A stretch of 64,000 nt of DNA from a virus: the IMG/VR virus record IMGVR_UViG_3300029813_000075, positions 9,554 through 73,553 of that record; one strand, 5' to 3'. Positions 1 through 64,000 of this stretch are shown one piece after another. How positions within the stretch are numbered: the stretch's first letter is position 1; each line of letters starts with the position of its first letter. The notes below the pieces were generated by a model. It was not told the DNA's origin. It did not search any database and was given only the letters and a program-made list of their open reading frames with translations. The translations under genes were made by a program, and so were the position numbers.

Positions 1-419
1 TCCTTTGCAATCTGAGACGCTGTATCAACCATGATAATCCACTTTTTCAGTTCATTAGCAGGTCGATTGGCTACCTTGAGCAATTCAGAATGCAAGAACT
101 CAGCAAGTGCTATCTCTTGACCTGATTCAAAGCCTTGTTCATCGTACCATTTCCCAACCTCTCTGATCTTGTCCATCTGTTCTTCATTTGGGATATAGAC
201 GGTTCGCTTCTTAACATCAGGATAAGTGTCAAGTATTGCCTTCAAATTCTCAAACGGCTCAGTAAGAGCAATGAACAGTTTCAGGTCTGGAAACATCTGC
301 GCAATCCTTACTCCAAAGGTAGTCTTCCCAGCACCAACATTTCCATAGATTGCAAGTTTGATCTTCTCATCCATGTCCAATACTGGAGCTGCCTTAAGCA
401 TAGGTGATGTATCACTCAT
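1..419 (-). CDS. P-loop ATPase, Sak4/AAA_24 (RecA-fold)-like; 3' end runs off the window; absent from ORF track
   Basis: Manual translation from ATG at 419: MSDTSPMLKAAPVLDMDEKIKLAIYGNVGAGKTT...WIIMVDTASQIAK, open to base 1. Walker A GNVGAGKT and Walker B IIMVD. Confidence 0.75.
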   Translation of the reverse strand, partial: MSDTSPMLKAAPVLDMDEKIKLAIYGNVGAGKTTFGVRIAQMFPDLKLFIALTEPFENLKAILDTYPDVKKRTVYIPNEEQMDKIREVGKWYDEQGFESGQEIALAEFLHSELLKVANRPANELKKWIIMVDTASQIAK

Positions 420-448
420 TCATTCCACATCCATTGAAATAAAGGGGG

Positions 449-467
449 GGAGTAGTTTGCCTACTCC
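449..467 (-). terminator. Terminator-like hairpin overlapping the stop of ORF 461-2188
   Basis: GGAGTAG-tttgc-CTACTCC 7-bp stem, followed on the minus strand by CCCCCTTTATTT. Confidence 0.35.
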
Positions 468-2188
468 TTCTTGTCGCCATGTATTGCAGTGCATGACTTG
501 TAGTGATCGAACACATTGCCTTCTATAATCTCGCCACAGCCAGAGCATCGAGTTGGCCCGATATGTGCCATACTCTCAATTGGCCCTTCACCACTCTCAG
601 ACGCCGCCTTAGGCAAAGAGGTAGCTGCTGGATCAGCCTTCTCGCCAACAGGACTGTCACCCTTCTCCTTTCTCACTTGCTCTAATTGCTTCTTGATGAA
701 AGGCTTATGCTCATCCAGGATTTTCATCTTGGCATCACAGTAAGGCTTCATGATGAACAACTCAAGAGATTCTATCTCTTCAATCCCAGCAGATGCCGGA
801 TAGAGTTCTCGAGTCTCCATGATTGCCTGTCTGATTATCTGTGCCTTTGACTTCTCCCCCTCACTTACCGGAACAGAAGCAGGTACAACCACTGATGGGG
901 GAACAGTAACAGACTCAACAGCCTTAGGTGCAACATCTGAAGCAATTGCAGCAACATCTTCCTTGGCTTTGGAAGGGGTGGGCTGAGGCTCCGACTTTGG
1001 AGTTGTTGGTATAGTAGTGGTGATCTCCTGTCCAACGGCTCCTGATGTTAGTCCATCCACTTTTATAACAAGGGATGCTTCAAACTCGACCCAATTAATG
1101 TCCCGAGTATCATCAGGTGCAAATCTAGTGACTGCTCCTACGCACAGAACCTCAGTCCCTTTATATGTTGATGAGAGGTAATCCAATGGATCGTCTTCCT
1201 GCATGGCATCAGCAAATACTTCCTGCATTCCAACACCAAGATCAAAGACATGATTCCCAAACTTCTTATTCAGAAGTCGAAACTTGAGTTTGTTCACTGT
1301 CTTTTCAGCAGGATCCAATGGTGATACACTAGCTGCCAAAGTATAGATAGCAATGTCTGGATTGTTAAGTCTAGGCTGAATGAGAGGTTGGCCCTCAGCA
1401 GTGGGTTCCTTCTTAGCACGCATTCGTGCCTTACCAGTGTTGGGATCTATCACAGGCATTCCATCAGTATCAGTGATAGGAACCATTTCGCCTGTCGGTT
1501 GCCAATCTTCAATCGGTTTGAATCCGCCCATCCTACCATGAATGACAATAGGTTGCCACATATGAGAGTCTCGGTCTATGGAATCAAATGGAATTGCCTT
1601 TTTAATCAGCCTCTCAACAATGTCCTTACGATCAGCAGGCTCTTCATTTTCAATAAATGCAAATGTGAATCCTGTGTCTTTTTCTCCACTGCTGCGAGTG
1701 AACTCGGTCTCTTCGATCATTGCATTTATCTTATGCCAGAAGTGAAGCGGTTTTCTGCTGCCCTCTTCACCCGGGCCTATGTCCCAGACTGTAGCCTCAA
1801 TGATCTCATCAGTTTTATCTACCAAAAGTAATGATCTATGCCCACTGACTCGCAATGGGTCAAAGTTGTTCTTCTGGGTAAGGATATCACGAGACCCTAG
1901 ATAAACCACAACCATATCCTGCATACCCTCTTTCCTCTTCTCAGCCCGCACTGCACTCTTCAAGTAATTGACACAAATCTCAAGCGGATATTCTCTACGC
2001 TTGGAATGGTCAAGAACTGTCTTGACTACTGATCGTTTGGCAAAAGGAGCAAGGTCTTTACCCACTAGAATAGAAGTGATCTCGACAAGCTTGTCAAGGG
2101 GAATCTGCTTCAATGGTGTTGCAAAAGTGCCATCTTTCTTCCACTCGGCAAGAATCTCGGCACGCTTTTCAGAATTAATGTCTGACAT
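461..2188 (-). CDS. Putative ssDNA-binding (OB-fold/RPA-like) protein with C-terminal C2HC zinc finger
   Basis: 575 aa; beta-rich middle (IIEATVWD, VLCVGAV), Pro/Ala/Glu linker, CSGC-x10-HYKSC tail. Position between a recombinase-like ATPase and the primase/polymerase. SSB call is contextual. Confidence 0.45.
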   Translation of the reverse strand: MSDINSEKRAEILAEWKKDGTFATPLKQIPLDKLVEITSILVGKDLAPFAKRSVVKTVLDHSKRREYPLEICVNYLKSAVRAEKRKEGMQDMVVVYLGSRDILTQKNNFDPLRVSGHRSLLLVDKTDEIIEATVWDIGPGEEGSRKPLHFWHKINAMIEETEFTRSSGEKDTGFTFAFIENEEPADRKDIVERLIKKAIPFDSIDRDSHMWQPIVIHGRMGGFKPIEDWQPTGEMVPITDTDGMPVIDPNTGKARMRAKKEPTAEGQPLIQPRLNNPDIAIYTLAASVSPLDPAEKTVNKLKFRLLNKKFGNHVFDLGVGMQEVFADAMQEDDPLDYLSSTYKGTEVLCVGAVTRFAPDDTRDINWVEFEASLVIKVDGLTSGAVGQEITTTIPTTPKSEPQPTPSKAKEDVAAIASDVAPKAVESVTVPPSVVVPASVPVSEGEKSKAQIIRQAIMETRELYPASAGIEEIESLELFIMKPYCDAKMKILDEHKPFIKKQLEQVRKEKGDSPVGEKADPAATSLPKAASESGEGPIESMAHIGPTRCSGCGEIIEGNVFDHYKSCTAIHGDKKE

Positions 2189-2263
2189 TTGATTTTAACT
2201 CCTAGTTAACTCCTTGTTAACATAGTTTCAAGTTACAATTCCGAAGAACTGCACGGTCTATTG

Positions 2264-2278
2264 TTACGCATTCCGTAA
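2264..2278. promoter_or_regulatory. Palindromic site TTACG-N5-CGTAA, copy 1
   Basis: TTACG-cattc-CGTAA between divergent ORFs 2188(-) and 2282(+). Confidence 0.65.
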
Positions 2279-2281
2279 TAA

Positions 2282-5200
2282 ATGTTACGACACCCCCCGA
2301 ATAATATCATAGTACTTAATAGACAGCCAAGCACATCTAACAGTTGGTTGTGCTGTGGATTGGCAACGAAGAGCATCTTCAAAAAGATAGGTCGTATAAA
2401 CTACGATACTATCAAAGGTGCTGACGCCTATACCCTAGCACGACACGGATCTGATAGACCTGGACCTTGGTTCCAAATGGTTGAGGGCATCATTCCGTAT
2501 CGACCATTCCATAGAACAACCACAGGGCACGATCACACGTATTTTATTTTGGACTTCGATATTGACATTCTTGATCCGCGACCACATCTCCAGCACAACC
2601 CACTTCTTTTGCGAGATGTTAAGATCAGAATAGGAACCAAATTCGTAAAGTCATGGCTTGACCAACATCCTGACTACCAGTTCTTCGCCAAGATCTCAGG
2701 TTCAGGTGTTCACCTTATCCAAAGATACGAAAGTCGAATTGATCCTCAGCGCATGCAACCAGTGGTCAAGCATCTATTCCCTCAGTGTGATCATGCCCCC
2801 ACATTTCCCAAAGACACCAAAGAACAGCCACACCTTTGTGACGAGACCTGCGCTGGTTGGCACTATCCATTTAATTACAACGAAGATGAGAAGGAATGGA
2901 ACCCCAACCTCAAACAATGGACTAAAGTCCTCAAGGTTGCTGGCATGACAGTTAGAATCAACGTAGACCTCAAGATGTTTGAAAGAATACACATGATCAG
3001 GTGGACTTACAGCAAGAACATGAAACTGCCTGACCGATTCAACTTCGCAATACCCATTACAAATTGGGATCCCGATTGGATACTCAAGCACATGTATCAA
3101 CAGAATCTACAAATCCTTTCCTATAGTATTCCTTCATTCCAATTCGAGGGACTACTACTACCTGAGGCCGAGATCTATCGACTGTACACCCGTCAGAAAG
3201 ATGCCAACTATGAAAAGTCTGATTGGTATTTTGTTGAAGTGCCTGATGTTGATGATGATCTGACAGACCTGCAAAAATATACTATTGAAAAGATTGATGG
3301 GCTATTATCTGCTGATGAAACAGTAGTCCCCCCCTGCGTATCTGCTTGGTATTCCAGATGCAAGAAGGGGAAAATCTATTGGGGGCGATATCCCTGGATT
3401 AAGTGGCTTGCAAACAAAGGCTATACCCCAGAAGAGATTGCACTGGTAATCAGATTCAAGGTGAATGATGCAGTCGATAATTCCGATAACAACAAGCATA
3501 TACTGCTCGAGCAGTTACCTCAAGTATATGGATCCCGATACAAGCCGTACCTCATGATGGGCTGTGCCAAACTACAGTTTCATGGTGAACCCACTAGCAT
3601 GGATATTAAGATTGCAGATGAAGAAATGTGCAAGACCTGCAGGAGAACGTACCCTCTTCAAAACTACCCTGACAAAACATTAGCAGGCGAGAAAGATGTC
3701 GGCTTTGAAAAGATCAACAAGCAATGCATAGATATCCTGGATAGTTTTGGATCTAACAATGTGGTTGTACGAAAGGCAACCAGGGCAGGACTCACCACTA
3801 CTATGATTCCTGTGGCTAAAGCACTTGGCAAGAAATTGTTAGTAGTGGTGCCAACAAACAGAATTGGCCGAGAGACCTTCGTCAAAGCTGTTGCCATATC
3901 AAAGGAACAGTTCAATGTCGAAGTACATGGTGCTATGTTTGCAGCGAACAAAAATGCCTGTCTTGTGTTGACAATCCTCAATAAAGGACTCAATGAAAAG
4001 AGACGTACTGACCCTGACCCTGCCTGGAGTAATCCTCTTGCCTGGAATGCATTGCGATATCACTCAAAACCTGTATGTGCAAACTGTAAGTATCGAACCG
4101 AAGAGTTCCCTGTTCCAATCCTTAATAGTGGCATTCCAGTACCAATGATTGACTCTGAGATCACTATGTATCTTAACGGCACTCGAAATAGCGAAGGCAG
4201 CTGTGCCTACATCACTCTATACAAGCAAATCAAGCACCTAGATGTGGTGTTCATTACCTATTCCAAGTTGTTTGCTCTATTCTCAACAGATTCTGATGAT
4301 GCTTATCATTTCAGAGAAGAACTGTTAGAATGCTTTGACGTAATACTGTTGGATGAGGTCTCCCACCTGACAAATCATTCTGCATTGTCACTACATTTAC
4401 TGAGACGTAGCACGCCTCTACCTTCAGATCCTCAAAGCCTGAAACATACAGAATATTCAAAGAACATTCTCTTGGCCTTAGAAGATGAGATCAATCAGAT
4501 GCTGGACTACCGGGACAACAGCACCAGCCAACAGATAGAGACCTTTGTACGTAAGTTCGTTACCTTCTATGAACCTCTATTAGACGATCCTATCACCACT
4601 CAAAAGACCCAACGAGTCGACAATTTCCTTGAATCTGGTGACAGGATGAGAATCATGGAAAACTTCTCGGGTTATCATGAACTAATAGAACGCGCAGCCA
4701 TTGATCACAATATTAGTCTGCACAATATTGAAGGCGTATTATTCCTATTGAATGAACCACAATGGATGCTCAGTTCCATACCAACCAAGTTTCACCCGGT
4801 TGACATTACTCTGATTACAGAACCTGCTACCAGGCATGTAAAAAGATTCGTGCGTGAGTTTGATAGAATGTACAACAAGCAGGTCATTATCACCGATGCC
4901 ACCATGCCCTACGTTAACATGCCTGATTTCTTTCAGATCAACTTTGAAAACTATGAAGTTGGTGATCCTCGAGGCACTAACAAGACACAGCTTGTGATTG
5001 CAGACTCGAGAAACTTGAACATTATTGATCTATTCTTCAACAAGGAAAGAAGTGGGCCATTGCAAACGGATCTGGCTGGATACATCAAACGAATTGCCGA
5101 AGCTCACGATCCAAAGAACATTATGATTGTTGCAGCCAATAAAGCCACAGCTGCACTGATTAGACATTTCATGAGAGATGATAAGATACCACGAATGCAA

Positions 5201-5875
5201 GTGACATGGTATAGATCTGACCTCACTATCGGGGTTGAATCAGACAAGAGAATCATGATATGTATATGCCCGCCATACCCCCCCAAGGGATCTCATGATT
5301 GGCTTGCATTCTATTATCACCTTGATGCACTGCACCTCAATGAGTCAGTCAGATATCTTGGTGATCAACTCTCAAAGACAAGCGCCAAAATAGCATTCTA
5401 TCAGGCCATAGGTCGAGCAAAAGACCCTGTTGTACGAGAGAGATCGGTTGTCTATTGTTGGGGCATCTCTGGTGGTCGAACCAGAATTGAAAGACGTGGC
5501 TCACAGACCGTAATCGAGATGATGGACTTCCAAGACAATGTACCAACACCTTATGTGTTCACAACCTCTCATAGAGATGCCAGAAGTGACAACATAATCA
5601 AAATAGCAAAAACTTGGCTAAAGTCTGGAGTCATTATAGATCCTGTCATGGTTAGAATGGTAGGTCATGTGCGTGAGAGAGGGAAACTTAGCATCTCTCA
5701 AATAGGGAGAATAATGCACATGCCCATCAGCAGACTTGAGAAACATATGACCGCTGATAACCTGCCCATATTCAAATATCTTGGAGTTGAGGTATTTGAA
5801 GAATTTTCTCCCAAATCAACTATCAAAAAAAGGTGGATGTTAAGATATGTCGGAGATGGTATTAGTAGGACATGA
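2282..5875 (+). CDS. Primase-helicase fusion: AEP (PriS) + PriL-CTD-like Fe-S domain + XPD/DinG-like SF2 helicase + C-terminal HTH
   Basis: AEP motifs LDFDID, ISGSGVH, D..R..YS.N; PriL-like PPC...GC.KL...C..C..YPL; SF2 motifs VVVPT, CAY..DVVFITYSKL, LLDEVSH, ITDAT, QAIGR. Walker A reads TRAGLT. True start probably a little downstream of 2282. Confidence 0.8.
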   Translation: MLRHPPNNIIVLNRQPSTSNSWLCCGLATKSIFKKIGRINYDTIKGADAYTLARHGSDRPGPWFQMVEGIIPYRPFHRTTTGHDHTYFILDFDIDILDPRPHLQHNPLLLRDVKIRIGTKFVKSWLDQHPDYQFFAKISGSGVHLIQRYESRIDPQRMQPVVKHLFPQCDHAPTFPKDTKEQPHLCDETCAGWHYPFNYNEDEKEWNPNLKQWTKVLKVAGMTVRINVDLKMFERIHMIRWTYSKNMKLPDRFNFAIPITNWDPDWILKHMYQQNLQILSYSIPSFQFEGLLLPEAEIYRLYTRQKDANYEKSDWYFVEVPDVDDDLTDLQKYTIEKIDGLLSADETVVPPCVSAWYSRCKKGKIYWGRYPWIKWLANKGYTPEEIALVIRFKVNDAVDNSDNNKHILLEQLPQVYGSRYKPYLMMGCAKLQFHGEPTSMDIKIADEEMCKTCRRTYPLQNYPDKTLAGEKDVGFEKINKQCIDILDSFGSNNVVVRKATRAGLTTTMIPVAKALGKKLLVVVPTNRIGRETFVKAVAISKEQFNVEVHGAMFAANKNACLVLTILNKGLNEKRRTDPDPAWSNPLAWNALRYHSKPVCANCKYRTEEFPVPILNSGIPVPMIDSEITMYLNGTRNSEGSCAYITLYKQIKHLDVVFITYSKLFALFSTDSDDAYHFREELLECFDVILLDEVSHLTNHSALSLHLLRRSTPLPSDPQSLKHTEYSKNILLALEDEINQMLDYRDNSTSQQIETFVRKFVTFYEPLLDDPITTQKTQRVDNFLESGDRMRIMENFSGYHELIERAAIDHNISLHNIEGVLFLLNEPQWMLSSIPTKFHPVDITLITEPATRHVKRFVREFDRMYNKQVIITDATMPYVNMPDFFQINFENYEVGDPRGTNKTQLVIADSRNLNIIDLFFNKERSGPLQTDLAGYIKRIAEAHDPKNIMIVAANKATAALIRHFMRDDKIPRMQVTWYRSDLTIGVESDKRIMICICPPYPPKGSHDWLAFYYHLDALHLNESVRYLGDQLSKTSAKIAFYQAIGRAKDPVVRERSVVYCWGISGGRTRIERRGSQTVIEMMDFQDNVPTPYVFTTSHRDARSDNIIKIAKTWLKSGVIIDPVMVRMVGHVRERGKLSISQIGRIMHMPISRLEKHMTADNLPIFKYLGVEVFEEFSPKSTIKKRWMLRYVGDGISRT

Positions 5876-8513
5876 ATATAATCCAAAGACAGACAATCCA
5901 ATCTACTGGTTCATTGACCTAGACAAACAAGTCATAGTGAAGCACTACATTCCAAAGTCTGATTCGGATTCATGTTTCAAACAAAAGGGTCTCACTGAAG
6001 TAGAGATCAGAAGCACAATTGAAGCCAAGGGTGGTAAAGATATCATCAAAGGCATTGATTGGATAACTCAGTACGATGTGTTGAGCAAACAGGAAATAAC
6101 AGTTGCCAGAGTGAGGCTCAAGTCAGCCAAACTTGTGGGCAAGTACAGACTCGAGACTTCTAATGAAGCCAACATCAAGCGCCCATATCGACACTCGTTT
6201 GACAAAACTTGGCTATATGGTCTAAATTACGACTCAAAATTTAAGAGAATCATCACACCAATTAATACGAAATACGAAAAAATGCTCGAAGGCCATGATA
6301 AATTGATACGAGATCGTATGTTACAGTGGACATTCACACCTCTTCCTAAAATCAAAAGAATGGCCCTTGACATTGAGACCCTATCACATGGCAAAGTGAA
6401 GCCCGATGTGAAAGAGGCACAAGAGCCTGTAATCAGTTGCGCCTTTGCCTATTCAGATAACCAGCCTGGAGAAGTGATTGTACTTAGTGCCAATGCAAGA
6501 GGACTGAAATATGAGGCCAAGTCAATGCCCATGCTCACCGAATGGATAAAGGGGGGTCTCTTGAAGGTCATAATAGTCCACAGTGAACATGAACTTTTAG
6601 AACATGTGTTCCAAAGAATCAGAAAACCTGGATATCCTCTCATCTCTACATTCTACGGCCTTGGATTTGATATGCCATATCTGAGAAATAGAGCACTTGC
6701 ACTTGGATTCCCTGAACATGAGATACCAATCAAGGGATACTTACCAAAGTTCTCGCGTCATGAATGGACTATTGAAATCGAGAACAAGATCCATCTTGAT
6801 CTCAATGTACATCTCAATCTATCCGTTATCAAAAATTATGTCCACAAAAACAAATATCTTGAAACTTCATTGGACAAGGTATCTCATGCACTGATTGACA
6901 TGGGGAAATACGAAAGTGACACTCCAATCAGTGAAATGCCTCTTAGTGAACTGGTGTGGTATAACTTCTGGGATGCATACCTCACTCAGAGATTGACTGA
7001 ATTTAACAATGAGATTGTGCTCAAAATCATCTTTCTGTTCATGCGTATTGGCAGACAGTCATTCAAAGATGCAGCTCACAGAGCAATTAGCAGTAAAATC
7101 ATTAATCTGCTCTACGGCTACATGATTGAGAACAATATTCTAATACCAACACGCGAAGATCTCAGGATCTTTGGTACATTGGAATCAGAGTCACGAACAA
7201 ACAAGTCATTCGAGGGTGCAAAAATCCTTGCTACCATCATGGGTGTACATATTGAAACTGACGTTGTGGACTTTTCAAGCTTGTATCCTTCACAAAACGA
7301 CAACTACAACATATCCTTTGAGACCATGAACTGCGGTCATGAAGAGTGTAAAAATGCAATCCATAATCAGATTCCAGAATTAGACCATTATTCCTGCATT
7401 AAGTATAGAGGTATCATGCCCAAGTTGATAGGCTTAATCAAGGATATTCGACTCAAGATCTTCAAGCCTCTTGCCAAAGACCCTGAAATGTCAGCAGTTG
7501 AACAGGCACTCAAGGTCTACATTGTTGCTGCCTTTGGAGTCACAGGTGATAAGAAGTTCAACCTATACTGTCCACCTGCAGGCGAATCAACCACAGCACT
7601 AGGTAGGTACGCCCTTGATCGTCTGCAAGAGAAGGCCGAGTCATATCCTGGAGTGACAGTTATCTTTGGTGATACTGATTCAGTAGGTCTAGTGGGTGCC
7701 ACTCCTGAGATCATCAAGGAACTTGAAGAGTGGTCTCAACGAGTGCTAAACATCGAACTGACACATGAATATCATGCCCTAATCTTTGTCATAGCGGCCT
7801 CTAAATCCAAGAAAGATGAAGGTCTAAAAAAGAACTACTTCTATGTTGAGGAAGGCACCTACAAAGTAGTGGTCAAGGGTCTCGCAGGTAAGAAACGACA
7901 AACACCACCAATCATATCTCAATGCTTCTGGGACTGTCTCAATGGCATTGCTAACGCATTGAAAGACATTGGTGAGGGCATTCACTCACTTCCTAAAGAG
8001 GTAATTGTTGCTGGCGCACGAGAGATAGTAATTCAAATCGTGCGCGACTATTGGGTCAGGATATGGAACCGTAAGGGAACCATCAAGGACTATAGATACA
8101 GCGTGCAAAAGACAAAGACATTTGCTGAATACACAGCATCTACACCACAACACATCAAAGCTGCACTATCTCTTGCCAAATGGATAAAGTCAACTGCCGG
8201 AGATGCATACAGACATGTGCCACCCGAAGTATTGGTTCCCTACGGATCTTACATTGAGTTCGTCAAATCGGCAGCCAGTGACAAGAGAAAGACTCCCAAA
8301 GAACTCACATCAATCAAGAAACATGGCATTAAGATCAATCCAATGCCCATTGAGATGGCTACCATAGAAGATGTTTGTCCTGAGATATATCATTCATCCC
8401 TGCTTTCAACAATGGAACAGATCATGATCCCTCTTGGCATCGAGGAAAAGGATGTAGTCATTCACATGAACGATCCTTTTGGTAGCCAAACATCATTGGA
8501 ACAGTTCACTTAG
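5847..8513 (+). CDS. polB: Family B DNA polymerase, archaeal PolB1-like, with 3'-5' exonuclease and C-terminal PIP box
   Basis: ExoI LDIET, ExoII GFDMPYL, ExoIII YNFWDA; motif A DFSSLYPS, motif B QALK....AFG, motif C FGDTDS, KKNY; PolB1-type ETMNCGHEEC...HYSC insert; ends QTSLEQFT. Confidence 0.97.
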   Translation: MSEMVLVGHEYNPKTDNPIYWFIDLDKQVIVKHYIPKSDSDSCFKQKGLTEVEIRSTIEAKGGKDIIKGIDWITQYDVLSKQEITVARVRLKSAKLVGKYRLETSNEANIKRPYRHSFDKTWLYGLNYDSKFKRIITPINTKYEKMLEGHDKLIRDRMLQWTFTPLPKIKRMALDIETLSHGKVKPDVKEAQEPVISCAFAYSDNQPGEVIVLSANARGLKYEAKSMPMLTEWIKGGLLKVIIVHSEHELLEHVFQRIRKPGYPLISTFYGLGFDMPYLRNRALALGFPEHEIPIKGYLPKFSRHEWTIEIENKIHLDLNVHLNLSVIKNYVHKNKYLETSLDKVSHALIDMGKYESDTPISEMPLSELVWYNFWDAYLTQRLTEFNNEIVLKIIFLFMRIGRQSFKDAAHRAISSKIINLLYGYMIENNILIPTREDLRIFGTLESESRTNKSFEGAKILATIMGVHIETDVVDFSSLYPSQNDNYNISFETMNCGHEECKNAIHNQIPELDHYSCIKYRGIMPKLIGLIKDIRLKIFKPLAKDPEMSAVEQALKVYIVAAFGVTGDKKFNLYCPPAGESTTALGRYALDRLQEKAESYPGVTVIFGDTDSVGLVGATPEIIKELEEWSQRVLNIELTHEYHALIFVIAASKSKKDEGLKKNYFYVEEGTYKVVVKGLAGKKRQTPPIISQCFWDCLNGIANALKDIGEGIHSLPKEVIVAGAREIVIQIVRDYWVRIWNRKGTIKDYRYSVQKTKTFAEYTASTPQHIKAALSLAKWIKSTAGDAYRHVPPEVLVPYGSYIEFVKSAASDKRKTPKELTSIKKHGIKINPMPIEMATIEDVCPEIYHSSLLSTMEQIMIPLGIEEKDVVIHMNDPFGSQTSLEQFT

Positions 8514-8554
8514 AAGAAGGCGGGTTCCCTTTGGCTGGTTCCAAGCACATTTAC

Positions 8555-8768
8555 TCGGAGCCGACTCCGACACCTCAGGGATCCCATTGGTGGAGAGAGC
8601 CGTACGAACTCTCTCCGTTGTGTTTTTGGGCATTTGAAAGGAGGGTGCCTGGAGAAAGTTAGACACCCTCTTGGTGGAATGTCGAGATGGAGCAGTGGTG
8701 GAGTTTGGCAACAATGAGCGAAAGAATGTCGGAAGACGACAAAAAAACGCTCCACTGCATCCAATCTC
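8555..8768. ncRNA. Candidate structured RNA or ssDNA element with four stem-loops; strand unresolved
   Basis: Stems 8555-8570, 8592-8616, 8641-8670 and a nested stem 8684-8768 in a gap with no credible ORF. Confidence 0.45.
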
Positions 8769-8816
8769 TGACCCTATTATATCGTAATAAACTAATAAGT
8801 TCAACGGTTTTGCTCA

Positions 8817-9236
8817 TTATATTCTCGCATTTACTAAATATTGGGGATATTTGGCTCGAATAATAGCAACCATGTCCTTGACTCGATGATTGGCAGTCGC
8901 TTCTTTCAAGGACTGAATCTTCTCCATGATTTGTACATCCAAATCTTGTTGTTCTAAAAGATCTCTTCCTGAGTCGGCCAATTCAAAGAGATGGATATTA
9001 CCCGCCCTATAATGTTTCACATGGCCTTGGTCAATCAGAGAGTTGAATTGTTCTGCAACTACAGTGGAGTAAGGGCCAAACTGATAGGGGAAAAATTTGA
9101 AGTCGGCCTTCTCTTTGGCTATCTCTTTCGCAATCAAGAACAGTTGATGCACAACTTTGGTCTTGCCCTTAACGGGATCGCCTTGGAGCAGAGCCAAGAT
9201 ATAGGATTGGACTGTCATATACATCACCCATTGCAA
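8817..9236 (-). CDS. YwgA/DUF4065 (Panacea/SocA-like) winged-helix protein
   Basis: KGKTK...LFLI, FKFFPYQFGPYS signature, LIDQGHV...FELADSG. Confidence 0.65.
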   Translation of the reverse strand: MQWVMYMTVQSYILALLQGDPVKGKTKVVHQLFLIAKEIAKEKADFKFFPYQFGPYSTVVAEQFNSLIDQGHVKHYRAGNIHLFELADSGRDLLEQQDLDVQIMEKIQSLKEATANHRVKDMVAIIRAKYPQYLVNARI

Positions 9237-9982
9237 AAGTCTGAGAGCTTTGCCTGGTCGTGCAACGGAAATTCAATGCCTAGCCTTCGCGCAAGATTTA
9301 CTGATCGTAGCCACGTCATTGGTTCCTTTTTTCTCATACCAGGAAAGACACAAAATACAGGACATATGTTACACCCTGTACTCTGGATTCCGCCAAAGCC
9401 ATGTTCATCCAGAATCATGTCGACATCCCTATCCGAGCAGTCACGGAGAGGATAGTAATACATCCGACTGTTACGCTTGTGAACTCGAATGAGTGTATCC
9501 TGATTACGTAGTTCGGCCATCCGAAATCTTCTCATCTTCGCCCCATCAGAACCCTTGAGACCAAGTACCAGCACCACATCATCATCGAGCAAATCTATGT
9601 AATTGTCCATTGGCTTCTTCTTCAGCACATGACAACAATAGAAGTAATTCTTGTAAAATTTCCCTGTATCCTTCTTCTTCTTCAAAACCCGGGGGATCTG
9701 TTTGAATGACTCCTGAAGTATGTCTCTGATTGGCCTGTCACCATCATATTTCGTAGTCACAAGTTCATAGCCTGTCAACTCTTGAAGTCGGTGCAGAACA
9801 TCTTTGGCTCCACCTCTATTTAGACCAGTATCATTGAATGCCATGACTACATCCTTAATGTCAACATTCCAAGCTTCAAGCACCATAGCTGTTGAGTCAC
9901 GACCACCACTTGCCAAAATCACCACCTTGCGATTGGTTGGTAATTGGCTATAGTCGGGTCTATGAACAACCATTCCTCTCAA
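9224..9982 (-). CDS. PAPS-reductase-family (PP-loop) protein with PIP-like C-terminus
   Basis: ASGGRDS PP-loop, NDTG, CCHVLKKKP, LGLKGSDG..R, YPL.D, TGCNICP; ends QAKLSDFCNG. Confidence 0.88.
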   Translation of the reverse strand: MRGMVVHRPDYSQLPTNRKVVILASGGRDSTAMVLEAWNVDIKDVVMAFNDTGLNRGGAKDVLHRLQELTGYELVTTKYDGDRPIRDILQESFKQIPRVLKKKKDTGKFYKNYFYCCHVLKKKPMDNYIDLLDDDVVLVLGLKGSDGAKMRRFRMAELRNQDTLIRVHKRNSRMYYYPLRDCSDRDVDMILDEHGFGGIQSTGCNICPVFCVFPGMRKKEPMTWLRSVNLARRLGIEFPLHDQAKLSDFCNG

Positions 9983-10341
9983 TCTTCTTTAACAGTTGTA
10001 GGCTTAGAGTCAGATAACAGTTTGGTGAGCACGTCACCAGAGATCTCAAAGGAACCTGTTTCGAGCACAAGTTTAAGCTTTCTCTCAAACTCTTTCAGCT
10101 TTTCAATGCCATTATGTTGTGTCACAAGCAAAAATTCTGTTGTCTCAAAAGATTCTTGCAACAGATTGATCTCCTTCCATATCTGAACAGATGAAGATTC
10201 AAGTGTTTGGATTCTCTTCTCCTGCCCGAGTGCTGCTGATCCTTCAGTCATATTAGCCGCAGTGCGAAGATCTTTCATCTCATGTTCCATCTCGGCAATC
10301 CGTTTCCAAGGCCACAATTTCTTCCAAAAGCGCAAATCCAT
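9979..10341 (-). CDS. Hypothetical coiled-coil protein
   Basis: 120 aa, overlaps the next gene by 4 nt, heptad pattern. Confidence 0.6.
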   Translation of the reverse strand: MDLRFWKKLWPWKRIAEMEHEMKDLRTAANMTEGSAALGQEKRIQTLESSSVQIWKEINLLQESFETTEFLLVTQHNGIEKLKEFERKLKLVLETGSFEISGDVLTKLLSDSKPTTVKED

Positions 10342-10395
10342 TTTGATTCACTCAATTCTTGACACCGAAATATTATACCGATTGACTTATAATAT

Positions 10396-10410
10396 TTACG
10401 GGACTCGTAA
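10396..10410. promoter_or_regulatory. Palindromic site TTACG-N5-CGTAA, copy 2
   Basis: TTACG-ggact-CGTAA between divergent ORFs 10341(-) and 10419(+), next to TTATAATA. Confidence 0.65.
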
Positions 10411-10418
10411 TAACTACC

Positions 10419-10643
10419 ATGCCAACTCCCAAAGACCTCATTAGGGACATTGACAGACTTCTTGCTGATGCAATGTCACCACTCACATTCATGAGACATG
10501 TTCTAAGTGAAGGTTCCCACACTGGAAGCATAGAAATAAACCCAGACCAATGGGATACGATGATTACCAGTTCAATTCGCAAGCTTGAAGAAATGCGCGA
10601 CAGAGTGAAACGCTATGCCAAAGAAAGAAAGAAAGTGGCTTGA
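10419..10643 (+). CDS. Hypothetical protein
   Basis: 74 aa, first gene of the plus-strand operon. Confidence 0.6.
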   Translation: MPTPKDLIRDIDRLLADAMSPLTFMRHVLSEGSHTGSIEINPDQWDTMITSSIRKLEEMRDRVKRYAKERKKVA

Positions 10644-10797
10644 CTACCAGTGCTGGTCAATCTGCTTCATTTGTCTCTTTGTAGCACTAGCATTCATATC
10701 TTGGGCAATACAAGGTATTAATAGCGTCACAGGTTACTTATTCTTCGGAATGGCATGTCTAGTATTCCTGATCTGGTACAAACTCACTTTCAGGTGA
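10615..10797 (+). CDS. Small membrane protein, 2 predicted TM helices
   Basis: Two hydrophobic stretches; tiles within the operon (start may be slightly downstream). Confidence 0.55.
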   Translation: MPKKERKWLDYQCWSICFICLFVALAFISWAIQGINSVTGYLFFGMACLVFLIWYKLTFR

Positions 10798-10803
10798 CAA
10801 CAA

Positions 10804-10869
10804 TGGTCAGTCGGTCTGCGCTCTCCCAGGCGACACACTTGATGCTTTGTGTGTCTGAACGACTGACCA
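10804..10869. other. Nested inverted-repeat element
   Basis: TGGTCAGTCG...CGACTGACCA (10 bp perfect) enclosing GACACAC...GTGTGTC (7 bp perfect). Confidence 0.6.
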
Positions 10870-10884
10870 CCTTATGGTGATCAC

Positions 10885-11166
10885 ATGACAACAGAAGAAA
10901 CAGAAGCTGGCAACACAATTATTGAAGCTATGATGGCCGATGGTATGTCCAAACAGGATATCTCAGAATCTTTTGATCTAAGACGCAAAGGTCATGACAT
11001 ACTGATTGCATTTTTGAATGACGATGAAAATGATGATTCACTAAAAATGATGATATCATGGCAACCAATGACCGAGAAAGAAAGAGCCGATGAAAAGTTG
11101 CATGAAGAGTTGTACGGTAATTGGCAAGAAGTGCTGAAGTCAAATAGAGAGGGAACCCTACCATGA
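10885..11166 (+). CDS. Hypothetical acidic protein
   Basis: 93 aa, GGTGA RBS upstream, ATGA overlap with the methyltransferase. Confidence 0.65.
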   Translation: MTTEETEAGNTIIEAMMADGMSKQDISESFDLRRKGHDILIAFLNDDENDDSLKMMISWQPMTEKERADEKLHEELYGNWQEVLKSNREGTLP

Positions 11167-12890
11167 CAGAAATACCATCCTACCAAGAAGCCATTGCTAA
11201 GCCCGACAAAATACTCGAGTTTCAAGCGACTGCCGGACTCAAGTTCGGTTCCTGGAGCATGTTCTTCAATGACGACTCAGTCTCTCATCCTGCAAAGATG
11301 AACTTGAGAATGTTAGAATGGATCATTGAGAACTACAGCAAATCAGGCGATCTTATCATGGACATGTTTGCAGGCACCGGATCTACGCTAATTATGGCAT
11401 CCAGAAAGGGAAGAGATGCAATTGGCGTTGAGCTTGAACAACACTTCATTGATACCATGATTGTTCCTAACGTCAAAGCTTCACAGTCACAGACTTTGCT
11501 GTCGGGAGAGCTAGGGAAAATTATGATTGTGAAAGGTGACTCGAGGCGACTCGATCTAATCATTCCTCAGGCAATTGATGCCATTGTTACTTCCCCACCT
11601 TATGCTGGCACCAAGGCATTCGCTGACAAACAATGGATGATTGACAACATACCTGAGATCGAACAGAGAATCCGAGAAGGCAAAACAAAGGGCAACCCAA
11701 GATCACCAAAAGCCGAAATCAAGCACTTAGAAAAAATCAAAGATACAGAACATCCAGATAGCATTGACAACATTGACAACTATGGTCAGGTTGACACAAT
11801 TGTCAGCAGCCCACCTTACTCCGAAGCACTCAGCGTCAAAGCAGGTGGCGGAAGTAAAGACGTTCTTGAAGGCAAGGGAATAAAAGGTCGAGGTAAGTCC
11901 AGCGTACCCGTTCCGTATAGTGAGGGAGAAGATAACATTGGCAACCTAAAACATGGTCAGGTCGATGCTGTATTCAGCAGCCCCCCTTATGGTAAAATGG
12001 AAATGTCCAAGAAATTCAAGTCTGAAGCAGAGAAACTGGCATGGGCAGAGAAACAGTCCCTCATCAATGGCAGGTCAGTAAAGGCTGTACTTGCCAACCT
12101 GGATCGTTGGAAAGATTGGGGCGAAAACACTGACAACTTGGGCAACATGGAACATGGCAATATCGACACTGTGATATCAAGCCCACCTTACGGTGCCATG
12201 CTCAGTAAAAGGTCTGGTGGAGATGATCGGCCTGAAGCCATGCGTAGAGTAATGGAAGAAAATTGGGGATACTCACCAAAAATGGTCGAAAAGATACTAG
12301 CGGGTGAGACCAACGTTGGTGCATTCGTCACAAGACGTGGCTACAACTACTCCGGTGACGATGCCAACATAGGCAACCTGCCTACTGGTGAGATTGACTC
12401 TGTGATATCAAGCCCGCCATATGAAGGGTCTCTTGAAAATCGTGGTGGCACTCAACAGAAGTTCAAGCAAGAGAAAGGCACTCCTGCACCATATTCCAAA
12501 GACCCTGAAAACATTGGCAACAAAACTGGCGAGACCTATCTTGAGGCCATGTTCAAAGTGTACTTGGGTTGTTGGCTGGTGATGAAAGAAGGCGGCACAA
12601 TGGTGATTGTGGTCAAGAACTTTGTCAGGAAGGGCAAGCCTGTCAGACTGGATCTTGATACCATCAAACTCTGTGAGGCCGCTGGATTCAAGCTTGCTGA
12701 TCGATGGTGGTTCAGATTGCCTTTCAGATCCTTCTGGACAATCCAGCACACCAAGAAGTGGGCAATTGCACATCCTGACTCAAAGGAGCATCCATATGCC
12801 ATTTTTGAAGATGTTCTTGTCTTTGAGAAGGTGATTTCAAGCAAGACTTTACTTTTACTCCCCGAGATATGGAGTGATCAGATTGCCTGA
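11163..12890 (+). CDS. Amino (N4-C/N6-A) DNA methyltransferase with five tandem SPPY modules
   Basis: HPAKM, motif I DMFAGTGST, GVELE; five D.(V/I).(T/S)SPPY motifs; single C-terminal MKEGGTMVIVVKN...EDVLVFEK. Confidence 0.9.
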   Translation: MTEIPSYQEAIAKPDKILEFQATAGLKFGSWSMFFNDDSVSHPAKMNLRMLEWIIENYSKSGDLIMDMFAGTGSTLIMASRKGRDAIGVELEQHFIDTMIVPNVKASQSQTLLSGELGKIMIVKGDSRRLDLIIPQAIDAIVTSPPYAGTKAFADKQWMIDNIPEIEQRIREGKTKGNPRSPKAEIKHLEKIKDTEHPDSIDNIDNYGQVDTIVSSPPYSEALSVKAGGGSKDVLEGKGIKGRGKSSVPVPYSEGEDNIGNLKHGQVDAVFSSPPYGKMEMSKKFKSEAEKLAWAEKQSLINGRSVKAVLANLDRWKDWGENTDNLGNMEHGNIDTVISSPPYGAMLSKRSGGDDRPEAMRRVMEENWGYSPKMVEKILAGETNVGAFVTRRGYNYSGDDANIGNLPTGEIDSVISSPPYEGSLENRGGTQQKFKQEKGTPAPYSKDPENIGNKTGETYLEAMFKVYLGCWLVMKEGGTMVIVVKNFVRKGKPVRLDLDTIKLCEAAGFKLADRWWFRLPFRSFWTIQHTKKWAIAHPDSKEHPYAIFEDVLVFEKVISSKTLLLLPEIWSDQIA

Positions 12891-12895
12891 CCATT

Positions 12896-13153
12896 TTGAC
12901 TGCCCTAAATGCGGGCACCCTTGTGGAGAAGAGACAATATACTCCTGCTCCAGACTGCAATGCCCAAAATGTGGGACTGTCTTTGAACCCGAGGAAGACT
13001 GATAGAATGACAGATGAATGTAAGGGAGATCAGACCAGCGCCACTCACCTGCCAGGAATTTACCGCGATGGCGTAATCAGATGCATATACTGTGGGCTTG
13101 TTCAATCTCCCTACTACAAAATCCATACTAAGAGTGATACAGATGCCAGTTGA
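12896..13153 (+). CDS. Hypothetical Cys-containing protein
   Basis: 85 aa with CIYCG; tiles within the operon. Confidence 0.5.
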   Translation: MTALNAGTLVEKRQYTPAPDCNAQNVGLSLNPRKTDRMTDECKGDQTSATHLPGIYRDGVIRCIYCGLVQSPYYKIHTKSDTDAS

Positions 13154-13361
13154 CAAATACGAAGCCATGTATAAAGATCTCAAAGATCTAATTGAAGATG
13201 TTGAATATCTGTACGAAACTGGAATGAATGATACCCCAAATCCTGTCCCTAGCAGCTGTCAGAGTCATTACACATTCTTCAAGGCTATGGTTAAGGCCAC
13301 ATATAACAAAGCCAAAAGACTGAGAACGAAATGGATAGGAAATAGTAACAATGCCAATTGA
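13143..13361 (+). CDS. Hypothetical protein
   Basis: ATG at 13143 (track extends to 13092); helical; overlaps the next gene. Confidence 0.55.
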   Translation: MPVDKYEAMYKDLKDLIEDVEYLYETGMNDTPNPVPSSCQSHYTFFKAMVKATYNKAKRLRTKWIGNSNNAN

Positions 13362-14094
13362 AGCAACAGTCAAGAATCAATTGGTACTTAGTCTCTTCCC
13401 AGGCATAGATATCTTCGGACATGCCTTTGAACTCGAGGGATTCTGTGTTGTCCAAGGTCCAGAGATTGAATTTGGGCGTGACATTAAGACCTGGAACATT
13501 GTTCCTGGCTTTTTCACTGGCCTCATAGGTGGCCCACCATGTCAAATGTATTCCCCCGCCGCCCAAGGTAGTAGCCCTGCTGAAGATATGATACCCGAGT
13601 TTGTGTATGCTGTTGTTATTGCACAACCACAATGGCTTGTCATGGAAAACGTGCGACAGGCACCAGTGCCACAGATCCCTGGCTACGCCATTAGATCAAC
13701 ACTGATAGATGCCTGGCACTATGGAGCTAGACAAAAGAGGATCAGAAGATTCACCTTTGGTTACAAGACCCCAGACGGTGAACTGAGAACATTCCCATTT
13801 GTGGAAGAACCACCACTAAACATCAGAGATCGAGACCCCGATCCGTTCCCCACTGTGACAGCAACTGAGCACAAGTTCAGCAAGAAGCACGATGAACCAA
13901 GAAAGGCAAGTCGTAAGATCGGTAGAACACTCCAAGTGGAAGAGATCATGTGCCTCATGGGTGTACCTGATTGGCCTGAGATGCTTGACATAAAGCGCAG
14001 ATCACAATCAAAGATGTTTGGCAATGGTGTCGAACTTCATGCTGGCAGAGTTGTAGCTCGAGCCATCAAGAGGGGGCTAGAATACTTACCATGA
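13351..14094 (+). CDS. C5-cytosine DNA methyltransferase
   Basis: LSLFPG (motif I variant), GGPPCQ, MENV, QKRIRR, FGNGV. Confidence 0.9.
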   Translation: MPIEATVKNQLVLSLFPGIDIFGHAFELEGFCVVQGPEIEFGRDIKTWNIVPGFFTGLIGGPPCQMYSPAAQGSSPAEDMIPEFVYAVVIAQPQWLVMENVRQAPVPQIPGYAIRSTLIDAWHYGARQKRIRRFTFGYKTPDGELRTFPFVEEPPLNIRDRDPDPFPTVTATEHKFSKKHDEPRKASRKIGRTLQVEEIMCLMGVPDWPEMLDIKRRSQSKMFGNGVELHAGRVVARAIKRGLEYLP

Positions 14095-14195
14095 TAGACT
14101 CAGAGTTTCTATTCAGTGGGTTCGTGATTGGATTCTTTCTCTTGACTCTTCTAGCAATTGCTGTCTGTGGCATTCTATGGTGGATAGAACGATGA
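14091..14195 (+). CDS. 34-aa single-TM peptide, not in track
   Basis: MIDSEFLFSGFVIGFFLLTLLAIAVCGILWWIER; ATGA overlaps with both neighbours. Confidence 0.6.
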   Translation: MIDSEFLFSGFVIGFFLLTLLAIAVCGILWWIER

Positions 14196-14803
14196 AATGT
14201 ATTGACCTCTTCTCTGGACTTGGAGGCTTCTCAGAAGCATTCATAAATCGTGGACATGATGTACTCAGAATAGACAATGATAATCGTTTCAAAGATATAC
14301 CTTACACGACTATCAAAGATGTTGGAACCCTCACATCAACCGAACTCCAAGGTGCATACATCATATTGGCATCCCCACCATGTACTCATTTTTCTGTTGC
14401 TTCTGTTTACAGGCATTGGCCGAAGGGTGTACCTACTAAAGCAACATTAAAACAAATAAATCTAGTAAAATACACCATCAAAATAATCAAAGAGGCCAAA
14501 CCAAAATATTGGATTATGGAGAACCCCATAGGCAAACTAAGAAAAGTGATAGGAACCCCCCCACTCACTGTATATATGTGTGCATGGGGGAAAAAGGCAA
14601 AGAAGCCAACTGATCTCTGGGGGCAACTCCCACCAATAGATATCAAAATGCCGATGAAATGGCAAAAAGCACCAAGAGGCTCTAAGTTAGGGGTTCAAGG
14701 TTATCATGATCCTGCTGCTGCTGCCATGATTCCTTATGATTTCTCATTGGCTGTATGCCTAGCAGCAGAAGGCAACAGCCCACAACAAACTCTCGAAATC
14801 TGA
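14192..14803 (+). CDS. Short C5-cytosine DNA methyltransferase-like protein
   Basis: IDLFSGLGGFS, ASPPCTHFS, IMENP; likely start ATG 14192; ends QQTLEI. Confidence 0.85.
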   Translation: MKCIDLFSGLGGFSEAFINRGHDVLRIDNDNRFKDIPYTTIKDVGTLTSTELQGAYIILASPPCTHFSVASVYRHWPKGVPTKATLKQINLVKYTIKIIKEAKPKYWIMENPIGKLRKVIGTPPLTVYMCAWGKKAKKPTDLWGQLPPIDIKMPMKWQKAPRGSKLGVQGYHDPAAAAMIPYDFSLAVCLAAEGNSPQQTLEI

Positions 14804-14839
14804 CAGGCTGGTAATCAAAAATGATTATATTCTACCTGT

Positions 14840-15097
14840 TCATTCATTGAACCGAGCATCCAAATCTGCAGTACCGTTGAGATAGAAGAGTAAGTTGTCC
14901 TCTTCACAATACCAACCAATATGCTTACGCCTTGGTTTGGATCCATGCCCTTGGTCAATGGTCAACTTCTTGACAGGATTCTTACACACATTGCACAAGG
15001 GTTTCATGTGGGTTCGCGGATATCGTTGCTTGATCTTCCAGATCTCGTTTGGGTCTGTGATCAACCTCTCGTTTCTTGGTCTGCCCACTTTAGACAA
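14840..15097 (-). CDS. Small zinc-finger protein, paralogue of 17710-17892
   Basis: KPLCNVC..P...IDQG...GWYCEED.LFY..G..D. Confidence 0.65.
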   Translation of the reverse strand: MSKVGRPRNERLITDPNEIWKIKQRYPRTHMKPLCNVCKNPVKKLTIDQGHGSKPRRKHIGWYCEEDNLLFYLNGTADLDARFNE

Positions 15098-15353
15098 ATC
15101 CTAACCGCTCCTTCAATTTTCGCCACCTGGATTTTATAGGGCGATACCATCCCCACCCAATTCTTTCGAGAGCACGTTTCAGTGTGTTGAAATTGACCAT
15201 TGCTATCCTAGCGTCTCCAAACTTTCTTGTCATTAGAGGGTGAACACTGCTACTTGTGTACAAGTATATGGTGCCACCAATTCTAACAAGCTTGATTCTA
15301 CCAATCTCAAAGGTATCATCTGAATCACTTGACTTAACATATTTAGGTGCCAT
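15090..15353 (-). CDS. Hypothetical protein
   Basis: 87 aa; tiles within the minus-strand operon. Confidence 0.55.
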   Translation of the reverse strand: MAPKYVKSSDSDDTFEIGRIKLVRIGGTIYLYTSSSVHPLMTRKFGDARIAMVNFNTLKRALERIGWGWYRPIKSRWRKLKERLGFV

Positions 15354-15359
15354 TCAGCA

Positions 15360-15680
15360 TCACCAATTCCCCGTACTATCAGTACTCTGCCAACTAGATT
15401 GAAGAAATGATGAGGCAGCATTCGTGTCTGTATATGTTGCTGTAGCAGTTGCACTTGTTGAATAATAATTAACAGAAATCATCTGAGCACTAGAGCGCCA
15501 CCTATCTTCTGTGATTACTCCATTCACACAATACCTGTAATGTTCATGCCCACAGTTAGGACATGTTATTGTGAGGTTGCCAGTGGCATGTCTATTTATG
15601 CTCACTCTCACCATCTGTCTGCAGTTCGTACAGCCCAACGTTGCCGAATGCCTATCCTGCAAATCCATATCTTCACTCAT
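15360..15680 (-). CDS. Zinc-ribbon protein with Ser/Thr-rich tail
   Basis: CTNC...CPNCGHEH. Confidence 0.65.
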   Translation of the reverse strand: MSEDMDLQDRHSATLGCTNCRQMVRVSINRHATGNLTITCPNCGHEHYRYCVNGVITEDRWRSSAQMISVNYYSTSATATATYTDTNAASSFLQSSWQSTDSTGNW

Positions 15681-15683
15681 TCT

Positions 15684-16022
15684 TCAAGCCATCTCCCGTT
15701 TCTCTCTGAACTCCTGCTTGTCGCAAGATCCGAAGGGCAGTACCTCAATCCATTTGGCCCTCTCTGTCACAAAATCAAACTTCTTGCTGTCCCTCTCAAA
15801 GGCAGCCTGAAGTATCTCAGGATTCTTACAGTAGTATTCAACCTGGCAACGATAGCTTGCAAAGCTCGCACTCGAAAAAGTGCATGAAGCACAACACTTC
15901 ACATGACAGTAAGACGCTTCTATCTCACAGACTCCGAAGTCAAATCCTGTTATGCCTTTCTTGGCACATCCTAGTCCTTGGTCGGGTTCACTCATTTTCT
16001 CATGCCTCTTCTTGCCAGACAC
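15684..16022 (-). CDS. Cys-rich hypothetical protein
   Basis: CCASC...YYCKNP; tiles within the operon. Confidence 0.55.
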   Translation of the reverse strand: MSGKKRHEKMSEPDQGLGCAKKGITGFDFGVCEIEASYCHVKCCASCTFSSASFASYRCQVEYYCKNPEILQAAFERDSKKFDFVTERAKWIEVLPFGSCDKQEFREKREMA

Positions 16023-16416
16023 AGGCTTTGCATTTTATCCACCTGTATTCATCACCCAAGTCTGGATCAATGGCCGAATGAAAACAGTCCTTGGTAAGTT
16101 TGGCCCCACAGTTCGGACAGTGAAGTATATCGTTAAGGTTTATCTCAATCGTTCCCACTTCATCATCCACCTTTGGTTGCAGAGCAGATTTGCCTTCAAA
16201 CTTTTTCTGACTCATTCTCTGACTCAGCACCGCATCAACAAAGAGGTTCATCACTCTTCCAAGTTCCAGTGTCAATGATCGTTCTATATCCATGATAACA
16301 ATCACGATGTTGTCACCAATGCCGTTCTCTTCTCTGTACTTGTTCCAGAAGTCTGCTACATCGTTCTGGATCTTCGGTGTCACCATTTCCTTCCACATAC
16401 TATCTGATTTTTCCAT
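16000..16416 (-). CDS. Hypothetical protein with C-terminal zinc ribbon
   Basis: CPNCG...CKAC; GGAG RBS. Confidence 0.65.
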   Translation of the reverse strand: MEKSDSMWKEMVTPKIQNDVADFWNKYREENGIGDNIVIVIMDIERSLTLELGRVMNLFVDAVLSQRMSQKKFEGKSALQPKVDDEVGTIEINLNDILHCPNCGAKLTKDCFHSAIDPDLGDEYRWIKCKACVWQEEA

Positions 16417-16441
16417 AGATTATCCCCAACTCCTTCTCTGG

Positions 16442-16720
16442 TCATTCATTCTGTACTACAATCCTCTTTGGTCTGATAGTTACTGTGATATCAATTGGCC
16501 CTTGGAGATACTTCACATCTCGTGCTGGTCTGCCTGCTAGAATCTCAAACGGACCCGGATAATTTACCTCAATGTTGTTGATAATACTGACTTGGCACGC
16601 AAACGGTATCTCAATATCATCAATGAACACCTTGAACGTTTCATTATCACTATTCCTAACTATCTTCAACTCTTCAGGATTTTTCGTTCCCACGTCAAAT
16701 TTACTTTCTTGTTTTTCCAT
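16442..16720 (-). CDS. Hypothetical beta-rich protein
   Basis: 92 aa; start region shared with neighbours. Confidence 0.6.
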   Translation of the reverse strand: MEKQESKFDVGTKNPEELKIVRNSDNETFKVFIDDIEIPFACQVSIINNIEVNYPGPFEILAGRPARDVKYLQGPIDITVTIRPKRIVVQNE

Positions 16721-16723
16721 AGA

Positions 16724-16897
16724 TTATCCCTTCTGTGAAACTATCATTACGGTTAGTCCTAGTACTATCAATGCACCAACGGCAAGCATTGTCTCAGTCC
16801 CAAGTATTTTGTGTCCCAATATCACAATACCGATGTATAACATACTGCAACCAAACATGAAAGCATGATCTCTGTTGAATTTAATTTCAGGTGCCAT
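16724..16897 (-). CDS. 57-aa two-TM protein, not in track
   Basis: MAPEIKFNRDHAFMFGCSMLYIGIVILGHKILGTETMLAVGALIVLGLTVMIVSQKG; GGAG RBS. Confidence 0.65.
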   Translation of the reverse strand: MAPEIKFNRDHAFMFGCSMLYIGIVILGHKILGTETMLAVGALIVLGLTVMIVSQKG

Positions 16898-16920
16898 AGA
16901 TTATCTCCAACTCCTGTTCG

Positions 16921-17352
16921 TCACTCATTCTTCAACCACTCCTTGCCGTCAACCACTCCATCTGTCGTCAGCACTGCAACCTTAAGTCCAAACTCAACCG
17001 CCTCTTTGACGGCATTTCTGACCCACCATCTTCTATGTCTTGACCAAGATTCACGCCCGGGCAACAGATTGATTTCAATCTCTTTGCCTGCCAACATATC
17101 ATAGATCAAATCCTCTTGATACGGTTGCAATGTGGTATTGAAATATTTCTGAGCAAACTTGTTCATATGAAAGAACTTGACTATGCCTTCGACCCAAACA
17201 CCAAGGTACTGACCATCAAGACAAGTGACTCGAAGATTTGCTCGCACGAACTCCTTGCCATCTTCTTCCACAGTCCTTACTGTCCACTCAGCTCTGTGCC
17301 ACCGTGAATTTAGATCCCTTTTACAGACAGGGCATTTATCACACAGGGGCAT
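16921..17352 (-). CDS. Hypothetical protein; C-terminal half resembles a decayed terminase/helicase N-terminus
   Basis: CDKCPVC at start; F...LQPYQEDLI...EINLLPGRES in place of a GxxGKS P-loop. Confidence 0.5.
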   Translation of the reverse strand: MPLCDKCPVCKRDLNSRWHRAEWTVRTVEEDGKEFVRANLRVTCLDGQYLGVWVEGIVKFFHMNKFAQKYFNTTLQPYQEDLIYDMLAGKEIEINLLPGRESWSRHRRWWVRNAVKEAVEFGLKVAVLTTDGVVDGKEWLKNE

Positions 17353-17686
17353 CTTTCATCAATTCCATCTGCTCAAGTATCGTATCACATACAATAGTCG
17401 TGTTTGCAATCCCGCCCGTTCTCCCTCGATACTTTTCTATCCACTCTGCCAGGCGATCAAGTGTCGGCTTGTGAATCAGATCTCGGTTAGACTCCTGGAA
17501 AATGATTGACTTCAAAGTGTCCTCAGCATGTGACGCTATGCCCTTGATATCACGAAAAGACAAAAGGGCCATTTTGTAATCATCTTCTTTCAGACTGTTC
17601 TCAGCTGCATCAAGACTATTCTTGAGAGCATGGATTATTAGGTTAGGTTCATTTTTGCTCATTGTTACCACTACCCATATACGCAT
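17339..17686 (-). CDS. Hypothetical helical protein
   Basis: About 105-115 aa; tiles within the operon. Confidence 0.55.
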   Translation of the reverse strand: MRIWVVVTMSKNEPNLIIHALKNSLDAAENSLKEDDYKMALLSFRDIKGIASHAEDTLKSIIFQESNRDLIHKPTLDRLAEWIEKYRGRTGGIANTTIVCDTILEQMELMKDAPV

Positions 17687-17709
17687 TTACTGTATTTATA
17701 TGTTCGCCT

Positions 17710-17892
17710 TCAACTGACCCCTCGATAGTCAGGACTACCATCTGGATAGTAGAAAATCTTGCACTTCCTACAGTACCATCCCGTCTGCTCGTATCTCTCC
17801 TTGCCCTTGTACTTGGCACCAAGATCAATCTTCTGTACATAACAAGGACTATGGCATTTCCCACATAAGGGCTTCTTCCTCTTTCTTGGCAT
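17710..17892 (-). CDS. Small zinc-finger protein, paralogue of 14840-15097
   Basis: MPRKRKKPLCGKC..P...IDLG...GWYCRKC.IFY..G..D; ATG at 17892. Confidence 0.65.
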   Translation of the reverse strand: MPRKRKKPLCGKCHSPCYVQKIDLGAKYKGKERYEQTGWYCRKCKIFYYPDGSPDYRGVS

Positions 17893-18205
17893 CCTTCCTT
17901 TGGCCTGCCAGATCTCTGTTCGCGTTTCCAATAACCTTGGTGTTCTTGGGTTTCTCTCAATCATATCAATACGGTAAACATTACACAATTACCGTTATTA
18001 ACCTATGCAAAAGTCAGAATCATACCATTAAAAGCCAAATAGAGCCATTCTGTAATCAAACGGGAACTAAAATTACGCATTTACAGTAATTCAAAAGATA
18101 AATGACTCATTCTATGCCACGCAGAACTGCTCTCCCTGCATTTTAGAGTTTCATCAACGTTTCGCCATGCACTACGGGTAAACACGCCAAGTTGACACAA
18201 AGATT

Positions 18206-18451
18206 TCAATCATCATCCCAGTATAATTTTTGCATGGTTGAGATCCAAAAAGTGTACAAAGGCCATAGTATCAATATTGCCGTAACGGTGTGACCCGCCA
18301 TTGACCCGTATATCTCCAGGGTTCCAGGTTCACCAAATGGCACTAATGCCCATGTGTCAAAGAACCCTAAAAAATAATAGCTCCCCACCATGAGTACTGA
18401 CAGAACAGCAATGCCAATGACAAACAATCCAACCACGTGTATTTTACCCAT
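18206..18451 (-). CDS. Two-TM membrane protein
   Basis: Two hydrophobic helices; GGTGA RBS. Confidence 0.65.
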   Translation of the reverse strand: MGKIHVVGLFVIGIAVLSVLMVGSYYFLGFFDTWALVPFGEPGTLEIYGSMAGHTVTAILILWPLYTFWISTMQKLYWDDD

Positions 18452-18469
18452 ATCTTCACCTTCTTTTCA

Positions 18470-18706
18470 TTAGTCAATAAGACTGTCAGATATCCCTGGA
18501 TCCTCAACAAGCAAGTCCGATCTGATGAAACTTCGGACCTCTTTCAGCTTGAACTTGAGTCCTGTGATCTTAGCCTGAAGTTCTCCAGTAAACTCTTCAA
18601 GTCTTGCAGTCCTGGCTGTAAGTTCTTCGACCTCACCAACCAGCCGCTGCACCAACTGACGCAATTGAATGTTACTCGTTGGGATTCCTTTCTCACTCAT
18701 TATCAT
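18470..18706 (-). CDS. Coiled-coil protein
   Basis: Heptad repeat LVQRLVGEVEELTARTARLEE. Confidence 0.6.
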   Translation of the reverse strand: MIMSEKGIPTSNIQLRQLVQRLVGEVEELTARTARLEEFTGELQAKITGLKFKLKEVRSFIRSDLLVEDPGISDSLID

Positions 18707-19169
18707 ACCACTCCATAGTCCTCACCCAAATATCACACCACTTGTCAAAAGGAAGAGTCAGATCCATTGGTGACTCTATGAATGCAGCGTCAATGTCGGC
18801 TGAATCCCAAGTAGTGAGAAACACCCGCCATCTCAGGTCTTTGCCTGACGGTGCCACAGTGACAGGGTTTATCCTTGCTAAGAATTTCCTAGCTCTCTTC
18901 TTATCACGCTTGAACAACTCAGACATGACTACCATGACCTCGAGTTGACACTTGTAACTGAACACAAGTGACCGCCCTTTAGTATAGACGGCCAATGGCT
19001 TAATGCTCCTTGACAGCTCTTTGCTAATCTTGTCAATCACCCAATTGCGCGTCTTGGGTTTCTCATTGACACCCTTTCGCTTCCGTTTCCGGGGTTTGTC
19101 AAGCACTCCTGGTCGTGGGTCTTCCATGCGCCTGTGCGGTCTCATTAATCTTGGAAACTTACGCCCCAT
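18693..19169 (-). CDS. Basic hypothetical protein
   Basis: 158 aa, Arg/Lys-rich N-terminus, overlaps neighbours. Confidence 0.6.
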   Translation of the reverse strand: MGRKFPRLMRPHRRMEDPRPGVLDKPRKRKRKGVNEKPKTRNWVIDKISKELSRSIKPLAVYTKGRSLVFSYKCQLEVMVVMSELFKRDKKRARKFLARINPVTVAPSGKDLRWRVFLTTWDSADIDAAFIESPMDLTLPFDKWCDIWVRTMEWYDNE

Positions 19170-19587
19170 TCACAACATCTCCAAGCGCATCCTTGAATTG
19201 TGGATGCATGATTATGTCCAAAATCCCGGGTTCATCAAGAGCAGGTGTAGGGATATCTGCATACAAGTACCATCTATACTTGTCATAGAGATATTTCTCA
19301 CAGATCTCCTTCGCCACATCCATGCCTTCAGCAGTCAACTTATACTTGCCACGTGGCTGGATCAATTCTAAGAGTCCTCTTGCCACCAATGCCTTCACTG
19401 TATCCCAACACTGGAAGGTATCATCCTTCGTATCATGGAACCAGGCAAGTCTCCGAATGTGAGTAAACCTCAATTCATTATAATACTGCAGACACTTGAG
19501 AATAATCTTCTGCCTATATCCAAGTCCACTACCGCCCTTGGTCTTGGTGGGTGGGAAGTGGCTATATGGCATCATTTGACCACCCAT
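19159..19587 (-). CDS. Winged-helix DNA-binding protein
   Basis: IILKCL...LRFTHIRR...VKALVARGLLE...YKLTAEG pattern. Confidence 0.65.
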   Translation of the reverse strand: MGGQMMPYSHFPPTKTKGGSGLGYRQKIILKCLQYYNELRFTHIRRLAWFHDTKDDTFQCWDTVKALVARGLLELIQPRGKYKLTAEGMDVAKEICEKYLYDKYRWYLYADIPTPALDEPGILDIIMHPQFKDALGDVVNGA

Positions 19588-19937
19588 TCAACATTCGCCC
19601 AATCGACATTTAGCATGACCTTGGATTGCCTGTCAAACTGCTTCATGATTTCAGGCACACCATCACCATGCACCGCCTCAAGGACAAAAGTTCTCCACGT
19701 CTTGTGACTCTTGACACGCATCTCGTTCACGTACTCAAAGAAGTCCTTGTTCTTGAATCGCATGGTCAGACTCTTTGCACCTTCACTGGTTGGATAGTCC
19801 TTAGTGTCCCTATGCCTGGGGAAATGGCATAGATTCCACATGTACTCTTCCCAATTGGCAGACCTGAGCAAGGCCTTATGCGCCAAGATTAGATTCTTCT
19901 CATCACTGTTTACTTTGATTGTCAATGTATTCGTCAA
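19572..19937 (-). CDS. Putative tandem ribbon-helix-helix regulator
   Basis: Two similar units: TLTIKV...WEEYMWN and SLTMRF...WRTFVLE. Confidence 0.5.
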   Translation of the reverse strand: MTNTLTIKVNSDEKNLILAHKALLRSANWEEYMWNLCHFPRHRDTKDYPTSEGAKSLTMRFKNKDFFEYVNEMRVKSHKTWRTFVLEAVHGDGVPEIMKQFDRQSKVMLNVDWANVEWVVK

Positions 19938-20205
19938 TCTTGTTCACCTTGCCTTTGAGGTAGTCAACGTCACTCTCGATCCTATCAAGGGTACGTGCAA
20001 TTGTCACAAAATCTCCATTGATAGACTTGAACATTATGTCCTGATTAGTGATTATCGTGTTGATATTCGCCTTGGTCAGGTTGCTAGCATTTGACCGACA
20101 ACATGCCCAACAGATTATGATCGCCATGACTGCAAGTACAATCATAGTAAGTTGTTCTGCATTAATTAGTAGTTCTTGCATTTTTTGGTTTCCTCCACCA
20201 AGCAT
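19903..20205 (-). CDS. Single-TM anchored coiled-coil protein
   Basis: N-terminal hydrophobic helix followed by heptads. Confidence 0.6.
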   Translation of the reverse strand: MLGGGNQKMQELLINAEQLTMIVLAVMAIIICWACCRSNASNLTKANINTIITNQDIMFKSINGDFVTIARTLDRIESDVDYLKGKVNKIDEYIDNQSKQ

Positions 20206-20761
20206 TTGGACATTCCAAGTTATGTTCCATTATTTGTTGTGCCCCTTCTGAAGTGCCAGAATCATACACCACTCCACAAACCTCACACTTCATTGGATCC
20301 CTCATGCCAGCATCGACATTAGGAATCCATTCTATTCCCGGGCATTCATCATAATGCGTGAAGGCATCATCAACATTCAAGTCAGCACCACAAGCGGCAC
20401 ATATCATTCTGTCAGCTTCAGTCTTTACCTTGAGTGCATCAGCCATTTCAGAGACCCAAGTGCGCCTCTCTATGGCTCGCTTGTATGATTTAGGAGTAGC
20501 CTCTTTGAATGTGAATAACTCATGAATCTTGGCCTTCACAGCTTCCAGGGTCATTTCATCAAGAGGCTCACCAGTTGGCTGGTCAACCCGCCTGGGAGTC
20601 CTCATCATGTAAGTGCCTTCAGTGTCACCAAAGACAATTACAGGCTGCTGAAAGAGAGACCCGCAAAATGGGCAACACCGAATCACACTCTGCTTATCTG
20701 CATACTCCGGTTTCATGTGTGCATTGCACTGCCCACATCTGATAGTCTCTTTAACTGCCAT
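20162..20761 (-). CDS. Multi-zinc-finger protein (one C4 and two C2HC fingers)
   Basis: CGQC..CPFC; CAAC-x11-HYDEC; CEVC-x17-HNLEC. Confidence 0.7.
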   Translation of the reverse strand: MAVKETIRCGQCNAHMKPEYADKQSVIRCCPFCGSLFQQPVIVFGDTEGTYMMRTPRRVDQPTGEPLDEMTLEAVKAKIHELFTFKEATPKSYKRAIERRTWVSEMADALKVKTEADRMICAACGADLNVDDAFTHYDECPGIEWIPNVDAGMRDPMKCEVCGVVYDSGTSEGAQQIMEHNLECPNAWWRKPKNARTTN

Positions 20762-21063
20762 TAGGACTCATCCCTTTGAATCATTGTGGTCAGCACTTCG
20801 TACCAGGGAACCTTCTCTGGAGAGTTAGTGACTTTCCACACTTGCCCACAGTCACAACACCTAAGCCATAAGTATCCATCAACATAAATCCAAGGAAGAA
20901 CAATACCTTTCACACATCCATCTTCGGCAGAGGTGTGCATGGCATAATCAAAGGATACTTTGTACCCAATTATCATGCCATCTCTCTCAGTCACACGCCT
21001 GTAGAACGTGCGATCTGGATCCCACCGAATGATCTCTTCCGAGATCACTCTCTCAATGCCCAT
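20761..21063 (-). CDS. Hypothetical protein
   Basis: 100 aa; CCDCG; tiles within the operon. Confidence 0.55.
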   Translation of the reverse strand: MGIERVISEEIIRWDPDRTFYRRVTERDGMIIGYKVSFDYAMHTSAEDGCVKGIVLPWIYVDGYLWLRCCDCGQVWKVTNSPEKVPWYEVLTTMIQRDES

Positions 21064-21478
21064 TGTGAATACCTCTAGCGATTTCCTCTTTTGTGGCCTT
21101 CAACCTTCGGAAGGTCATTCTGTAAGGCTTCTTCGGTGTGCTCGTGCTTATGAAGCCTCGAGTCACCAAGCTCTGATATAGATTCGTGTCCTCTTCGTAG
21201 AGTCCATCATAGTTGAACTTGCGTGTTGGCTTCGACTGTGCCAACTTCACCGTAAGCAACAGTCTGCGCTCTTCAACCTTGGTCAATGGATACTTGTCAA
21301 AGCCATACTTACGCATGGTGGTCTCCATAGACTCTCGCACATCATCCTTGTCGGCCTTCAGTTCATCCTCACGCCTCATGATCTCTTTCAAGACCCTAGC
21401 GTGAAATTCCATCTCGGTAGCAAAAGCCACCTTCTCTTCTGCAATTTGTTTGTTGCTCTTTCTTCCCAACATTCTCAC
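21053..21478 (-). CDS. Hypothetical coiled-coil/basic protein
   Basis: 141 aa; GGTGA RBS. Confidence 0.65.
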   Translation of the reverse strand: MRMLGRKSNKQIAEEKVAFATEMEFHARVLKEIMRREDELKADKDDVRESMETTMRKYGFDKYPLTKVEERRLLLTVKLAQSKPTRKFNYDGLYEEDTNLYQSLVTRGFISTSTPKKPYRMTFRRLKATKEEIARGIHNGH

Positions 21479-21561
21479 CTTTTGTCTAATCGCATCCTAT
21501 TGTAAAACCAAGATACATGAATAGCAAAAAGAGCCCGCCTATCACAATTATCCAAAAAATA

Positions 21562-22068
21562 TCACTCTTGCTTGGCCTCTGCATTTTCTTCCTTCTCCTT
21601 CTCTCGGTAGCTTGCATTGAGACCGTCTATCAATTTCTCGCGGCACTCCTTATGAATGGGCTTACTCATGAACGTGTCATAATTTGTATTGTCCTTAATT
21701 GGCTCACTGCAAAAGAAGCAGTCAGACCATGCCCAAGACTCTGGAAGCTTAAATCTCAAAGTCCTGGCCTCTTGGATCTCAGCCACCTTCTTTTTCAAGT
21801 CTGAGATCTCTGTCCTGGCTCTGAGATGTGCGCTACTTAGGTTCCTGATTGTGGCCTTTGCCTCAGCCAACTCTTCTGCACATCTCCCCCCCCTTGGTTT
21901 GGAAATGATACATTCCTCGAAGTGTATTGCTATATCAGGGTCTTTGATAAATGTGTTACAGACAAAACACTTGATTCCAACACTTTTCTTTTGCCCACCA
22001 ATTTGATCTTCCCAGATCCATTCGCTTTTTCTAATGTAATCTCTAAAACTCACAGATTCTTTTGTCAT
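21562..22068 (-). CDS. Zinc finger-coiled coil-zinc finger protein
   Basis: CFVC-x11-HFEEC, coiled coil, CFFC...HKEC. Confidence 0.7.
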   Translation of the reverse strand: MTKESVSFRDYIRKSEWIWEDQIGGQKKSVGIKCFVCNTFIKDPDIAIHFEECIISKPRGGRCAEELAEAKATIRNLSSAHLRARTEISDLKKKVAEIQEARTLRFKLPESWAWSDCFFCSEPIKDNTNYDTFMSKPIHKECREKLIDGLNASYREKEKEENAEAKQE

Positions 22069-22070
22069 TA

Positions 22071-22316
22071 CTATCGATCCCCCGCCTTCGGTTTAGAGCC
22101 TCGAGGCATAATCGTCATTTCGACCTGTGTGACAAATCCATCATCATCTGTAAAGAGAACCCTATTGACCACGCCCCACAAATGACCCCCCCATGAGACC
22201 ACTTGAGCATCCAAGTCTGTCCATTGGACATACTTCTTTTTCCAAGGCCTTCTAAGTTCATATCGTTTCAGTCTTTGAATCTTTCTTCGTAACCAATCTA
22301 GCATTGCTTTCACCAC
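22071..22316 (-). CDS. Hypothetical protein
   Basis: 81 aa; basic amphipathic N-terminus. Confidence 0.5.
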   Translation of the reverse strand: MVKAMLDWLRRKIQRLKRYELRRPWKKKYVQWTDLDAQVVSWGGHLWGVVNRVLFTDDDGFVTQVEMTIMPRGSKPKAGDR

Positions 22317-23170
22317 TCCAAATGAGGCGTGAACTTAATATTGCCACCGCAGCCCTTGTGTTTGACCTCAATGCATTCACCACCACAATCGTCAGGTTCG
22401 ATTGTTGACACAAAGCAGTTATGCCAGTCCTCAGTCTTACCACGATCTGGTTCCCACCTGTCAGTATCACCAGCGTGACATGCCCACTCCTTGTTGCACT
22501 TGTCACACCAAGCTGCGATCTCACGCATGGCCTGGTGAAACTCATCATAACCGTATAACTTGAACACCTTCGGATCTGTCCAGCCACCACGAATGTCATT
22601 GCCACCATGCACGCTCACAATGATGAACGTGACCTTGGGATGGTTCCTTTCCTTGAATATCGTGTACTGGATATCTGAATCAAGCACATTGGCAAAGTTG
22701 TAAGTGTTGGCAGTCTCGATCTCAGTCCATCCAAACTCCTTCACTCCATCTTCGACCCACTCAGCCATGAGAACGTGCGGATACAACCATTGCTTAGCTC
22801 TCTCGGACTCCATGAACTCTTCAAAGTCACCATTCAATCTCCTGTTGAACTCCATGTGCTCAGTCATGAAGTGCCATAGCCTCAGGTTCAAGTATGTACA
22901 GTCACCGTACTTGGTGATATCAAGAGGCTCATAGTTCCTAAAATCTGGATACTCGTAAAGCTTCTTTCTCCACTTTTGCCAAGACCTGTTTCCACCATCA
23001 CCAGCATCCATTGGATGGACACCAGTGCATTCGGTCAGCATGAGCTGCACCACCTTCTGGGTCTCATTGTACCCTTCCGGTGTCACAGGCTCAGGCAGAC
23101 GATCTTTCTCTTCCTTGGTGCGTCTAGCAGACATGATAGTCATTGCCAGCCGCGTAAACAGATTGCTCAT
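22310..23170 (-). CDS. Viral hypothetical protein with C-terminal Cys/His cluster
   Basis: 286 aa; SVHGGNDIRGGWTDPKVF motif; has its own TATA-like promoter. Confidence 0.7.
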   Translation of the reverse strand: MSNLFTRLAMTIMSARRTKEEKDRLPEPVTPEGYNETQKVVQLMLTECTGVHPMDAGDGGNRSWQKWRKKLYEYPDFRNYEPLDITKYGDCTYLNLRLWHFMTEHMEFNRRLNGDFEEFMESERAKQWLYPHVLMAEWVEDGVKEFGWTEIETANTYNFANVLDSDIQYTIFKERNHPKVTFIIVSVHGGNDIRGGWTDPKVFKLYGYDEFHQAMREIAAWCDKCNKEWACHAGDTDRWEPDRGKTEDWHNCFVSTIEPDDCGGECIEVKHKGCGGNIKFTPHLEW

Positions 23171-23190
23171 TGTTGCTCACTCTCTATTCT

Positions 23191-23206
23191 CGTAATAATT
23201 ATTTAA
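23191..23206 (-). promoter_or_regulatory. Archaeal TATA-like box plus a half-site of the palindrome
   Basis: Minus strand TTAAATAA-TTATTACG, about 21-36 nt upstream of ATG 23170. Confidence 0.55.
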
Positions 23207-23235
23207 GACTTGCGTTTGCGTGTGCCCCCTCACTC

Positions 23236-23415
23236 TCATCGAATGTTGAAAGGATAAGGCAACGGGATATCCCGTAGATCGTTTCCACAATTCCAGCATC
23301 GAATCATCGCAGGGTCAACACTGAGCTTGATATTGCCATTCACAAGCTCTCTTGCTTTGAGTACATTCCTAGTCTGACACTTAGGACAGACTACTGTTTT
23401 TTGCCACCGTCTCAT
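23236..23415 (-). CDS. 59-aa zinc-ribbon protein, not in track
   Basis: MRRWQKTVVCPKC...IRCWNCGNDL; fills the gap exactly. Confidence 0.65.
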   Translation of the reverse strand: MRRWQKTVVCPKCQTRNVLKARELVNGNIKLSVDPAMIRCWNCGNDLRDIPLPYPFNIR

Positions 23416-23417
23416 TC

Positions 23418-23876
23418 TCAGTAACTCCCCTCAGGAGCGATAATCAGACTCATGCTCGTGAATCCGTCTTCAAACTTCACAATGTCGTCAAAGGATCCTG
23501 AGAACCGTGAGAAGTAGTACTTGTCAATAACCTCCTTGACTGTCTTCACACTCAGATCAGTATCGATGGCTATGTAGAAACTACCATCACGCTTATCCTT
23601 CAACATCTTACCAATGATTGCCTTTGGTTCAAGCACAGACTTGAGCTTGTCTAAGATTCTCTGCAGGTCGAAGGCCTTCAACTGCTCGAAGTACCATTCA
23701 ATCTTGTCCTTGAACTGGTAATTCTCGCCATGTTCATCATAGAACTCGTGTGCCCATATCTCTATGTCACCCTCGTCTATGTTCAGCAGCTGCATGAGGT
23801 CTTCCTCAATCGCTGCCCATTCTTGTTCAACGTCACTGTACTTTGCTCTAAATTCCATTATTTTCCTTAACATCAT
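23418..23876 (-). CDS. Acidic hypothetical protein
   Basis: 152 aa; ATGA overlap with PCNA. Confidence 0.65.
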   Translation of the reverse strand: MMLRKIMEFRAKYSDVEQEWAAIEEDLMQLLNIDEGDIEIWAHEFYDEHGENYQFKDKIEWYFEQLKAFDLQRILDKLKSVLEPKAIIGKMLKDKRDGSFYIAIDTDLSVKTVKEVIDKYYFSRFSGSFDDIVKFEDGFTSMSLIIAPEGSY

Positions 23877-24697
23877 AATTTGGCTCTCCCCAAATTTATA
23901 GGCCGCCTCTCAACTCTTGGAGCTAATATCATCTCCACCTTGATTCCGTGAGAGTCAACCATCGAGAGTTTTATTGGCTTGTCTTTAGCAAACTCCAGAA
24001 ATACACCATCGTTACCCAGAATGAACTTGCGAAACAGGTGTAGATATTCCGCATCGTATCTAGTCGCAGCCAAGTCCTTCCAGTAGGCAAGCTCATGCAC
24101 ACAATCATCTGGATCTGCATAGAACTCGGCATTGAACTCACCAAAGTCACCCTCACCTTCAAACACGATCTTGTTCTTCTCTTCAACTGTCAGCGTCAAG
24201 TGCCGCGTTACTTTCATTGCAGACTTGAGAATGCTCTTGAAGGTCTTGCCCTTGATTGTCATTCCCACAGTGAAAGGCAAGCTTGGCTTCTTTGTCCTAT
24301 CATCCTTCGGAATCAATAATGCCAATGACTCTTGGTGCCTGAAGTCACTGTGACCTATCACCATGAACCGCCCACCGCCGCCTGTGTTGTCAAGCTGAAA
24401 CTCAAGCCTCTGCTTGGCTGTGACTGTTGCCCGCTTCAACTCTCCCGCGTTAATGGTTACTACGGTCTCCTTGTCTTTGCTGTCATACTCGTACTCGGCC
24501 AAGGCCGAGCTTGGAACATTCCAGTGTATCATGCACGCCTTATTATCGTCTAGCTGCCTCAGCATAATACCACCATTGCCCAACACCAGTTCCATCTCTG
24601 TCAACAAGGCTTCGCTTCCATCCATGATGGACTTCAACCTCTTGATCACGTCAGCGTCACACGTCACTGCTCTCATCATCTTCGCACAATCCTCCAT
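23873..24697 (-). CDS. pcn: DNA sliding clamp PCNA
   Basis: GIMLRQLD....MIHW.VP..AL.EY, F.GEGD.G, RYDAEYL, LEF..DKPIKL, ILAPRVE; two-domain PCNA length. Confidence 0.93.
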   Translation of the reverse strand: MEDCAKMMRAVTCDADVIKRLKSIMDGSEALLTEMELVLGNGGIMLRQLDDNKACMIHWNVPSSALAEYEYDSKDKETVVTINAGELKRATVTAKQRLEFQLDNTGGGGRFMVIGHSDFRHQESLALLIPKDDRTKKPSLPFTVGMTIKGKTFKSILKSAMKVTRHLTLTVEEKNKIVFEGEGDFGEFNAEFYADPDDCVHELAYWKDLAATRYDAEYLHLFRKFILGNDGVFLEFAKDKPIKLSMVDSHGIKVEMILAPRVERRPINLGRAKL

Positions 24698-24906
24698 TCA
24701 TCAGCGGCAGAGTCAAAGTACTTGACACTCTTGTCACCAAGGAGATACCAGTTTATTCCATAGTGGCCGCCGTATTTCATGTTCAACCTCTCGTACTCTG
24801 CATAGGTCAGCCGAATGTTCTTGCTAGCAAAGTTCGGATACCCAACTGGTTCATTGCTCACAATCACGATCCGGTTGTCAGACTGTACCTCAATCACTTT
24901 CGCCAT
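24676..24906 (-). CDS. Hypothetical protein
   Basis: 76 aa; tiles within the operon. Confidence 0.55.
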   Translation of the reverse strand: MAKVIEVQSDNRIVIVSNEPVGYPNFASKNIRLTYAEYERLNMKYGGHYGINWYLLGDKSVKYFDSAADEWRIVRR

Positions 24907-25161
24907 TCAGTCGGCCTCCACAATCACAAACCAGCTCGATAACTTATCATAGAACTTGCGCGTTCTGTCTTTAATCATGTTTGCTAGCGGCCCCCACTTG
25001 TGACCATCCAATGCCGAGTTCCAATCCTTGATTGTCACCATCCGCGCAAACCCACGCCCACCAAATCTCACTATACTCAATCTGATATCGTTCTTCAGCT
25101 TGAGTTCGTCAAGGCACTCACGCACTATGGTTCTCAGTTCTCTCAGATTCACTTCAGCCAT
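24907..25161 (-). CDS. Hypothetical protein, possible paralogue of 25865-26095
   Basis: RTI.R..L..L.L...VRF pattern. Confidence 0.6.
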   Translation of the reverse strand: MAEVNLRELRTIVRECLDELKLKNDIRLSIVRFGGRGFARMVTIKDWNSALDGHKWGPLANMIKDRTRKFYDKLSSWFVIVEAD

Positions 25162-25868
25162 TAGAGCATCGCCCCCTTCAGTGCCTTGATGATAGCATCC
25201 ACTCTTGGCTTGTCTATGCGCCGCCCACCGTCTTTAATCAAGAACGTGCCGCAGTACTGGCATTTCACGTCAACCAAGAACGTTGCCTTTTCACTACCAC
25301 ACTTGGGTCTCCAAGATCCGCGAACACTATCCTCAACCACATGCCTCTTGTGGTCGACTGTGGCAGATCGCCCTTGAACCATTACCACATCGGAATCGCC
25401 CACCACAACCATTAATTTCTCGTGATTGCAGAAGGCCGCCTTCAAGTGCTCAGCCTCAATGGTTATCACAGCATAATCACCAGCATGTGGATTATCATAA
25501 AGCGCGTGAACTCGGCATCCCATATGGGGGTCAGTAGTGTCATGCCATTTGGCACCTTCCACCTTGGTAGGGCAGGCAATCATCTCCGCCCTCTTCTGCG
25601 CCAACTCAAGGTCGAAGTGCGTGTCACCCAACCACATCTCTTCCCACTCAGGACTAGGACTGTTCGGCATTCTGGGGATATCCCTAAACCTCAATCCCTC
25701 ATCATCGCTATCCATCTCAACCGCCCTGTAGTGTATGGCCTTGCCGCTCTCATCCTTGCACAGCGTTCCTTGCCAAGGATATCCATCATCGGTCCAGTAG
25801 TCGTTGTCACCGCAACCGCCTTGTTCCACCAGTATCAAGTATTCTTTCTCAGTCATTGTTGCCTTCAA
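25161..25868 (-). CDS. Hypothetical protein with C-terminal Cys motifs
   Basis: 235 aa; PKCG...CQYCG. Confidence 0.65.
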   Translation of the reverse strand: MKATMTEKEYLILVEQGGCGDNDYWTDDGYPWQGTLCKDESGKAIHYRAVEMDSDDEGLRFRDIPRMPNSPSPEWEEMWLGDTHFDLELAQKRAEMIACPTKVEGAKWHDTTDPHMGCRVHALYDNPHAGDYAVITIEAEHLKAAFCNHEKLMVVVGDSDVVMVQGRSATVDHKRHVVEDSVRGSWRPKCGSEKATFLVDVKCQYCGTFLIKDGGRRIDKPRVDAIIKALKGAML

Positions 25869-26095
25869 CTCCAGTGTATTACAGCATTGTGAATTTTGTC
25901 TTCAAGTATCTTAATTGCCAAATGTGCAGACAACATCATTTGTTGCCCAAGAGTCCCACTGAACTCTTTGACCCTGATTGCCCAAGCCTCATACTTGGTA
26001 AATCTCACTGTGTACTTGGCACTCAGATCCAACTTCTTCAGGAAGTCGTCTATGATCCTTCTAATTGTCCTTCTCTCATTTGCTGGTCCAGTCAT
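25865..26095 (-). CDS. Hypothetical protein, possible paralogue of 24907-25161
   Basis: RTIRR...LKKLDL...VRF. Confidence 0.6.
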   Translation of the reverse strand: MTGPANERRTIRRIIDDFLKKLDLSAKYTVRFTKYEAWAIRVKEFSGTLGQQMMLSAHLAIKILEDKIHNAVIHWS

Positions 26096-26102
26096 TTCTC
26101 AG

Positions 26103-26348
26103 TCACCATCCACTCTTGTAGAGGCTGCTCCTTGCAACCATCACAATGAAGTGCCTCTCGCCTATCGGGTCATGCGGATAACGATACACCATGAGAATTG
26201 CCTTGTAACCCAGCCGCCTGAAAAGCCGAGCCTCTTCATCTGCCCGATTCAGATCCCTGCAACTGCCTATCGGGTAGTAGATATCTTCGCCAATGTCCTT
26301 CGGTTCCAGCGCGTCAAGTACTGTTATCTTGCCTGTCATTTTACTCAC
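26103..26348 (-). CDS. Hypothetical protein
   Basis: About 78-81 aa; likely ATG at 26340. Confidence 0.55.
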   Translation of the reverse strand: MSKMTGKITVLDALEPKDIGEDIYYPIGSCRDLNRADEEARLFRRLGYKAILMVYRYPHDPIGERHFIVMVARSSLYKSGW

Positions 26349-26463
26349 TCTTGCCTATCAGCGTGTCAATGCGTTTTTCGATCTTGTCCAACTTCGCTTC
26401 GATATCTCTCAACTGCCGCTCAATCTGTTGGCACCAATCTATAGTGGGAATCGTGACGCTCAT
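26341..26463 (-). CDS. 40-aa coiled-coil peptide, not in track
   Basis: MSVTIPTIDWCQQIERQLRDIEAKLDKIEKRIDTLIGKSE; overlaps both neighbours. Confidence 0.6.
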   Translation of the reverse strand: MSVTIPTIDWCQQIERQLRDIEAKLDKIEKRIDTLIGKSE

Positions 26464-27278
26464 TTTACTCTGTCAGCCTCCTCCACCTTGGGCCACTTGG
26501 CAATGGAATCCTTGGTGTCATAGATGATCACGAATCCATCCTTCTTCATGTCCTTATAGATCTTCGACATGAAATCACTGGCCGAATCTCTGATTATCTG
26601 TCTCATGCACTCAGGCACAATGCTCCAGCTATCACAGCCTCTATCATATAGCAGCTCCATGCAGTCAAGACACACAACGCGCCGCACATGAAGAGATTCC
26701 TGCTGCCAACTGTGGTTTTGCCACTCACCACCCTTAGCCATTCTCAAGTGGTAGGTCTTTGAAGTCTCTCCGAAGATTGAAGACCACTCAGACTCGGCCT
26801 CGAGATTTTGCGCCCACGCGAACTTAATGTACAGCCTCTTGTGCTCACATTGCTCATCCTTGTCAGTGTCATTCTTTATCGGTGGATGATAGAAGTCGCT
26901 GTGTTTGAGCTTGGTGCCGCACCAAGGACAGTTGGGCCACTTCTCAGATCGTACTTGCTTGCCGATATCAGCGTCACACTTAGGACACAAGTTGTATCCT
27001 TGGTAGAACGAAGATCGTACAGGACAATTGGGGTGGATGCATGCACACTCAGACTCCCAGAGGCAGTCGAAGCAGTGAGTCTTGCCCGCTGCTATCCGAT
27101 TTCTGTACACTCTGTTCTCAGGGTGGTCCTTCATGTACTGCGTGTCAATGGTGAAGTCCTTACAGTAGTCGTTGGTGTTGGCAAAGTTCTCAGGAAGCCC
27201 CCAGAACTCTGCACCCTTTCTAGTATCCTTAGTTGGGTTCTGCTTGTTTTTCTTGTCGCTCACGGTTGCCAACCTCAC
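26460..27278 (-). CDS. Multi-Cys zinc-binding protein
   Basis: CFDC, C.H..C, CPKC, CPWC, CLDC. Confidence 0.7.
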   Translation of the reverse strand: MRLATVSDKKNKQNPTKDTRKGAEFWGLPENFANTNDYCKDFTIDTQYMKDHPENRVYRNRIAAGKTHCFDCLWESECACIHPNCPVRSSFYQGYNLCPKCDADIGKQVRSEKWPNCPWCGTKLKHSDFYHPPIKNDTDKDEQCEHKRLYIKFAWAQNLEAESEWSSIFGETSKTYHLRMAKGGEWQNHSWQQESLHVRRVVCLDCMELLYDRGCDSWSIVPECMRQIIRDSASDFMSKIYKDMKKDGFVIIYDTKDSIAKWPKVEEADRVK

Positions 27279-27644
27279 AGTTTCAGGTTGTATTCACGAG
27301 GGTAACGGTTGCTTATAAGACCTTCCAATGCAAGTAAGCTTCCCATCGAGTCCAAATTATATATATAATATGGGTTCGAGGGGAAAGATACTTGCAAACG
27401 CATGCTGCCCAAGACCAACCCACCCCAATTACTGTCCACAATCACTCAAGCACCCCTATCCATCCCCACTCCCCCCACAACCACGCTCATGCTTAAAGAC
27501 CACTAGAAGGTGAATTGAAGCCATCTGGGAGTGCAAATGAGTACTTAGATTGTCTGGGTGTCTTTACTGGTGGTGTTTGTGTGTTTCAGTGAAAAGAAAG
27601 TTGGGTCTGAGGCCTTGTTGGTCTCAGATCCCGCATTAGCCTAC

Positions 27645-27821
27645 CTATCCCAACAACAGTCGCATTTCGTACACTATGCCCATTGCACAGATGAATATGA
27701 AGAGCATTATGACCACTGCGGCGGCAAAGACATAATCTTTGATTTCTGTGACTACCTTTGCCACAATGGCGTCAACCTCATAGTCCGAGATAAGAACCTC
27801 GTCAGTGTCAAGCTCAGTCAA
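27645..27821 (-). CDS. Small C-terminal TM protein (probable TTG start at 27821)
   Basis: FAAAVVIMLFIFICAMGIV hydrophobic helix; GGGGAG upstream. Confidence 0.55.
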   Translation of the reverse strand: MTELDTDEVLISDYEVDAIVAKVVTEIKDYVFAAAVVIMLFIFICAMGIVYEMRLLLG

Positions 27822-28219
27822 TACGAGATTCTCCCCCTGAGTTTGCCCATGCCCCAGCGCTCCATAAGGAATTGAGAGAGCAGCTTGCGGTGCCGCGCTG
27901 GTACTGGTAGTCCTTGTTCTCTTGTCCACACTGGTAGGTGTGCGGTCCAATGATGAACGGAACTCACGCCCGCCTTCTTGTTCTTGTCGTCAACGATTAT
28001 GGTGGTGCGTGTGCCTGACAAATACCCATTGCCCTCGCTGTCAGTCCAAAACCTACCTGTCTGTATCTGCAACCAGAAGGACTCATCTTGTAGTGTGTCA
28101 TGTGCCTCTGGTTTGATTGCTACTTCAGTGCCCCATACGGGGATCTCGCTTGGCTTGCCTATTGTTAACTTTACTCTATCCATTATCCGATCACCCTGCC
28201 CGTCTTGACTACTCTCCAA
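27818..28219 (-). CDS. Hypothetical protein
   Basis: About 125-133 aa; tiles within the operon. Confidence 0.55.
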   Translation of the reverse strand: MESSQDGQGDRIMDRVKLTIGKPSEIPVWGTEVAIKPEAHDTLQDESFWLQIQTGRFWTDSEGNGYLSGTRTTIIVDDKNKKAGVSSVHHWTAHLPVWTREQGLPVPARHRKLLSQFLMERWGMGKLRGRISY

Positions 28220-28608
28220 GTGCGGGCCATCAGTCCGTTGAGTGACGCCTGCAGGCAGTGAGCTTCATCTGTTCCTTGTGGGATTAGCCACTTCTGGATT
28301 TGGATTAGTGTCGCATACTCATCATCCTTGGAGGGAGTGTACGCGTCTCTAAAACATTCGTTCTGCTGGTCCTTGGTCAGGGTGTCCCAATCGTTCAAGT
28401 TATGCTTGTAGTCTTCTTCTGCCACAAGGACAGTTATCTCGATTATGTTAGTTGCTTTTGTTGCCATGTTTCCACGCTCTTTGATATCGGTTCCGTTCTT
28501 TATGCTCTCAAGCATATCACGGTCTGCACGCTTTCGCGCTCTACGATCTCCGCGACTCTTGGCGGTCTTCTTGCCTTGGTGCTTGGCTTTGCTGCTATTC
28601 TTACCCAT
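28183..28608 (-). CDS. Hypothetical protein with basic N-terminus
   Basis: 141 aa. Confidence 0.6.
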   Translation of the reverse strand: MGKNSSKAKHQGKKTAKSRGDRRARKRADRDMLESIKNGTDIKERGNMATKATNIIEITVLVAEEDYKHNLNDWDTLTKDQQNECFRDAYTPSKDDEYATLIQIQKWLIPQGTDEAHCLQASLNGLMARTWRVVKTGRVIG

Positions 28609-28611
28609 TGC

Positions 28612-28947
28612 TTAGTCACTCTTCTCTTGCATGGTTGCCTTTACCGCTGCGATTTCCTTGTCCATCTCTGTGCTTTCATACATTATGGCAAGTGCCCTTC
28701 TGTCCTCTTCTAGCACTAGGCTCAGGTTGCCTGAGCTGCATCGGAGACTTTCAAAATGCCCATCTAAGACAGCATTAAGGATTTCCTTGTCGTGCTTGTA
28801 TTTCTCTAAGTCGGCAATCATCTGTTTGCGGTGCTTCTCCATGCTCCCGACAAGCATTTGGATGATTGCGACTTTCTTCTCACGTATTGTCTTTCTCTTT
28901 GTCATTAGTTGTTCACGCTCTTTTGTTGCCTGTAATCTGATGGTCAT
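28612..28947 (-). CDS. Helical hypothetical protein
   Basis: 111 aa; TTTATATG upstream on the minus strand. Confidence 0.6.
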   Translation of the reverse strand: MTIRLQATKEREQLMTKRKTIREKKVAIIQMLVGSMEKHRKQMIADLEKYKHDKEILNAVLDGHFESLRCSSGNLSLVLEEDRRALAIMYESTEMDKEIAAVKATMQEKSD

Positions 28948-29005
28948 GGTTACATATAAACATTTCGTGGTGTACCTAAGGAGAGCTACTTAGGTTGCTA
29001 GCTCG

Positions 29006-29055
29006 AAAGAAGGAGAGAGAAAAAAAAGAGAGAGGGACCAGATCCGGATCCCTCT
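29006..29055 (-). terminator. Hairpin plus oligo-T/pyrimidine tract
   Basis: AGAGGGA/TCCCTCT inverted repeat followed on the minus strand by CTCTTTTTTTTCTCTCTCCTTCTTT, right after the stop at 29054. Confidence 0.65.
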
Positions 29056-29284
29056 ACTGGTCTGTGAATAGTCGGTCTATGGTCTCAAGTGGATCTGTGT
29101 CCTGATTGTTCACATGTGACCAAACCACAGTCTCGATATCCGGCTTTGGATTGTCACTCTTGCCCTTGCAACAAGGGCACCCTTTGCCGTTATAGAATTG
29201 TTCGCGCTCGGCCGCGGTGAAGTCATGCCGAACACCGTAAGCGTCCCAAGGTTCGCCGCACACCTTGCATATCATGTCTCCCAT
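29054..29284 (-). CDS. Small zinc-finger protein
   Basis: CKVCGEPWD...GCPCC. Confidence 0.7.
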   Translation of the reverse strand: MGDMICKVCGEPWDAYGVRHDFTAAEREQFYNGKGCPCCKGKSDNPKPDIETVVWSHVNNQDTDPLETIDRLFTDQ

Positions 29285-29295
29285 TGTGATATCTC

Positions 29296-29502
29296 CTAGA
29301 ATTGCTCAAGGGTTGCCATGATTCCGACAGGCTCGCCGCGCTTGCGTTTAATAAAATCTTGCTGGCACGCTTCACCCTTGAAACCGTCTTTTGAAGGACA
29401 GCAGCCGCAACAGTAGTTTCGGCAATGTTCGTATTCTGAATCGAACACGTCAACGTTCACCAGTACACGGCCGCAACCTTGGCATTTATTCACTAAGCCC
29501 AT
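29296..29502 (-). CDS. Cys-rich microprotein
   Basis: CQGCG...CRNYCCGCCP...CQQ. Confidence 0.6.
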   Translation of the reverse strand: MGLVNKCQGCGRVLVNVDVFDSEYEHCRNYCCGCCPSKDGFKGEACQQDFIKRKRGEPVGIMATLEQF

Positions 29503-29749
29503 AATGCTTAAGGGTCTCCTTGAGCTTTAGCTTGAATGCATCATTTGGCATTCTCAAGCTCTTGTCTGGGTGGATCTCGTTTAGGTGTCTGCCTGTTGTC
29601 GTACTCCAGACATTCTCACTAATCACGAACCCCGAAAAGGGGCTATTGAATGCTATCACCGTCTCATAAGAAAAGTTGAGTGTGAGGTTTCCAACAGATA
29701 CATCTATCTGTTTCGTGTTTCTCTGTGGGTAGGTTAATCTTACTGTCAT
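29486..29749 (-). CDS. Small viral hypothetical protein (start ATG 29749)
   Basis: FSYET.IAF...S.N.WS.TTG.HLN.I motif, recalled from phage hypotheticals. Confidence 0.65.
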   Translation of the reverse strand: MTVRLTYPQRNTKQIDVSVGNLTLNFSYETVIAFNSPFSGFVISENVWSTTTGRHLNEIHPDKSLRMPNDAFKLKLKETLKHYGLSE

Positions 29750-29786
29750 TGTAACCAAACTCACTCTAGGTATATGATGGTAATGG

Positions 29787-29794
29787 TTATATAG
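29787..29794. promoter_or_regulatory. Bidirectional TATA-like box at the main strand switch
   Basis: TTATATAG about 35-38 nt from both ATG 29749(-) and ATG 29829(+). Confidence 0.5.
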
Positions 29795-29828
29795 GTTTGC
29801 ATCCTGTATATGCACGAGGTTCACAACA

Positions 29829-30035
29829 ATGAGCACAGCAATCACACCCATCACACCCATAACACACAAGGATAGACTTAATGACATCATCCACCGTGCT
29901 ATCTCATGGGCGCAAGATCGCGGCATCTCACATGATGATATCGCTTCTATCCTTGTCGAAGAGTACAACGATCTTAATGTCCACTTCTGGGATCATCATG
30001 ACTATGACTCCATCGTGGAAACAATACGATCCTAG
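29829..30035 (+). CDS. Hypothetical His/Asp-rich protein
   Basis: 68 aa downstream of the TATA-like box. Confidence 0.55.
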   Translation: MSTAITPITPITHKDRLNDIIHRAISWAQDRGISHDDIASILVEEYNDLNVHFWDHHDYDSIVETIRS

Positions 30036-30168
30036 ATTTCAAACCCGACCCGCTCTTGCACACATAACCTGCCCAAGACGCTTGGCAGGTCGGGAAAATC
30101 TATGAGATTTGCGATGGGATATTACGGGGTTGATGTTATTGGTGTGTGTGGAGGGGCAGTCGGCATAT

Positions 30169-30189
30169 TTATTACGGAAATAGTAATAA
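30169..30189. promoter_or_regulatory. Palindromic site, one-mismatch copy
   Basis: TTATTACG-gaaat-AGTAATAA upstream of the long plus-strand block. Confidence 0.55.
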
Positions 30190-30206
30190 TAGGGGGATGA
30201 TGAATT

Positions 30207-30524
30207 ATGTCAGAAGTGATAGTAAAGATAAGCATTCCACTGATTCTCGAGGGCACTGCGACAGTTGAAGTGCCAGAATACTTGCTGAGGTCTGATGGGC
30301 CGCTGGCAATGCAGTTGGCTAAGAGCGGGTACGAAATCGAGATGTGGGCATGGAAGAGAGAGCCGATGGTGATGGCTACATTCATGATGGCTGGGTGTAG
30401 CAGTGAGGACAGAGAGCACACGTTCTCGTTGCCAAAGGGGTACGCAGTAGTGCGTCATATGGGGTCGTTCTTCATGCGGCACATGGGCGAGGACACTGTG
30501 GTCCACCTGTTGGCTCTTATGTGA
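30207..30524 (+). CDS. Hypothetical protein
   Basis: 105 aa; C-terminus LPKG...MG...VVHLL resembles the next ORF. Confidence 0.6.
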   Translation: MSEVIVKISIPLILEGTATVEVPEYLLRSDGPLAMQLAKSGYEIEMWAWKREPMVMATFMMAGCSSEDREHTFSLPKGYAVVRHMGSFFMRHMGEDTVVHLLALM

Positions 30525-30536
30525 GGGCTGAAGGAC

Positions 30537-30854
30537 ATGACAAGAGAGAACATGAAGTGGATTGAAAGGCTTGAGCTTAAAGGCACTGAAGGAAAAAACA
30601 TAGAGAGGTTCGTGATACATGTGCCAATGGGAGCCGAGTTCATTGGCGCGCAGCGCAACGCTACGATCTTGGTGATGCTGGTGAGGGATAGGTCTGGAGC
30701 TAGGAACCCCGGGCGCAGTAATAGGAACCGGGAGACGCGGGCGGTGTTGCGAGTGAGAGATGAGATGATGATTGCCGAGGAAGAGAGTCGCTACATTGGG
30801 AGTGACAACATGTGGCACCTGTTCGAGGTCAAGACGGATGATGAGAAGCACTAG
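30537..30854 (+). CDS. Phage-type hypothetical protein
   Basis: HVPMGAE...YIGS..WHLFEV pattern. Confidence 0.65.
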   Translation: MTRENMKWIERLELKGTEGKNIERFVIHVPMGAEFIGAQRNATILVMLVRDRSGARNPGRSNRNRETRAVLRVRDEMMIAEEESRYIGSDNMWHLFEVKTDDEKH

Positions 30855-31308
30855 GTTTCTTGACGACCTGCTCATGCGAAAGGTCATAGGGGATGAATTT
30901 GGGAAGGGCAGTCCTGAGTATAAGGAAATGGATGATCAGTTGAAGGAAGAGGCTGAGATTGGTCTCACCTTCCTGATACATGAGGCTCTTGCTAATGGCG
31001 ACTTCAGAACGCTGATAATGCTGGATGAGATGGGGCAGGAAACACGCCTCTCTATCTGTCAGAGGAATAATCCAAGGTTAGAGAGGTATCATGCAAAAGC
31101 ATGTATCAAAGTGCCTGGCACCCCTAAGGAAAAGGAGAGAGAAAGAATGAACCTATTCAAGTTCTGGACATGGATCTGGTTACGGTGGCGATACCGATGG
31201 GGCACGGGTTGGCTACAGCGTAGGCGGGATGCAGAGTACGAGAAGTGGCGCAAGGCGCAAGATGCGGAGATAGTTCGACAGGCAAAAGAGTCTTCTAGGA
31301 GGAAGTGA
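30772..31308 (+). CDS. Hypothetical protein (likely start ATG 30874)
   Basis: Trp/Arg-rich amphipathic C-terminus. Confidence 0.55.
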   Translation: MPRKRVATLGVTTCGTCSRSRRMMRSTRFLDDLLMRKVIGDEFGKGSPEYKEMDDQLKEEAEIGLTFLIHEALANGDFRTLIMLDEMGQETRLSICQRNNPRLERYHAKACIKVPGTPKEKERERMNLFKFWTWIWLRWRYRWGTGWLQRRRDAEYEKWRKAQDAEIVRQAKESSRRK

Positions 31309-31311
31309 AGA

Positions 31312-31434
31312 ATGACAGAACAACTAGAGAAAGTCAAGATTGCACTTGACCAATTGCTTGCTGAGCTTAATTCCATGAAAATGAGTATCTGTGTCCTTGT
31401 GACTTATGTTGAACAAGAACTGAAGAAAAAGTAG
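31312..31434 (+). CDS. 40-aa helical peptide, not in track
   Basis: MTEQLEKVKIALDQLLAELNSMKMSICVLVTYVEQELKKK; fills the gap. Confidence 0.55.
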   Translation: MTEQLEKVKIALDQLLAELNSMKMSICVLVTYVEQELKKK

Positions 31435-31444
31435 GCAGCAATCA

Positions 31445-31768
31445 ATGAGCAATAAGCAGACATTCAAAGCGTTTGGCACGAAGTTCAACAATATACCGCT
31501 GTATTCCATAGTGCAGGAGAACAAGATCTGGCCGGATGATAAGTTTCTGCTGTCACTGTTCAAGAGCGGTGTGTACTGGTCTGACTCAAGCGATCTGACC
31601 AAGATGGAATTGCTGAGTGGCGTGTTACAGAAATTGGTGTTGGGCATGGACAATTCAACGATTCAGGCGGGCGAGAACGAGAAGGAGCAGAGGTTGATAG
31701 GCATATTCGGCACCCTGAAAGAGATTACAGGGCGGATCGCAGAGAAGCTTGTCGAGGTACCATTATGA
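31445..31768 (+). CDS. Hypothetical protein
   Basis: 107 aa. Confidence 0.6.
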   Translation: MSNKQTFKAFGTKFNNIPLYSIVQENKIWPDDKFLLSLFKSGVYWSDSSDLTKMELLSGVLQKLVLGMDNSTIQAGENEKEQRLIGIFGTLKEITGRIAEKLVEVPL

Positions 31769-31914
31769 ACATGACGTGTCCTAAGTGTGGCGAAGAAGTC
31801 AGCCTCTATGACGGTGACATTGAGATATGGTCGATAGGCGAGAGGCAGGTCACGGTGCGTCATGTGAGTATAAAATGTGACGGCAAGTGGAACTACAAGA
31901 GGAAGGCAAGATGA
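31765..31914 (+). CDS. 49-aa CPxCG microprotein, not in track
   Basis: MNMTCPKCGEEV...; ATGA overlap with the upstream gene. Confidence 0.55.
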   Translation: MNMTCPKCGEEVSLYDGDIEIWSIGERQVTVRHVSIKCDGKWNYKRKAR

Positions 31915-32027
31915 ACGATGGGGCGGGAAACACGAGGACTAGCGCGGTTAGGGCTGTCAGAGATGCATCTTTGCCTTAACGGGCTTGACACCTGTGCCTG
32001 ACACCCCTAAAGGAAGGAGAAAGAACA

Positions 32028-32333
32028 ATGAGTGAAAAAGAACCTGAAATGACGGCATCAACGTGCCCAAGGTGTCAGGCCAGAACCACGAGAGAAAGGG
32101 CGAAGGCAAAGAAGAAGTATCTCAGGATGGTTTGTGGAGTGATGTATGAGATGGATGAGGTAGTGTGCCCGCACTGCGGATTGTACTACCTGGATGCGCG
32201 ACCCGAAGAGGATAATGAAAAGGGTTGTGAAACACATAGTTGTGCTACATGTGGCACTCTCGAACCAGATGAGCATTGTATGGACTGTACTCATTATCCA
32301 AGTAGGAGTTGCCACTGGACACCAAGAGGATGA
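32028..32333 (+). CDS. Cys-rich zinc-binding protein
   Basis: CPRC, CPHC, CATC, CMDC. Confidence 0.65.
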   Translation: MSEKEPEMTASTCPRCQARTTRERAKAKKKYLRMVCGVMYEMDEVVCPHCGLYYLDARPEEDNEKGCETHSCATCGTLEPDEHCMDCTHYPSRSCHWTPRG

Positions 32334-33178
32334 GAACAATGAGTAATGAAACATTTGAGAGAATGAATGAATGGTTCGGGCGAGCACTTGGAGCTGCGGA
32401 TTTCGATCTGCGGTTGCAGGATAAGGAAAAGGGCAAGAGCTGGAAAGAGGCTACTCCACTATCTCTGTTCAACAAGATGATGGGTCACGTCAATAAGATG
32501 ATGAATACAAACCCAAGGGTGGGTCAGGTGCATTCAATCAAGGTTGTGAACTATGCGTTGATGATCGCCACACGACTTGTTGATGAGAATGTGGCCGTAG
32601 AACCTAAACCTGAGAAGATTATAGTCAGGGAAGTCAGAGAAGTCATACACCCACACACAGGTCACACGGAATCGAATGTTGAATTTGGGCCGCCTATAAT
32701 AGCAGGAAAAGATGAATCAGATCCCATTGTCGAAACAGGAAGGCCGCCTTTGGATCTTGGCCCTTTACCCAATGGGCCTGCAATAGAAGCCTTTTCAACT
32801 ACACAGGTTGACACTGCGGGAGACCTTCTGAAGGCTGACTTGCGTGGAATGTATGAACCTAATGGGTCTGAGGATGCAGGATATTACTGCCCTTGGTGTA
32901 ATCACACTGCAAAGTTGGCTACGGGTTGTCATGGCAAGATCTGCTGCATCGCGTGCGGCAAGCCAATCGACTCGAGGTTCGCAGACTTGCTGAAAAAGGC
33001 ACGGCAATCCGATTATGTGGCTTTGAAAAAACCAATCACTTCAGCAGAGATGGCAAAATATCTTGGCACATCATCCAATTGGGCTGGTCAGGTGTTGGCG
33101 CAGCTTGGATGGGAATCAGCAGGATGGCGTAAGGGATTGGGAGCACGATGGAACCCACCGAAGGAGGATGGCAAGTAA
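32309..33178 (+). CDS. Multidomain protein: degenerate MazG-like helical domain + zinc finger + HTH
   Basis: SW....L...M..V......VVNYALMIA; CPWC..CIAC; ITSAEMAKYLGTSSNWAGQVL. Confidence 0.6.
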   Translation: MPLDTKRMRTMSNETFERMNEWFGRALGAADFDLRLQDKEKGKSWKEATPLSLFNKMMGHVNKMMNTNPRVGQVHSIKVVNYALMIATRLVDENVAVEPKPEKIIVREVREVIHPHTGHTESNVEFGPPIIAGKDESDPIVETGRPPLDLGPLPNGPAIEAFSTTQVDTAGDLLKADLRGMYEPNGSEDAGYYCPWCNHTAKLATGCHGKICCIACGKPIDSRFADLLKKARQSDYVALKKPITSAEMAKYLGTSSNWAGQVLAQLGWESAGWRKGLGARWNPPKEDGK

Positions 33179-33771
33179 TGGGATGGCCTGGACTTGGATT
33201 TGGAATGGGACCGCCCAACATGAGTCTGCCTCTTGGTGAGTATAGGATCTGCACTGCATGCGGCGGCCTGAGAGGATGGTTGATCATCATGCCCAAGATT
33301 GTCGGTGGTCCGGCTGAGCTGCTGGGTCGCCTTGAGGATGAGGATACCACAGTGCTGTGTACGAGATGCAGCGAAGGAAAAATCAGTGGTTTGGATCCAA
33401 AATTTGTTGAGAAGGCCGAACCGAGGGTGATTCCGTTCTGGAAGTACCTTAAGGATGATAGGTTCCCAATCAAGATGATTTCAATAGAGGCGAGAGAGGC
33501 AATGGATGGCCGCGGTCTTACGCCTTACGACTTCATTGTGAAGATCAACTGTGAGGTTGTGGAACGTCTGAGAAAGGTGGAGATGAGTGCATGGATTGGT
33601 GAGCCTGGCGTTGAGTTGGCACTTACCTTTGTCCACCACATCTTTGATGATGATGGCAACCTGAAAGAACTCAAGCATGAGAAGCTTCAACTGGACAAGG
33701 AAAAGATTAGGGGGTTTAGTTTCAATCTTGTGAAGATTGACGACATAGTGGAGGATAAGAAAAATGGTTAG
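33148..33771 (+). CDS. Hypothetical protein with CxxC pairs (likely start ATG 33178)
   Basis: CTACGG...CTRCSEG. Confidence 0.6.
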   Translation: MEPTEGGWQVMGWPGLGFGMGPPNMSLPLGEYRICTACGGLRGWLIIMPKIVGGPAELLGRLEDEDTTVLCTRCSEGKISGLDPKFVEKAEPRVIPFWKYLKDDRFPIKMISIEAREAMDGRGLTPYDFIVKINCEVVERLRKVEMSAWIGEPGVELALTFVHHIFDDDGNLKELKHEKLQLDKEKIRGFSFNLVKIDDIVEDKKNG

Positions 33772-34090
33772 CACGAAAGAAGAACTAGAGAATATGGTGG
33801 TCACAGTGCTAGAAAGTCCTAGCATTGCGATTGGTGATGCGAGAGTGACAGTCTCTATTGGGAATGGAGAATCTGTGATCATTGAGACGCATAATGTCGC
33901 TAACGGTGAGAAGTACATAGTCAGTTTCCCTACAAGAGATTGTGAAGATCAAAGCCAAAGGTTGACGCTGAACACAATACTGTATTTTGTGCGATTGGCT
34001 TTGCAGACATCAATTGTGGTGGCTGAGAACGCTGGGGGGTTGAAGGCCAAACTGAAACTGATTGATACTATGACTGAGGCGCCTGAGTAG
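33764..34090 (+). CDS. Hypothetical protein
   Basis: 108 aa; tiles within the operon. Confidence 0.6.
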   Translation: MVSTKEELENMVVTVLESPSIAIGDARVTVSIGNGESVIIETHNVANGEKYIVSFPTRDCEDQSQRLTLNTILYFVRLALQTSIVVAENAGGLKAKLKLIDTMTEAPE

Positions 34091-34102
34091 AGAGTTGGTA
34101 GC

Positions 34103-36022
34103 ATGAGTCTGCGCGATAAGCTCGACAATCTGGATGATCTGTATGACGAGATTGAGTCTGACATAGACAAGAAGAAACGAGCCATCAAACAGAGAATGAC
34201 TGATCTCGAGGATCAGGAAATGTTCGGCACCTTTGAGTCAGATCTTGTCAAGGAGTTTCTTAACAAGCCATATGTTATACTGCCACGTGGCACGAAGGAA
34301 CAGGAGTGGTTGATGATCATTCCCAAGTTCTTTGACTTCAACGTTGGATGGCTGTTGCAAAGCACTGATAGTTACAATGTGTTCATTGTCAACAAGTACG
34401 CTGACTACCTGGGGGCTGTGCCTAAGGAGTTCCAGGGACTGTTCAAGTTCAAACCACGAATGCCGCTCAAGGTACTCGATGGTGTCATGCTGACGGGTGA
34501 GGACCATCAGGATGCTGCCTGGGAGAGATACAAACGTTTCCTCTCAGCCAGGAAGGGATCTGACGCCATTCGTATTAAGAAGGGCAAAGCATTTGATCTG
34601 ATTGCTGCGTTGATTGATGATGGCATTCTTCCATTCATGCGTAAGCCAGTGGCAAAGGAGCACAAGAAAAGGTCAGTGTGGACACTTGGGCATCTTAGTA
34701 CGGATGCCATGAAGAATGTAATGACAAGATTAGAGATGAAATTCTTCAAGGATGCTATGAGCAAGTTCTACAAGACAGGCGCAGTGGGTGTCTATTGGGC
34801 GACAGGCGTGGGCAAGACTCTGATTGGCCTAGAGGTACTTAGCAGCGTGCGGGTAGATGATCGCCCCAATGTGGTGATTAGTGGCACCAGTGCGGCCTTA
34901 CAATTACAGTGGCAACAGAGATTGAGCAGTGTCAAGTTAGCTGCCGAGACCATAGTGGTGCCCTTCCAGAGCTGGCACAAGATCAAAGATATCGATGTGG
35001 GTGTCATGATTATAGACGAATGCCATCATCTTCCAGCTAATTCATTCAGTAAGATCGCCACCATGAACTGTGAATATCGAATGGGCCTTTCTGCCACTCC
35101 GTACCGAGAGGATGGTAGATCTGACTACATCTTTGCCCTGACAGGATTCCCCATTGGTTTGGATTGGAAGGTGTTGATTGATTTGGGTCTCATTATCGAA
35201 CCCGAAATTACATTGTACCTGAGTGCTAACTATGCTCAGAAACGCAAGAAGTTGGGCGAGTTGCTTAGAGATCCAGTAAAGACACTGATCTATTGTTTCA
35301 GTGTACAAGAGGGCAAGTCGTTGAGTCGTGAGTTCAGCATTCCTTTTGTGTATGGTGACACGCCAGTGAAAGAAAGACTCGAGATTATCAAGAACAGCCA
35401 TCAGACCATAGTTAGCAGTGCTATGGGCGAGGGCATCTCTGTAAGGAACATTCAGAGAACCGTGACTTACAACTTCTTGTTTGGTTCTAGGCAGGAAGAG
35501 ACGCAGTTCTTTGGCCGTCTGCTACATGGTGTCGAGAAGGGCAAACATGTCATTCTAATGACGGATGATGAGTATGAGAGGTACGGCAAGCGTCTCTATG
35601 GCATTCAGGAAAAGGGCTTCAAGATTGCAGTGATTCGAGTTGGCGGGTCTGTAAGAGCCTCGAGGCCGAAGCCTGCACCTAGACCTAGACCTAGAGCAAG
35701 ACTTGATACACCGTTTCCAGTTTCTCATTTAAGATCAGAGAAGGTTGAACCTAAGGTGACTGTCGATAAATCGCATAAGTATCCATTTCTTGATGAGAGA
35801 GATGATTTCAGTGAGAGTATGATTGTGAGGATATTGCAGTCTGACTATGCTAAGGAAGAGAGAGGGCTGACAGTGGCTCAGATCAAGAAGATTCTTGATC
35901 ACTATCATGTCGATTATGGTAAGTGGCACAAGATTAGAAACACTGTCAGGAAACTGTACGATAAGAGAGATATTGGTGCTAAGAGAGAAGGCAAAGCACG
36001 CAGGTATTTCATGACGGAGTGA
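34103..36022 (+). CDS. SF2 helicase, XPB/Rad25-like, with C-terminal winged helix
   Basis: ATGVGKT, IIDECHH, GLSATPYREDG, EGIS, QFFGRLL. Confidence 0.88.
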   Translation: MSLRDKLDNLDDLYDEIESDIDKKKRAIKQRMTDLEDQEMFGTFESDLVKEFLNKPYVILPRGTKEQEWLMIIPKFFDFNVGWLLQSTDSYNVFIVNKYADYLGAVPKEFQGLFKFKPRMPLKVLDGVMLTGEDHQDAAWERYKRFLSARKGSDAIRIKKGKAFDLIAALIDDGILPFMRKPVAKEHKKRSVWTLGHLSTDAMKNVMTRLEMKFFKDAMSKFYKTGAVGVYWATGVGKTLIGLEVLSSVRVDDRPNVVISGTSAALQLQWQQRLSSVKLAAETIVVPFQSWHKIKDIDVGVMIIDECHHLPANSFSKIATMNCEYRMGLSATPYREDGRSDYIFALTGFPIGLDWKVLIDLGLIIEPEITLYLSANYAQKRKKLGELLRDPVKTLIYCFSVQEGKSLSREFSIPFVYGDTPVKERLEIIKNSHQTIVSSAMGEGISVRNIQRTVTYNFLFGSRQEETQFFGRLLHGVEKGKHVILMTDDEYERYGKRLYGIQEKGFKIAVIRVGGSVRASRPKPAPRPRPRARLDTPFPVSHLRSEKVEPKVTVDKSHKYPFLDERDDFSESMIVRILQSDYAKEERGLTVAQIKKILDHYHVDYGKWHKIRNTVRKLYDKRDIGAKREGKARRYFMTE

Positions 36023-36399
36023 TAGAGATGCTGAATGTAGTCCAATGTCCTAAATGTGATAGAGATATGATTTGTGAGAGCTTTTCAACAGAAGGTATTT
36101 GGTCATATCGTTTGAAATGTCCTAATGGGCACATCTGGACCTTACAAGAAGTGAAAGATGAGCCTAAGCTGATAGATACTTGCACATTCTGCGGGAAGCC
36201 TCTCTATGATGGTGATGATTGGACTAACTACCTACCAAAGGAGATAGTCATAAAGAAGGGACAAGATGCAGCAGATGCTTACATGCATCGTATATGTAGA
36301 GCCATATGCCCCAACTGCGAAAGAGTCCATCCTACCAGTAGGCATCAGCATGATGGTATTATATGGGCCAGACTCAAGGAGGAATACAAAGATGGGTGA
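36019..36399 (+). CDS. Multi-zinc-finger protein
   Basis: CPKC..CPNGH; CTFC..HRIC; CPNC..H. Confidence 0.65.
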   Translation: MIEMLNVVQCPKCDRDMICESFSTEGIWSYRLKCPNGHIWTLQEVKDEPKLIDTCTFCGKPLYDGDDWTNYLPKEIVIKKGQDAADAYMHRICRAICPNCERVHPTSRHQHDGIIWARLKEEYKDG

Positions 36400-36925
36400 A
36401 GAACCGAAGCCAATTGGCACTGACGACTGTGGCGAATACTACTTCGAGCATGAGAGTGACGAAGAAGTGATGGCATGGATTGACGCACATGATCCTAAGT
36501 CCAAGAGGTTCATGAAAATGGGTCATGATTTCGGTGACAAGATGGTTCCAGGAAGAGGCATTTTGAAAGAGGATGTGACATGGCGGGTGTATGAAATTGA
36601 AACATATCTTGTCTATTCCAAGAGATGCACTAAGGTACGACTCTGGCGTCAAATGTACCCAGACACTCCGTTTCCTCATGAGATTGACATGGACAGAATG
36701 AAATTTTGGCGCATGTGCAAAAAGAGACCCATAGTAGTTCAGGTCAGAGATGTTAGACCCGATGAAAGTGAGGTGGAGACCTTGGAAGGATTCAAACCAT
36801 GTGACCCGAAGGTGCATTACATAATGAAGGGTGTGGATGGTGAGGAATACCCAATTACGAAAGAGATATTCGATAAGACGTATGATATGATAGTGTTCGA
36901 CTTTGACGACAAATGGGGTAATTAA
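36392..36925 (+). CDS. Phage protein with C-terminal PGDYG-like domain
   Basis: KKRPIVVQ...ETLEG...YIMKGVDGEEYP.....FDKTY; ATG at 36392. Confidence 0.7.
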   Translation: MGEEPKPIGTDDCGEYYFEHESDEEVMAWIDAHDPKSKRFMKMGHDFGDKMVPGRGILKEDVTWRVYEIETYLVYSKRCTKVRLWRQMYPDTPFPHEIDMDRMKFWRMCKKRPIVVQVRDVRPDESEVETLEGFKPCDPKVHYIMKGVDGEEYPITKEIFDKTYDMIVFDFDDKWGN

Positions 36926-36927
36926 CT

Positions 36928-37215
36928 ATGATGTTCGATGAAAGACGTGATCGCACACAGGACAAGGGTTGTTGTGTGGTCTGTGACAGATGTACGTGGT
37001 TTGCTAGGGCGGGCCAGTTCTATAAGATAGGTGACAAGATGTTCTGTCTTGAACACTATCTTAAGGCAAGGGTGCTGTACCTTGGTTCATCCACACCGCC
37101 TGAGTCCCTAGACCCGATAGTTAACAACCTCAAGAAGCAATGGCGCGCTTCTACTAAGTCTGGCAAGAAGAGCAAGAAGTCCAAGAACAAGGCAAAGCCA
37201 ATCAAGGCAAAGTGA
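36928..37215 (+). CDS. Small zinc-finger protein with basic tail
   Basis: CDRC...FCLEH. Confidence 0.6.
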   Translation: MMFDERRDRTQDKGCCVVCDRCTWFARAGQFYKIGDKMFCLEHYLKARVLYLGSSTPPESLDPIVNNLKKQWRASTKSGKKSKKSKNKAKPIKAK

Positions 37216-38224
37216 AAGGATGCTTCGCAAAGTACGGCTTCCATAGGTTGGCGTAATGGTCTCTGATTGAGTATTCTACCGTGTCTGTTATCTCACCGTA
37301 TAACTTCTGTGACGGTATCTTTGAACATATCAGTTGGGAAACTGCATAGCATAGAGATACAGCCAATATCTTCGGATTCTTCCCAACGTAGTCGCGGGGA
37401 GTTAATTCATCAGCAACAATTCTGACTGCCTTTTTCAGTTTCTTAAAGAATTTGCTATGGTCTTCGCCCTTTCTTTCTATCCTGTCAGTCAACACAGGAC
37501 TTCTCTCAAGATCGGAGATCATCTTGGGTATCCATTTCTTGAATGATGCTGCCATATGGAATGTGATATCCATATTGTCTTGCATCCACACCTTGTATCT
37601 GGTAAGATAGCGGGGTTTACTATTTGGTATATACACGTCAAGCACCTGCTGATCAGAGAATGGTGCTCTTCGCTTTCTCAGCACTGCCACCAGGCATGTG
37701 CAACCAAGTCTGGCGTTATTGACGAACATGTCAGGAGACTTCAATTTCATTTGCTTTTTGGTCTTTTGAAGAAGATATGAAGCCTCATCTCTAATGGAGT
37801 ACGATATCCCGAGCACTGAGCATGTTCGATTGAGCCTTATCAGGGATCTAAACAATGGTTCATTGGAACCGATCTTGGTACTCATCTCGTATCTGTATTT
37901 CAGTCTGCGGAACTTTGTTTGATTGGCTGGATGCAATGGCTTACTAGCAGCGTCAAAGAATCGTCTCTTTGCATGGTGCCCCATGTAGCTCCCCATTCCA
38001 TCAATTATGTTTGGGCGATTCCCAATCGACACAAACTGAGTTGCTGGAGGTTTGTTCTGTTTTATGATTTCGCCTGCTTGATATGTTGGATTGACCATAA
38101 TCCGATCATGGACTGTCCCACATGTATCACAGACCATGTATCCATTGATTCTATCATGGGTGAGTCCACTACCGCAGTGTTTACATATTCCGTTCCCTGG
38201 CTTCACTTGTATTTGCATTGTCAT
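37202..38224 (-). CDS. tfb: Transcription initiation factor TFB (TFIIB family)
   Basis: Zn ribbon CKHC..CDTCG.V, B-reader-like DGMGSY.G, two cyclin folds (RTC..LG...IRDEA; GKNP..LA...Y), C-terminal HTH SQK...VEYSIRDHY; likely ATG 38224. Confidence 0.92.
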   Translation of the reverse strand: MTMQIQVKPGNGICKHCGSGLTHDRINGYMVCDTCGTVHDRIMVNPTYQAGEIIKQNKPPATQFVSIGNRPNIIDGMGSYMGHHAKRRFFDAASKPLHPANQTKFRRLKYRYEMSTKIGSNEPLFRSLIRLNRTCSVLGISYSIRDEASYLLQKTKKQMKLKSPDMFVNNARLGCTCLVAVLRKRRAPFSDQQVLDVYIPNSKPRYLTRYKVWMQDNMDITFHMAASFKKWIPKMISDLERSPVLTDRIERKGEDHSKFFKKLKKAVRIVADELTPRDYVGKNPKILAVSLCYAVSQLICSKIPSQKLYGEITDTVEYSIRDHYANLWKPYFAKHPFTLP

Positions 38225-38444
38225 TACATTCCACCGATTTGACATATTTATCAACAAATTCAAGACGTTGCATCCCCTTTGCCCAAACTCGAGGGGGGTA
38301 ACATTCATAGCAGCTTAGTGCTACTATGATGGTGTCAGTCTTGGGAAGCAGATTGATGCTATTGACATTTGGAGTGCCACCACACGAACAGATGTTATCG
38401 AGTGCGATGGCTATCTTGTCAATGTCAACTTTTTCTTTGCTCAT
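38181..38444 (-). CDS. Small zinc-binding protein
   Basis: CSCG...CYEC; first gene of the TFB operon. Confidence 0.55.
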   Translation of the reverse strand: MSKEKVDIDKIAIALDNICSCGGTPNVNSINLLPKTDTIIVALSCYECYPPRVWAKGMQRLEFVDKYVKSVECNDNANTSEARERNM

Positions 38445-38504
38445 TGTTGTCCCACACTGGCATGAGATTGGTCACTCATAAATGTTAGTGTTTGAAAACC
38501 TTTT

Positions 38505-38519
38505 TTACGTACCGCGTAA
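38505..38519. promoter_or_regulatory. Palindromic site TTACG-N5-CGTAA, copy 3
   Basis: TTACG-taccg-CGTAA between the TFB operon (-) and the morphogenesis block (+). Confidence 0.65.
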
Positions 38520-38528
38520 TTACTACGA

Positions 38529-38957
38529 GTGGTCACTATGACAGAAGAGGAAAAGGTCACTGAGGCTGAGACGCCAACAATTGAGACGCCAACAACATTC
38601 AAGGTTGACGAACCCAATATACCTGAGTCAAAATCGGCAATGCTTGTTCGGGGCAAACGCAGAAGTGGGGGCAAAGTCGAACCTGCTGAAGCCGAGATTG
38701 AACTTGAGTGGAATGAAGATTGGGAACCTAGATGCCCCATCTGTGGCAAACCCATAGTAGGTAAGTTTGCAGTCAAATGTCCTATCTGTACTGAGGACAC
38801 AATCATGCATCAGTATTGTTACGATGCACATTGGATCAAGGAACATCGAGATCAGGCAATTGTGGTCAGGATAGAGATAGAACAGCACATGGACAAGCAG
38901 GGCAAGTTCTCAGATCCAACTGGTAAATGGGCAATCTCACATGGTCAAAATGCTTAA
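38529..38957 (+). CDS. Hypothetical protein with C-terminal Cys/His finger
   Basis: Acidic disordered N-terminus; CPIC...CPIC...HQYC. Confidence 0.65.
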   Translation: MVTMTEEEKVTEAETPTIETPTTFKVDEPNIPESKSAMLVRGKRRSGGKVEPAEAEIELEWNEDWEPRCPICGKPIVGKFAVKCPICTEDTIMHQYCYDAHWIKEHRDQAIVVRIEIEQHMDKQGKFSDPTGKWAISHGQNA

Positions 38958-39013
38958 GAACATGTGATGCTAGGTATTCATTGCCCCTAGTTTGACGGGG
39001 CAGGACAAATACA

Positions 39014-39490
39014 ATGGATATGAAACTTCTGGATCCAAGCTTAGGAACCCCAATCGCCTTCCCAACGCTATTGGCTAGCACTACTGGCGTTACAGATATC
39101 GCAATTGAATTGGCAGCTAGTACGGCAGATTACTACACTATTGTAGATTCAATCTACTTTAGTTGTGACTCTATCCCAACAAAGGCTGACTTTACTCTCG
39201 ATTTCGTAGGGTATGACAAGACCTTTGCAGTTGAGTATGATGAACTCGGTGTTGATGGGTTCGTTCCCCTCTGGTCATGGATGGACTTTCTCGACCCCAA
39301 TCCGGCAACCACTACTGTTGCCTGGTGGCTCAATAAGAGCATTGTAGGGTTTGTCATGGCACCAACTGGTGATTCTATCAGCATTGATGGTAGGAATGTT
39401 GCTGCTGCTGACAACTATGTTGGCACTGCCGCTATTGCATTGACCATCAACATACATGGCCGTCTGATTGACCAAGATGTGTTCCACTAA
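39014..39490 (+). CDS. Putative virion-associated beta protein
   Basis: Thr/Ala/Asp-rich, at the start of the head module. Confidence 0.5.
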   Translation: MDMKLLDPSLGTPIAFPTLLASTTGVTDIAIELAASTADYYTIVDSIYFSCDSIPTKADFTLDFVGYDKTFAVEYDELGVDGFVPLWSWMDFLDPNPATTTVAWWLNKSIVGFVMAPTGDSISIDGRNVAAADNYVGTAAIALTINIHGRLIDQDVFH

Positions 39491-39531
39491 TCTAGTGTAA
39501 TCCTAGTGCTTGAGATGCCAGATCTACATAG

Positions 39532-39996
39532 GTGATCTATGTGCCCATACAGATTGAGGTCTCTACAAATGTAGAGCAGGCATCTCCTGCTCATGTTTTG
39601 GTTGTCGGAGCCAGGAAAATAGTCGAAAGTCTGACTAGCAGTTATGATAGGGAACTGCAGAGATACAATAAACGACTCAGACTGTTGACTGAGGACCGTC
39701 TTGTATTGCGTAGCCGTCATTCGTCAGGCGGTAAGGACTATCACAGTCGCTATTTTTATGAGAGATATTGGTGTGAGAAAGACAACAAGATCAAGCAAAA
39801 GTTTGTTGGCAAGGCTGTGCCAGAAGATTGGGTGCCCACTGGTGGGTTCCCTTCAGCACCAGTTAATCCAATTGAAGGACTCGAGTGTTCTTTGATTGGT
39901 GGCAATGCCATAATGAAAGCAGACATGTACGAAAGATTCATCCGTCTGTTCGTAGGTCATTTCGTGACACCAATGTTGGCGTGGAGTGATAATTAA
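39532..39996 (+). CDS. Hypothetical protein (YxY..RYW...KFVGK motif)
   Basis: TAATG overlap with the portal; function unknown. Confidence 0.6.
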   Translation: MIYVPIQIEVSTNVEQASPAHVLVVGARKIVESLTSSYDRELQRYNKRLRLLTEDRLVLRSRHSSGGKDYHSRYFYERYWCEKDNKIKQKFVGKAVPEDWVPTGGFPSAPVNPIEGLECSLIGGNAIMKADMYERFIRLFVGHFVTPMLAWSDN

Positions 39997-41483
39997 TGGC
40001 TGTCTTTCTCAGGGAAGATGATTTCCCGACCCCCACTGAACCGTTGCCTATCGAACTGATAAACAGTGAATCTGCTAGGTATATAGCATCACAGAAGCTC
40101 TTGCAAGAGTTTGGAAGGGGCATAGTCAGTATTCCGAGACCTTCTGATCGAAAGTGGGGGGCTAAGCACGACTATGAGATGAAGACCTACGGTGAGATTT
40201 ACAAGAAGGTTGAAATCGTCTATCGTGGTATTAATGTCACTGCTCAGCACACTATGGCCCCTGGATATCGAATCATAGGAAATGATGCTAGTAATCTCGA
40301 GAGGATTCAAGAATGGTCTGAATACATTGGCTTGCATCACACACTCCATAATGTTGTCAGGCATCTTATGATCTGGGGCAACTGTTTCATCGAGCCAGTA
40401 GTCGACAAGAAGAAGCGTACAGATTGGAACGTAATAGAACTCAAGTTGCTTAATCCTGATACCATGTATGTCTATGCCAAAGAGGTCGGGGATATCATTG
40501 GCTACATTCAACATCCTCTTAGCAGACGATGGCGATGGCAGTTGGGTAGGCTTCCTGATAAGCTTAGATCTACTGGCAGGACATATCGCAGTTGGAAGAA
40601 AGAAGTCAAGGACACAGATCCTAGGGCAGTGGTCTTTGATGCTAAGGATATTATTCATCTCAAATGGAATCCTATGCCAAACTCGTACTATGGTGTGAGT
40701 CCGATTGAGGCCATGAAACGCACTCTCACGACTTACGTAGGCATGTTGCAAGATCTATCTGTCATGATCAGAAGCTATGGCACCCCCATGATTGTATGGA
40801 AGATGGGCAGTCCAGAGAGACCTGCAAGCGAGAAGTTCATGCGTGACTTCAGAGAAGCCATGTCAAAGAGAAACATCGGTGACGATCCTATCATTCCAGG
40901 CATTGTGGAGTGGGAAGTGGTCAGTGCTGGTGAAAAGGCCATGCAGATCGAGCCTTACATCCGAGCACTCAGAGATGATATGTTTGCTGGAATTGCAGTC
41001 CCAGAAGTGCTCCTTGGTGGAACCTCATCAGGTGGGCTTGCTGGTTCTGAGGTTCAGTTAGAAGGATTCAGCAGAAGGATGATTGAAGTCCAGCAGTTCC
41101 TTTCTGATATGTGTAGAAAGCAGTTATTTCCACGTGAGATTGATATCGGAGTTGCACCATTCAGCAGACCCGAGTGGACTTCTATTCCTAAGTTATTGTT
41201 CAACCCACCAGAGACCACAGAACAGAAGTATCTGAGAATATCGACAATCATCAACAGCAATCTTGGCACCATTGAAGAAGGCCGAGAGATGTTGGGTCTG
41301 GATCCTAATATCCCTAAGGGTGAGAGGATGATTGACTTGCAGAAGGAGCTTAAGAAGATGGAAGGTCAGATAGCTGCCACAAGAGCCAATGCAACAGGTC
41401 CGGCCAAGACAACTGATCGCGCAAAGGACAAGACCTCATCTCAAAAGCCAAAGGAGAGTCCGACACCTCAGCAAGGCAGGTAG
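39996..41483 (+). CDS. Portal protein
   Basis: IWGNCFIE, IIHLKWN..YYGVSPIE, GTPMIVWK.G, VPEVLLG; 495 aa upstream of the protease and MCP. Confidence 0.92.
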   Translation: MAVFLREDDFPTPTEPLPIELINSESARYIASQKLLQEFGRGIVSIPRPSDRKWGAKHDYEMKTYGEIYKKVEIVYRGINVTAQHTMAPGYRIIGNDASNLERIQEWSEYIGLHHTLHNVVRHLMIWGNCFIEPVVDKKKRTDWNVIELKLLNPDTMYVYAKEVGDIIGYIQHPLSRRWRWQLGRLPDKLRSTGRTYRSWKKEVKDTDPRAVVFDAKDIIHLKWNPMPNSYYGVSPIEAMKRTLTTYVGMLQDLSVMIRSYGTPMIVWKMGSPERPASEKFMRDFREAMSKRNIGDDPIIPGIVEWEVVSAGEKAMQIEPYIRALRDDMFAGIAVPEVLLGGTSSGGLAGSEVQLEGFSRRMIEVQQFLSDMCRKQLFPREIDIGVAPFSRPEWTSIPKLLFNPPETTEQKYLRISTIINSNLGTIEEGREMLGLDPNIPKGERMIDLQKELKKMEGQIAATRANATGPAKTTDRAKDKTSSQKPKESPTPQQGR

Positions 41484-41538
41484 TTCCTTGTAATCAGGAT
41501 TCTTTGCTCATAGATTACAAAAGAAAACGTCTAAAGAA

Positions 41539-41545
41539 TTATAAG
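41539..41545 (+). promoter_or_regulatory. TATA-like box for the protease-capsid operon
   Basis: AAAGAA-TTATAAG, preceded by the inverted repeat TTGTAATC/GATTACAA. Confidence 0.45.
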
Positions 41546-41593
41546 TCCGATGCCGTAGTTCTAGTTGGTGACTCCTGTTCAACGGTGATTTCA

Positions 41594-43039
41594 GTGCCAC
41601 GAAGGGTTGAGGCGTGTGTTGCAGCCACAAAGCGCACACTACACAAACGATATCCCAAGTGGTCTGACAAGCGCATTAATGATCGTGCTTGGGCAATATG
41701 CCAAGACCTTGAGAACAGGGGCAAGTTGAAGGATAGTGCTGACATGAAGCCCAAGATGTTCTTTGTAGAATCCAAGATCATAAAGAGAATGGGTTCTATG
41801 ACTGAAGCTATGGAGTGGCTTGGTGATAATGCGACTCTCACTCCATTTGCCGAATCTCTTCTTGCAGCTGAAAAGGGAGAAGCTGGTAATACCAATTTCC
41901 CACTTTCTATTACTGGCAGTTACACGACTACATCTCTCGACCTTGACGGAGCTGGATCTAATCATGCTATTTCTGAGTCAACCACAGAAGATCCAGCAGT
42001 GTCAACGCACATCCTGATTGCTGGCACTGCCATCAGTACTGGCACAACCAGGAACCTTCATACCTTCTTGAGCAAAGAGTTGGAAAAGGCATGCCCCACA
42101 CTTGCTGGAAAGCCCATCCAACTTGATCATAGTCACAAGTCTGAGGACAACATAGGTAAAGTACTCGCATCTGCATATGATCGAGACCCTGAAATAATCA
42201 AATACATTGGTAGGATTCGTGAGGCTCATGCCGTTACTCCTGCTGTTTCCTCAGGTGACATAGACACCGTATCAGTCGGTGGCTTTGCCAGGGACATGAT
42301 ATGCAACATCTGTGGGGAGTCTAAGGTACCTGACTCTGCTGGCAGAATTGCATGTAATCATAGACTTGGCCGAATCTACGAAGGCCAACGGGCAACTGCC
42401 ATTGGCATTGACATAAATTTCGTAGAATTATCCGTAACCCCTATTCCAGCCGACCCCAGAGCATCTGCTGGCGTAATGACGCATGACTCAATGCAGTCTG
42501 CGTTAGTTGCTCTGGCCGAATCATACATTGGAGCTGATTCAAGCGTGAGTGAAGAACCCGATCAAAGTGTCCAACTCGTGGAGAAGGACACTCTAATTGA
42601 AAAGCTTCAAGTAGAACTCAAGGCAAGTCACACGCGGGAGCGTAAAAGGCTGGCTGAGGGGATTGCTGAAGCTGAGGTAAAAATGGGAGTCACTGCTCCC
42701 AAGGAAAAATCCAACAGGGTCACTTCTCTTTCAGAGAAGTCTATTGAGACCCTTGAGGAAGTGAAATCTACCGTTGACCGACAGTTGGAAATGTTCTTGC
42801 GAAAGCAGGATGATGAGCCAACTTCGAGAGGTAAGACAATTGAGGAATCTCCCGGAGTTGCCGATGAGTTGACCTGGGGAGAGACCAAAGCCGTTGTACG
42901 TGAGATGCTATTTAATTTTGGCCCGCCATCCGCTAGCGCTAAGCGCTCTACCAGTGGGATGATAGGAGATCCACAGTTTGAACAGCATCGTAGGTACAAG
43001 GAAATATTTGCCAAGCAAGAAGGGGGTAGAATAGAATGA
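41594..43039 (+). CDS. Prohead protease fused to a scaffold-like coiled coil
   Basis: IAGTAIS...TL.GKPIQLDH, VSVG, FVELSVTPIPAD; helical C-terminus; GGTGA RBS before GTG 41594. Confidence 0.85.
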   Translation: MPRRVEACVAATKRTLHKRYPKWSDKRINDRAWAICQDLENRGKLKDSADMKPKMFFVESKIIKRMGSMTEAMEWLGDNATLTPFAESLLAAEKGEAGNTNFPLSITGSYTTTSLDLDGAGSNHAISESTTEDPAVSTHILIAGTAISTGTTRNLHTFLSKELEKACPTLAGKPIQLDHSHKSEDNIGKVLASAYDRDPEIIKYIGRIREAHAVTPAVSSGDIDTVSVGGFARDMICNICGESKVPDSAGRIACNHRLGRIYEGQRATAIGIDINFVELSVTPIPADPRASAGVMTHDSMQSALVALAESYIGADSSVSEEPDQSVQLVEKDTLIEKLQVELKASHTRERKRLAEGIAEAEVKMGVTAPKEKSNRVTSLSEKSIETLEEVKSTVDRQLEMFLRKQDDEPTSRGKTIEESPGVADELTWGETKAVVREMLFNFGPPSASAKRSTSGMIGDPQFEQHRRYKEIFAKQEGGRIE

Positions 43040-43632
43040 CTGATGCTGGAAGGCACGGACTAGGACATTCATATCAACTCACATTCGACCATACGACTTT
43101 CACCACACATCACAGAAGTCTTGCACTTGGATACGTCACGAGTGCTGATCAGACCTGTACGACCTTCGATGCTTCTGCATGGGCTGTTGCCAATGCGATC
43201 CAGTTCGCTGGAATTGCACTGATTGACATACCGCATGTGAACATTGCAGATGTACAGACCAGTTCATGGGCAAGCACTGACTACTCATCTCAGTATGATG
43301 CACTGCCTGGCCCACACAAGTGGGAAGTCACAGTCCTTCACCGTTGCAGGACTGATGCTATTGCTGATGAGACGATTAGCCCAGGAGATCCTGTGATGAT
43401 GAGTGATGTTGCCGATCACGTCACAACACTACTTGAAGAGCACAATGGAATGCTTGGAGTAGCAGCCACCACAACCGCAGATGAGATGTATTCGTGCATC
43501 GGCATAGCGGAGACTGGATGCACTGTAGAAGCAGTCGCAGCAAACCATGATGTGCATGAGGCAGTCTGGGATGCTGAGTTGGGTGAGTTTACAGACGCCC
43601 ATCCACTGTTCTGGGTGCAACTATGGAGATGA
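43036..43632 (+). CDS. Capsid decoration/cement protein
   Basis: Between protease and MCP; ISPGDPV...IGIA pattern. Confidence 0.6.
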   Translation: MTDAGRHGLGHSYQLTFDHTTFTTHHRSLALGYVTSADQTCTTFDASAWAVANAIQFAGIALIDIPHVNIADVQTSSWASTDYSSQYDALPGPHKWEVTVLHRCRTDAIADETISPGDPVMMSDVADHVTTLLEEHNGMLGVAATTTADEMYSCIGIAETGCTVEAVAANHDVHEAVWDAELGEFTDAHPLFWVQLWR

Positions 43633-43638
43633 TCATAA

Positions 43639-44715
43639 ATGGCACAAGCACTAACTAATCGTGTTGAATATGGTAGTGGCCTGGTCAAATTTGACGAGGA
43701 TGGCTACACCAACATATACAGCATCGATGAGATGATCAAGACCAAAGTTGACGTCTCAGAACTACGTAAGCAGGCTATGTTCAAGCAGTCCTGGAAGCTG
43801 CAAGAAGTTGACGACATTCTCACACGAGATGTTGCTCGAATCTTGATTCCAGAGATACTGAATGAGCAGATCCAGACCAAGGTGGAAGAAGCTCGTATCT
43901 GGCGAGGTCTAGTAGACGTTATTCGCGTCAAAGGGCCGACATTCTCTTGGCTCATAGAGGAAGGATTTGAAGCAAGTCAAGTTCCTGAAGGTGCCGAAAT
44001 CCCAATTCAGCACGCAACGTGGAAGAAGGAGCACGCTTCAATAATCAAGAATGCAGTTCGCTGTGTGATCACTCGTGAAATGATCGAGGATTCTGCATGG
44101 GACATCATAGGCCGACACGTCAATCAAGGCGGTCTTGCTATGGCAAGGCTAGAAGATTGGATGATCGGTAGCGCACTAAACGATGGTGTTCCAAATGGTC
44201 TAGCAATCTCCGCTGGAGTAGGCGGTGTTGGCAGCAAAATCGAGAGCCATAGGTTCAAGATGGGCGCTGACACTACTGGTAATCCATTGACTTGGCGTGC
44301 TATTGCAAAAGCTCTTACAATTCTGAGGGTTGAGAACTATACACCCAACGTGATGGTAATTCACCCATACCAGATGTACGACCTTCTGACAATGGAAGAG
44401 TTCATTGGCTTCAATGAGAGAGCATATCTGACCCTACCAACGCAGTTGACCTCTGCTATGACCACTGGAACCATTGGTTCAATTGGTGGCATGCGTGTTG
44501 TAGTCTCTGCTAATCAGCCTGCTGGACAGGTGTTGATATTCAACAGTGGAGTCTATGGTGTGCTTGCAGAACGCAGACCTGTGAGCCTTGATCGCTATGA
44601 CGACTACATTCGCCAGATGGAAGGACTAGCTCTGAGCCAAAGACTCATTGCTGTTGCGATCAGACGAGATGCCGCTGTGATGCTCACCGCTGGAAAGACC
44701 ACTCTAGTGACCTAA
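43639..44715 (+). CDS. Major capsid protein, HK97 fold
   Basis: LIPEIL, VPEGAEIP, TREMIEDS..DI, VMVIHP, IGGMRVVVS; 358 aa. Confidence 0.93.
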   Translation: MAQALTNRVEYGSGLVKFDEDGYTNIYSIDEMIKTKVDVSELRKQAMFKQSWKLQEVDDILTRDVARILIPEILNEQIQTKVEEARIWRGLVDVIRVKGPTFSWLIEEGFEASQVPEGAEIPIQHATWKKEHASIIKNAVRCVITREMIEDSAWDIIGRHVNQGGLAMARLEDWMIGSALNDGVPNGLAISAGVGGVGSKIESHRFKMGADTTGNPLTWRAIAKALTILRVENYTPNVMVIHPYQMYDLLTMEEFIGFNERAYLTLPTQLTSAMTTGTIGSIGGMRVVVSANQPAGQVLIFNSGVYGVLAERRPVSLDRYDDYIRQMEGLALSQRLIAVAIRRDAAVMLTAGKTTLVT

Positions 44716-44746
44716 GCACAGACTTCAGCCGTCTAACACAACCTCA

Positions 44747-44787
44747 GGGGAGAGTCAAGTCATGACTTTCCCCGCCCAATTCTTTTT
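44747..44787 (+). terminator. Terminator after MCP
   Basis: 11-bp stem GGGGAGAGTCA/TGACTTTCCCC (one G-U) followed by TTCTTTTT. Confidence 0.7.
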
Positions 44788-44821
44788 ATGTTGCTTACTC
44801 TATTGAAGGAGTGGTGATCGT

Positions 44822-45559
44822 TTGGCTCTTGTTAACACGACTGCTGAGATAACTCGAGTTCGATTAATGCTTGGTGATGCTGCCGAAATGAAGGCAATAA
44901 CCATAGTGAATGAACTACGAATCTCCGAGACTGTAAATTTGGTGAACACAAGATATGGTCAGATTAAAAGTGTAAGTGGAGTTTGGGCAGCAACTGATCC
45001 TACTCATGCAGGCACAAATTATTACAATGGGGGAGAAGGAGGCTCTTTTAGCACCTATACAACAGAGATTACATTAGGTACTTCGTTACCTGGTGATAAT
45101 ACTAATGTCTTGCTTAATTACACATATTTCAAAGGGCTTTCTGACGCTGTGACTGATCAACATGTAACGAATGCAAAAACGTTTGTTGAAGTACAGACGA
45201 ATGAGTCTTTTGATTGGCTTAATGTTGGCAGTGAAAGAAGAGCCAATCTTGCAATAGCGGCCATGACGTATAGGGCGGCTGTTGGTGCATTGATCTACCA
45301 GTTTGCACCTGATATATTGCAAAAGGGATATAATTGGAAGCTTGCTGAGTTCTCAGTAGAGTCAAAGACTTGGGCAGGATCTATGGGAATCAGAGATCTT
45401 ATGGACACCATGAACAAGGAAGTTGACATATACTTGGCATTGTTAGGTGTCTATCAACCATTTGACATTCCTGCAACGGGAGATTGGCGTGATGCGTATC
45501 GTACTTCTGGCCGAGACTTTCATGGCTATAAGATGGATCCCGATGGTGATGTTTACTAA
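44822..45559 (+). CDS. Head-tail adaptor with inserted beta domain
   Basis: EITRVRLMLGD start typical of adaptors; position after MCP; TTG start with GGTGA. Confidence 0.7.
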   Translation: MALVNTTAEITRVRLMLGDAAEMKAITIVNELRISETVNLVNTRYGQIKSVSGVWAATDPTHAGTNYYNGGEGGSFSTYTTEITLGTSLPGDNTNVLLNYTYFKGLSDAVTDQHVTNAKTFVEVQTNESFDWLNVGSERRANLAIAAMTYRAAVGALIYQFAPDILQKGYNWKLAEFSVESKTWAGSMGIRDLMDTMNKEVDIYLALLGVYQPFDIPATGDWRDAYRTSGRDFHGYKMDPDGDVY

Positions 45560-46101
45560 TGTCGTTTAGCTCTCCACTTGCATTCATGGAAATGGCATCA
45601 GACGGGCATCCTATGGTAGATCGCGCTCAGTTTGATGAGGTCATAAGTAAGTATGGATGGAATGTAATCAGACGAAGAAAGGGGAGTACAAAAGATTGTC
45701 CTTGCTACGATGAGATTACGAAGATTGCAGACCCAAACTGTAAGGCATGTGAGGGAACCGGAAACATATCAGGATACCAGGATGAGGTAGTCAGAACAAT
45801 CATGTTGTTTGATGTGCCGAATGGATATTGGTCACTTGGGGATGTTCACACAATTGCAGGAGACTTTGAGAGGATAAAATGTGCTGGGTTCTTTTCTGGA
45901 GTTACTGACATTCAGATTGGTGACATAATTATGTTCACGGCAAGTCCAGCATATTCTACGGACATAGACTATGAAGAGTTCACCATTTACAATCTGGAAC
46001 CGAGAATGGTGGGGGATTCGGGGGGCTTGTGGATTAACATATTTACGAGAGCAGATATGAGAAAGCCTACTTATCCGTTTTCAGGGGCGTTTGAACCATG
46101 A
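45559..46101 (+). CDS. Head-closure/neck protein with zinc motif
   Basis: CPC...PNCKACEGTG; IQIGDII. Confidence 0.65.
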   Translation: MSFSSPLAFMEMASDGHPMVDRAQFDEVISKYGWNVIRRRKGSTKDCPCYDEITKIADPNCKACEGTGNISGYQDEVVRTIMLFDVPNGYWSLGDVHTIAGDFERIKCAGFFSGVTDIQIGDIIMFTASPAYSTDIDYEEFTIYNLEPRMVGDSGGLWINIFTRADMRKPTYPFSGAFEP

Positions 46102-49100
46102 GTAATGACAGGTTTGGAGTAGGGGGGCAAGGAGGTCAGTTGGGAGACTCTTATGACTCTCTTTATCTTGACATGCTAGTTGACGTTAAGATTGGCACTC
46201 CAACCAACCAGTATGTGCTCACTTACAACAGCACAACTGAGAAATGGGAACCACAACCTGCAGGAGCTGGGGCTGACACCAAGACCTATGTGTTTGAGAA
46301 CGGTGTCCAAGTGGGAACCGTTTCCAGGTATGTCAACTTCGATGGTACTGATTTCAATGTCACTGAAAATGCTGGTAGCGATTGGTTTCTAATCGAACTT
46401 GCAGGCGGAGTGGTTGCTCACGACCTCACAGGATCTAGTCATACAGAAGACGCAACAGGTGGCGTGGGGAACGTTCTCAGAGCATCTGGGGCAACTGCAT
46501 TTGCTTGGGCACAGTTAGGACATGGAGATCTTGATTCAGTCACTTCTGATCAACATCACGCCCAACAGCATACCCTTAGTGGTGCTGACCACACTGGAGA
46601 CCTTGCTTATACTCAGATTGATGCCATAGTTGACATAGCCGGAGTAGGTGCTAACAACCTGCTTTCAAGAGCAGACCATGTTCACACAGACCTTGATGGT
46701 TCGTCAAAGGTCACGTACACCAATCTCTCAAGTATTCCATCTACATTTGCGCCAACGGCTCACATCTTGTCAGGCGCGGATCATACTGCTTCGGGACTCA
46801 CAATCGGGCACGCAATCATGGCTGACTCTGCTACTAGCTTTAGTTGGCAAGCCCCTAGTTATTACACGTCATTTACAACAGACTTTGCAGCAGAGAGTCT
46901 TGCTAATCTAACAACCAGAAATCATGGAAGTCTTTCGGATGCGCCAGCAGATGCACACCATTCAGAAACACACACTTTGGCTACTTCTGGTGTTCACACT
47001 GATACTCTGCCTTTTACCGATTTAGAGGTGGGTACTCAGGGATCCATCATCAGACGTGGAGCAGCAGATTGGGAAGAACTGACCAAAGGCACTACTAATT
47101 ACGCATTGGTTGCTGGTGCTACTGATGTTGCTTGGGCACAGTATGATTATACTTGGCTAGCCAATATTCCATCAACGTTCTCTCCCTCGAGTCATGGATC
47201 TTCAGCACACACTGGAAACGTTTTCCCTGCGGCTAGTCAGAACCTTGGTACTCAGTATATGGACATAGGTGCAATTGCAGCACCAACTGACCCAGGGGCA
47301 AATGTGAGAAGGATTTTCCTAGATTCTGGAACTGGAAAGGTGTCTGTAAGAACTAATGCCAGCACAACTGTTTCACTGGAAGAACAAGGCGGAACCGATG
47401 CTGATGCAATCCACGACAATGTAGCTGATGAAATCAATCAGATCGCAGACAAGGCATCTCCTGTTGGTGCAGACGTTCTAATCATTGAAGACTCTGCTGG
47501 GGCAGGATGGGCAAAGAAGAAGGTGTCTATCACCAATCTTCCAGGTGGTGCAGACGCAGACGCTATTCATGACAATGTTGCAGATGAGATTCATCAAATA
47601 GCATTGAAAGGAGCACCAGTTAGTGCTGATGAAATAGTGATTGAAGATTCTGTAAATAGCTGGAATAAGAAACGAGTCACAATTAGCAGCCTTCCGGCAG
47701 GATCCCCATCATTTGGATTACCTGTTTCAATTGACATTGGTGATGCACAGGCTGAAGGGACATCAGGTGATTCTGCTAGGGCAGACCATCAGCACGCTTT
47801 TGTAGCTCCAGGGGCAGGATATCCACTTGATGTTGGTGATACTGAATCTGACGGTACTGCTACTACTCCCGCTAGGTCTGACCACATACATGCTCATGGA
47901 TCTCGGACAAATGCCAATGCTCACAGGTGGAATGATCTTGCAGCCGTGCCCAATACCACTACAACCACAATTGGTAAAGCAACACCTACCGCAGTGGTGC
48001 TTGGAGTTGGTCACAATGGAACGGCAGTCTATTGTAATACATTCTACATAGCAGACCATGCCCACACTTCAACGGCTGGTACAGGGAATCAGGTTGATTA
48101 TACTGATCTTGCCAATATCCCAAGCACATTCACTCCAGAAGCTCACGTTCTAGGTACTTCAGGGCCACACAGCGGCACTTTACCATTGGCTGATTTGGCT
48201 GTTGGATCTCAAGGATCGATTATTAGACGTGGGGGCACAGATTGGGAAGAGTACACTAAGGGCACTCTTAATTATGCTCTTGTCTGTACTTCTACAGATG
48301 CAGTTTGGGCACAATATGATTATTCATGGTTGGCTAATATTCCATCGACATTTGCACCTACATCTCATGGGGCATCAGATCACACTGGTGATGTGCTTCC
48401 GGCGGCCAATCAAGATCTTGGTGCCTATTATCTGGACATAGATGATATTGGGGTTCCTGCTAATCCAGGTGCAACTATACGAAGGCTCTTTGTCAACACT
48501 GCTGATGGTAAGCTTTCAGTAAGAACTAATGGTGGTGTTACTGTCAGCCTCGAAGAACAGGGAGGTGGTGTCACTTGGGGCACACCTACTGGTAACATTG
48601 ACATAGGTGATGGTGCGGTTGAAGGTACATCTGGTGATGCTACCAGAGCAGACCACCAACATGCATTCACTGCACCTACTGCGGGATATCCACTCGACAC
48701 TGCTAATGCAGAAGCCGATGGTTCAGCAACAACACCAGCACGTTCTGATCATGTGCATAGACTAGGCGCACACATTCACACTGCAACAGCAGGAGAGGGC
48801 GGAATCTTGACATGGGCAAACGTTTTGTCTGCGGCTGCTGCTGGAGACCACGACCATAGTGACAACACAAAAGGAAGCGCAGTTCCAGAAGCAAGCATTA
48901 CATTCAGTGCCACTGGACACGACCATGATGGGACAGGCAGTGAGAATGTAAGCTATGCAAATCTGGACAGTGTGCCATCTACGTTTACGCCATCAGCACA
49001 TCAATTGGACTCTGCTACATTCCACACAGTATCAGGTCTAACAACTGGTCAATATCTCAGAGCTGCATCAGCAACTACCTTTGCGTTTCAAGCACGAACA

Positions 49101-49412
49101 TTCACTGTCTCTGCAACCCTGAAGAGTCCTGAAGCAGGTTACACTACAGTGTGGCGGGCACCAGTTGGATGCACCTGTACTAAACTCGAAGGAAGGCAGA
49201 AAGGCGGCACGTCAACAGTCATAAATTGCAGATACAATGGCACAACTGATGTTGCAACTGCTGATCTCACTCTCACTGCTGCTAATCAATGGTACAGCAC
49301 CACTGGAATCAATCAGACAGCATGGAGTGCAACTGATTGGTTGGAGATTGAGGTTGTGACTGTCGCCAGTGCCACAGAGATCACATTTGTGCTGACATTC
49401 ACGGAGCCGTGA
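46098..49412 (+). CDS. Repetitive His-rich fibre (neck/whisker position)
   Basis: 1104 aa, Ala/Gly/Thr/His-rich, several internal duplications, many HxH motifs. Confidence 0.8.
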   Translation: MSNDRFGVGGQGGQLGDSYDSLYLDMLVDVKIGTPTNQYVLTYNSTTEKWEPQPAGAGADTKTYVFENGVQVGTVSRYVNFDGTDFNVTENAGSDWFLIELAGGVVAHDLTGSSHTEDATGGVGNVLRASGATAFAWAQLGHGDLDSVTSDQHHAQQHTLSGADHTGDLAYTQIDAIVDIAGVGANNLLSRADHVHTDLDGSSKVTYTNLSSIPSTFAPTAHILSGADHTASGLTIGHAIMADSATSFSWQAPSYYTSFTTDFAAESLANLTTRNHGSLSDAPADAHHSETHTLATSGVHTDTLPFTDLEVGTQGSIIRRGAADWEELTKGTTNYALVAGATDVAWAQYDYTWLANIPSTFSPSSHGSSAHTGNVFPAASQNLGTQYMDIGAIAAPTDPGANVRRIFLDSGTGKVSVRTNASTTVSLEEQGGTDADAIHDNVADEINQIADKASPVGADVLIIEDSAGAGWAKKKVSITNLPGGADADAIHDNVADEIHQIALKGAPVSADEIVIEDSVNSWNKKRVTISSLPAGSPSFGLPVSIDIGDAQAEGTSGDSARADHQHAFVAPGAGYPLDVGDTESDGTATTPARSDHIHAHGSRTNANAHRWNDLAAVPNTTTTTIGKATPTAVVLGVGHNGTAVYCNTFYIADHAHTSTAGTGNQVDYTDLANIPSTFTPEAHVLGTSGPHSGTLPLADLAVGSQGSIIRRGGTDWEEYTKGTLNYALVCTSTDAVWAQYDYSWLANIPSTFAPTSHGASDHTGDVLPAANQDLGAYYLDIDDIGVPANPGATIRRLFVNTADGKLSVRTNGGVTVSLEEQGGGVTWGTPTGNIDIGDGAVEGTSGDATRADHQHAFTAPTAGYPLDTANAEADGSATTPARSDHVHRLGAHIHTATAGEGGILTWANVLSAAAAGDHDHSDNTKGSAVPEASITFSATGHDHDGTGSENVSYANLDSVPSTFTPSAHQLDSATFHTVSGLTTGQYLRAASATTFAFQARTFTVSATLKSPEAGYTTVWRAPVGCTCTKLEGRQKGGTSTVINCRYNGTTDVATADLTLTAANQWYSTTGINQTAWSATDWLEIEVVTVASATEITFVLTFTEP
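47030..48566 (+). repeat. About 120-aa direct duplication in the fibre gene (47030-47393 and 48200-48566), plus two shorter duplicated modules
   Basis: G.QGSIIRRG...SLEEQGG twice; DADAIHDNVADEI twice; IDIGD..EGTSGD..RADHQHAF twice. Confidence 0.9.
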
Positions 49413-49416
49413 TAGA

Positions 49417-50367
49417 GTGACCTTTGATTGTCAGCGATGTGGGTGGTGTTGTAAGAACATCAACATCAACATCAGTTATTCGGACATTATAAGATGGGCA
49501 AAGCAGAAACGGTTTGACATACTTGGTGAAATCAGTTACGTTGACAATGAAGATCCCAAGAAGAGAGGGTTCTACATCACCAAGACCATTACAGCCCCTA
49601 AGCAGTCGTGCCTGTATCTGACAACTGAAGATGGACTATCTTCTTGTTCTATCTACGATACAAGACCAAGGGCTTGCATAGAGTTCCCAAGTGCACATGC
49701 AAAGGATGAGAAGCAGAAGATCGAGTGTCCAGCAAGAGGGGATTTCGAGCTTGATGCAAAGACCCTCCTTGAGTTGAAGCGTGAACAGGCTTTTGACTTC
49801 ATGCTTGCTGAGGACAGAAAAGAGAAACTGATTCGTATCCTTGCGATAGCCAAGGATGTTCATGAGGGTCTGGGCATACTGAAAGAGTTCGGTGATGACC
49901 CAACGGAGACGTTGAAAGTCACCACTCTGGGAACTGAGAAGACCGCATGGACAGAGGTTGGAACCCTACATCTACAAGAGCAAGACGAACCAACTCATTA
50001 CATCTGGACTGCCACCAAGAAGGCAGAGCATGGCGACTTCGACTTTGCCAATACTGCTTTCTCAGGCACGACCCTCAACTCTGTCACACTGTACGTCTAT
50101 GCGAGGAACGCGAATGGGAATCAGACTGTCGATTACAACATCTGGAATGGGACAGACTGGACAGAGTACACTCTCGACCCGACCGTAGCATATTCTTGGC
50201 TCAACATCGCTGTTCCCGTTCTTGATACTTGGGCCAAGGTGGATGGTGCAAAGCTCTACGTCACGCAACCGAACAATGCAGCTCGGACAGACATGGATGC
50301 TGCATATCTCCTGTGTGACTATTCTGAGGCAGGGGCCGAACAAGTTATAGTCACAACCATGACATAG
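49417..50367 (+). CDS. YkgJ-family (CxxCxxCC, Fe-S/Zn) domain fused to a virion-like beta domain
   Basis: CQRCGWCC, CLYL, CSIYDTRPRAC.EFP; C-terminal half Thr/Asn/Trp-rich. Confidence 0.8.
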   Translation: MTFDCQRCGWCCKNININISYSDIIRWAKQKRFDILGEISYVDNEDPKKRGFYITKTITAPKQSCLYLTTEDGLSSCSIYDTRPRACIEFPSAHAKDEKQKIECPARGDFELDAKTLLELKREQAFDFMLAEDRKEKLIRILAIAKDVHEGLGILKEFGDDPTETLKVTTLGTEKTAWTEVGTLHLQEQDEPTHYIWTATKKAEHGDFDFANTAFSGTTLNSVTLYVYARNANGNQTVDYNIWNGTDWTEYTLDPTVAYSWLNIAVPVLDTWAKVDGAKLYVTQPNNAARTDMDAAYLLCDYSEAGAEQVIVTTMT

Positions 50368-50793
50368 TTGATTGAGATGGATAATGTATTTGTTATCAAG
50401 ATTAGACATACAATAGATGCATCTGGGGCCGTTCCAAACTCCAAGTGGTGTGACTGTGTAGACTCAATTTTGAAGAATCCTAATCCTAACTGTATGAGTT
50501 GTGGAGGGTCTGGGATTATTAAATATCCTAGTAACTTTTCTTCTGATGAAGAAGAGGCCGAACCTAGACGGCTAACTCAGGCGGATATCCGGTTCGAGAC
50601 TGATTCTCTATGGGATGGTGAAGATGAAAATTTCCCTGTGTCTAATATCATGGCGTACTTCAATAAGGATGAGAGCATAGAGCCAGGTAATCAGATCATG
50701 CATAAGGCAAAGCTCTACTCTGTGATTGCCAGCAGGATTGTAGTTGACGTTAATAATGTTCAAAAGTTAGAATGTGCGCTTGTGAGAGCATAA
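50368..50793 (+). CDS. Second head-closure/neck paralogue
   Basis: CDC...PNCMSCGGSG; IEPGNQI; likely ATG 50377. Confidence 0.65.
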   Translation: MIEMDNVFVIKIRHTIDASGAVPNSKWCDCVDSILKNPNPNCMSCGGSGIIKYPSNFSSDEEEAEPRRLTQADIRFETDSLWDGEDENFPVSNIMAYFNKDESIEPGNQIMHKAKLYSVIASRIVVDVNNVQKLECALVRA

Positions 50794-51566
50794 GAAATCC
50801 ATTTAAGGAACCAAACCGTTATCAACTCGGTGATGATTTGAAGCCTCTCTCAAAGCCATATACTATTACTCTCGAAGCGAGTAAGACAGGCAAAGTGGAT
50901 TCTTCTGATTGGGATCAGGGCACTGTGCCCATTGACTTCCCTGTAGCACAAGTTACTGGTGTGTTCTCAGCAGCAGATGGTTCTGGTTCCAACTATTGGA
51001 CAGGTGACTATGTTGGTGGGACAGCATCGGATAACTGGTTACATCTCAGCGCCGCAGCTCTGACTGCAATCGGTGATGATACCAATGTCTGGATTACATA
51101 TCAGACAGGCAACACATATGATGTACCTGCAGGGGTTCCCCTTGGTCAATTCAATGCCGCTGCACTTGTGACTGTTCCAACAGTTCTCAACTCCATAACG
51201 GCAACCAGCGACAATGCCACTCCTGTCGACTATGAAATCACAGGTTTAACTACTGGTCAGACCTTGGCTGCGGAGATACGATTTGTGCCCCCTCTAAGTG
51301 GTGTTGTAATCACGCAGATTGAAGTGAACACCAATGGTACGAATATTGCCATTGGCATCTATGAAGGCTCTGCTACCACAGGCACTGTGTTGAATCTCAA
51401 GTTCACAAAGACTACCATCAATGGACTCTATAATAGCAGTACTGAATATCCCAACCTCAGAATTGTGATTGAGGATGATGCCTGGCGACTTGGAATTGTT
51501 GACACTGGCGCAAATGCCACTCCTGCAACTACCACAGTCACAGTCAGAGGATATCCTCTCATATGA
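50772..51566 (+). CDS. Virion beta protein sharing a domain with the adaptor
   Basis: VTGVFSAADG.GSNYW.G...GDDTNVWITY. Confidence 0.6.
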   Translation: MCACESIRNPFKEPNRYQLGDDLKPLSKPYTITLEASKTGKVDSSDWDQGTVPIDFPVAQVTGVFSAADGSGSNYWTGDYVGGTASDNWLHLSAAALTAIGDDTNVWITYQTGNTYDVPAGVPLGQFNAAALVTVPTVLNSITATSDNATPVDYEITGLTTGQTLAAEIRFVPPLSGVVITQIEVNTNGTNIAIGIYEGSATTGTVLNLKFTKTTINGLYNSSTEYPNLRIVIEDDAWRLGIVDTGANATPATTTVTVRGYPLI

Positions 51567-52021
51567 TCAGACTCAATGCCAAGTCCGAACTTGACCTCAA
51601 AATGCTCGGCTCGAAACTGAAGGGTCTTGCCAGAAAGGTTGCTGCTAAATCATCTGAAGAACTGGCAAAGACCATCAAGAGCAATCTTAAGTCAGGATAT
51701 GTCCGTGCTCCTAAAGGGGCTACTGAGATATGGCAATGGCTGAGTGACAACTACTGGAGAAGTATAGGTTCTCCATCTTTTGCCGAACACTCTGGAATGG
51801 AGATTACAGGCAATCTGATCAATTCAGTTGGAGTACGCATGATCAATGACACCACTTTTGAAGTAGTAGTTGACAATGAATATGCTGCGAGACTCGAGTA
51901 TGGTGATTTGAACATAAATCTGCCACCTAGACCTTACGCTGAGCCAGCCGCCTTTTTCTTTGAAAAAACAGAAGTGGTAGGAAACCTGGTTGAACAACAT
52001 CTGAAGGATGTGTTTGGATAG
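51563..52021 (+). CDS. Tail completion protein, HK97 gp10-like
   Basis: NEYAARLEYG...PPRPY.EPA. Confidence 0.8.
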   Translation: MIRLNAKSELDLKMLGSKLKGLARKVAAKSSEELAKTIKSNLKSGYVRAPKGATEIWQWLSDNYWRSIGSPSFAEHSGMEITGNLINSVGVRMINDTTFEVVVDNEYAARLEYGDLNINLPPRPYAEPAAFFFEKTEVVGNLVEQHLKDVFG

Positions 52022-52731
52022 TGGGATACCAGTATTCTACCACTGTCGGGTTACAGGCAAGTCCTAAGAGACCTGCTGGTCAGGTAGCAGTCTATGACCA
52101 TATAATACTCAGACTGGAGGATATGGTGCCTTCCATTGTGACCAAGTATGGGAAATCAAACATGCAGGCACTCACTTACAGTCTGGAGTATCCCGAACAA
52201 CTCATGTCTTTACCTCACATCTCAGTCACATTTGTGAGTGAGATAAGTAAGGATGTTGGGCTTGGCATGGTTGCTGGCGGGTCAGCAGCAGGAGAACTCT
52301 CAGGCTTCACAAAGGCCATGACCATCTTTCTTGATATTTGGGCACGCAACTCACAGGAGAGAGATCTGATTGCAGACGCAGTTCTCTATTGTATTCATAC
52401 AAGCAGACCTCACTTTGCTGCAAGAGGAATACGCGATCTCAGGCATCTTGAATCAGCCACCCGTAACTTTGAGCAAGATGACACTACAGTGTACCCGCGT
52501 GTGGGTATGCAGGCTACAAAGGTCTGGCGAAAACTATTAAGTCTGCAAATAGAATACGACCTAGTATTCGTTCCGCCATCAGAAGAAGAATTTGCAATCA
52601 TTGAACAGATTGATCTCACAGTGTCTTATGATGGTGATAGTGTCAGTTATCAGATTGGTCAAGCAACCGATTTACCGCTTGATTCATATCTGTTTGATGG
52701 ACTAGACGACATGGAGGATCTAATATGGTGA
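52021..52731 (+). CDS. Tail terminator-like protein
   Basis: YP....LP.ISV, LDIWARNSQERD.IAD pattern; position before the sheath. Confidence 0.7.
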   Translation: MGYQYSTTVGLQASPKRPAGQVAVYDHIILRLEDMVPSIVTKYGKSNMQALTYSLEYPEQLMSLPHISVTFVSEISKDVGLGMVAGGSAAGELSGFTKAMTIFLDIWARNSQERDLIADAVLYCIHTSRPHFAARGIRDLRHLESATRNFEQDDTTVYPRVGMQATKVWRKLLSLQIEYDLVFVPPSEEEFAIIEQIDLTVSYDGDSVSYQIGQATDLPLDSYLFDGLDDMEDLIW

Positions 52732-53195
52732 ACAAAAGTTTCGATTTTTATAAAGACAATCTGCCTTATGGTCACAGTGTAATCAGACAGGTAAAATGGG
52801 ATTCTGCTGCTCAACCAGCGTTAGATGTAGCTCCTGAGGTTGGATATATCCTCTTTGTTAAGGGAATATCATTTGTCATGTCTCAGGACTTTGCCATTTC
52901 TGCTGGAACGATGAAAATAGGGCATAGTCTGTTTGTTGCTCCACATGAAACTATTGAGATCACTGATGCGGATCAGCTGCTTGCCCAATGTGAGGCAGTT
53001 GGACTGTTTGCCTTCCCATCAGGCGCTAACAAAATTCATGGATCGATATGTTTCAATCCCCCTGAACAATGTGATGCAGACAGCACTGAATCTTTCAAAA
53101 TACTTGAAGATCCTGCCGTTACCATGACAGGGGATATTATTCTCACCGTTCATGGATGGCAAATGACGAAGGCTGAATACAATGAGGTCACATAA
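52725..53195 (+). CDS. Hypothetical virion protein
   Basis: 156 aa between terminator and sheath. Confidence 0.55.
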   Translation: MVNKSFDFYKDNLPYGHSVIRQVKWDSAAQPALDVAPEVGYILFVKGISFVMSQDFAISAGTMKIGHSLFVAPHETIEITDADQLLAQCEAVGLFAFPSGANKIHGSICFNPPEQCDADSTESFKILEDPAVTMTGDIILTVHGWQMTKAEYNEVT

Positions 53196-53243
53196 TACTT
53201 ATCAAGAAGCAGTACACATGTGAAACAGTAGTGGTGAACATTA

Positions 53244-55568
53244 ATGTCCGAGTCTCTTCCTGGAGTCAAAGTAGAACGTAGAGAAGGAGCATTGGCGACA
53301 GCACTGCCAGTGAGCCTTAACACGCTTGCCATTGTTGGCACCGCCAACAGAGGTCCAATCAATATTCCTATCGTGATCAACAGCGTATCGGATGCCTATG
53401 ACATATTTGGCTTCCCCGATGTTTACAATAGCACTAGCGAAGGTCAAGAATTGTCCTTGACACGTGGCATCCAAATCGCAAACGATGCAGGTGCATCATA
53501 CATCTATGCAACTAGAGTTGCTTCAAGTTCTGCTGCCAAATCCACACGCATTCTATATGGTGACGGTCAACCAACGCACGATGTAGTCACAATATCGGCA
53601 GCTTCTGAAGGAACTTGGGGAAACGATTTGCAGTTCAAAGTCGAGATTGCTGATGGTCAGACTACTCTCGACAATCATGTTGATTCTCATTTTGGATTTG
53701 TTGAGGATGAAGATCTCTCCCCAACAATAACTCAAACCGCAATTGGCACACAAGAATTTTATTACTATGCAATTACAAGCGCGGCCAATTACTATGCTGA
53801 TGCGAGTGCTAACAACTCGGTAGTGATCACTTATGCTAGTGGCCCTGCTGTGTCAATGATCATCCAACACAGTGATGCCCATCTGTTTCTGACCTCTGCT
53901 GAGGCGGATCCAACAACTCATATCTTTGAATCGAATGATGATCTCCTTGCTCAGACGTTCACTACCATTGACTCTGTGTGGATTAAAGCGGTTAGACTTA
54001 GGATCAAATATGCCGTAGCCGTGCCAGCAACTGGTGATATGCTTGTGTCCATCAAGGCTGTTGATGGAAGCACTGGATTACCAACTGGATCTGCACTTGT
54101 GAGCAAGACTCTTGACATGAGCACATTTGGCGCTCAGGGTGCCCTTGGTACTGCATATGCAACTAAAACATTCGTGTTCGCTACTGCTTACAAACTGGAT
54201 GCAGAGACCATGTACGCCATTGAGGTGTCTAGCTCAGGCGGATGGACAGCAACAGCAGAAGTTTACTTTGGTGGATTCAGAGCTGCGCAAACAGCCGCAG
54301 ATGCTAACACCTATACAAAGGGAGTTGCATGGTTCAATCCTAGCACTGGTTATGTGGCATCTGACGGTGTTGCTGGTGAGGTCCAAGATTGGGCATTTGA
54401 TATAGTCCATGAGTTGCCAGAAGGATACTGTGAGCTGGTGATCAAGAATTGGGGAACCTCATATCCATCTGCTCAATTGAAGCACATTAGATGGTCTGAT
54501 TCAAACACCCCCACAGCAAGTGACGACATAAGCACTCTTGATTATTTCACTGCTGAGTCCAGACTTGTCACTCTGAAGTACGGTGACACAAAAGAGAAGT
54601 TCTGGGTAGTTGATGGGAACGATCTTGTCACCGACATAACTGCTAACTCGAGTCTATGCACCGCAGCCGTAGCCACATACCCCACAGAAGAAGTAGAAGA
54701 GACCACAGGATGGCAACAATTCGGCATCGGCACCGGGACAGCAGGTAACAACGGTGCAATTGATGTGGCATCTACTGACTATGGAAAGGGATTTGCATCC
54801 CTTGAACAGTATTATGTTCACGTAGTCTCTGCTGCTGGGAGATTTGATAGAGCAACCATTTCTGCTCTAGTATCTCACTGTGAGAACATGGCTGAACAGA
54901 AGAAAGAGAGGGTTGCTGTTGCAGGTCATGGATTTGGTAAGTCCCTTGCTGAGGTTATGGCATCATCAGGTGCATATGCTTCCGAGAGGTTATCATTTGT
55001 CAGTCCAGGCATCCTGAGAACCAATGCCTTCACGGGGAATGTGGAGACCCTAAGTGCGGCATATACAGCTCAGTATCTTGCTGGATGGTTGACTCGAGGC
55101 GACATTTCCGAGTCCAATCTTTACAAAACGGTCAACGTTGCTGGTCTTGAGACCTCTTACACGGAAAATGAGGCTGACCAAGTAGCCCAACGTAGAATCA
55201 ATCCCGTCACTGAAATGTCAGAAGGCGGTTACAAGTGGCGAGAGTCAATAACAACTTCGACTGACACATCGAAGCGTGAGATCACCACAGTACGTATTGT
55301 GGATTTTGCAAGTTATGGACTTAGATCTTTGCTTAATTCTTTCATGGGTAAGAAGAATCTACCTGGGATGAGATCTGCAATCAAAAATTCATGTACAGGA
55401 TTCCTAAAGACAATGAAAAATAGGCAGATGCTGTACAAAAATGAAGAACCACCATTCACTGTGGATGTAATAGCCAATAGGGACAATCCAACTCATGTGG
55501 ATGTGATTGTGTCTATAAGACCTGTGTTTGCAATCAAATACATCAATCTGATATTTTACGTGAGGTAA
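53244..55568 (+). CDS. Contractile tail sheath with large inserted domain
   Basis: AIVGTANRGP.N.P..I.S..DA..IFG, EGTWGN, INP, RIVD, V.IRPVFAIKYI. Confidence 0.93.
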   Translation: MSESLPGVKVERREGALATALPVSLNTLAIVGTANRGPINIPIVINSVSDAYDIFGFPDVYNSTSEGQELSLTRGIQIANDAGASYIYATRVASSSAAKSTRILYGDGQPTHDVVTISAASEGTWGNDLQFKVEIADGQTTLDNHVDSHFGFVEDEDLSPTITQTAIGTQEFYYYAITSAANYYADASANNSVVITYASGPAVSMIIQHSDAHLFLTSAEADPTTHIFESNDDLLAQTFTTIDSVWIKAVRLRIKYAVAVPATGDMLVSIKAVDGSTGLPTGSALVSKTLDMSTFGAQGALGTAYATKTFVFATAYKLDAETMYAIEVSSSGGWTATAEVYFGGFRAAQTAADANTYTKGVAWFNPSTGYVASDGVAGEVQDWAFDIVHELPEGYCELVIKNWGTSYPSAQLKHIRWSDSNTPTASDDISTLDYFTAESRLVTLKYGDTKEKFWVVDGNDLVTDITANSSLCTAAVATYPTEEVEETTGWQQFGIGTGTAGNNGAIDVASTDYGKGFASLEQYYVHVVSAAGRFDRATISALVSHCENMAEQKKERVAVAGHGFGKSLAEVMASSGAYASERLSFVSPGILRTNAFTGNVETLSAAYTAQYLAGWLTRGDISESNLYKTVNVAGLETSYTENEADQVAQRRINPVTEMSEGGYKWRESITTSTDTSKREITTVRIVDFASYGLRSLLNSFMGKKNLPGMRSAIKNSCTGFLKTMKNRQMLYKNEEPPFTVDVIANRDNPTHVDVIVSIRPVFAIKYINLIFYVR

Positions 55569-55573
55569 TCAAG

Positions 55574-56134
55574 ATGAGTTCAAACGAACCTACTTCGGTA
55601 AGTCCAATCGGGGATCCAACTCCACTGCAAGGCATCTTCAAGGGTTACAATGTGTACATAACCTTTGCAGGAGCCATTGTTGCAAGGTCAACTGAGATTG
55701 AAGTTTTGGTGAACAACAATCTCGAAGAAATATATGAATGTGGGAATCGTCACCCGTTGATAATTCCAGGTAACTTTTCATGCGGTGGCTCATTGACAGG
55801 GTATTCTTTCGATACTGCAAAGTTCAGCATGGCTGTCGGAATGGAGAGAGACAATGTAGATCCACAGGCTGACATTACCATTGGTGAGAGTACATTCCCA
55901 GATGAAATGTCAACGCCTGAGTTTGGAGAACAACCGTACTTTCTTCCACCAAGATTTCAGATTACATGTGAACTCAACATCGATGGTAGTGGCAAGTACA
56001 TAATGTACAGAATCGATGGGGCTAGGATTAATAACTGGAGGCTTACAGGAACACAGCCAGGAGATGTACGAGAGACTACTACATTCTTGGGTGCATCTAT
56101 CAATAAAATAATTGGAACAACTGCTACAACTTAG
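55574..56134 (+). CDS. Tail tube protein
   Basis: 186 aa directly after the sheath; YECG, GSLT, RFQI, IDGARI. Confidence 0.8.
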   Translation: MSSNEPTSVSPIGDPTPLQGIFKGYNVYITFAGAIVARSTEIEVLVNNNLEEIYECGNRHPLIIPGNFSCGGSLTGYSFDTAKFSMAVGMERDNVDPQADITIGESTFPDEMSTPEFGEQPYFLPPRFQITCELNIDGSGKYIMYRIDGARINNWRLTGTQPGDVRETTTFLGASINKIIGTTATT

Positions 56135-56144
56135 GTGATATTAA

Positions 56145-56486
56145 ATGGCTGAAAAAGTACCTGACGAGCCAAAAGTTGTCACACTAGAAGAGTTTCTAAA
56201 TGCTGGCAAGGTAATCAAGACCATCTTCATTGGCAAAATGAAGATCCGGATCAGACCTCTCACCTTTTTACAAGAGTTCAAAATCGCACAGGTCATTAGC
56301 GAACATATGAAGAAGGGAATGACTCATGAGGTTGCTGATCGAGAATACATGAAGCTTGCAGTGCTCAATGGCGTAGTTGAACCTAAGATGGATGAAATCT
56401 CAATCCATAACTCTCATTGGGGATACATCAAGGCCATATCTGATGCCATTGGTGCGATTACAAAGACCATTGAAAAAAAAGCATAG
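56145..56486 (+). CDS. Tail assembly chaperone (TAC)
   Basis: Position after the tube; IRIRPLT; ends in an A8 run. Confidence 0.8.
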   Translation: MAEKVPDEPKVVTLEEFLNAGKVIKTIFIGKMKIRIRPLTFLQEFKIAQVISEHMKKGMTHEVADREYMKLAVLNGVVEPKMDEISIHNSHWGYIKAISDAIGAITKTIEKKA

Positions 56487-56508
56487 AGGCGTTATTGGCT
56501 ACGCCTCT
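56473..56508 (+). other. Programmed -1 frameshift signal; predicted 176-aa TAC-T product 56145-56674
   Basis: Slippery A AAA AAA, 4-nt spacer, 8-bp stem AGAGGCGT/ACGCCTCT; -1 frame open to TAA 56674 (SIEALLATPLG...PWEFLDMTPNQ...). Confidence 0.85.
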
Positions 56509-56645
56509 CGGTAAGGAATTGTATAATCTTACCGTGTTATTCGACTTTCAAATCAAGCCTTGGGAGTTCCTTGATATGACTCCTAATCAGATCAATCTGC
56601 TAGTGGCTATGAAAGAAAGAAGATCTAAAGAGTTGGTGAGAGAGG

Positions 56646-57893
56646 CTGACCGAAGGAAACAGACTAAGCTATAAAATTGCCGTTGAGGTAGATGAGCAAA
56701 GTTTACTTGATTCAATCACAAAGGCTCTTATCTCTGCTCAGCCATATGTAGAACGCCAAATTGCACAGATGATTCCCACTGGAGCTATAGGCATTAATGT
56801 TGTGGGAGATGTAAGATCTGTAATCAAAGAGGAACTTGCTAGCACATGGGATGTGCTTGGATATGCTCTCTCAGCGCGACAATATGAAGGCAGTAAGACA
56901 CTTGGCGATCTGAATCGTCAGGTTGCAAACCTACTAAGAGAAGAGCCAAATATTGGTTCAAACATTCAGCAAATCTTGGAGACCTTTCTTGCTGGCATGG
57001 TGGAACTCAGGGCCGAGATGCCTGATGGCATTGACGAGTTGATGAAAAGTTCAATTGCAGGACTCCCCAAGTTAGGGCTTACTAGCAGTTCTAATCTCCG
57101 CACATTGGCTATGGAAGTATCCAGGACTCTAAAGAGAGCTGCATCTCAGGACTTGCCAGTATCAGCCATTGACCAATTCAAGTACGTCACTGATGCATTG
57201 ATGAGAATAGCGGGCCATGAGACCTTTACAGATGTGAGAGAACGTGAGCTTGGTGAAAGAGGATTTACTGTTGGGCCAGAAATGACCCTTGGTAAAGCAT
57301 TGGAGTTCATGGGCATTGATAGAGAAAAAGCATTAGAAGCATTCAAGGCCAAATCGCTAGGGGGGAGAAATGAAGATCTTGAGGGCAAGTTTGATTATCA
57401 GATGCGTAGAAAGGTTGACATAACTGCCCTCAGTAAGGCTGGGATCAAGTTTGAAAGAGTCAAGCCTACTCTTGAGACAGCAGACATTGAAGACATAAAG
57501 GGTTACTATGAACAATTCTTAGGAATGCTCAAGGACTTTTGGAGAAGTAAAGCTGTCAGAGAGACCTTTGCAAGATCTATGGCTACTGAGACAGGGATAG
57601 ACATTGACATTCCTGGCAGAGGCATTGAAATTGGTGCAGTCGCAGGCACCACAGTCGCTGGTGGAGTAGAGGCATTAGCTGCGGGCGGGATTCAGACCAA
57701 TTTAATCATTGGTGCCATCAGAGAGGAACTAAAGAGTCGAGCAGGTGACATTGCTGACCAAAGATTTGATAACGTGGACAGGGCACTAAATAGCATAGTG
57801 TCTGTTCTTCAAGCACTGCTCACAAAAGGTAAGGTCAGTGATGATCTGCTCAGTCAGATGGAACGGGACTCTAATGCAGGATTAGGTGGTTGA
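56646..57893 (+). CDS. Tape-measure protein (short, 415 aa); probable CTG start
   Basis: Position after TAC; helical with Gly/Ala hydrophobic segment; frame open from 56646 with GGTGA 6 nt upstream. Confidence 0.65.
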   Translation: MTEGNRLSYKIAVEVDEQSLLDSITKALISAQPYVERQIAQMIPTGAIGINVVGDVRSVIKEELASTWDVLGYALSARQYEGSKTLGDLNRQVANLLREEPNIGSNIQQILETFLAGMVELRAEMPDGIDELMKSSIAGLPKLGLTSSSNLRTLAMEVSRTLKRAASQDLPVSAIDQFKYVTDALMRIAGHETFTDVRERELGERGFTVGPEMTLGKALEFMGIDREKALEAFKAKSLGGRNEDLEGKFDYQMRRKVDITALSKAGIKFERVKPTLETADIEDIKGYYEQFLGMLKDFWRSKAVRETFARSMATETGIDIDIPGRGIEIGAVAGTTVAGGVEALAAGGIQTNLIIGAIREELKSRAGDIADQRFDNVDRALNSIVSVLQALLTKGKVSDDLLSQMERDSNAGLGG

Positions 57894-58599
57894 TGTGACT
57901 AAGGGTGCTGTCATTGGAATGCCAATCCAACTTATGGCTCGTATTGTTTCAGGCGGCACAAATTTAGGTGGGTTGGTTGGTGGGAGAGCAGGAACCCTAA
58001 TTGCCGCTGGCACTGTGGCGGCTACTGCCATTGGAGTTGGCGCTAAGGTTGCAACAGGTATAGCACCTCACATTAATGCAATGTTTTCAAAAGATGCCAA
58101 TAGAGACGCAACTGATCTTGGAGCTATAACAAAGGAAATTATCAAAGAGCTTGTCACCTTCATGGATTTGAATGCTCAAGTAATCAAGATTAATGAAAAG
58201 AGGCGTATTGCTGTCCTTGACATACCAGGAAGAGAGGGCGATTACATTCAAAATCTTGGTGGCAAATCAGCCACATATACTGTATCAGGTAAGTTTTACA
58301 GATCAGATCCTAAGGCTGGCACATCTCAGAGTCCATTTTCTGGAGTATTCAAGACCATGTTTGGTAACGTTGCTGTTGGTCAGGCTCAGTTAATGACCTT
58401 ACTTGTCAGAACAGGGGTTCCTGTACCTTTCATGTGTGAATATGGTATGGCTGAAGTGATCATCAGAGAATTTGACATTGAGGTTCCTGAGGGTCAGCCA
58501 GAATATATCAACTACACCATCGACATGATTGAGTACAGAAGACTCCCAACCCTGTTGAAGATGGTAGGTCTAGCAGCACTGAGCGTGGTGGATAAATGA
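57886..58599 (+). CDS. Tail tube initiator/baseplate hub protein
   Basis: IPGREGDYIQNLG...YTVSG...YTI.MIEY; hydrophobic Gly-rich N-terminus. Confidence 0.75.
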   Translation: MVDVTKGAVIGMPIQLMARIVSGGTNLGGLVGGRAGTLIAAGTVAATAIGVGAKVATGIAPHINAMFSKDANRDATDLGAITKEIIKELVTFMDLNAQVIKINEKRRIAVLDIPGREGDYIQNLGGKSATYTVSGKFYRSDPKAGTSQSPFSGVFKTMFGNVAVGQAQLMTLLVRTGVPVPFMCEYGMAEVIIREFDIEVPEGQPEYINYTIDMIEYRRLPTLLKMVGLAALSVVDK

Positions 58600-60410
58600 G
58601 TTTTGACTTCAATAATATTCCCAATTGGCTCAAGGGTAAACTCAAGCTTGCTACCTTGGCATCAGGACTCACACCTGTCTATAAAATAGAGACTTCTAAG
58701 AGGTTAAGTTCTGGAACCATAGGTGACAAGGTACTACTCAATAGGTTGCCACTTCATATTCAGATCCAAGAGGCTGAATCTGGGATATCAGGACTGTTTA
58801 GAACACTCACAAGTCAGATATCACTGAGTAAGATTTTGGACTTCTTTAGTGCAAACAACATGAAGGCTGACGTGCTTGGCATCATGATTGATGAGGGGCT
58901 GACAAATCCATATAGATTCATCACTAATATCATCTTTCAAGATCAACAAATCTACCGACCTAAAGGTAACAAGTGGTTAAGTAGTGAATTGGTCAGTGAA
59001 GGATTTCCTCTCAGGATCACTCTTGGGTTCTTGACTCCTGAGGGCCATTTCAAACAACATCCATATGGTGATACTATCAGGGTTCCCAAACGTATCATTC
59101 CAGACTATACTGGTGTGGTTGTGGCTGCCACAAAAGAGGTCATTGGTCAGGGTGATCGCTTTCAGGTCACATGCTTTGGATTTGAATATCTATGGGACAA
59201 AGAGGATGCTGGAATATTTGTTGTGTATCCAGGCGAGGAACTGCGAGATGTGCTAGTGCGATTGATGTTGATGTGGGCAACTGGTACTGAGACCTGGGAT
59301 CCTATTGCGCCTCTTCTAAGACCCATACCCATCCTGAAGGCAATGGGCATTGTGACTCCTTCCACTGAAAAGTTGAGGTCTCTCAGTGAGATCAGGAAGA
59401 CCATACAGTTCAGAGACATTGCGAAGAACGTAAAGGTGAATGTAATTCAGCCTACTACTCTTGAAGATGGTGTACATCTCAATGAATGGGGAGAGCCTGA
59501 GGAATTTATGTCGTTTCTTGATGCCATTCGTCAAATCCAAGACAAGGACATAACAGGAACCCAGATTTTCTTTGACCATCATGGCCGACTTGCTGTTCAG
59601 GGAAGAATAGGCGTATTCACAGATGATATTGTGCTTGGTAAGACCCCTCAGACAGGGAAGAAGAGAGCTAGGGTACATGATTGTGTGATTGGTAGCAACA
59701 ACATACATTTGGAGTTCAATTCTGACATGGAAAGCATTGCCAGTGAGATATACGTTTTCTATGATCATCCGTACCCGTTGGCTAGGGAACCGACAGTAGT
59801 TGCCCCAACTCGAGACCAACACAAGATGTTACTTGAAGGTGGGATAAAGGGTGTCGTTGATCATGTGGTAGGAAAGGATGAGACCATCAAATACTATGGT
59901 AGGAAGTTTGGAACTCAAAATGTGTACTTCTATGACAGGGCAGAAGAGTCAGATGTGGGTCCATTTGCTCAGGATTTTGCTGATTCGGTGGCTCAACGAT
60001 ACAAGTATTGGGGCATGAGAGGATCGTCATACATGATCCAAAATCCAAAGATCAAAGTGGGTGACGTACTTAGAACTACTGACATTAGAGGGAATGAGGG
60101 TCTGGGTATTAACTTCGATGCAATCTTAGATATCACAAGAGAGGCTTCCAAGGCTGTTAAGAACTTCATTACTTCACGGTTTAAGAAGTACGATCCCACC
60201 ACTGTTAGAAGGAAGGATGTAAGACTTGCCTTAGGAGAGTTGGCTGACTACTTTTATATTTGGAAAGTGAGACATTACATTGGTAGCAATCTGTTCACTA
60301 CTAAGGCATTCCTTGTCAAAGAACCATTCTCACTGGTTGGCACCAGCAACATATACAGGATACACATGCGCCAGCGCAGGATTAGAACGGCAGGAGAAGA
60401 ACAACCATGA
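58596..60410 (+). CDS. Baseplate hub (T4 gp27/P2 gpD-like)
   Basis: FQVTC.G, FFD..G.L, NPKIKVGDV, YIWKVRH..G..FTT. Confidence 0.8.
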   Translation: MSFDFNNIPNWLKGKLKLATLASGLTPVYKIETSKRLSSGTIGDKVLLNRLPLHIQIQEAESGISGLFRTLTSQISLSKILDFFSANNMKADVLGIMIDEGLTNPYRFITNIIFQDQQIYRPKGNKWLSSELVSEGFPLRITLGFLTPEGHFKQHPYGDTIRVPKRIIPDYTGVVVAATKEVIGQGDRFQVTCFGFEYLWDKEDAGIFVVYPGEELRDVLVRLMLMWATGTETWDPIAPLLRPIPILKAMGIVTPSTEKLRSLSEIRKTIQFRDIAKNVKVNVIQPTTLEDGVHLNEWGEPEEFMSFLDAIRQIQDKDITGTQIFFDHHGRLAVQGRIGVFTDDIVLGKTPQTGKKRARVHDCVIGSNNIHLEFNSDMESIASEIYVFYDHPYPLAREPTVVAPTRDQHKMLLEGGIKGVVDHVVGKDETIKYYGRKFGTQNVYFYDRAEESDVGPFAQDFADSVAQRYKYWGMRGSSYMIQNPKIKVGDVLRTTDIRGNEGLGINFDAILDITREASKAVKNFITSRFKKYDPTTVRRKDVRLALGELADYFYIWKVRHYIGSNLFTTKAFLVKEPFSLVGTSNIYRIHMRQRRIRTAGEEQP

Positions 60411-61633
60411 GAGATGTAGTATTTTACCCAGAATCTGTGGTACTCGAGGTGTATGCTGAGAACCACGAAAGACGTGGCTGGATAAAGATCAATTATCATG
60501 GTCTGATCAGCGATAAAGAGGATTTCGATGTTCATAAGTTTGATAGAGATGCCTGTCTGTTACAGTCCTTTGGATTTAAACCAATCACGGAAGAGGGTCA
60601 GGCCAGTACCAGTAAGATAGCACATCCAATGAATCAACAGTACGGATTCGTTGCGCCCCCCAAGCGTGGCGATAGAGTGCTTGTCATGCGCCAAGGCAGA
60701 AGTTGGTTCGTATTGGGGTCTCTTCCTGCAACTGGTGGGAACGAACCACCCATCAGCCATGTTGACGATCTATCATTCATTCATAGAAGCGGTTCATCTT
60801 TAAGGTTTAATGATCAGTATCCAGGTGTCACTGGTGGGTTTGATGAGTTTGACGGAATTACCGGAAGCACAACACTGGTTGCGCAGCGAGCAATGGTACT
60901 GGCAGGAGGTCGCTTTTTACCATTCGGGTTATTGGCTGAACATGCTTCGCAGACTGATGTTAAGATTGACATTAATGATGGTGCAGAAGGCGGATATGCA
61001 TATTCTGCACTATTTGATAATGAAAAACCAGTTACAGACTACTACTACGATCCTTGGGTGGATACAATCGGTTCAAAGAAGTTTCTCAGTCCACCTGACA
61101 CTGTGGGTGCTAACACTCTTTTCATTCTTCATCAAGGTGCTGGCTTACTCAAGATGGCACCGTTGGATAAGGACTATACCGGGACCAAGCTTACTGCTGG
61201 CGGCTTTACAATCTCAGTCGGCAAGAAGTATTGGGCAGCAGGACTAAAGAATCAGAATGACTGTTCTGGCGAAGATGTTGTTGCTGCTACAAAGGACACA
61301 GATCCAGTTGATGGCGTCATAAGGATTCAGAATGAAGTTGGCGCGTATATTGAATGGACTGCTGCTGGGGGGATTACGGTTGCTACTGCAGATGGACAGA
61401 CATTCACAGTAACATCCACAGGTGCTGGCAATCTTGTTGTTGAAGCGCCTGGTGCAGGAAATGTATTACTTGGTGGTTCTGGAGCTGCGCACAATGTTAT
61501 CAGTGACAATGACAGTACGGACTCTATAGCCCTTAAGGATGGAATATTCCAGGTGCCCATTCTGACTACGACATTTGCTGTGACTCATAATCATGGACTT
61601 ACTGCAGGTCAATCAGACGTGAAGGTGGTATAA
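60407..61633 (+). CDS. Baseplate central spike (gpV-like)
   Basis: OB-fold PPKRGDRVLV...FVLG, beta-helix-like repeats, C-terminal HNH tip motif. Confidence 0.82.
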   Translation: MRDVVFYPESVVLEVYAENHERRGWIKINYHGLISDKEDFDVHKFDRDACLLQSFGFKPITEEGQASTSKIAHPMNQQYGFVAPPKRGDRVLVMRQGRSWFVLGSLPATGGNEPPISHVDDLSFIHRSGSSLRFNDQYPGVTGGFDEFDGITGSTTLVAQRAMVLAGGRFLPFGLLAEHASQTDVKIDINDGAEGGYAYSALFDNEKPVTDYYYDPWVDTIGSKKFLSPPDTVGANTLFILHQGAGLLKMAPLDKDYTGTKLTAGGFTISVGKKYWAAGLKNQNDCSGEDVVAATKDTDPVDGVIRIQNEVGAYIEWTAAGGITVATADGQTFTVTSTGAGNLVVEAPGAGNVLLGGSGAAHNVISDNDSTDSIALKDGIFQVPILTTTFAVTHNHGLTAGQSDVKVV

Positions 61634-64000
61634 TGTCATTACCAAATCTAGGATTCGGGTCAAAGACCGACCATGATCAACTAGGCGGGACTACGTACCC
61701 GCGATACATGGTGATGTATGCTGAGAGGAAACAAACTTCTGATAGTACTCCCAATGATGAAGATCCAATCTTTGGATTCAGAGGTGCAACTACACATACC
61801 ACTGGCACCGATGCCAAGGTGTACATGGGCATTCTCAATGGTGTGCTACCCACTCCTGAACACAATATCACGGTGTCAAATCTGAGTGCTGGCATTGAGA
61901 TTAAAACAGACAGTGTTATTGCCAAGCCTGGCATTATATTCAATCCCCAATCCGCTGCCGGACCTGCGGTAAACGGAAGCCTGTATTTTGATAGTGATGA
62001 TGGTCAGTTGTGGTTATATAGTGGCGGATGGACTGCTCTTACCACTGGCGCGGGAATGACTGCCCACGATCTCACTGGCGCATATCACACGGAAGACGCA
62101 ACGGGGGGCGCTGGGAATTTCCTTAAGGCCGACTCTGCAACCACATTTTCATGGCAGGCACACGGGTTGAGCGCTTCTGATGTAGGTGCATATACCACAG
62201 CTCAGGTTGACAGTGCCATTGATACTGATATTACAACTCATGCAGGTCTGTCAGATGTACATCATACACAGAACCATGCTCTGATAGATACTACTGGTCA
62301 TACTGTGTCAGGACTCACAGGTGGGCATTTCCTGAAGGCTCTCACTGCCACAACCTATGGTTTTCAGGCACATGGACTCAGTGCGTCTGATGTTGGGGCA
62401 TACACAACAGGTCAGACTGACAGTGCGATTGATGCTGATATCTCGACCCATGCTGGATTACCCAATGTTCATCACAGTGAATCCCACGTCTTGGCTACCA
62501 CAGGGCCGCATACTGGTACTCTTCCTTGGACCGACTTGAACAAGACGGGTTCTAGTCTTGCTGATCTGGCTACGAGGACTCATGCTAGTCTGAGTGACGC
62601 ACCTTCGAGTGCCCACCACACAAGATATGCTGATTCTGAGGCAGTGTCGGCAGTACAAGCTGCAAATCCATTGGCTCTGACGAATAGCCTAACAGTCGGG
62701 GGTGACATATCTGCTTCATCTCTTACATTTACCAGTGCTGTCTTCGGTACTTACATACCATATCAAGTGGCAAATACTGGTGTGGCTCCGGTCACGATGA
62801 GTCAGTTTCAATCATTGAGAAGGGGAGTCCTTCAGACACTTCACCCTCTGACTGGAGAAAAGGACCACTTCTATCTGATTGATAGACAGTCTGCATGGAC
62901 AATTGGAAGTACTGGTGGAACTCCATCCGGTGAGAACAACATGTTCAACAATCAGTTGGACAGTAATTGCCTCATAACTGTGGCAGACCTCCCTTACGTA
63001 CTTACCATTACCCATTCTGGGACAATCACCGCTACTGATGTTCTCTATCTGGAGATTCTGGGTCATAGACTGTCTGCTGGTGCATTCACCCTGAAGGAAT
63101 GGAAGGTCGAAGTACGTGAAACTGCTGGTTCGGTCTGGTGGACTGTCCTCGACAGAAGTGGTGTCACAGACCTACCCAACATCGCAGTCCCATTATGGAT
63201 TACTGGAATGGATGGAGTCGCCTACAAATCCATCGACGGAATCCGTCTGACTATCACCAGTGCCGATGGTTCTTCATGGGCACCTCTTGAGATATACCTA
63301 GCCAAACTTGCATTGATTAACACTAGACCTTCTGGAACGCCAGCAGAAGCAATTGGGGCTTTGGACATCGTTGGGGGAACAGTATATGGCAATGTCGCAA
63401 TAATTGGAGGCGACCTGACAGCGGCCAATATCATCACGGCAGGAAATGTCGATGGTGTCGATGTTTCATCTCATGCAGCAGATGGTGACATCCACGTTGC
63501 CCATTCAGGTGTCACAATCATAGCAGGCACAGGACTCAGTGGTGGTGGGACAATAGCAGCTGACAGAACGATCAACTGCGACATAACTCAGTACACGAAT
63601 GCAATGGCACTTGCTCATATAGTCGGGCAAGACCCATTGGCATTGACAAATGGCCTGACGGTTTCTGGATTTAATATTGAGATAGACTCCGCAGATCATG
63701 CGACATTCATTGCCGATGCGGCAGCAGGTTCCGATGCGAGGTTCTTCTTTCGGGAGAACGGTGTGTTCAAAGGACAGCTGCAATATGACTCTGGCAATGC
63801 TTTTGTTTCACTTGAAAACGCTACTTCAGCAGAGTCAATCCGTATGCATAATGCAGGAGGTACTGTGGTTTCAGGAAATATGACAGCGGCGAATATCATA
63901 ACAGCTGGAAATGTTGATGGTGTTGATGTGTCTGCATTCAAGACAGCTTATGACACCCACAATGTTGCGGATAATCATATCGCACATTCAGGTGTGACAA
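61633..64000 (+). CDS. Second His-rich fibre, at least 789 aa, 3'-truncated; absent from ORF track
   Basis: TAATG overlap with the spike; I translated the frame without a stop to base 64000; shares modules with 46098-49412. Confidence 0.88.
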   Translation, partial: MSLPNLGFGSKTDHDQLGGTTYPRYMVMYAERKQTSDSTPNDEDPIFGFRGATTHTTGTDAKVYMGILNGVLPTPEHNITVSNLSAGIEIKTDSVIAKPGIIFNPQSAAGPAVNGSLYFDSDDGQLWLYSGGWTALTTGAGMTAHDLTGAYHTEDATGGAGNFLKADSATTFSWQAHGLSASDVGAYTTAQVDSAIDTDITTHAGLSDVHHTQNHALIDTTGHTVSGLTGGHFLKALTATTYGFQAHGLSASDVGAYTTGQTDSAIDADISTHAGLPNVHHSESHVLATTGPHTGTLPWTDLNKTGSSLADLATRTHASLSDAPSSAHHTRYADSEAVSAVQAANPLALTNSLTVGGDISASSLTFTSAVFGTYIPYQVANTGVAPVTMSQFQSLRRGVLQTLHPLTGEKDHFYLIDRQSAWTIGSTGGTPSGENNMFNNQLDSNCLITVADLPYVLTITHSGTITATDVLYLEILGHRLSAGAFTLKEWKVEVRETAGSVWWTVLDRSGVTDLPNIAVPLWITGMDGVAYKSIDGIRLTITSADGSSWAPLEIYLAKLALINTRPSGTPAEAIGALDIVGGTVYGNVAIIGGDLTAANIITAGNVDGVDVSSHAADGDIHVAHSGVTIIAGTGLSGGGTIAADRTINCDITQYTNAMALAHIVGQDPLALTNGLTVSGFNIEIDSADHATFIADAAAGSDARFFFRENGVFKGQLQYDSGNAFVSLENATSAESIRMHNAGGTVVSGNMTAANIITAGNVDGVDVSAFKTAYDTHNVADNHIAHSGVT

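Follow-up and report, generated by a model that had tools for sequence, protein, structure and literature searches.

The window analysed here (the whole 64,000-nucleotide stretch of viral DNA) contains an open reading frame encoding a putative amino-methyltransferase of 575 aa plus a stop codon (P0001, translated from 11163-12887). The gene resides in a tailed-virus genome and is neighboured by PolB, a PAPS-reductase-like gene and two small C5 methyltransferase genes. Analysis of the translation revealed one SAM-binding half, five cassettes in the middle and a single C-terminal half (aa 457-556). A cassette consists of a beta-4 strand, the motif SPPY, a loop unrelated to the other loops and an N[IL]GN clasp; the coordinates of all parts are listed in Table 1. 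SPPY was found at aa 144, 216, 273, 340 and 417, preceded in each case by D-x-[VI]-x-[ST]. The occurrence of this four-residue motif five times in one shared 10-residue context cannot be explained by chance. The sequence-only reading had described five units with D codons beginning at nt 11577, 11793, 11964, 12165 and 12396, each running from D-x-[VI]-x-[ST]SPPY through an unrelated loop to N[IL][GD]N, with units 1-4 spanning 72, 57, 67 and 77 aa, combined with one SAM motif I and one C-terminal half. The translation reproduced these positions, lengths and motifs exactly, and the motif X and motif I sequences HPAK (aa 42-45) and FAGTGS (aa 69-74) were each present once.

Table 1. Features of the P0001 gene and of the C5 methyltransferase genes of the same virus
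Feature	Position (nt)	Strand	Basis or content
Whole gene, multi-cassette amino-methyltransferase (P0001)	11163-12890	+	ORF list, translation, PF01555, PHROG 67
N-half, SAM-binding, aa 1-136	11163-11570	+	PF01555 positions 161-218; TTHA0409 (PDB 2zie) residues 205-269
Motif X, HPAK	11286-11297	+	Within N-half
Motif I, FAGTGS	11367-11384	+	Within N-half
Cassette 1, aa 137-208	11571-11786	+	beta-4, SPPY (nt 11592-11603), helical loop of type T2, NIDN clasp
Cassette 2, aa 209-265	11787-11957	+	beta-4, SPPY (nt 11808-11819), Gly/Lys-rich loop of type T17, NIGN clasp
Cassette 3, aa 266-332	11958-12158	+	beta-4, SPPY (nt 11979-11990), helical loop of type T10, NLGN clasp
Cassette 4, aa 333-409	12159-12389	+	beta-4, SPPY (nt 12180-12191), helical loop of type T18, NIGN clasp
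Cassette 5, aa 410-456	12390-12530	+	beta-4, SPPY (nt 12411-12422), loop of type T13, NIGN clasp
C-half, aa 457-575	12531-12887	+	Helix ETYLEAM..., beta-5 (GTMVIVV), helix, beta-6/beta-7 hairpin
Separate C5 methyltransferase genes	13351-14094 and 14177-14803		

The N-half carries motifs X, I, II and III of the PF01555 type and also contains E92 and a G125-D126 strand followed by a helix; G71, E92 and D126 were invariant among 136 homologues. In the C-half, column identity averaged 50% (alignment A2), and the NIGN clasp of cassette 5 runs straight into its first helix. No separate target-recognition domain was found in P0001.

The five loops of P0001 were mutually unrelated (11-28% identity, with no BLAST edge between them). 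Repeats at the DNA level were limited to junctions of approximately 37-60 nt with 62-78% identity, and no array was detected in the gene by Tandem Repeats Finder. The divergence of the junction repeats and the lack of an array exclude a repeat that was collapsed or expanded during assembly. The five-cassette layout was also found in independently assembled relatives, namely P0002 (eight contigs from several samples) and P0004.

Relationship to known methyltransferases

Comparison of P0001 with Pfam identified PF01555 with a score of 95 bits (cut-off 26.7, E 8e-27), and the protein also matched PHROG 67, annotated 'DNA methyltransferase'; no NCBIfam model reached its cut-off. The SAM half resembles that of the class-beta PF01555 enzymes TTHA0409, M.PvuII, N4CMT and CcrM, sharing HPxxK, FxGxG and an acidic residue that follows beta-2, and the S-P-P-Y/F form of motif IV is like that of N4-cytosine enzymes. 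TTHA0409 provides a parallel to the cassette itself, with SPPY leading through a short loop to a G-containing clasp and the next helix. In CcrM, the loop directly after motif IV recognizes the target sequence, and the corresponding loop of N4CMT is disordered when DNA is absent (PMC10406627). Comparison of the C-half profile with the PDB gave only a weak match, to residues 69-130 of TTHA0409, and a PDB sequence search using cassette 5 together with the C-half gave no match.

P0001 differs from these enzymes in motif order and in motif number. Class-beta enzymes have motif IV before motif I, with the target-recognition domain between them, whereas motif I of P0001 (aa 69) lies ahead of every motif IV (aa 144-417). 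By motif order, P0001 is a permuted relative of PF01555 and not a strict class-beta member. The sequence-only reading is to be corrected in this detail: P0001 is not a standard beta-class enzyme to which motifs have been added, and its nearest structural neighbours, in a sequential alignment, are of the Trm11/Trm14 type. The motif (D/S)PP(Y/F), with which the central strand ends, is present five times in P0001, and across the family the combination of motif IV, strand and loop occurs between one and 11 times. We know of no solved or described PF01555-type member with more than one motif IV, and enzymes with a repeated motif IV were not described in the literature searched.

Cassette exchange and selection across the family

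With a threshold of E<1e-3, homologue searches yielded 6376 representatives; at E<1e-30 the number was 439. The number of SPP[YF] cassettes ranged from 1 to 11 among the 240 homologues collected, four of which had a single cassette. A locus search of the family was performed with the C-half alignment A2. In IMG/VR, members were present on 42 viral contigs; tblastn against 50,697 cultured-phage records yielded nothing at E<=1e-10, and when 185,579 species genomes were scanned for a conserved-peptide pattern, only four MAG contigs were identified. The family is large and confined to uncultured viruses. A search of sequencing runs identified only relatives, sharing 5-8% of the sampled words, in cold-seep and marine metagenomes, and the exact sequence was present in no run searched.

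The cassette loops fell into at least 84 types that recur across the family. A counterpart in another protein was identified for 960 of 1157 loops, compared with a counterpart in the same protein for 16. Repeats of the same type inside one protein were rare, with 16 observed versus 47.8±6.0 after shuffling (minimum 29 in 1000 shuffles). Type T2, found in cassette 1, was present in 43 other proteins.

Direct comparison of close relatives revealed the replacement of individual cassettes. P0002 and P0004 were approximately 90% identical to P0001 outside one replaced cassette each, which was 35-42% identical; cassette 1 of P0001 was replaced by type T9 in P0004, and cassette 2 was replaced in P0002. 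The breakpoints of nucleotide identity were located at SPPY and at the NIGN/beta-4 junctions. The loop of cassette 2 was 83% identical to a cassette of P0008, the core of which is just 39-60% identical to that of P0001, and between-protein similarity was sometimes higher for cassettes than for cores. These sequence comparisons give good support to the view that cassettes are gained, lost and swapped whole by recombination in conserved junctions. They agree with the sequence-only reading, which had proposed that modules are gained or lost in this way, and the homologue comparison that it called for showed that module number, order and content differ widely among relatives.

Cassettes were not restricted to the middle of the protein. 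They were found ahead of the N-half, directly after the initiator Met, in 13 homologues and behind a complete core in 5, with both arrangements checked on contigs. Cassettes are independent of chain position. An arrangement in which everything between the first SPPY and the final clasp forms one giant loop is contradicted by these cassettes before the N-half and after the C-half.

We also examined selection on each cassette. The dN/dS ratio was 0.065-0.14 for every orthologous cassette, compared with 0.04-0.10 for the core. Individual values were 0.066 for cassette 1 (versus P0002), 0.084 for cassette 2 (versus P0004), 0.07-0.14 for cassette 3, in which dS was raised, 0.08-0.13 for cassette 4 and 0.065-0.12 for cassette 5. 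Judged by these ratios, purifying selection on every orthologous cassette is as strong as on the core.

Structure models and strand seating

The anatomy of P0001 supports the proposal of one core served by several catalytic-strand-plus-loop modules, for which a full-length AlphaFold prediction had been suggested as a check. In the AlphaFold2 model obtained with 136 homologues, both halves were predicted with confidence (pLDDT >90 for the N-half and 89-97 for the C-half), but none of the five beta-4 strands was seated and all had pLDDT <50. The full-length model is uninformative on mechanism. A Foldseek search of this model against the PDB returned weak partial matches only, because the model contains no seated strand. 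For P0093, a homologue with a complete core and two C-terminal cassettes, AlphaFold2 seated only the in-line copy and left the appended cassettes disordered; no alternative fold was suggested by this model.

The fit of an internal cassette to the core was analyzed using a split-chain model, in which the N-half, cassette 3, the C-half and SAM were each supplied as a separate chain. The model put the cassette 3 strand (aa 267-272) into the canonical beta-4 slot, flanked by beta-1 (aa 63-69) and beta-5 (aa 479-483), with the NLGN clasp of the cassette against aa 457-460. The ipSAE score was 0.86, compared with 0.01 for the best of three controls; in the calibration of the tool, the ipSAE mark was reached by 51/78 solved complexes and 2/108 mismatched pairs. 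At least 79% of contacts agreed across three runs, and partner pLDDT was at least 69. The split-chain model, the one positive result on seating, shows compatibility of the cassette with the slot and not its occurrence there, and the result may just reflect the ability of any beta-4-like strand to fit a beta-4 slot. Alternative seating would require the protein to tolerate unseated hydrophobic strands, and natural enzymes with an alternating strand in the central sheet are not known to us. An extended sheet with the five strands side by side was rejected, as it would separate the SAM half from the base-binding half.

Function of the cassettes

On balance, we favour a viral amino-methyltransferase with exchangeable cassettes, for which multispecific self-protection of viral DNA is the most likely function, a reading that we hold with modest confidence. 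The protein is built from three kinds of part: one PF01555-type SAM N-half, one C-half (helix, beta-5 to beta-7) and five non-redundant cassettes, each equivalent to all that separates the halves in a one-cassette relative. The loop corresponding to the cassette loop reads DNA in solved relatives. Each cassette would supply one target specificity, protecting the viral DNA against several host restriction systems. Multispecific DNA methylation would be plausible, and we infer that the substrate is DNA and that the chemistry is that of an N4-cytosine or N6-adenine enzyme.

A functional parallel would be the multispecific C5 enzymes of Bacillus phages (M.SPRI, M.Phi3TI, M.Rho11sI and M.H2I), of which P0001 may be the amino-methyltransferase counterpart. 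These are also viral and combine, in one polypeptide, a single cofactor-binding core with tandem, non-redundant, exchangeable modules around one cofactor site. They are regarded as shielding viral DNA from several restriction systems at once (review PMC12707154; references in PMC7544214). The C5 enzymes belong to PF00145, with PCQ and ENV motifs and a PCQ catalytic loop; no match to PF00145 was obtained for P0001. In the C5 enzymes one catalytic loop serves all modules, which are purely recognition domains, whereas each module of P0001 repeats the beta-4 strand and SPPY; the repeated catalytic strand poses a structural problem that is absent from the C5 enzymes. Multispecificity has been demonstrated for the C5 enzymes, whereas that of P0001 is putative. 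If each cassette represents a specificity, the family would fill the place of an amino-methyltransferase equivalent to the C5 enzymes, which has been missing so far. Its distribution would be far wider than theirs, as it comprises hundreds of sequence clusters from environmental viruses and proteins with as many as 11 cassettes, and it would point to a major unrecognized viral route round restriction. At least 84 short recognition loops, each tied to a target sequence, would then serve as a natural dictionary that would help to predict and engineer methyltransferase specificity.

With only one SAM site available, one cassette at a time would work per core. In the simplest physical model, one cassette would occupy the single beta-4 slot with the rest looped out, and the seated cassette would be chosen at folding or through strand exchange. 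We tentatively propose, as a possibility short of an expectation, a 'pick-one-strand' enzyme in which the Rossmann-type halves close round any one of several tethered cassettes and the DNA specificities are as numerous as the cassettes. One gene would then give rise to a population of enzymes or to one dynamically exchanging molecule, cassettes could be located in line or at either terminus, and viruses would re-arm the enzyme via cassette swaps at the conserved junctions. Chaperone-usher donor-strand exchange, serpin loop insertion and engineered alternate-frame folding are systems in which a fold is completed by a candidate strand or a sheet accepts a strand; they are physical analogies only, and none is an enzyme that chooses among catalytic strands to change its specificity. 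To our knowledge, such a folding principle has so far been seen only in engineered proteins and non-enzymatic strand-exchange systems. If cassettes do alternate within a single core, P0001 would be the first natural enzyme in which the mutually exclusive insertion of central beta-strands determines specificity.

A possible alternative, though one we consider rather unlikely, is that one fixed cassette, the first or last in line, is catalytic and confers one or a relaxed specificity, and that the others are accessory and could provide a DNA-binding or clamping surface, spacers or oligomerisation. The single SAM site and the P0093 model with its one seated in-line strand are consistent with this explanation, as is the positional bias of some loop types: T8, T23, T34 and T13 (in the final position in 63% of cases) were mostly last, and T6, T10 and T14 were never last, which could mean that cassette positions are not equivalent. 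SPP[YF] holds the target amino group next to SAM, and a single catalytic cassette leaves unexplained why 848 of 883 beta-4-like strands (96%) are followed by this motif. Internal and last cassettes matched first ones in the strength of the beta-4 signature, the conservation of loop types was equal in all three positions, and non-redundancy within proteins suits distinct specificities better than generic binding.

We regard as improbable that P0001 is a Trm11/Trm14-like N2-guanine methyltransferase or another RNA or protein methyltransferase, with cassettes that address several RNA or protein substrates. The tRNA N2-guanine enzymes Trm11, Trm14 and TrmN (PF01170) share the order X-I-II-III-IV-V-VIII with P0001, including motif I before motif IV, and carry a (D/S)PPYG-type motif IV; a recurrent 32-aa cassette of the family reads SPPYGNRL, near the DPPYG signature. 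The best structural neighbours of the seated P0093 core were 5e72 (Z 20.0), 3tlj (19.8), 6zxv (19.6) and 3tma (18.9), with aTrm11, Trm14 and TrmN giving Z scores of 18.9-20.0 over 172-180 aligned residues (rmsd 2.3-3.2). The structural aligner is sequential and so penalizes circularly permuted DNA enzymes. P0001 also matched PF01170 with 39.8 bits (cut-off 22.3), but only across a cassette junction (aa 281-351) and far below the PF01555 match with its HPxxK motif X, which remains the strongest sequence signal. The tRNA enzymes differ in possessing a THUMP domain and only one motif IV, and they act on RNA. Pfam identified no THUMP or other RNA-binding domain in P0001, the N-terminus of which leads directly into motif X, and the gene adjoins the two C5 DNA methyltransferase genes in a viral replication and modification region.

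Two further explanations were rejected. An in-frame reservoir, in which one cassette works now and the rest are stored variants moved in by recombination, is in keeping with the recombination evident at the junctions. It is very unlikely, as unused sequence should drift, whereas dN/dS in every cassette equalled that of the core and the motif was lost in just ~4% of strands. An assembly artefact or recent tandem amplification, the former named by the sequence-only reading as a possible source of error, found no supporting point and has a negligible probability, given the divergent junction DNA, the unrelated loops and a layout common to independent assemblies and hundreds of divergent homologues.

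Five SPPY cassettes on one methyltransferase core

Translation of the gene encoding P0001, an amino-methyltransferase, placed SPPY motifs at aa 144, 216, 273, 340 and 417, each preceded by the common strand pattern [VI]-D-x-[VI]-x-[ST] and continuing into a loop, 29-55 residues long, that ends in a clasp (NIDN, NIGN, NLGN, NIGN and NIGN, respectively). Motif X (HPAK) and motif I (FAGTGS) occur once, upstream of these cassettes, and a single C-terminal half lies downstream. The five loops are unrelated (pairwise identity 11-28%). The sequence-only reading, which had described five SPPY units starting at 11577, 11793, 11964, 12165 and 12396 with one motif I, one C-terminal half and unrelated loops, was thus correct, the starts being the D codons of the five strands. 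DNA-level repetition was confined to the junctions (62-78% identity), and no tandem array was reported in the gene by Tandem Repeats Finder. The same layout was found in independently assembled close relatives which, with the divergent junction DNA and unrelated loops, rules out an assembly product.

P0001 matched Pfam class PF01555 (95 bits), and the match was split; no NCBIfam model reached its cut-off. The stretch from HPxxK through FxGxG is N-terminal in P0001 (aa 41-98), where it aligns with residues 205-269 of TTHA0409 (PDB 2zie), and C-terminal in ordinary class-beta enzymes. The split match with this N-terminal placement identifies P0001 as a circular permutant with the order X-I-II-III-IV...V-VIII. 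Residues 69-130 of TTHA0409 aligned weakly with the profile of the C-terminal half (C-half), and in this weak alignment the N[IL]GN clasp takes the place of TTHA0409 QLGH, just ahead of the helix after motif IV.

To place cassettes in the chain, profiles of the SAM-binding half (N-half) and C-half were mapped onto 240 proteins of the family. This analysis revealed the layouts N-cassettes-C (213 proteins), cassettes-N-cassettes-C (13 proteins) and N-cassettes-C-cassettes (5 proteins). N-terminal cassettes open directly with the strand, a few residues past the initiator Met; the gene upstream of the homologue P0139 is an unrelated ParB-like ORF. The homologue P0093 is a complete one-cassette enzyme plus two further full cassettes of the common loop types T4 and T0, and its C-terminus is a genuine stop overlapped by the next gene. 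Terminal cassettes start with the strand and end just past the clasp, so that the unit consists of strand, SPPY, loop and clasp. Cassettes are therefore not tied to one chain position, and those lying before the N-half or after the C-half rule out one composite loop running from the first SPPY to the last clasp.

Cassette repertoire, exchange and selection

SPP[YF] cassettes were present in all 240 proteins; 4 carried one cassette, 18 two, 58 three, 44 four, 41 five and 75 between six and 11. We excised 1157 cassettes and clustered their loops after removing the constant parts, which gave at least 84 recurring types. A recognisable counterpart existed in another protein for 960 of the 1157 loops and in the same protein for only 16. 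Same-type repeats within a protein numbered 16, compared with 47.8±6.0 expected when types were shuffled among proteins (lowest count in 1000 shuffles, 29).

Comparison of homologues, as the sequence-only reading had proposed, revealed differences in cassette number and order. P0001 reads T2-T17-T10-T18-T13, P0004 (core about 91% identical) T9-T17-T10-T18-T13 and P0002 (core about 90% identical) T2-T10-T10-T18-T13. P0005, with a core 55-67% identical, has seven cassettes, the last 90% identical to P0001 cassette 5. P0008 shares only 39-60% core identity with P0001, yet one of its cassettes matches P0001 cassette 2 at 83%. When P0001 is compared with P0004 or P0002 at the nucleotide level, the drops in identity and the returns coincide exactly with the SPPY and NIGN/beta-4 junctions. 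Cassettes more similar than their cores, together with these breakpoints, make cassette exchange by recombination within conserved junctions, independent of the core, a well-supported reading, and the predicted gain and loss of modules by this route is borne out.

Relative to P0002 and P0004, dN/dS was 0.065-0.14 for orthologous cassettes and 0.04-0.10 for the two core halves; dS was saturated for replaced cassettes. Beta-4-like strands were followed by SPP[YF] in 848 of 883 cases (96%), and about 4% had decayed, for example to SPAY, SPSY or SLPY. The strand signature was equally strong in first, internal and last cassettes, the conserved Asp was kept in 81% of first cassettes and 90-91% of the internal and last ones, and loop types occurring in all three positions showed the same conservation in each. 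Every cassette is thus under selection. A reservoir of unused variants is contradicted by the low cassette dN/dS and the kept strand/SPP[YF] signature, and a role as mere linkers by the selection pattern on strands, SPP[YF] and loops.

In P0003, a close relative of P0001, a decayed cassette with SPAY for SPPY (aa 276) is fused to its neighbour, which indicates that cassettes can die in place. A minimal cassette of 32 aa (SPPYGNRL..D.A..DGD..RM.YRQ), highly conserved, recurs in P0020, P0049, P0119 and about 30 other homologues, never twice within one protein; it has no N[IL]GN clasp and is similar to the DPPYG signature seen in Trm11/RlmL-type enzymes.

Cassette seating and predicted function

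A separate target-recognition domain is absent, and one-cassette relatives are just 291-319 aa. In CcrM the DNA target is recognised by the loop directly after motif IV, and in N4CMT without DNA this loop is disordered (PMC10406627). Taken together, these points make the variable loops natural candidates for target recognition, and the function predicted as most likely is methylation of DNA at several targets (multispecificity). We consider it somewhat more probable than not that each cassette confers its own specificity, however this is achieved physically. Because there is a single SAM site, at most one SPPY would be catalytic per core at a time.

In the AlphaFold2 model of P0001 both halves were confident (pLDDT >90), all five strands scored <50 and no beta-4 strand was built. 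To remove chain-position bias, the N-half (aa 1-136), internal cassette 3 (aa 262-331), the C-half (aa 454-575) and SAM were modelled as separate chains. The cassette 3 strand (aa 267-272) took up a position flanked by beta-1 (aa 63-69) and beta-5 (aa 479-483), with the SPPY region of the cassette against SAM-half residues including E92 and D126, and its NLGN against the start of the next helix (aa 457-460). The ipSAE was 0.86, and the highest-scoring of three controls reached 0.01; when the tool was calibrated, 51 of 78 solved complexes and 2 of 108 mismatched pairs attained this mark. Three runs agreed in at least 79% of contacts (partner pLDDT at least 69). The model shows that an internal cassette, as a separate chain, is compatible with canonical seating, which is distinct from seating when the chain is intact; a high score may also arise for any strand-like peptide simply by likeness to the native strand. 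Alternative seating of the central strand is a tentative and rather doubtful route.

An equally doubtful alternative is that a single, fixed cassette does the catalysis and the remaining cassettes are accessory. It is favored by the AlphaFold2 model of P0093, in which the in-line strand alone was seated and the appended cassettes were disordered. A non-DNA substrate is improbable; it draws on the confidently built P0093 core, whose top structural neighbours are the tRNA N2-guanine enzymes aTrm11, Trm14 and TrmN (Z 18.9-20.0, sequential alignment), which share its linear motif order.

The only described multispecific methyltransferases we could find in the open literature are C5 enzymes of temperate Bacillus phages, whose single polypeptide has one catalytic loop serving an array of several recognition domains (PMC12707154; references in PMC7544214). 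Like these, the P0001 family is viral and combines one core with exchangeable, non-redundant modules; unlike them, it belongs to another enzyme class and repeats the catalytic strand and motif in every module. Searches of openly accessible full-text literature returned no report of a repeated motif IV, and within that scope no described enzyme repeats strand and motif with every module. There is a realistic chance that the multi-cassette family hides a new structural principle.

Genomic setting and distribution

Open reading frames of the window discussed in the text
Feature	Position	Strand	Length	Matches and setting
Large ORF	461-2188	-	575 aa	no Pfam or PHROG match
Large ORF	2282-5875	+	1197 aa	no Pfam or PHROG match
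PAPS-reductase-like protein	9224-9982	-		PF01507, PHROG 424; between PolB and methyltransferase
P0001	11163-12890	+	575 aa	PF01555
C5-cytosine methyltransferase 1	13351-14094	+	247 aa	PF00145; just downstream of P0001 gene
C5-cytosine methyltransferase 2	14177-14803	+	208 aa	PF00145; downstream of P0001 gene
ORF	23873-24697	-		no Pfam or PHROG match at thresholds used
Large ORF	46098-49412	+	1104 aa	no PHROG match

The virus is tailed, with a portal, a major capsid protein and PolB; no tRNA gene was detected across the window. The P0001 gene is adjoined by the PAPS-reductase-like gene and two small C5 methyltransferase genes, and this part of the genome looks like a DNA-modification block of variable content. 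The PAPS-reductase-like protein may be another DNA-modification enzyme and not a sulfur-metabolism gene product. Both C5 ORFs are unusually short, and in the relative L048 the place of the second is taken by a protein of 372 aa whose B12-binding match is weak. The 1197-aa ORF directly precedes and slightly overlaps PolB, and its conserved counterpart in L048 is 1132 aa long.

In an exhaustive search without profiles, 6376 cluster representatives passed E<1e-3 and 439 passed E<1e-30. The multi-cassette family occurred at 42 IMG/VR loci, on viral contigs as long as 87 kb, and had no match at E<=1e-10 among records of cultured phages. When 185,579 species genomes were scanned with a conserved-peptide pattern, it turned up on only four MAG contigs; cold-seep and marine metagenomes hold related sequences. 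On the related contig L053 (433-3778), a pair of ORFs that overlap in different frames would, if joined, resemble one 13-cassette gene, the first comprising the N-half and 7 cassettes and the second, which starts MPNKK directly at the strand, 6 cassettes and the C-half. They join at an A-rich run (CAAAAAAG). The arrangement may stem from a sequencing error in a homopolymer, from programmed +1 frameshifting, or from a gene naturally divided to give two polypeptides.

Follow-up and report, generated by a model that had tools for sequence, protein, structure and literature searches.

A TFB-like gene facing the head module of a tailed virus and its relatives in an Asgard-wide paralogue family

Genes and features at the locus

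We analysed a window of 64,000 nucleotides, positions 9,554 to 73,553 of the IMG/VR virus record IMGVR_UViG_3300029813_000075. The record, 76 kb in all, carries portal, major capsid protein (MCP), tail sheath and PolB genes. The TFB-like gene studied here, P0001, stands alone on the minus strand, with a plus-strand block on either side. As the original prediction had it, the gene is transcribed divergently from the structural genes, which form a plus-strand portal-protease-MCP block. The genes and features of the locus are:

36928..37215, plus strand: convergent ORF of 95 aa, Cys-rich and Lys-tailed, sharing 14 nt with the 3' end of P0001; no Pfam match
37202..38224, minus strand: TFB-like gene P0001, 340 aa, intact ORF with stop codon 37202-37204
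38181..38444, minus strand: u87, conserved Cys-rich ORF of 87 aa (CxC...CxxC) upstream of the TFB-like gene, with a 44-nt overlap
38445..38537, no strand: control region in the divergent intergenic stretch that separates the u87/TFB-like unit from the morphogenesis-side block
38505..38519, no strand: palindrome TTACG-N5-CGTAA
38529..38957, plus strand: first gene after the control region, ATG 38538 being a likelier start than GTG 38529; no family match
39996..41483, plus strand: portal protein, start of the head module (Pfam Phage_portal, E 3e-19)
41504..43039, plus strand: putative head maturation protease/scaffold, a weak assignment
43639..44715, plus strand: HK97-type MCP (PHROG major head protein, E 1.6e-18)
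53244..55568, plus strand: tail sheath of a contractile-tailed virus (phrog_279, E 4.5e-41)

The start of P0001 is most likely ATG 38224 and not 38308, as all homologues and the gene callers begin there. A search with the family profile found no second copy in the whole 76-kb record. The u87 ORF has no Pfam match. It is 95% identical in the related locus L002 and 79% identical in L003 by tblastn, with an in-frame 3-nt indel that keeps the frame, and it is probably the first gene of the TFB-like transcription unit. Positions 38225-38528 are thus more than a promoter, because they hold this conserved ORF.

In the head module, the protease/scaffold assignment comes from phrog_18299 at only E 0.0025; the best PHROG matches of that gene are phrog_16951 (E 5e-10) and phrog_2774 (E 1.4e-7), both families of unknown function. 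A tblastn search with the MCP returned weak matches to the MCP of Halogranum tailed virus 1 (E 9e-5) and to those of several bacterial jumbo phages.

Domain architecture and homology to TFB/TFIIB

The product of P0001 is laid out as follows, all on the minus strand:

38102..38191, minus strand: C4 zinc ribbon, residues 12-41 (C14, C17, C32, C35), from translation, Pfam, AF2 and structure alignment
37931..38101, minus strand: B-reader/B-linker-like segment, residues 42-98, with the family motif as DGMGSYMG and without the canonical EWRF
37571..37930, minus strand: RLK linker motif and first cyclin repeat, residues ~99-218, from HMM alignment (to 1ais_B, 1d3u_B and human TFIIB) and model helices 99-218
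37205..37570, minus strand: second cyclin repeat, residues ~219-340, the structure alignment extending to residue 340
37253..37276, minus strand: recognition helix EYSIRDHY of the C-terminal HTH, from translation and alignment

The zinc ribbon has the pattern CxxC-x14-CxxC and three short strands in the AF2 model. A family-specific insert of ~18 residues, not found in canonical TFBs, lies at the start of repeat 2.

Searches with the single protein gave little. In Pfam, the sole match was Zn_Ribbon_TF (PF08271) at E 0.006, below threshold, and PF00382 was not matched. NCBIfam TFIIB (NF001658) matched over the full length with 25.3 bits against a cut-off of 384, and phmmer against the PDB found nothing. 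Across the family, 44 of 60 members match PF00382 at E <=0.01, and a profile of the family matched TFIIB 29vf_M (E 4.3e-23) and P. woesei TFB 1ais_B/1d3u_B (E 8e-22, both repeats aligned). The AF2 model of P0001 has a pLDDT of 85, falling below 50 at residues 45-54, 58-68 and 76-79, that is in the B-reader/B-linker-like segment. The top Foldseek matches of the model are all TFIIB/TFB. In VIA, the TFIIB/TFB matches lie at Z 14.2-13.1 with 16-18% identity, headed by 1c9b_A (Z 14.2) and 8s52_M (Z 14.1 over residues 13-340, ribbon included), and cyclins come next at Z ~12.5 with 6-8% identity. Profile and model together support the reading of P0001 as a virus-encoded, full-length homologue of TFB/TFIIB. 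The complete zinc ribbon, linker, two cyclin folds and HTH noticed earlier were all recovered by translation, family profile, AF2, Foldseek and VIA, and the SIRDHY-type recognition helix was likewise confirmed. A complex prediction with the P0001 core (residues 95-340, A1) and an Asgard TBP (A6) scored 0.00, which we weigh neither way on binding.

The recognition helix aligns with D-V283-T-I-R286-Q-S-Y of human TFIIB, so that Y318 corresponds to V283 and R321 to R286. We take these two human residues to be the ones that contact the BRE, as was reportedly described by Lagrange et al. in 1998 and by Tsai and Sigler in 2000. R321, D322 and H323 are invariant in the family alignment (A3), which we count as a sign of selection on P0001.

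Differences from canonical TFBs

The fold and domain order of P0001 are those of canonical TFB/TFIIB (1AIS, 1D3U; human 1C9B, 1VOL and PIC structures), and it also has the HTH arginine (R286 equivalent) and the GxxP, Y and Q positions of repeat 2. At the sequence level it is nevertheless only 16-18% identical to them, lacks EWRF, has the RGRS of repeat 1 replaced and reads EYSIRDH in the recognition helix where canonical TFBs have EVTxRNRY. Taking 15 Asgard canonical TFBs as the reference, P0001 retains only 25 of the 74 conserved positions. The archaeal B-reader (GPEWRAF ... RxRxGxP) is kept neither in P0001 nor in the cellular relatives of its family: E49, W50, R51, F52, R62, R64 and P68 of the Asgard canonical TFBs are Q, A, G, a gap, T, F and G in P0001, and the stretch after these lost residues carries the family-specific motif DGxGSYxG. 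Canonical TFBs use B-reader residues for start-site selection. As the segment is replaced here by a family-specific one, start-site handling is probably unlike that of ordinary TFBs.

P0001 had been described as a full-length viral TFB, diverged at usually conserved positions. Its homology and whole architecture stand, but it is not a diverged form of the general factor: it belongs to a distinct paralogue family in which the B-reader residues are not conserved.

A paralogue family across Asgard archaea

Of 151 Asgard genomes, 119 have cellular members of this family, usually one per genome. The tree separates the family from the canonical TFBs with support 100. The family HMM scores P0001 at 358 bits; in the locus scan, viral members scored 325-354 bits, and the range was 365-436 for the cellular members and 119-144 for the canonical TFBs of Asgard archaea, the viral scores being somewhat favoured since the profile included viral sequences. 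Of the 63 positions with >=90% conservation among the cellular members, P0001 retains 41, and it shows the family signature of DGxGSYxG, RLKxxY, GxxNP, (T/S)Q, an intact EYSIRDH and the repeat-2 insert. Some relatives are longer, fused proteins (P0052, P0060, P0112, P0141 and P0148), in which no informative domains were found.

At the cellular loci an Rpo8-like gene, the TFB-like gene and a T2SSE-type ATPase are found together. The ATPase gene follows immediately after the TFB-like gene in 53 of 78 loci; in most others it lies no more than 6 kb away. An Rpo8-like ORF, with Pfam matches below threshold, is located within ~1.2 kb upstream in 57 of 80 loci, mostly 150-210 nt off, and on the same strand as the TFB-like gene in all but one locus. 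The fixed linkage to the ATPase is a hint that the role of the family is specialised and not general. A locus from a Thermoprotei MAG (L127) has exactly the same module order, and its TFB-like protein branches beside the Asgard family.

A comparable module was described by Makarova, Koonin and Albers 2016 (PMC4858521; see also PMC13705601), who placed the TFIIB variant arCOG05559 in a module of T4P subclade/subsystem 4D from Pyrobaculum and Thermoproteus and regarded it as possibly 'transcription-related'. Like the P0001 family, the arCOG05559 variant combines a Zn finger and a cyclin fold in a diverged TFB-like protein, and its operon has a VirB11/T2SSE-type ATPase and an RPB8/Rpo8 gene, the same module as in the Asgard loci. 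The two differ in that the published family is called Pyrobaculum-Thermoproteus-specific and has a single cyclin domain, whereas the family described here is Asgard-wide and, as profile and model show, possesses two cyclin repeats. A further difference is that P0001 is viral and has neither the ATPase nor the Rpo8 partner. From the shared module of L127 and the description in PMC4858521, the P0001 family is best explained as the Asgard equivalent of the TFIIB variant that belongs to the Thermoproteales 'subclade 4D' ATPase module. The module had previously been noted only in Pyrobaculum and Thermoproteus; here it surrounds a near-universal, single-copy Asgard paralogue. The family bears on the diversification of TFIIB-type factors in the lineage to which eukaryotes are closest.

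A clade found only on mobile elements

P0001 belongs to a clade whose members all come from mobile elements, either tailed viruses that share this gene order or islands with an integrase in Asgard MAGs. The clade has a support of 100 in FastTree and of 77 in a quick IQ-TREE run. The eight further contexts inspected in this clade are all viruses or integrase-bearing elements. A search of 1.84 billion representatives found no cellular protein more than 33% identical to P0001, so that near identity to a host TFB, which would have spoken against a viral switch, was not what we found. The relatives at 96%, 86-82%, 70% and 50% identity are all full length. In those at 96%, 70% and ~23-28% identity (the last being L108), the gene sits in the same place beside portal-protease-MCP. 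An IMG/VR scan for related loci with alignment A4 returned L002 alone. Outside this clade, P0008, which is encoded on a contig of 209 kb made up of small ORFs, is nested in the cellular clade next to a Helarchaeota sequence.

No T2SSE-type ATPase or Rpo8-like gene was detected in the nine mobile-element contexts, namely the 76-kb record of P0001, estimated to be only 49% complete, and the eight others. The earlier remark that there is no TBP or RNAP subunit agrees with our search of the 76-kb record for TBP and Rpo8, the RNAP-related families covered. As the record has no TBP, Rpo8 or ATPase partner, P0001 must work with host parts.

The virus of P0001 probably infects uncultured Asgard archaea. 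TFB phylogeny, proposed beforehand as a host indicator, pointed to the Asgard archaea and did not resolve the class. A placement of P0001 nested within one host class was rejected, as the quick tree does not settle how the viral trio and the remaining mobile-element sequences branch with respect to the cellular clade. When 20 kb of the window was compared by BLAST with 400 Asgard-phylum genomes, only short matches came up, and of the three such loci inspected for CRISPR, none lay within a repeat array. Contigs of MAG G497 are 64-76% identical to the portal and MCP genes, a weak link by binning only.

Comparison with other virus-encoded and specialised TFBs

To our knowledge, no archaeal virus encodes an RNA polymerase. 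Virus-encoded TFBs are known already, those of Asgard viruses included: homologues have been annotated in the Asgard virus WyrdV1 and the MGEs 10H_0/7H_42 (10.1101/2021.07.29.453957), in JinchiV1, baiyanviruses, PBV300 and some rudiviruses (PMC13700489) and in Aoguangviridae YSH_150918 (PMC10768690). P0001 shares with them the presence of a TFB homologue on an archaeal virus without its own RNA polymerase, for which recruitment of the host machinery has been proposed. None of these published genes is in the GenBank phage set that we searched, which held no match to P0001. New here are the placement of P0001 in the 4D-type/Asgard paralogue family, the clade found only on mobile elements and the conserved place of the gene opposite the head module in a contractile-tailed virus of large size (at least 76 kb).

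Among cellular proteins, Sulfolobus TFB2 and TFB3 are general-factor paralogues that confer specificity for a subset of promoters, and they show that redirection of promoter choice by TFB paralogues is established in archaea (10.64898/2026.09.06.749720; PMC6101594). They are cellular and of other lineages, whereas P0001 is viral; furthermore, P0001 is full length, and TFB3 has neither the B-finger nor the second repeat.

Proposed role and alternatives

We favour, with a probability of about 0.42, the reading that P0001 is a virus-borne, non-canonical TFB paralogue acting as a specificity factor that steers the polymerase to a subset of promoters. In such a mechanism, the ribbon would dock on the host RNA polymerase and the cyclin core would sit on the host TBP-DNA complex, while the recognition helix (Y318-S-I-R321-D-H) would read a BRE-like element unlike that of canonical TFBs. 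The polymerase would thereby be directed to a promoter subset, most likely viral middle or late promoters, and P0001 would be a specificity factor and not a general TFB. The original prediction of a sigma-like late switch for the host RNAP is plausible in these terms. In favour of this reading are the TFB/TFIIB homology and architecture, the family placement, the invariant helix residues, the kept gene position, the nature of the eight further contexts, the lack of TBP, Rpo8 and ATPase partners in the record and the precedent of the Sulfolobus paralogues. Against it weigh the lost B-reader residues, the retention of only 25 of 74 canonical positions, the ATPase linkage of the cellular family, the lack of a shared upstream motif in the window and the absence there of the motif that precedes the cellular genes. 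A complete, selected TFB-like factor opposite the structural genes is a candidate virus-owned promoter-specificity subunit in an Asgard virus lineage.

Two other roles come into question, and we consider each of them unlikely and the one no more probable than the other. P0001 might be a decoy or shut-off factor, which binds the host TBP-promoter complex or the RNAP dock, cannot complete initiation and so blocks transcription of host or defence genes. The canonical B-reader motif is indeed lost and the segment predicted to be disordered; archaeal viruses do encode RNAP-directed repressors such as ATV ORF145/RIP (PMC5123050), and TFB3 shows that TFB paralogues need not be stand-alone initiation factors (PMC6101594). 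However, the cellular family, with members in 119 of 151 Asgard genomes, conserves the B-reader replacement (DGxGSYxG, RLK), which points to a functional variant and not to decay, and the recognition helix is under a strong constraint that a simple decoy would not need. The other role is that P0001 replaces, or competes with, the host family member of the ATPase and Rpo8-like module and takes over the module's job, be it a transcription pathway of its own, perhaps assisted by ATP, or a machine that handles DNA or RNA outside transcription. Such a substitution would fit the nearly constant ATPase linkage of the cellular family (directly downstream in 53 of 78 loci), the upstream Rpo8-like ORF (57 of 80 loci, Pfam below threshold), the same module in a Thermoprotei MAG, the possibly 'transcription-related' module of Pyrobaculum and Thermoproteus (PMC4858521; PMC13705601) and the 41 of 63 family-conserved positions kept by P0001. 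Yet neither partner gene was ever seen in the nine mobile-element contexts, and the mobile-element clade is strongly diverged (<=33% identity) and sister to the cellular clade or unresolved, not nested in it, a divergence that argues against simple substitution for the host protein.

That P0001 is a mere passenger, a recently captured or decaying copy of a host TFB with no role in the viral cycle, is disfavoured and seems to us highly improbable. Host gene exchange does occur in the family, as P0008 beside Helarchaeota illustrates, but the frame of P0001 is intact, its relatives down to 50% identity are full length, its position is kept in a virus only ~23-28% identical (L108), the closest cellular relative is at most 33% identical and the mobile-element clade is separate (100 and 77 in the two trees). 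The preferred specificity-factor reading can be extended to a broader picture, which we regard as doubtful, if a little less so than the decoy or the substitution. Asgard archaea and some Thermoprotei would possess a second, specialised initiation system made of the TFB paralogue, the Rpo8-like protein and the secretion-type ATPase; Asgard viruses and integrative elements would have captured only its TFB-like specificity subunit long ago, and tailed viruses would keep it at the start of the morphogenesis module as a switch that passes the host polymerase to late genes. If true, P0001 would be the archaeal equivalent of the late sigma factors of phages, with its origin in a dedicated host pathway and not in the general TFB.

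Control region and palindrome

No BRE/TATA-like motif shared among 35 upstream regions of the window was found by eye, and the motif upstream of the cellular genes of Thor/Hermod, CTGAAAnnTAGTTAGG, is absent from the window. The divergent control region (38445..38537) is highly conserved in L002 and L003. The palindrome noted there is real: the window holds three perfect copies of TTACG-N5-CGTAA and two with one mismatch, against 0.38 expected, and in L002 and L003 the arms of the copy at 38505..38519 are invariant and the spacer is variable. With their flanks, the copies align as TTTACG-N5-CGTAAT. Read by eye, the control region is T-rich and contains TTTAT boxes.

Identification of the viral TFB-like protein

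The TFB-like gene lies in a single open frame on the minus strand (37202-38308). Its start is most likely ATG 38224, on which the gene callers and all homologues agree, and it encodes a protein of 340 aa (P0001). Searched alone against Pfam, P0001 matched only the TFIIB zinc ribbon (E 0.006); the NCBIfam TFIIB model aligned over its full length but reached 25 bits, below its cut-off of 384, and a single-sequence search of the PDB gave no match. By itself, P0001 is hardly identifiable as a TFB. An exhaustive HMMER search found relatives in 166 cluster representatives at E <=1e-3, nearly all of which are 300-360 aa long. An alignment of 60 of these sequences matched human TFIIB (E 4.3e-23) and the Pyrococcus woesei TFB core (E 8e-22), both cyclin repeats being covered, and 44 of the 60 members match Pfam TFIIB.

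The AlphaFold2 model of P0001 (mean pLDDT 85) consists of a three-stranded ribbon, a disordered segment (45-80) and two helical repeats. The best Foldseek matches of the model are TFIIB/TFB chains without exception. VIA-align gave Z 14.2 for 1c9b_A, 14.1 for 8s52_M (residues 13-340) and 13.6 for 1d3u_B; cyclins rank next at Z ~12.5, with far lower identity. The original prediction of a virus-encoded full-length TFB homologue is confirmed by these profile and fold matches, together with the four ribbon cysteines and the EYSIRDHY helix, which were located where they had been claimed.

Compared with 15 canonical Asgard TFBs, P0001 retains 25 of 74 highly conserved positions, and it retains 41 of the 63 conserved positions of its cellular relatives. 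The ribbon cysteines and the RLK linker motif are kept, as are GxxNP, Y293 and Q306 in repeat 2 and the helix E-Y-S-I-R-D-H, whose arginine aligns with R286 of TFIIB and whose tyrosine stands in place of V283. Unlike canonical TFBs, both the virus and the cellular relatives lack the B-reader EWRF motif, have the RGRS of repeat 1 replaced and carry an insert of ~18 residues at the start of repeat 2.

A TFB-like family in Asgard archaea

All named relatives of P0001 belong to Asgard archaea, the longest of their contigs reaching 876 kb. Scanning the GTDB species genomes yielded 252 loci, the best 80 of which are nearly all Asgard (Odin, Baldr, Jord, Atabey, Frey, Thor, Hermod, Hel and Promethearchaeota, closed chromosomes included). 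The exceptions among these 80 are one record labelled Thermoplasmatota, a phylum in which the family was found in 0 of 100 other genomes, and one labelled Bathyarchaeia. In Asgard-phylum genomes the family is present in 119 of 151 sampled (E <=1e-70), mostly as a single copy. The same genomes encode several canonical TFBs, which match PF00382 at 1e-14 to 1e-28, whereas the family member does so at only ~1e-3 to 1e-5. The family HMM scores cellular members at 365-436 bits, viral members at 325-354 and canonical TFBs at 119-144. By this distribution and these scores, the TFB-like proteins form a distinct Asgard family, apart from the canonical TFBs.

The Pfam TBP model had no match at E <=1e-5 in the closed Thorarchaeota chromosome CP070658, which may mean that its TBP is diverged or lies in a masked stretch; four other Asgard genomes gave 2-4 repeat matches each, i.e. 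one or two TBP genes each.

The order of the cellular module is Rpo8-like ORF, TFB-like gene and T2SSE-type ATPase (e.g. L046:5425-7008 and L034:4375-6999; loci L008-L087, L004 and L006). The ATPase directly follows the TFB-like gene 3' in 53 of 78 loci and is nearby in most others. In 57 of 80 loci an Rpo8-like ORF, with sub-threshold Pfam matches, lies within ~1.2 kb 5', the distance being mostly 150-210 nt. This gene set matches the type IV pilus (T4P) "subclade 4D" of Pyrobaculum-Thermoproteus, in which an ATPase and a membrane protein are combined with a TFIIB variant and RPB8 (Makarova, Koonin and Albers 2016, PMC4858521). A transcription-related role was suggested for it in that paper and again in PMC13705601. 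In a Thermoprotei MAG, one locus (L127) carries RpbG, a TFB-like gene, a small ORF and T2SSE in this order, and its TFB-like sequence branches next to the Asgard family. Within the literature searched, we found no published description of an Asgard-wide version of the module.

Between the Rpo8-like and TFB-like genes of many Thor and Hermod species (L022-L087) there is a conserved motif, CTGAAAnnTAGTTAGG, with the Hermod form GAAAGTCAGGTTAAGA. It is positioned ~25-35 nt 5' of the TFB-like start (e.g. L046 ~5930-5945), and the 14-mer occurs once in the closed chromosome CP070658. It may serve as a gene-specific promoter or an autoregulatory site, and it was not found in the virus.

Genomic context in the virus

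The window belongs to a 76-kb IMG/VR record (CheckV completeness estimate 49%), in which no TBP, Rpo8, T2SSE ATPase or second TFB-like copy was found. The record encodes PolB, DNA methylases, a helicase, a portal, an HK97-type capsid protein, a tail sheath and, with weak support, a protease/scaffold candidate, and it thus belongs to a large contractile-tailed archaeal virus. A GenBank search found no close relative. The TFB-like gene is a solitary minus-strand unit flanked by two plus-strand blocks.

Features around the TFB-like gene and copies of the palindrome (window coordinates)
37202-38224, minus strand: TFB-like gene
38181-38444, minus strand: unannotated 87-aa Cys-rich ORF (CxC...CxxC) between the TFB-like gene and the plus-strand block
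38445-38537: strongly conserved region including the palindrome TTACG-N5-CGTAA
2264-2278, 10396-10410 and 38505-38519: perfect palindrome copies
30172 and 59419: palindrome copies with one mismatch

The interval originally taken for a promoter is mostly another gene, because the conserved 87-aa ORF occupies 38181-38444. It shares 44 nt with the start of the TFB-like gene and is 95% and 79% identical to its counterparts in the related viral loci L002 and L003, a codon indel staying in frame. Its product has no family match and may act together with the TFB-like protein as its partner. In L003 the ORF was overlooked by the gene callers.

The palindrome predicted for the divergent interval is present at 38505-38519, and in L002 and L003 its arms are conserved while the spacer varies. 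The window holds three perfect copies, against 0.38 copies expected with perfect and one-mismatch forms counted. It looks like a viral operator or core-promoter element. At three divergent junctions an extended form, TTTACG-N5-CGTAAT, lies 3-19 nt 5' of the start codon of the first plus-strand gene.

Phylogeny of the mobile-element clade

In a FastTree phylogeny of 227 sequences, P0001 belongs to a clade of 27 sequences (support 100), none of them from the 80 cellular loci. A quick IQ-TREE run with 64 sequences split the family from the canonical TFBs at 100*, grouped the cellular sequences together (support 88) and placed the mobile-element sequences on one side of a branch (support 77). The trio with P0001 is long-branched; the tree does not order the trio, mobile and cellular groups, and long-branch effects are possible. 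Each clade context examined is a virus or mobile element, and the ATPase and Rpo8-like gene are absent from all of them.

Contexts of the mobile-element clade
L002, L003: gene order as in the window
L108: ~23-28% identity; MCP, protease, portal, three small genes, then the TFB-like gene facing away
L109: contig of small ORFs, assigned by binning to a Thorarchaeota MAG
L110: island on a 319-kb contig of an uncultured-archaeon MAG, which also carries a cellular family gene (L051)
L128-L130: tyrosine integrases, D5-type primase or ParB

Near-identity to a host TFB, which would have spoken against the original prediction, was not observed, the highest identity of P0001 to any cellular protein being 33%. 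P0008 is a separate capture: within the cellular clade it nests beside a Helarchaeota sequence. Its contig (JGI Ga0373620_0000060, 209,735 bp) consists almost wholly of small ORFs lacking Pfam matches and also encodes a PriL-like primase subunit. This contig may represent a very large Asgard virus or MGE that acquired its TFB-like gene independently and more recently. In three further proteins the family domain is fused to other parts: leucine-rich repeats in P0141 (850 aa), a GP88-like domain in P0148 (798 aa) and ~1900 residues without Pfam match in P0052 (2330 aa).

Possible function and host

A sigma-like switch to late promoters had been proposed. The architecture of P0001 and the constraint on its recognition helix would fit a promoter-specificity factor, which would use host TBP and host RNAP and recognise an element different from the canonical BRE. 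Such a factor might control the morphogenesis genes, with which its fixed position facing the head module is consistent. No motif common to viral promoters emerged from the upstream regions of the window. P0001 could instead act as a decoy that blocks host initiation, or join the ATPase/Rpo8 module of the host. A mere passenger gene is disfavoured because the gene is conserved.

Virus-encoded TFBs are a known kind, which P0001 joins, since they were already annotated in rudiviruses, in the Asgard virus WyrdV1 and MGEs (10.1101/2021.07.29.453957), in JinchiV1, baiyanviruses and PBV300 (PMC13700489) and in Aoguangviridae (PMC10768690). What is new is the assignment of a viral gene to the 4D-type paralogue family, the near-universal presence of this family in Asgard archaea, its module having been published only for Pyrobaculum/Thermoproteus, and a clade restricted to mobile elements with conserved synteny.

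The tree position and the clade contexts make an Asgard host well supported. TFB phylogeny had been suggested as a host indicator and served as such for Asgard; classes are not separated in the quick IQ-TREE run. Comparing 20 kb of the window with 400 Asgard-phylum genomes gave no CRISPR link. Two short contigs of an Asgard-phylum MAG (G497:C65 and C164; L121) have 64-76% DNA identity to the portal and capsid genes of the virus; they stem from a relative of this virus whose contigs were binned with the Asgard genome.
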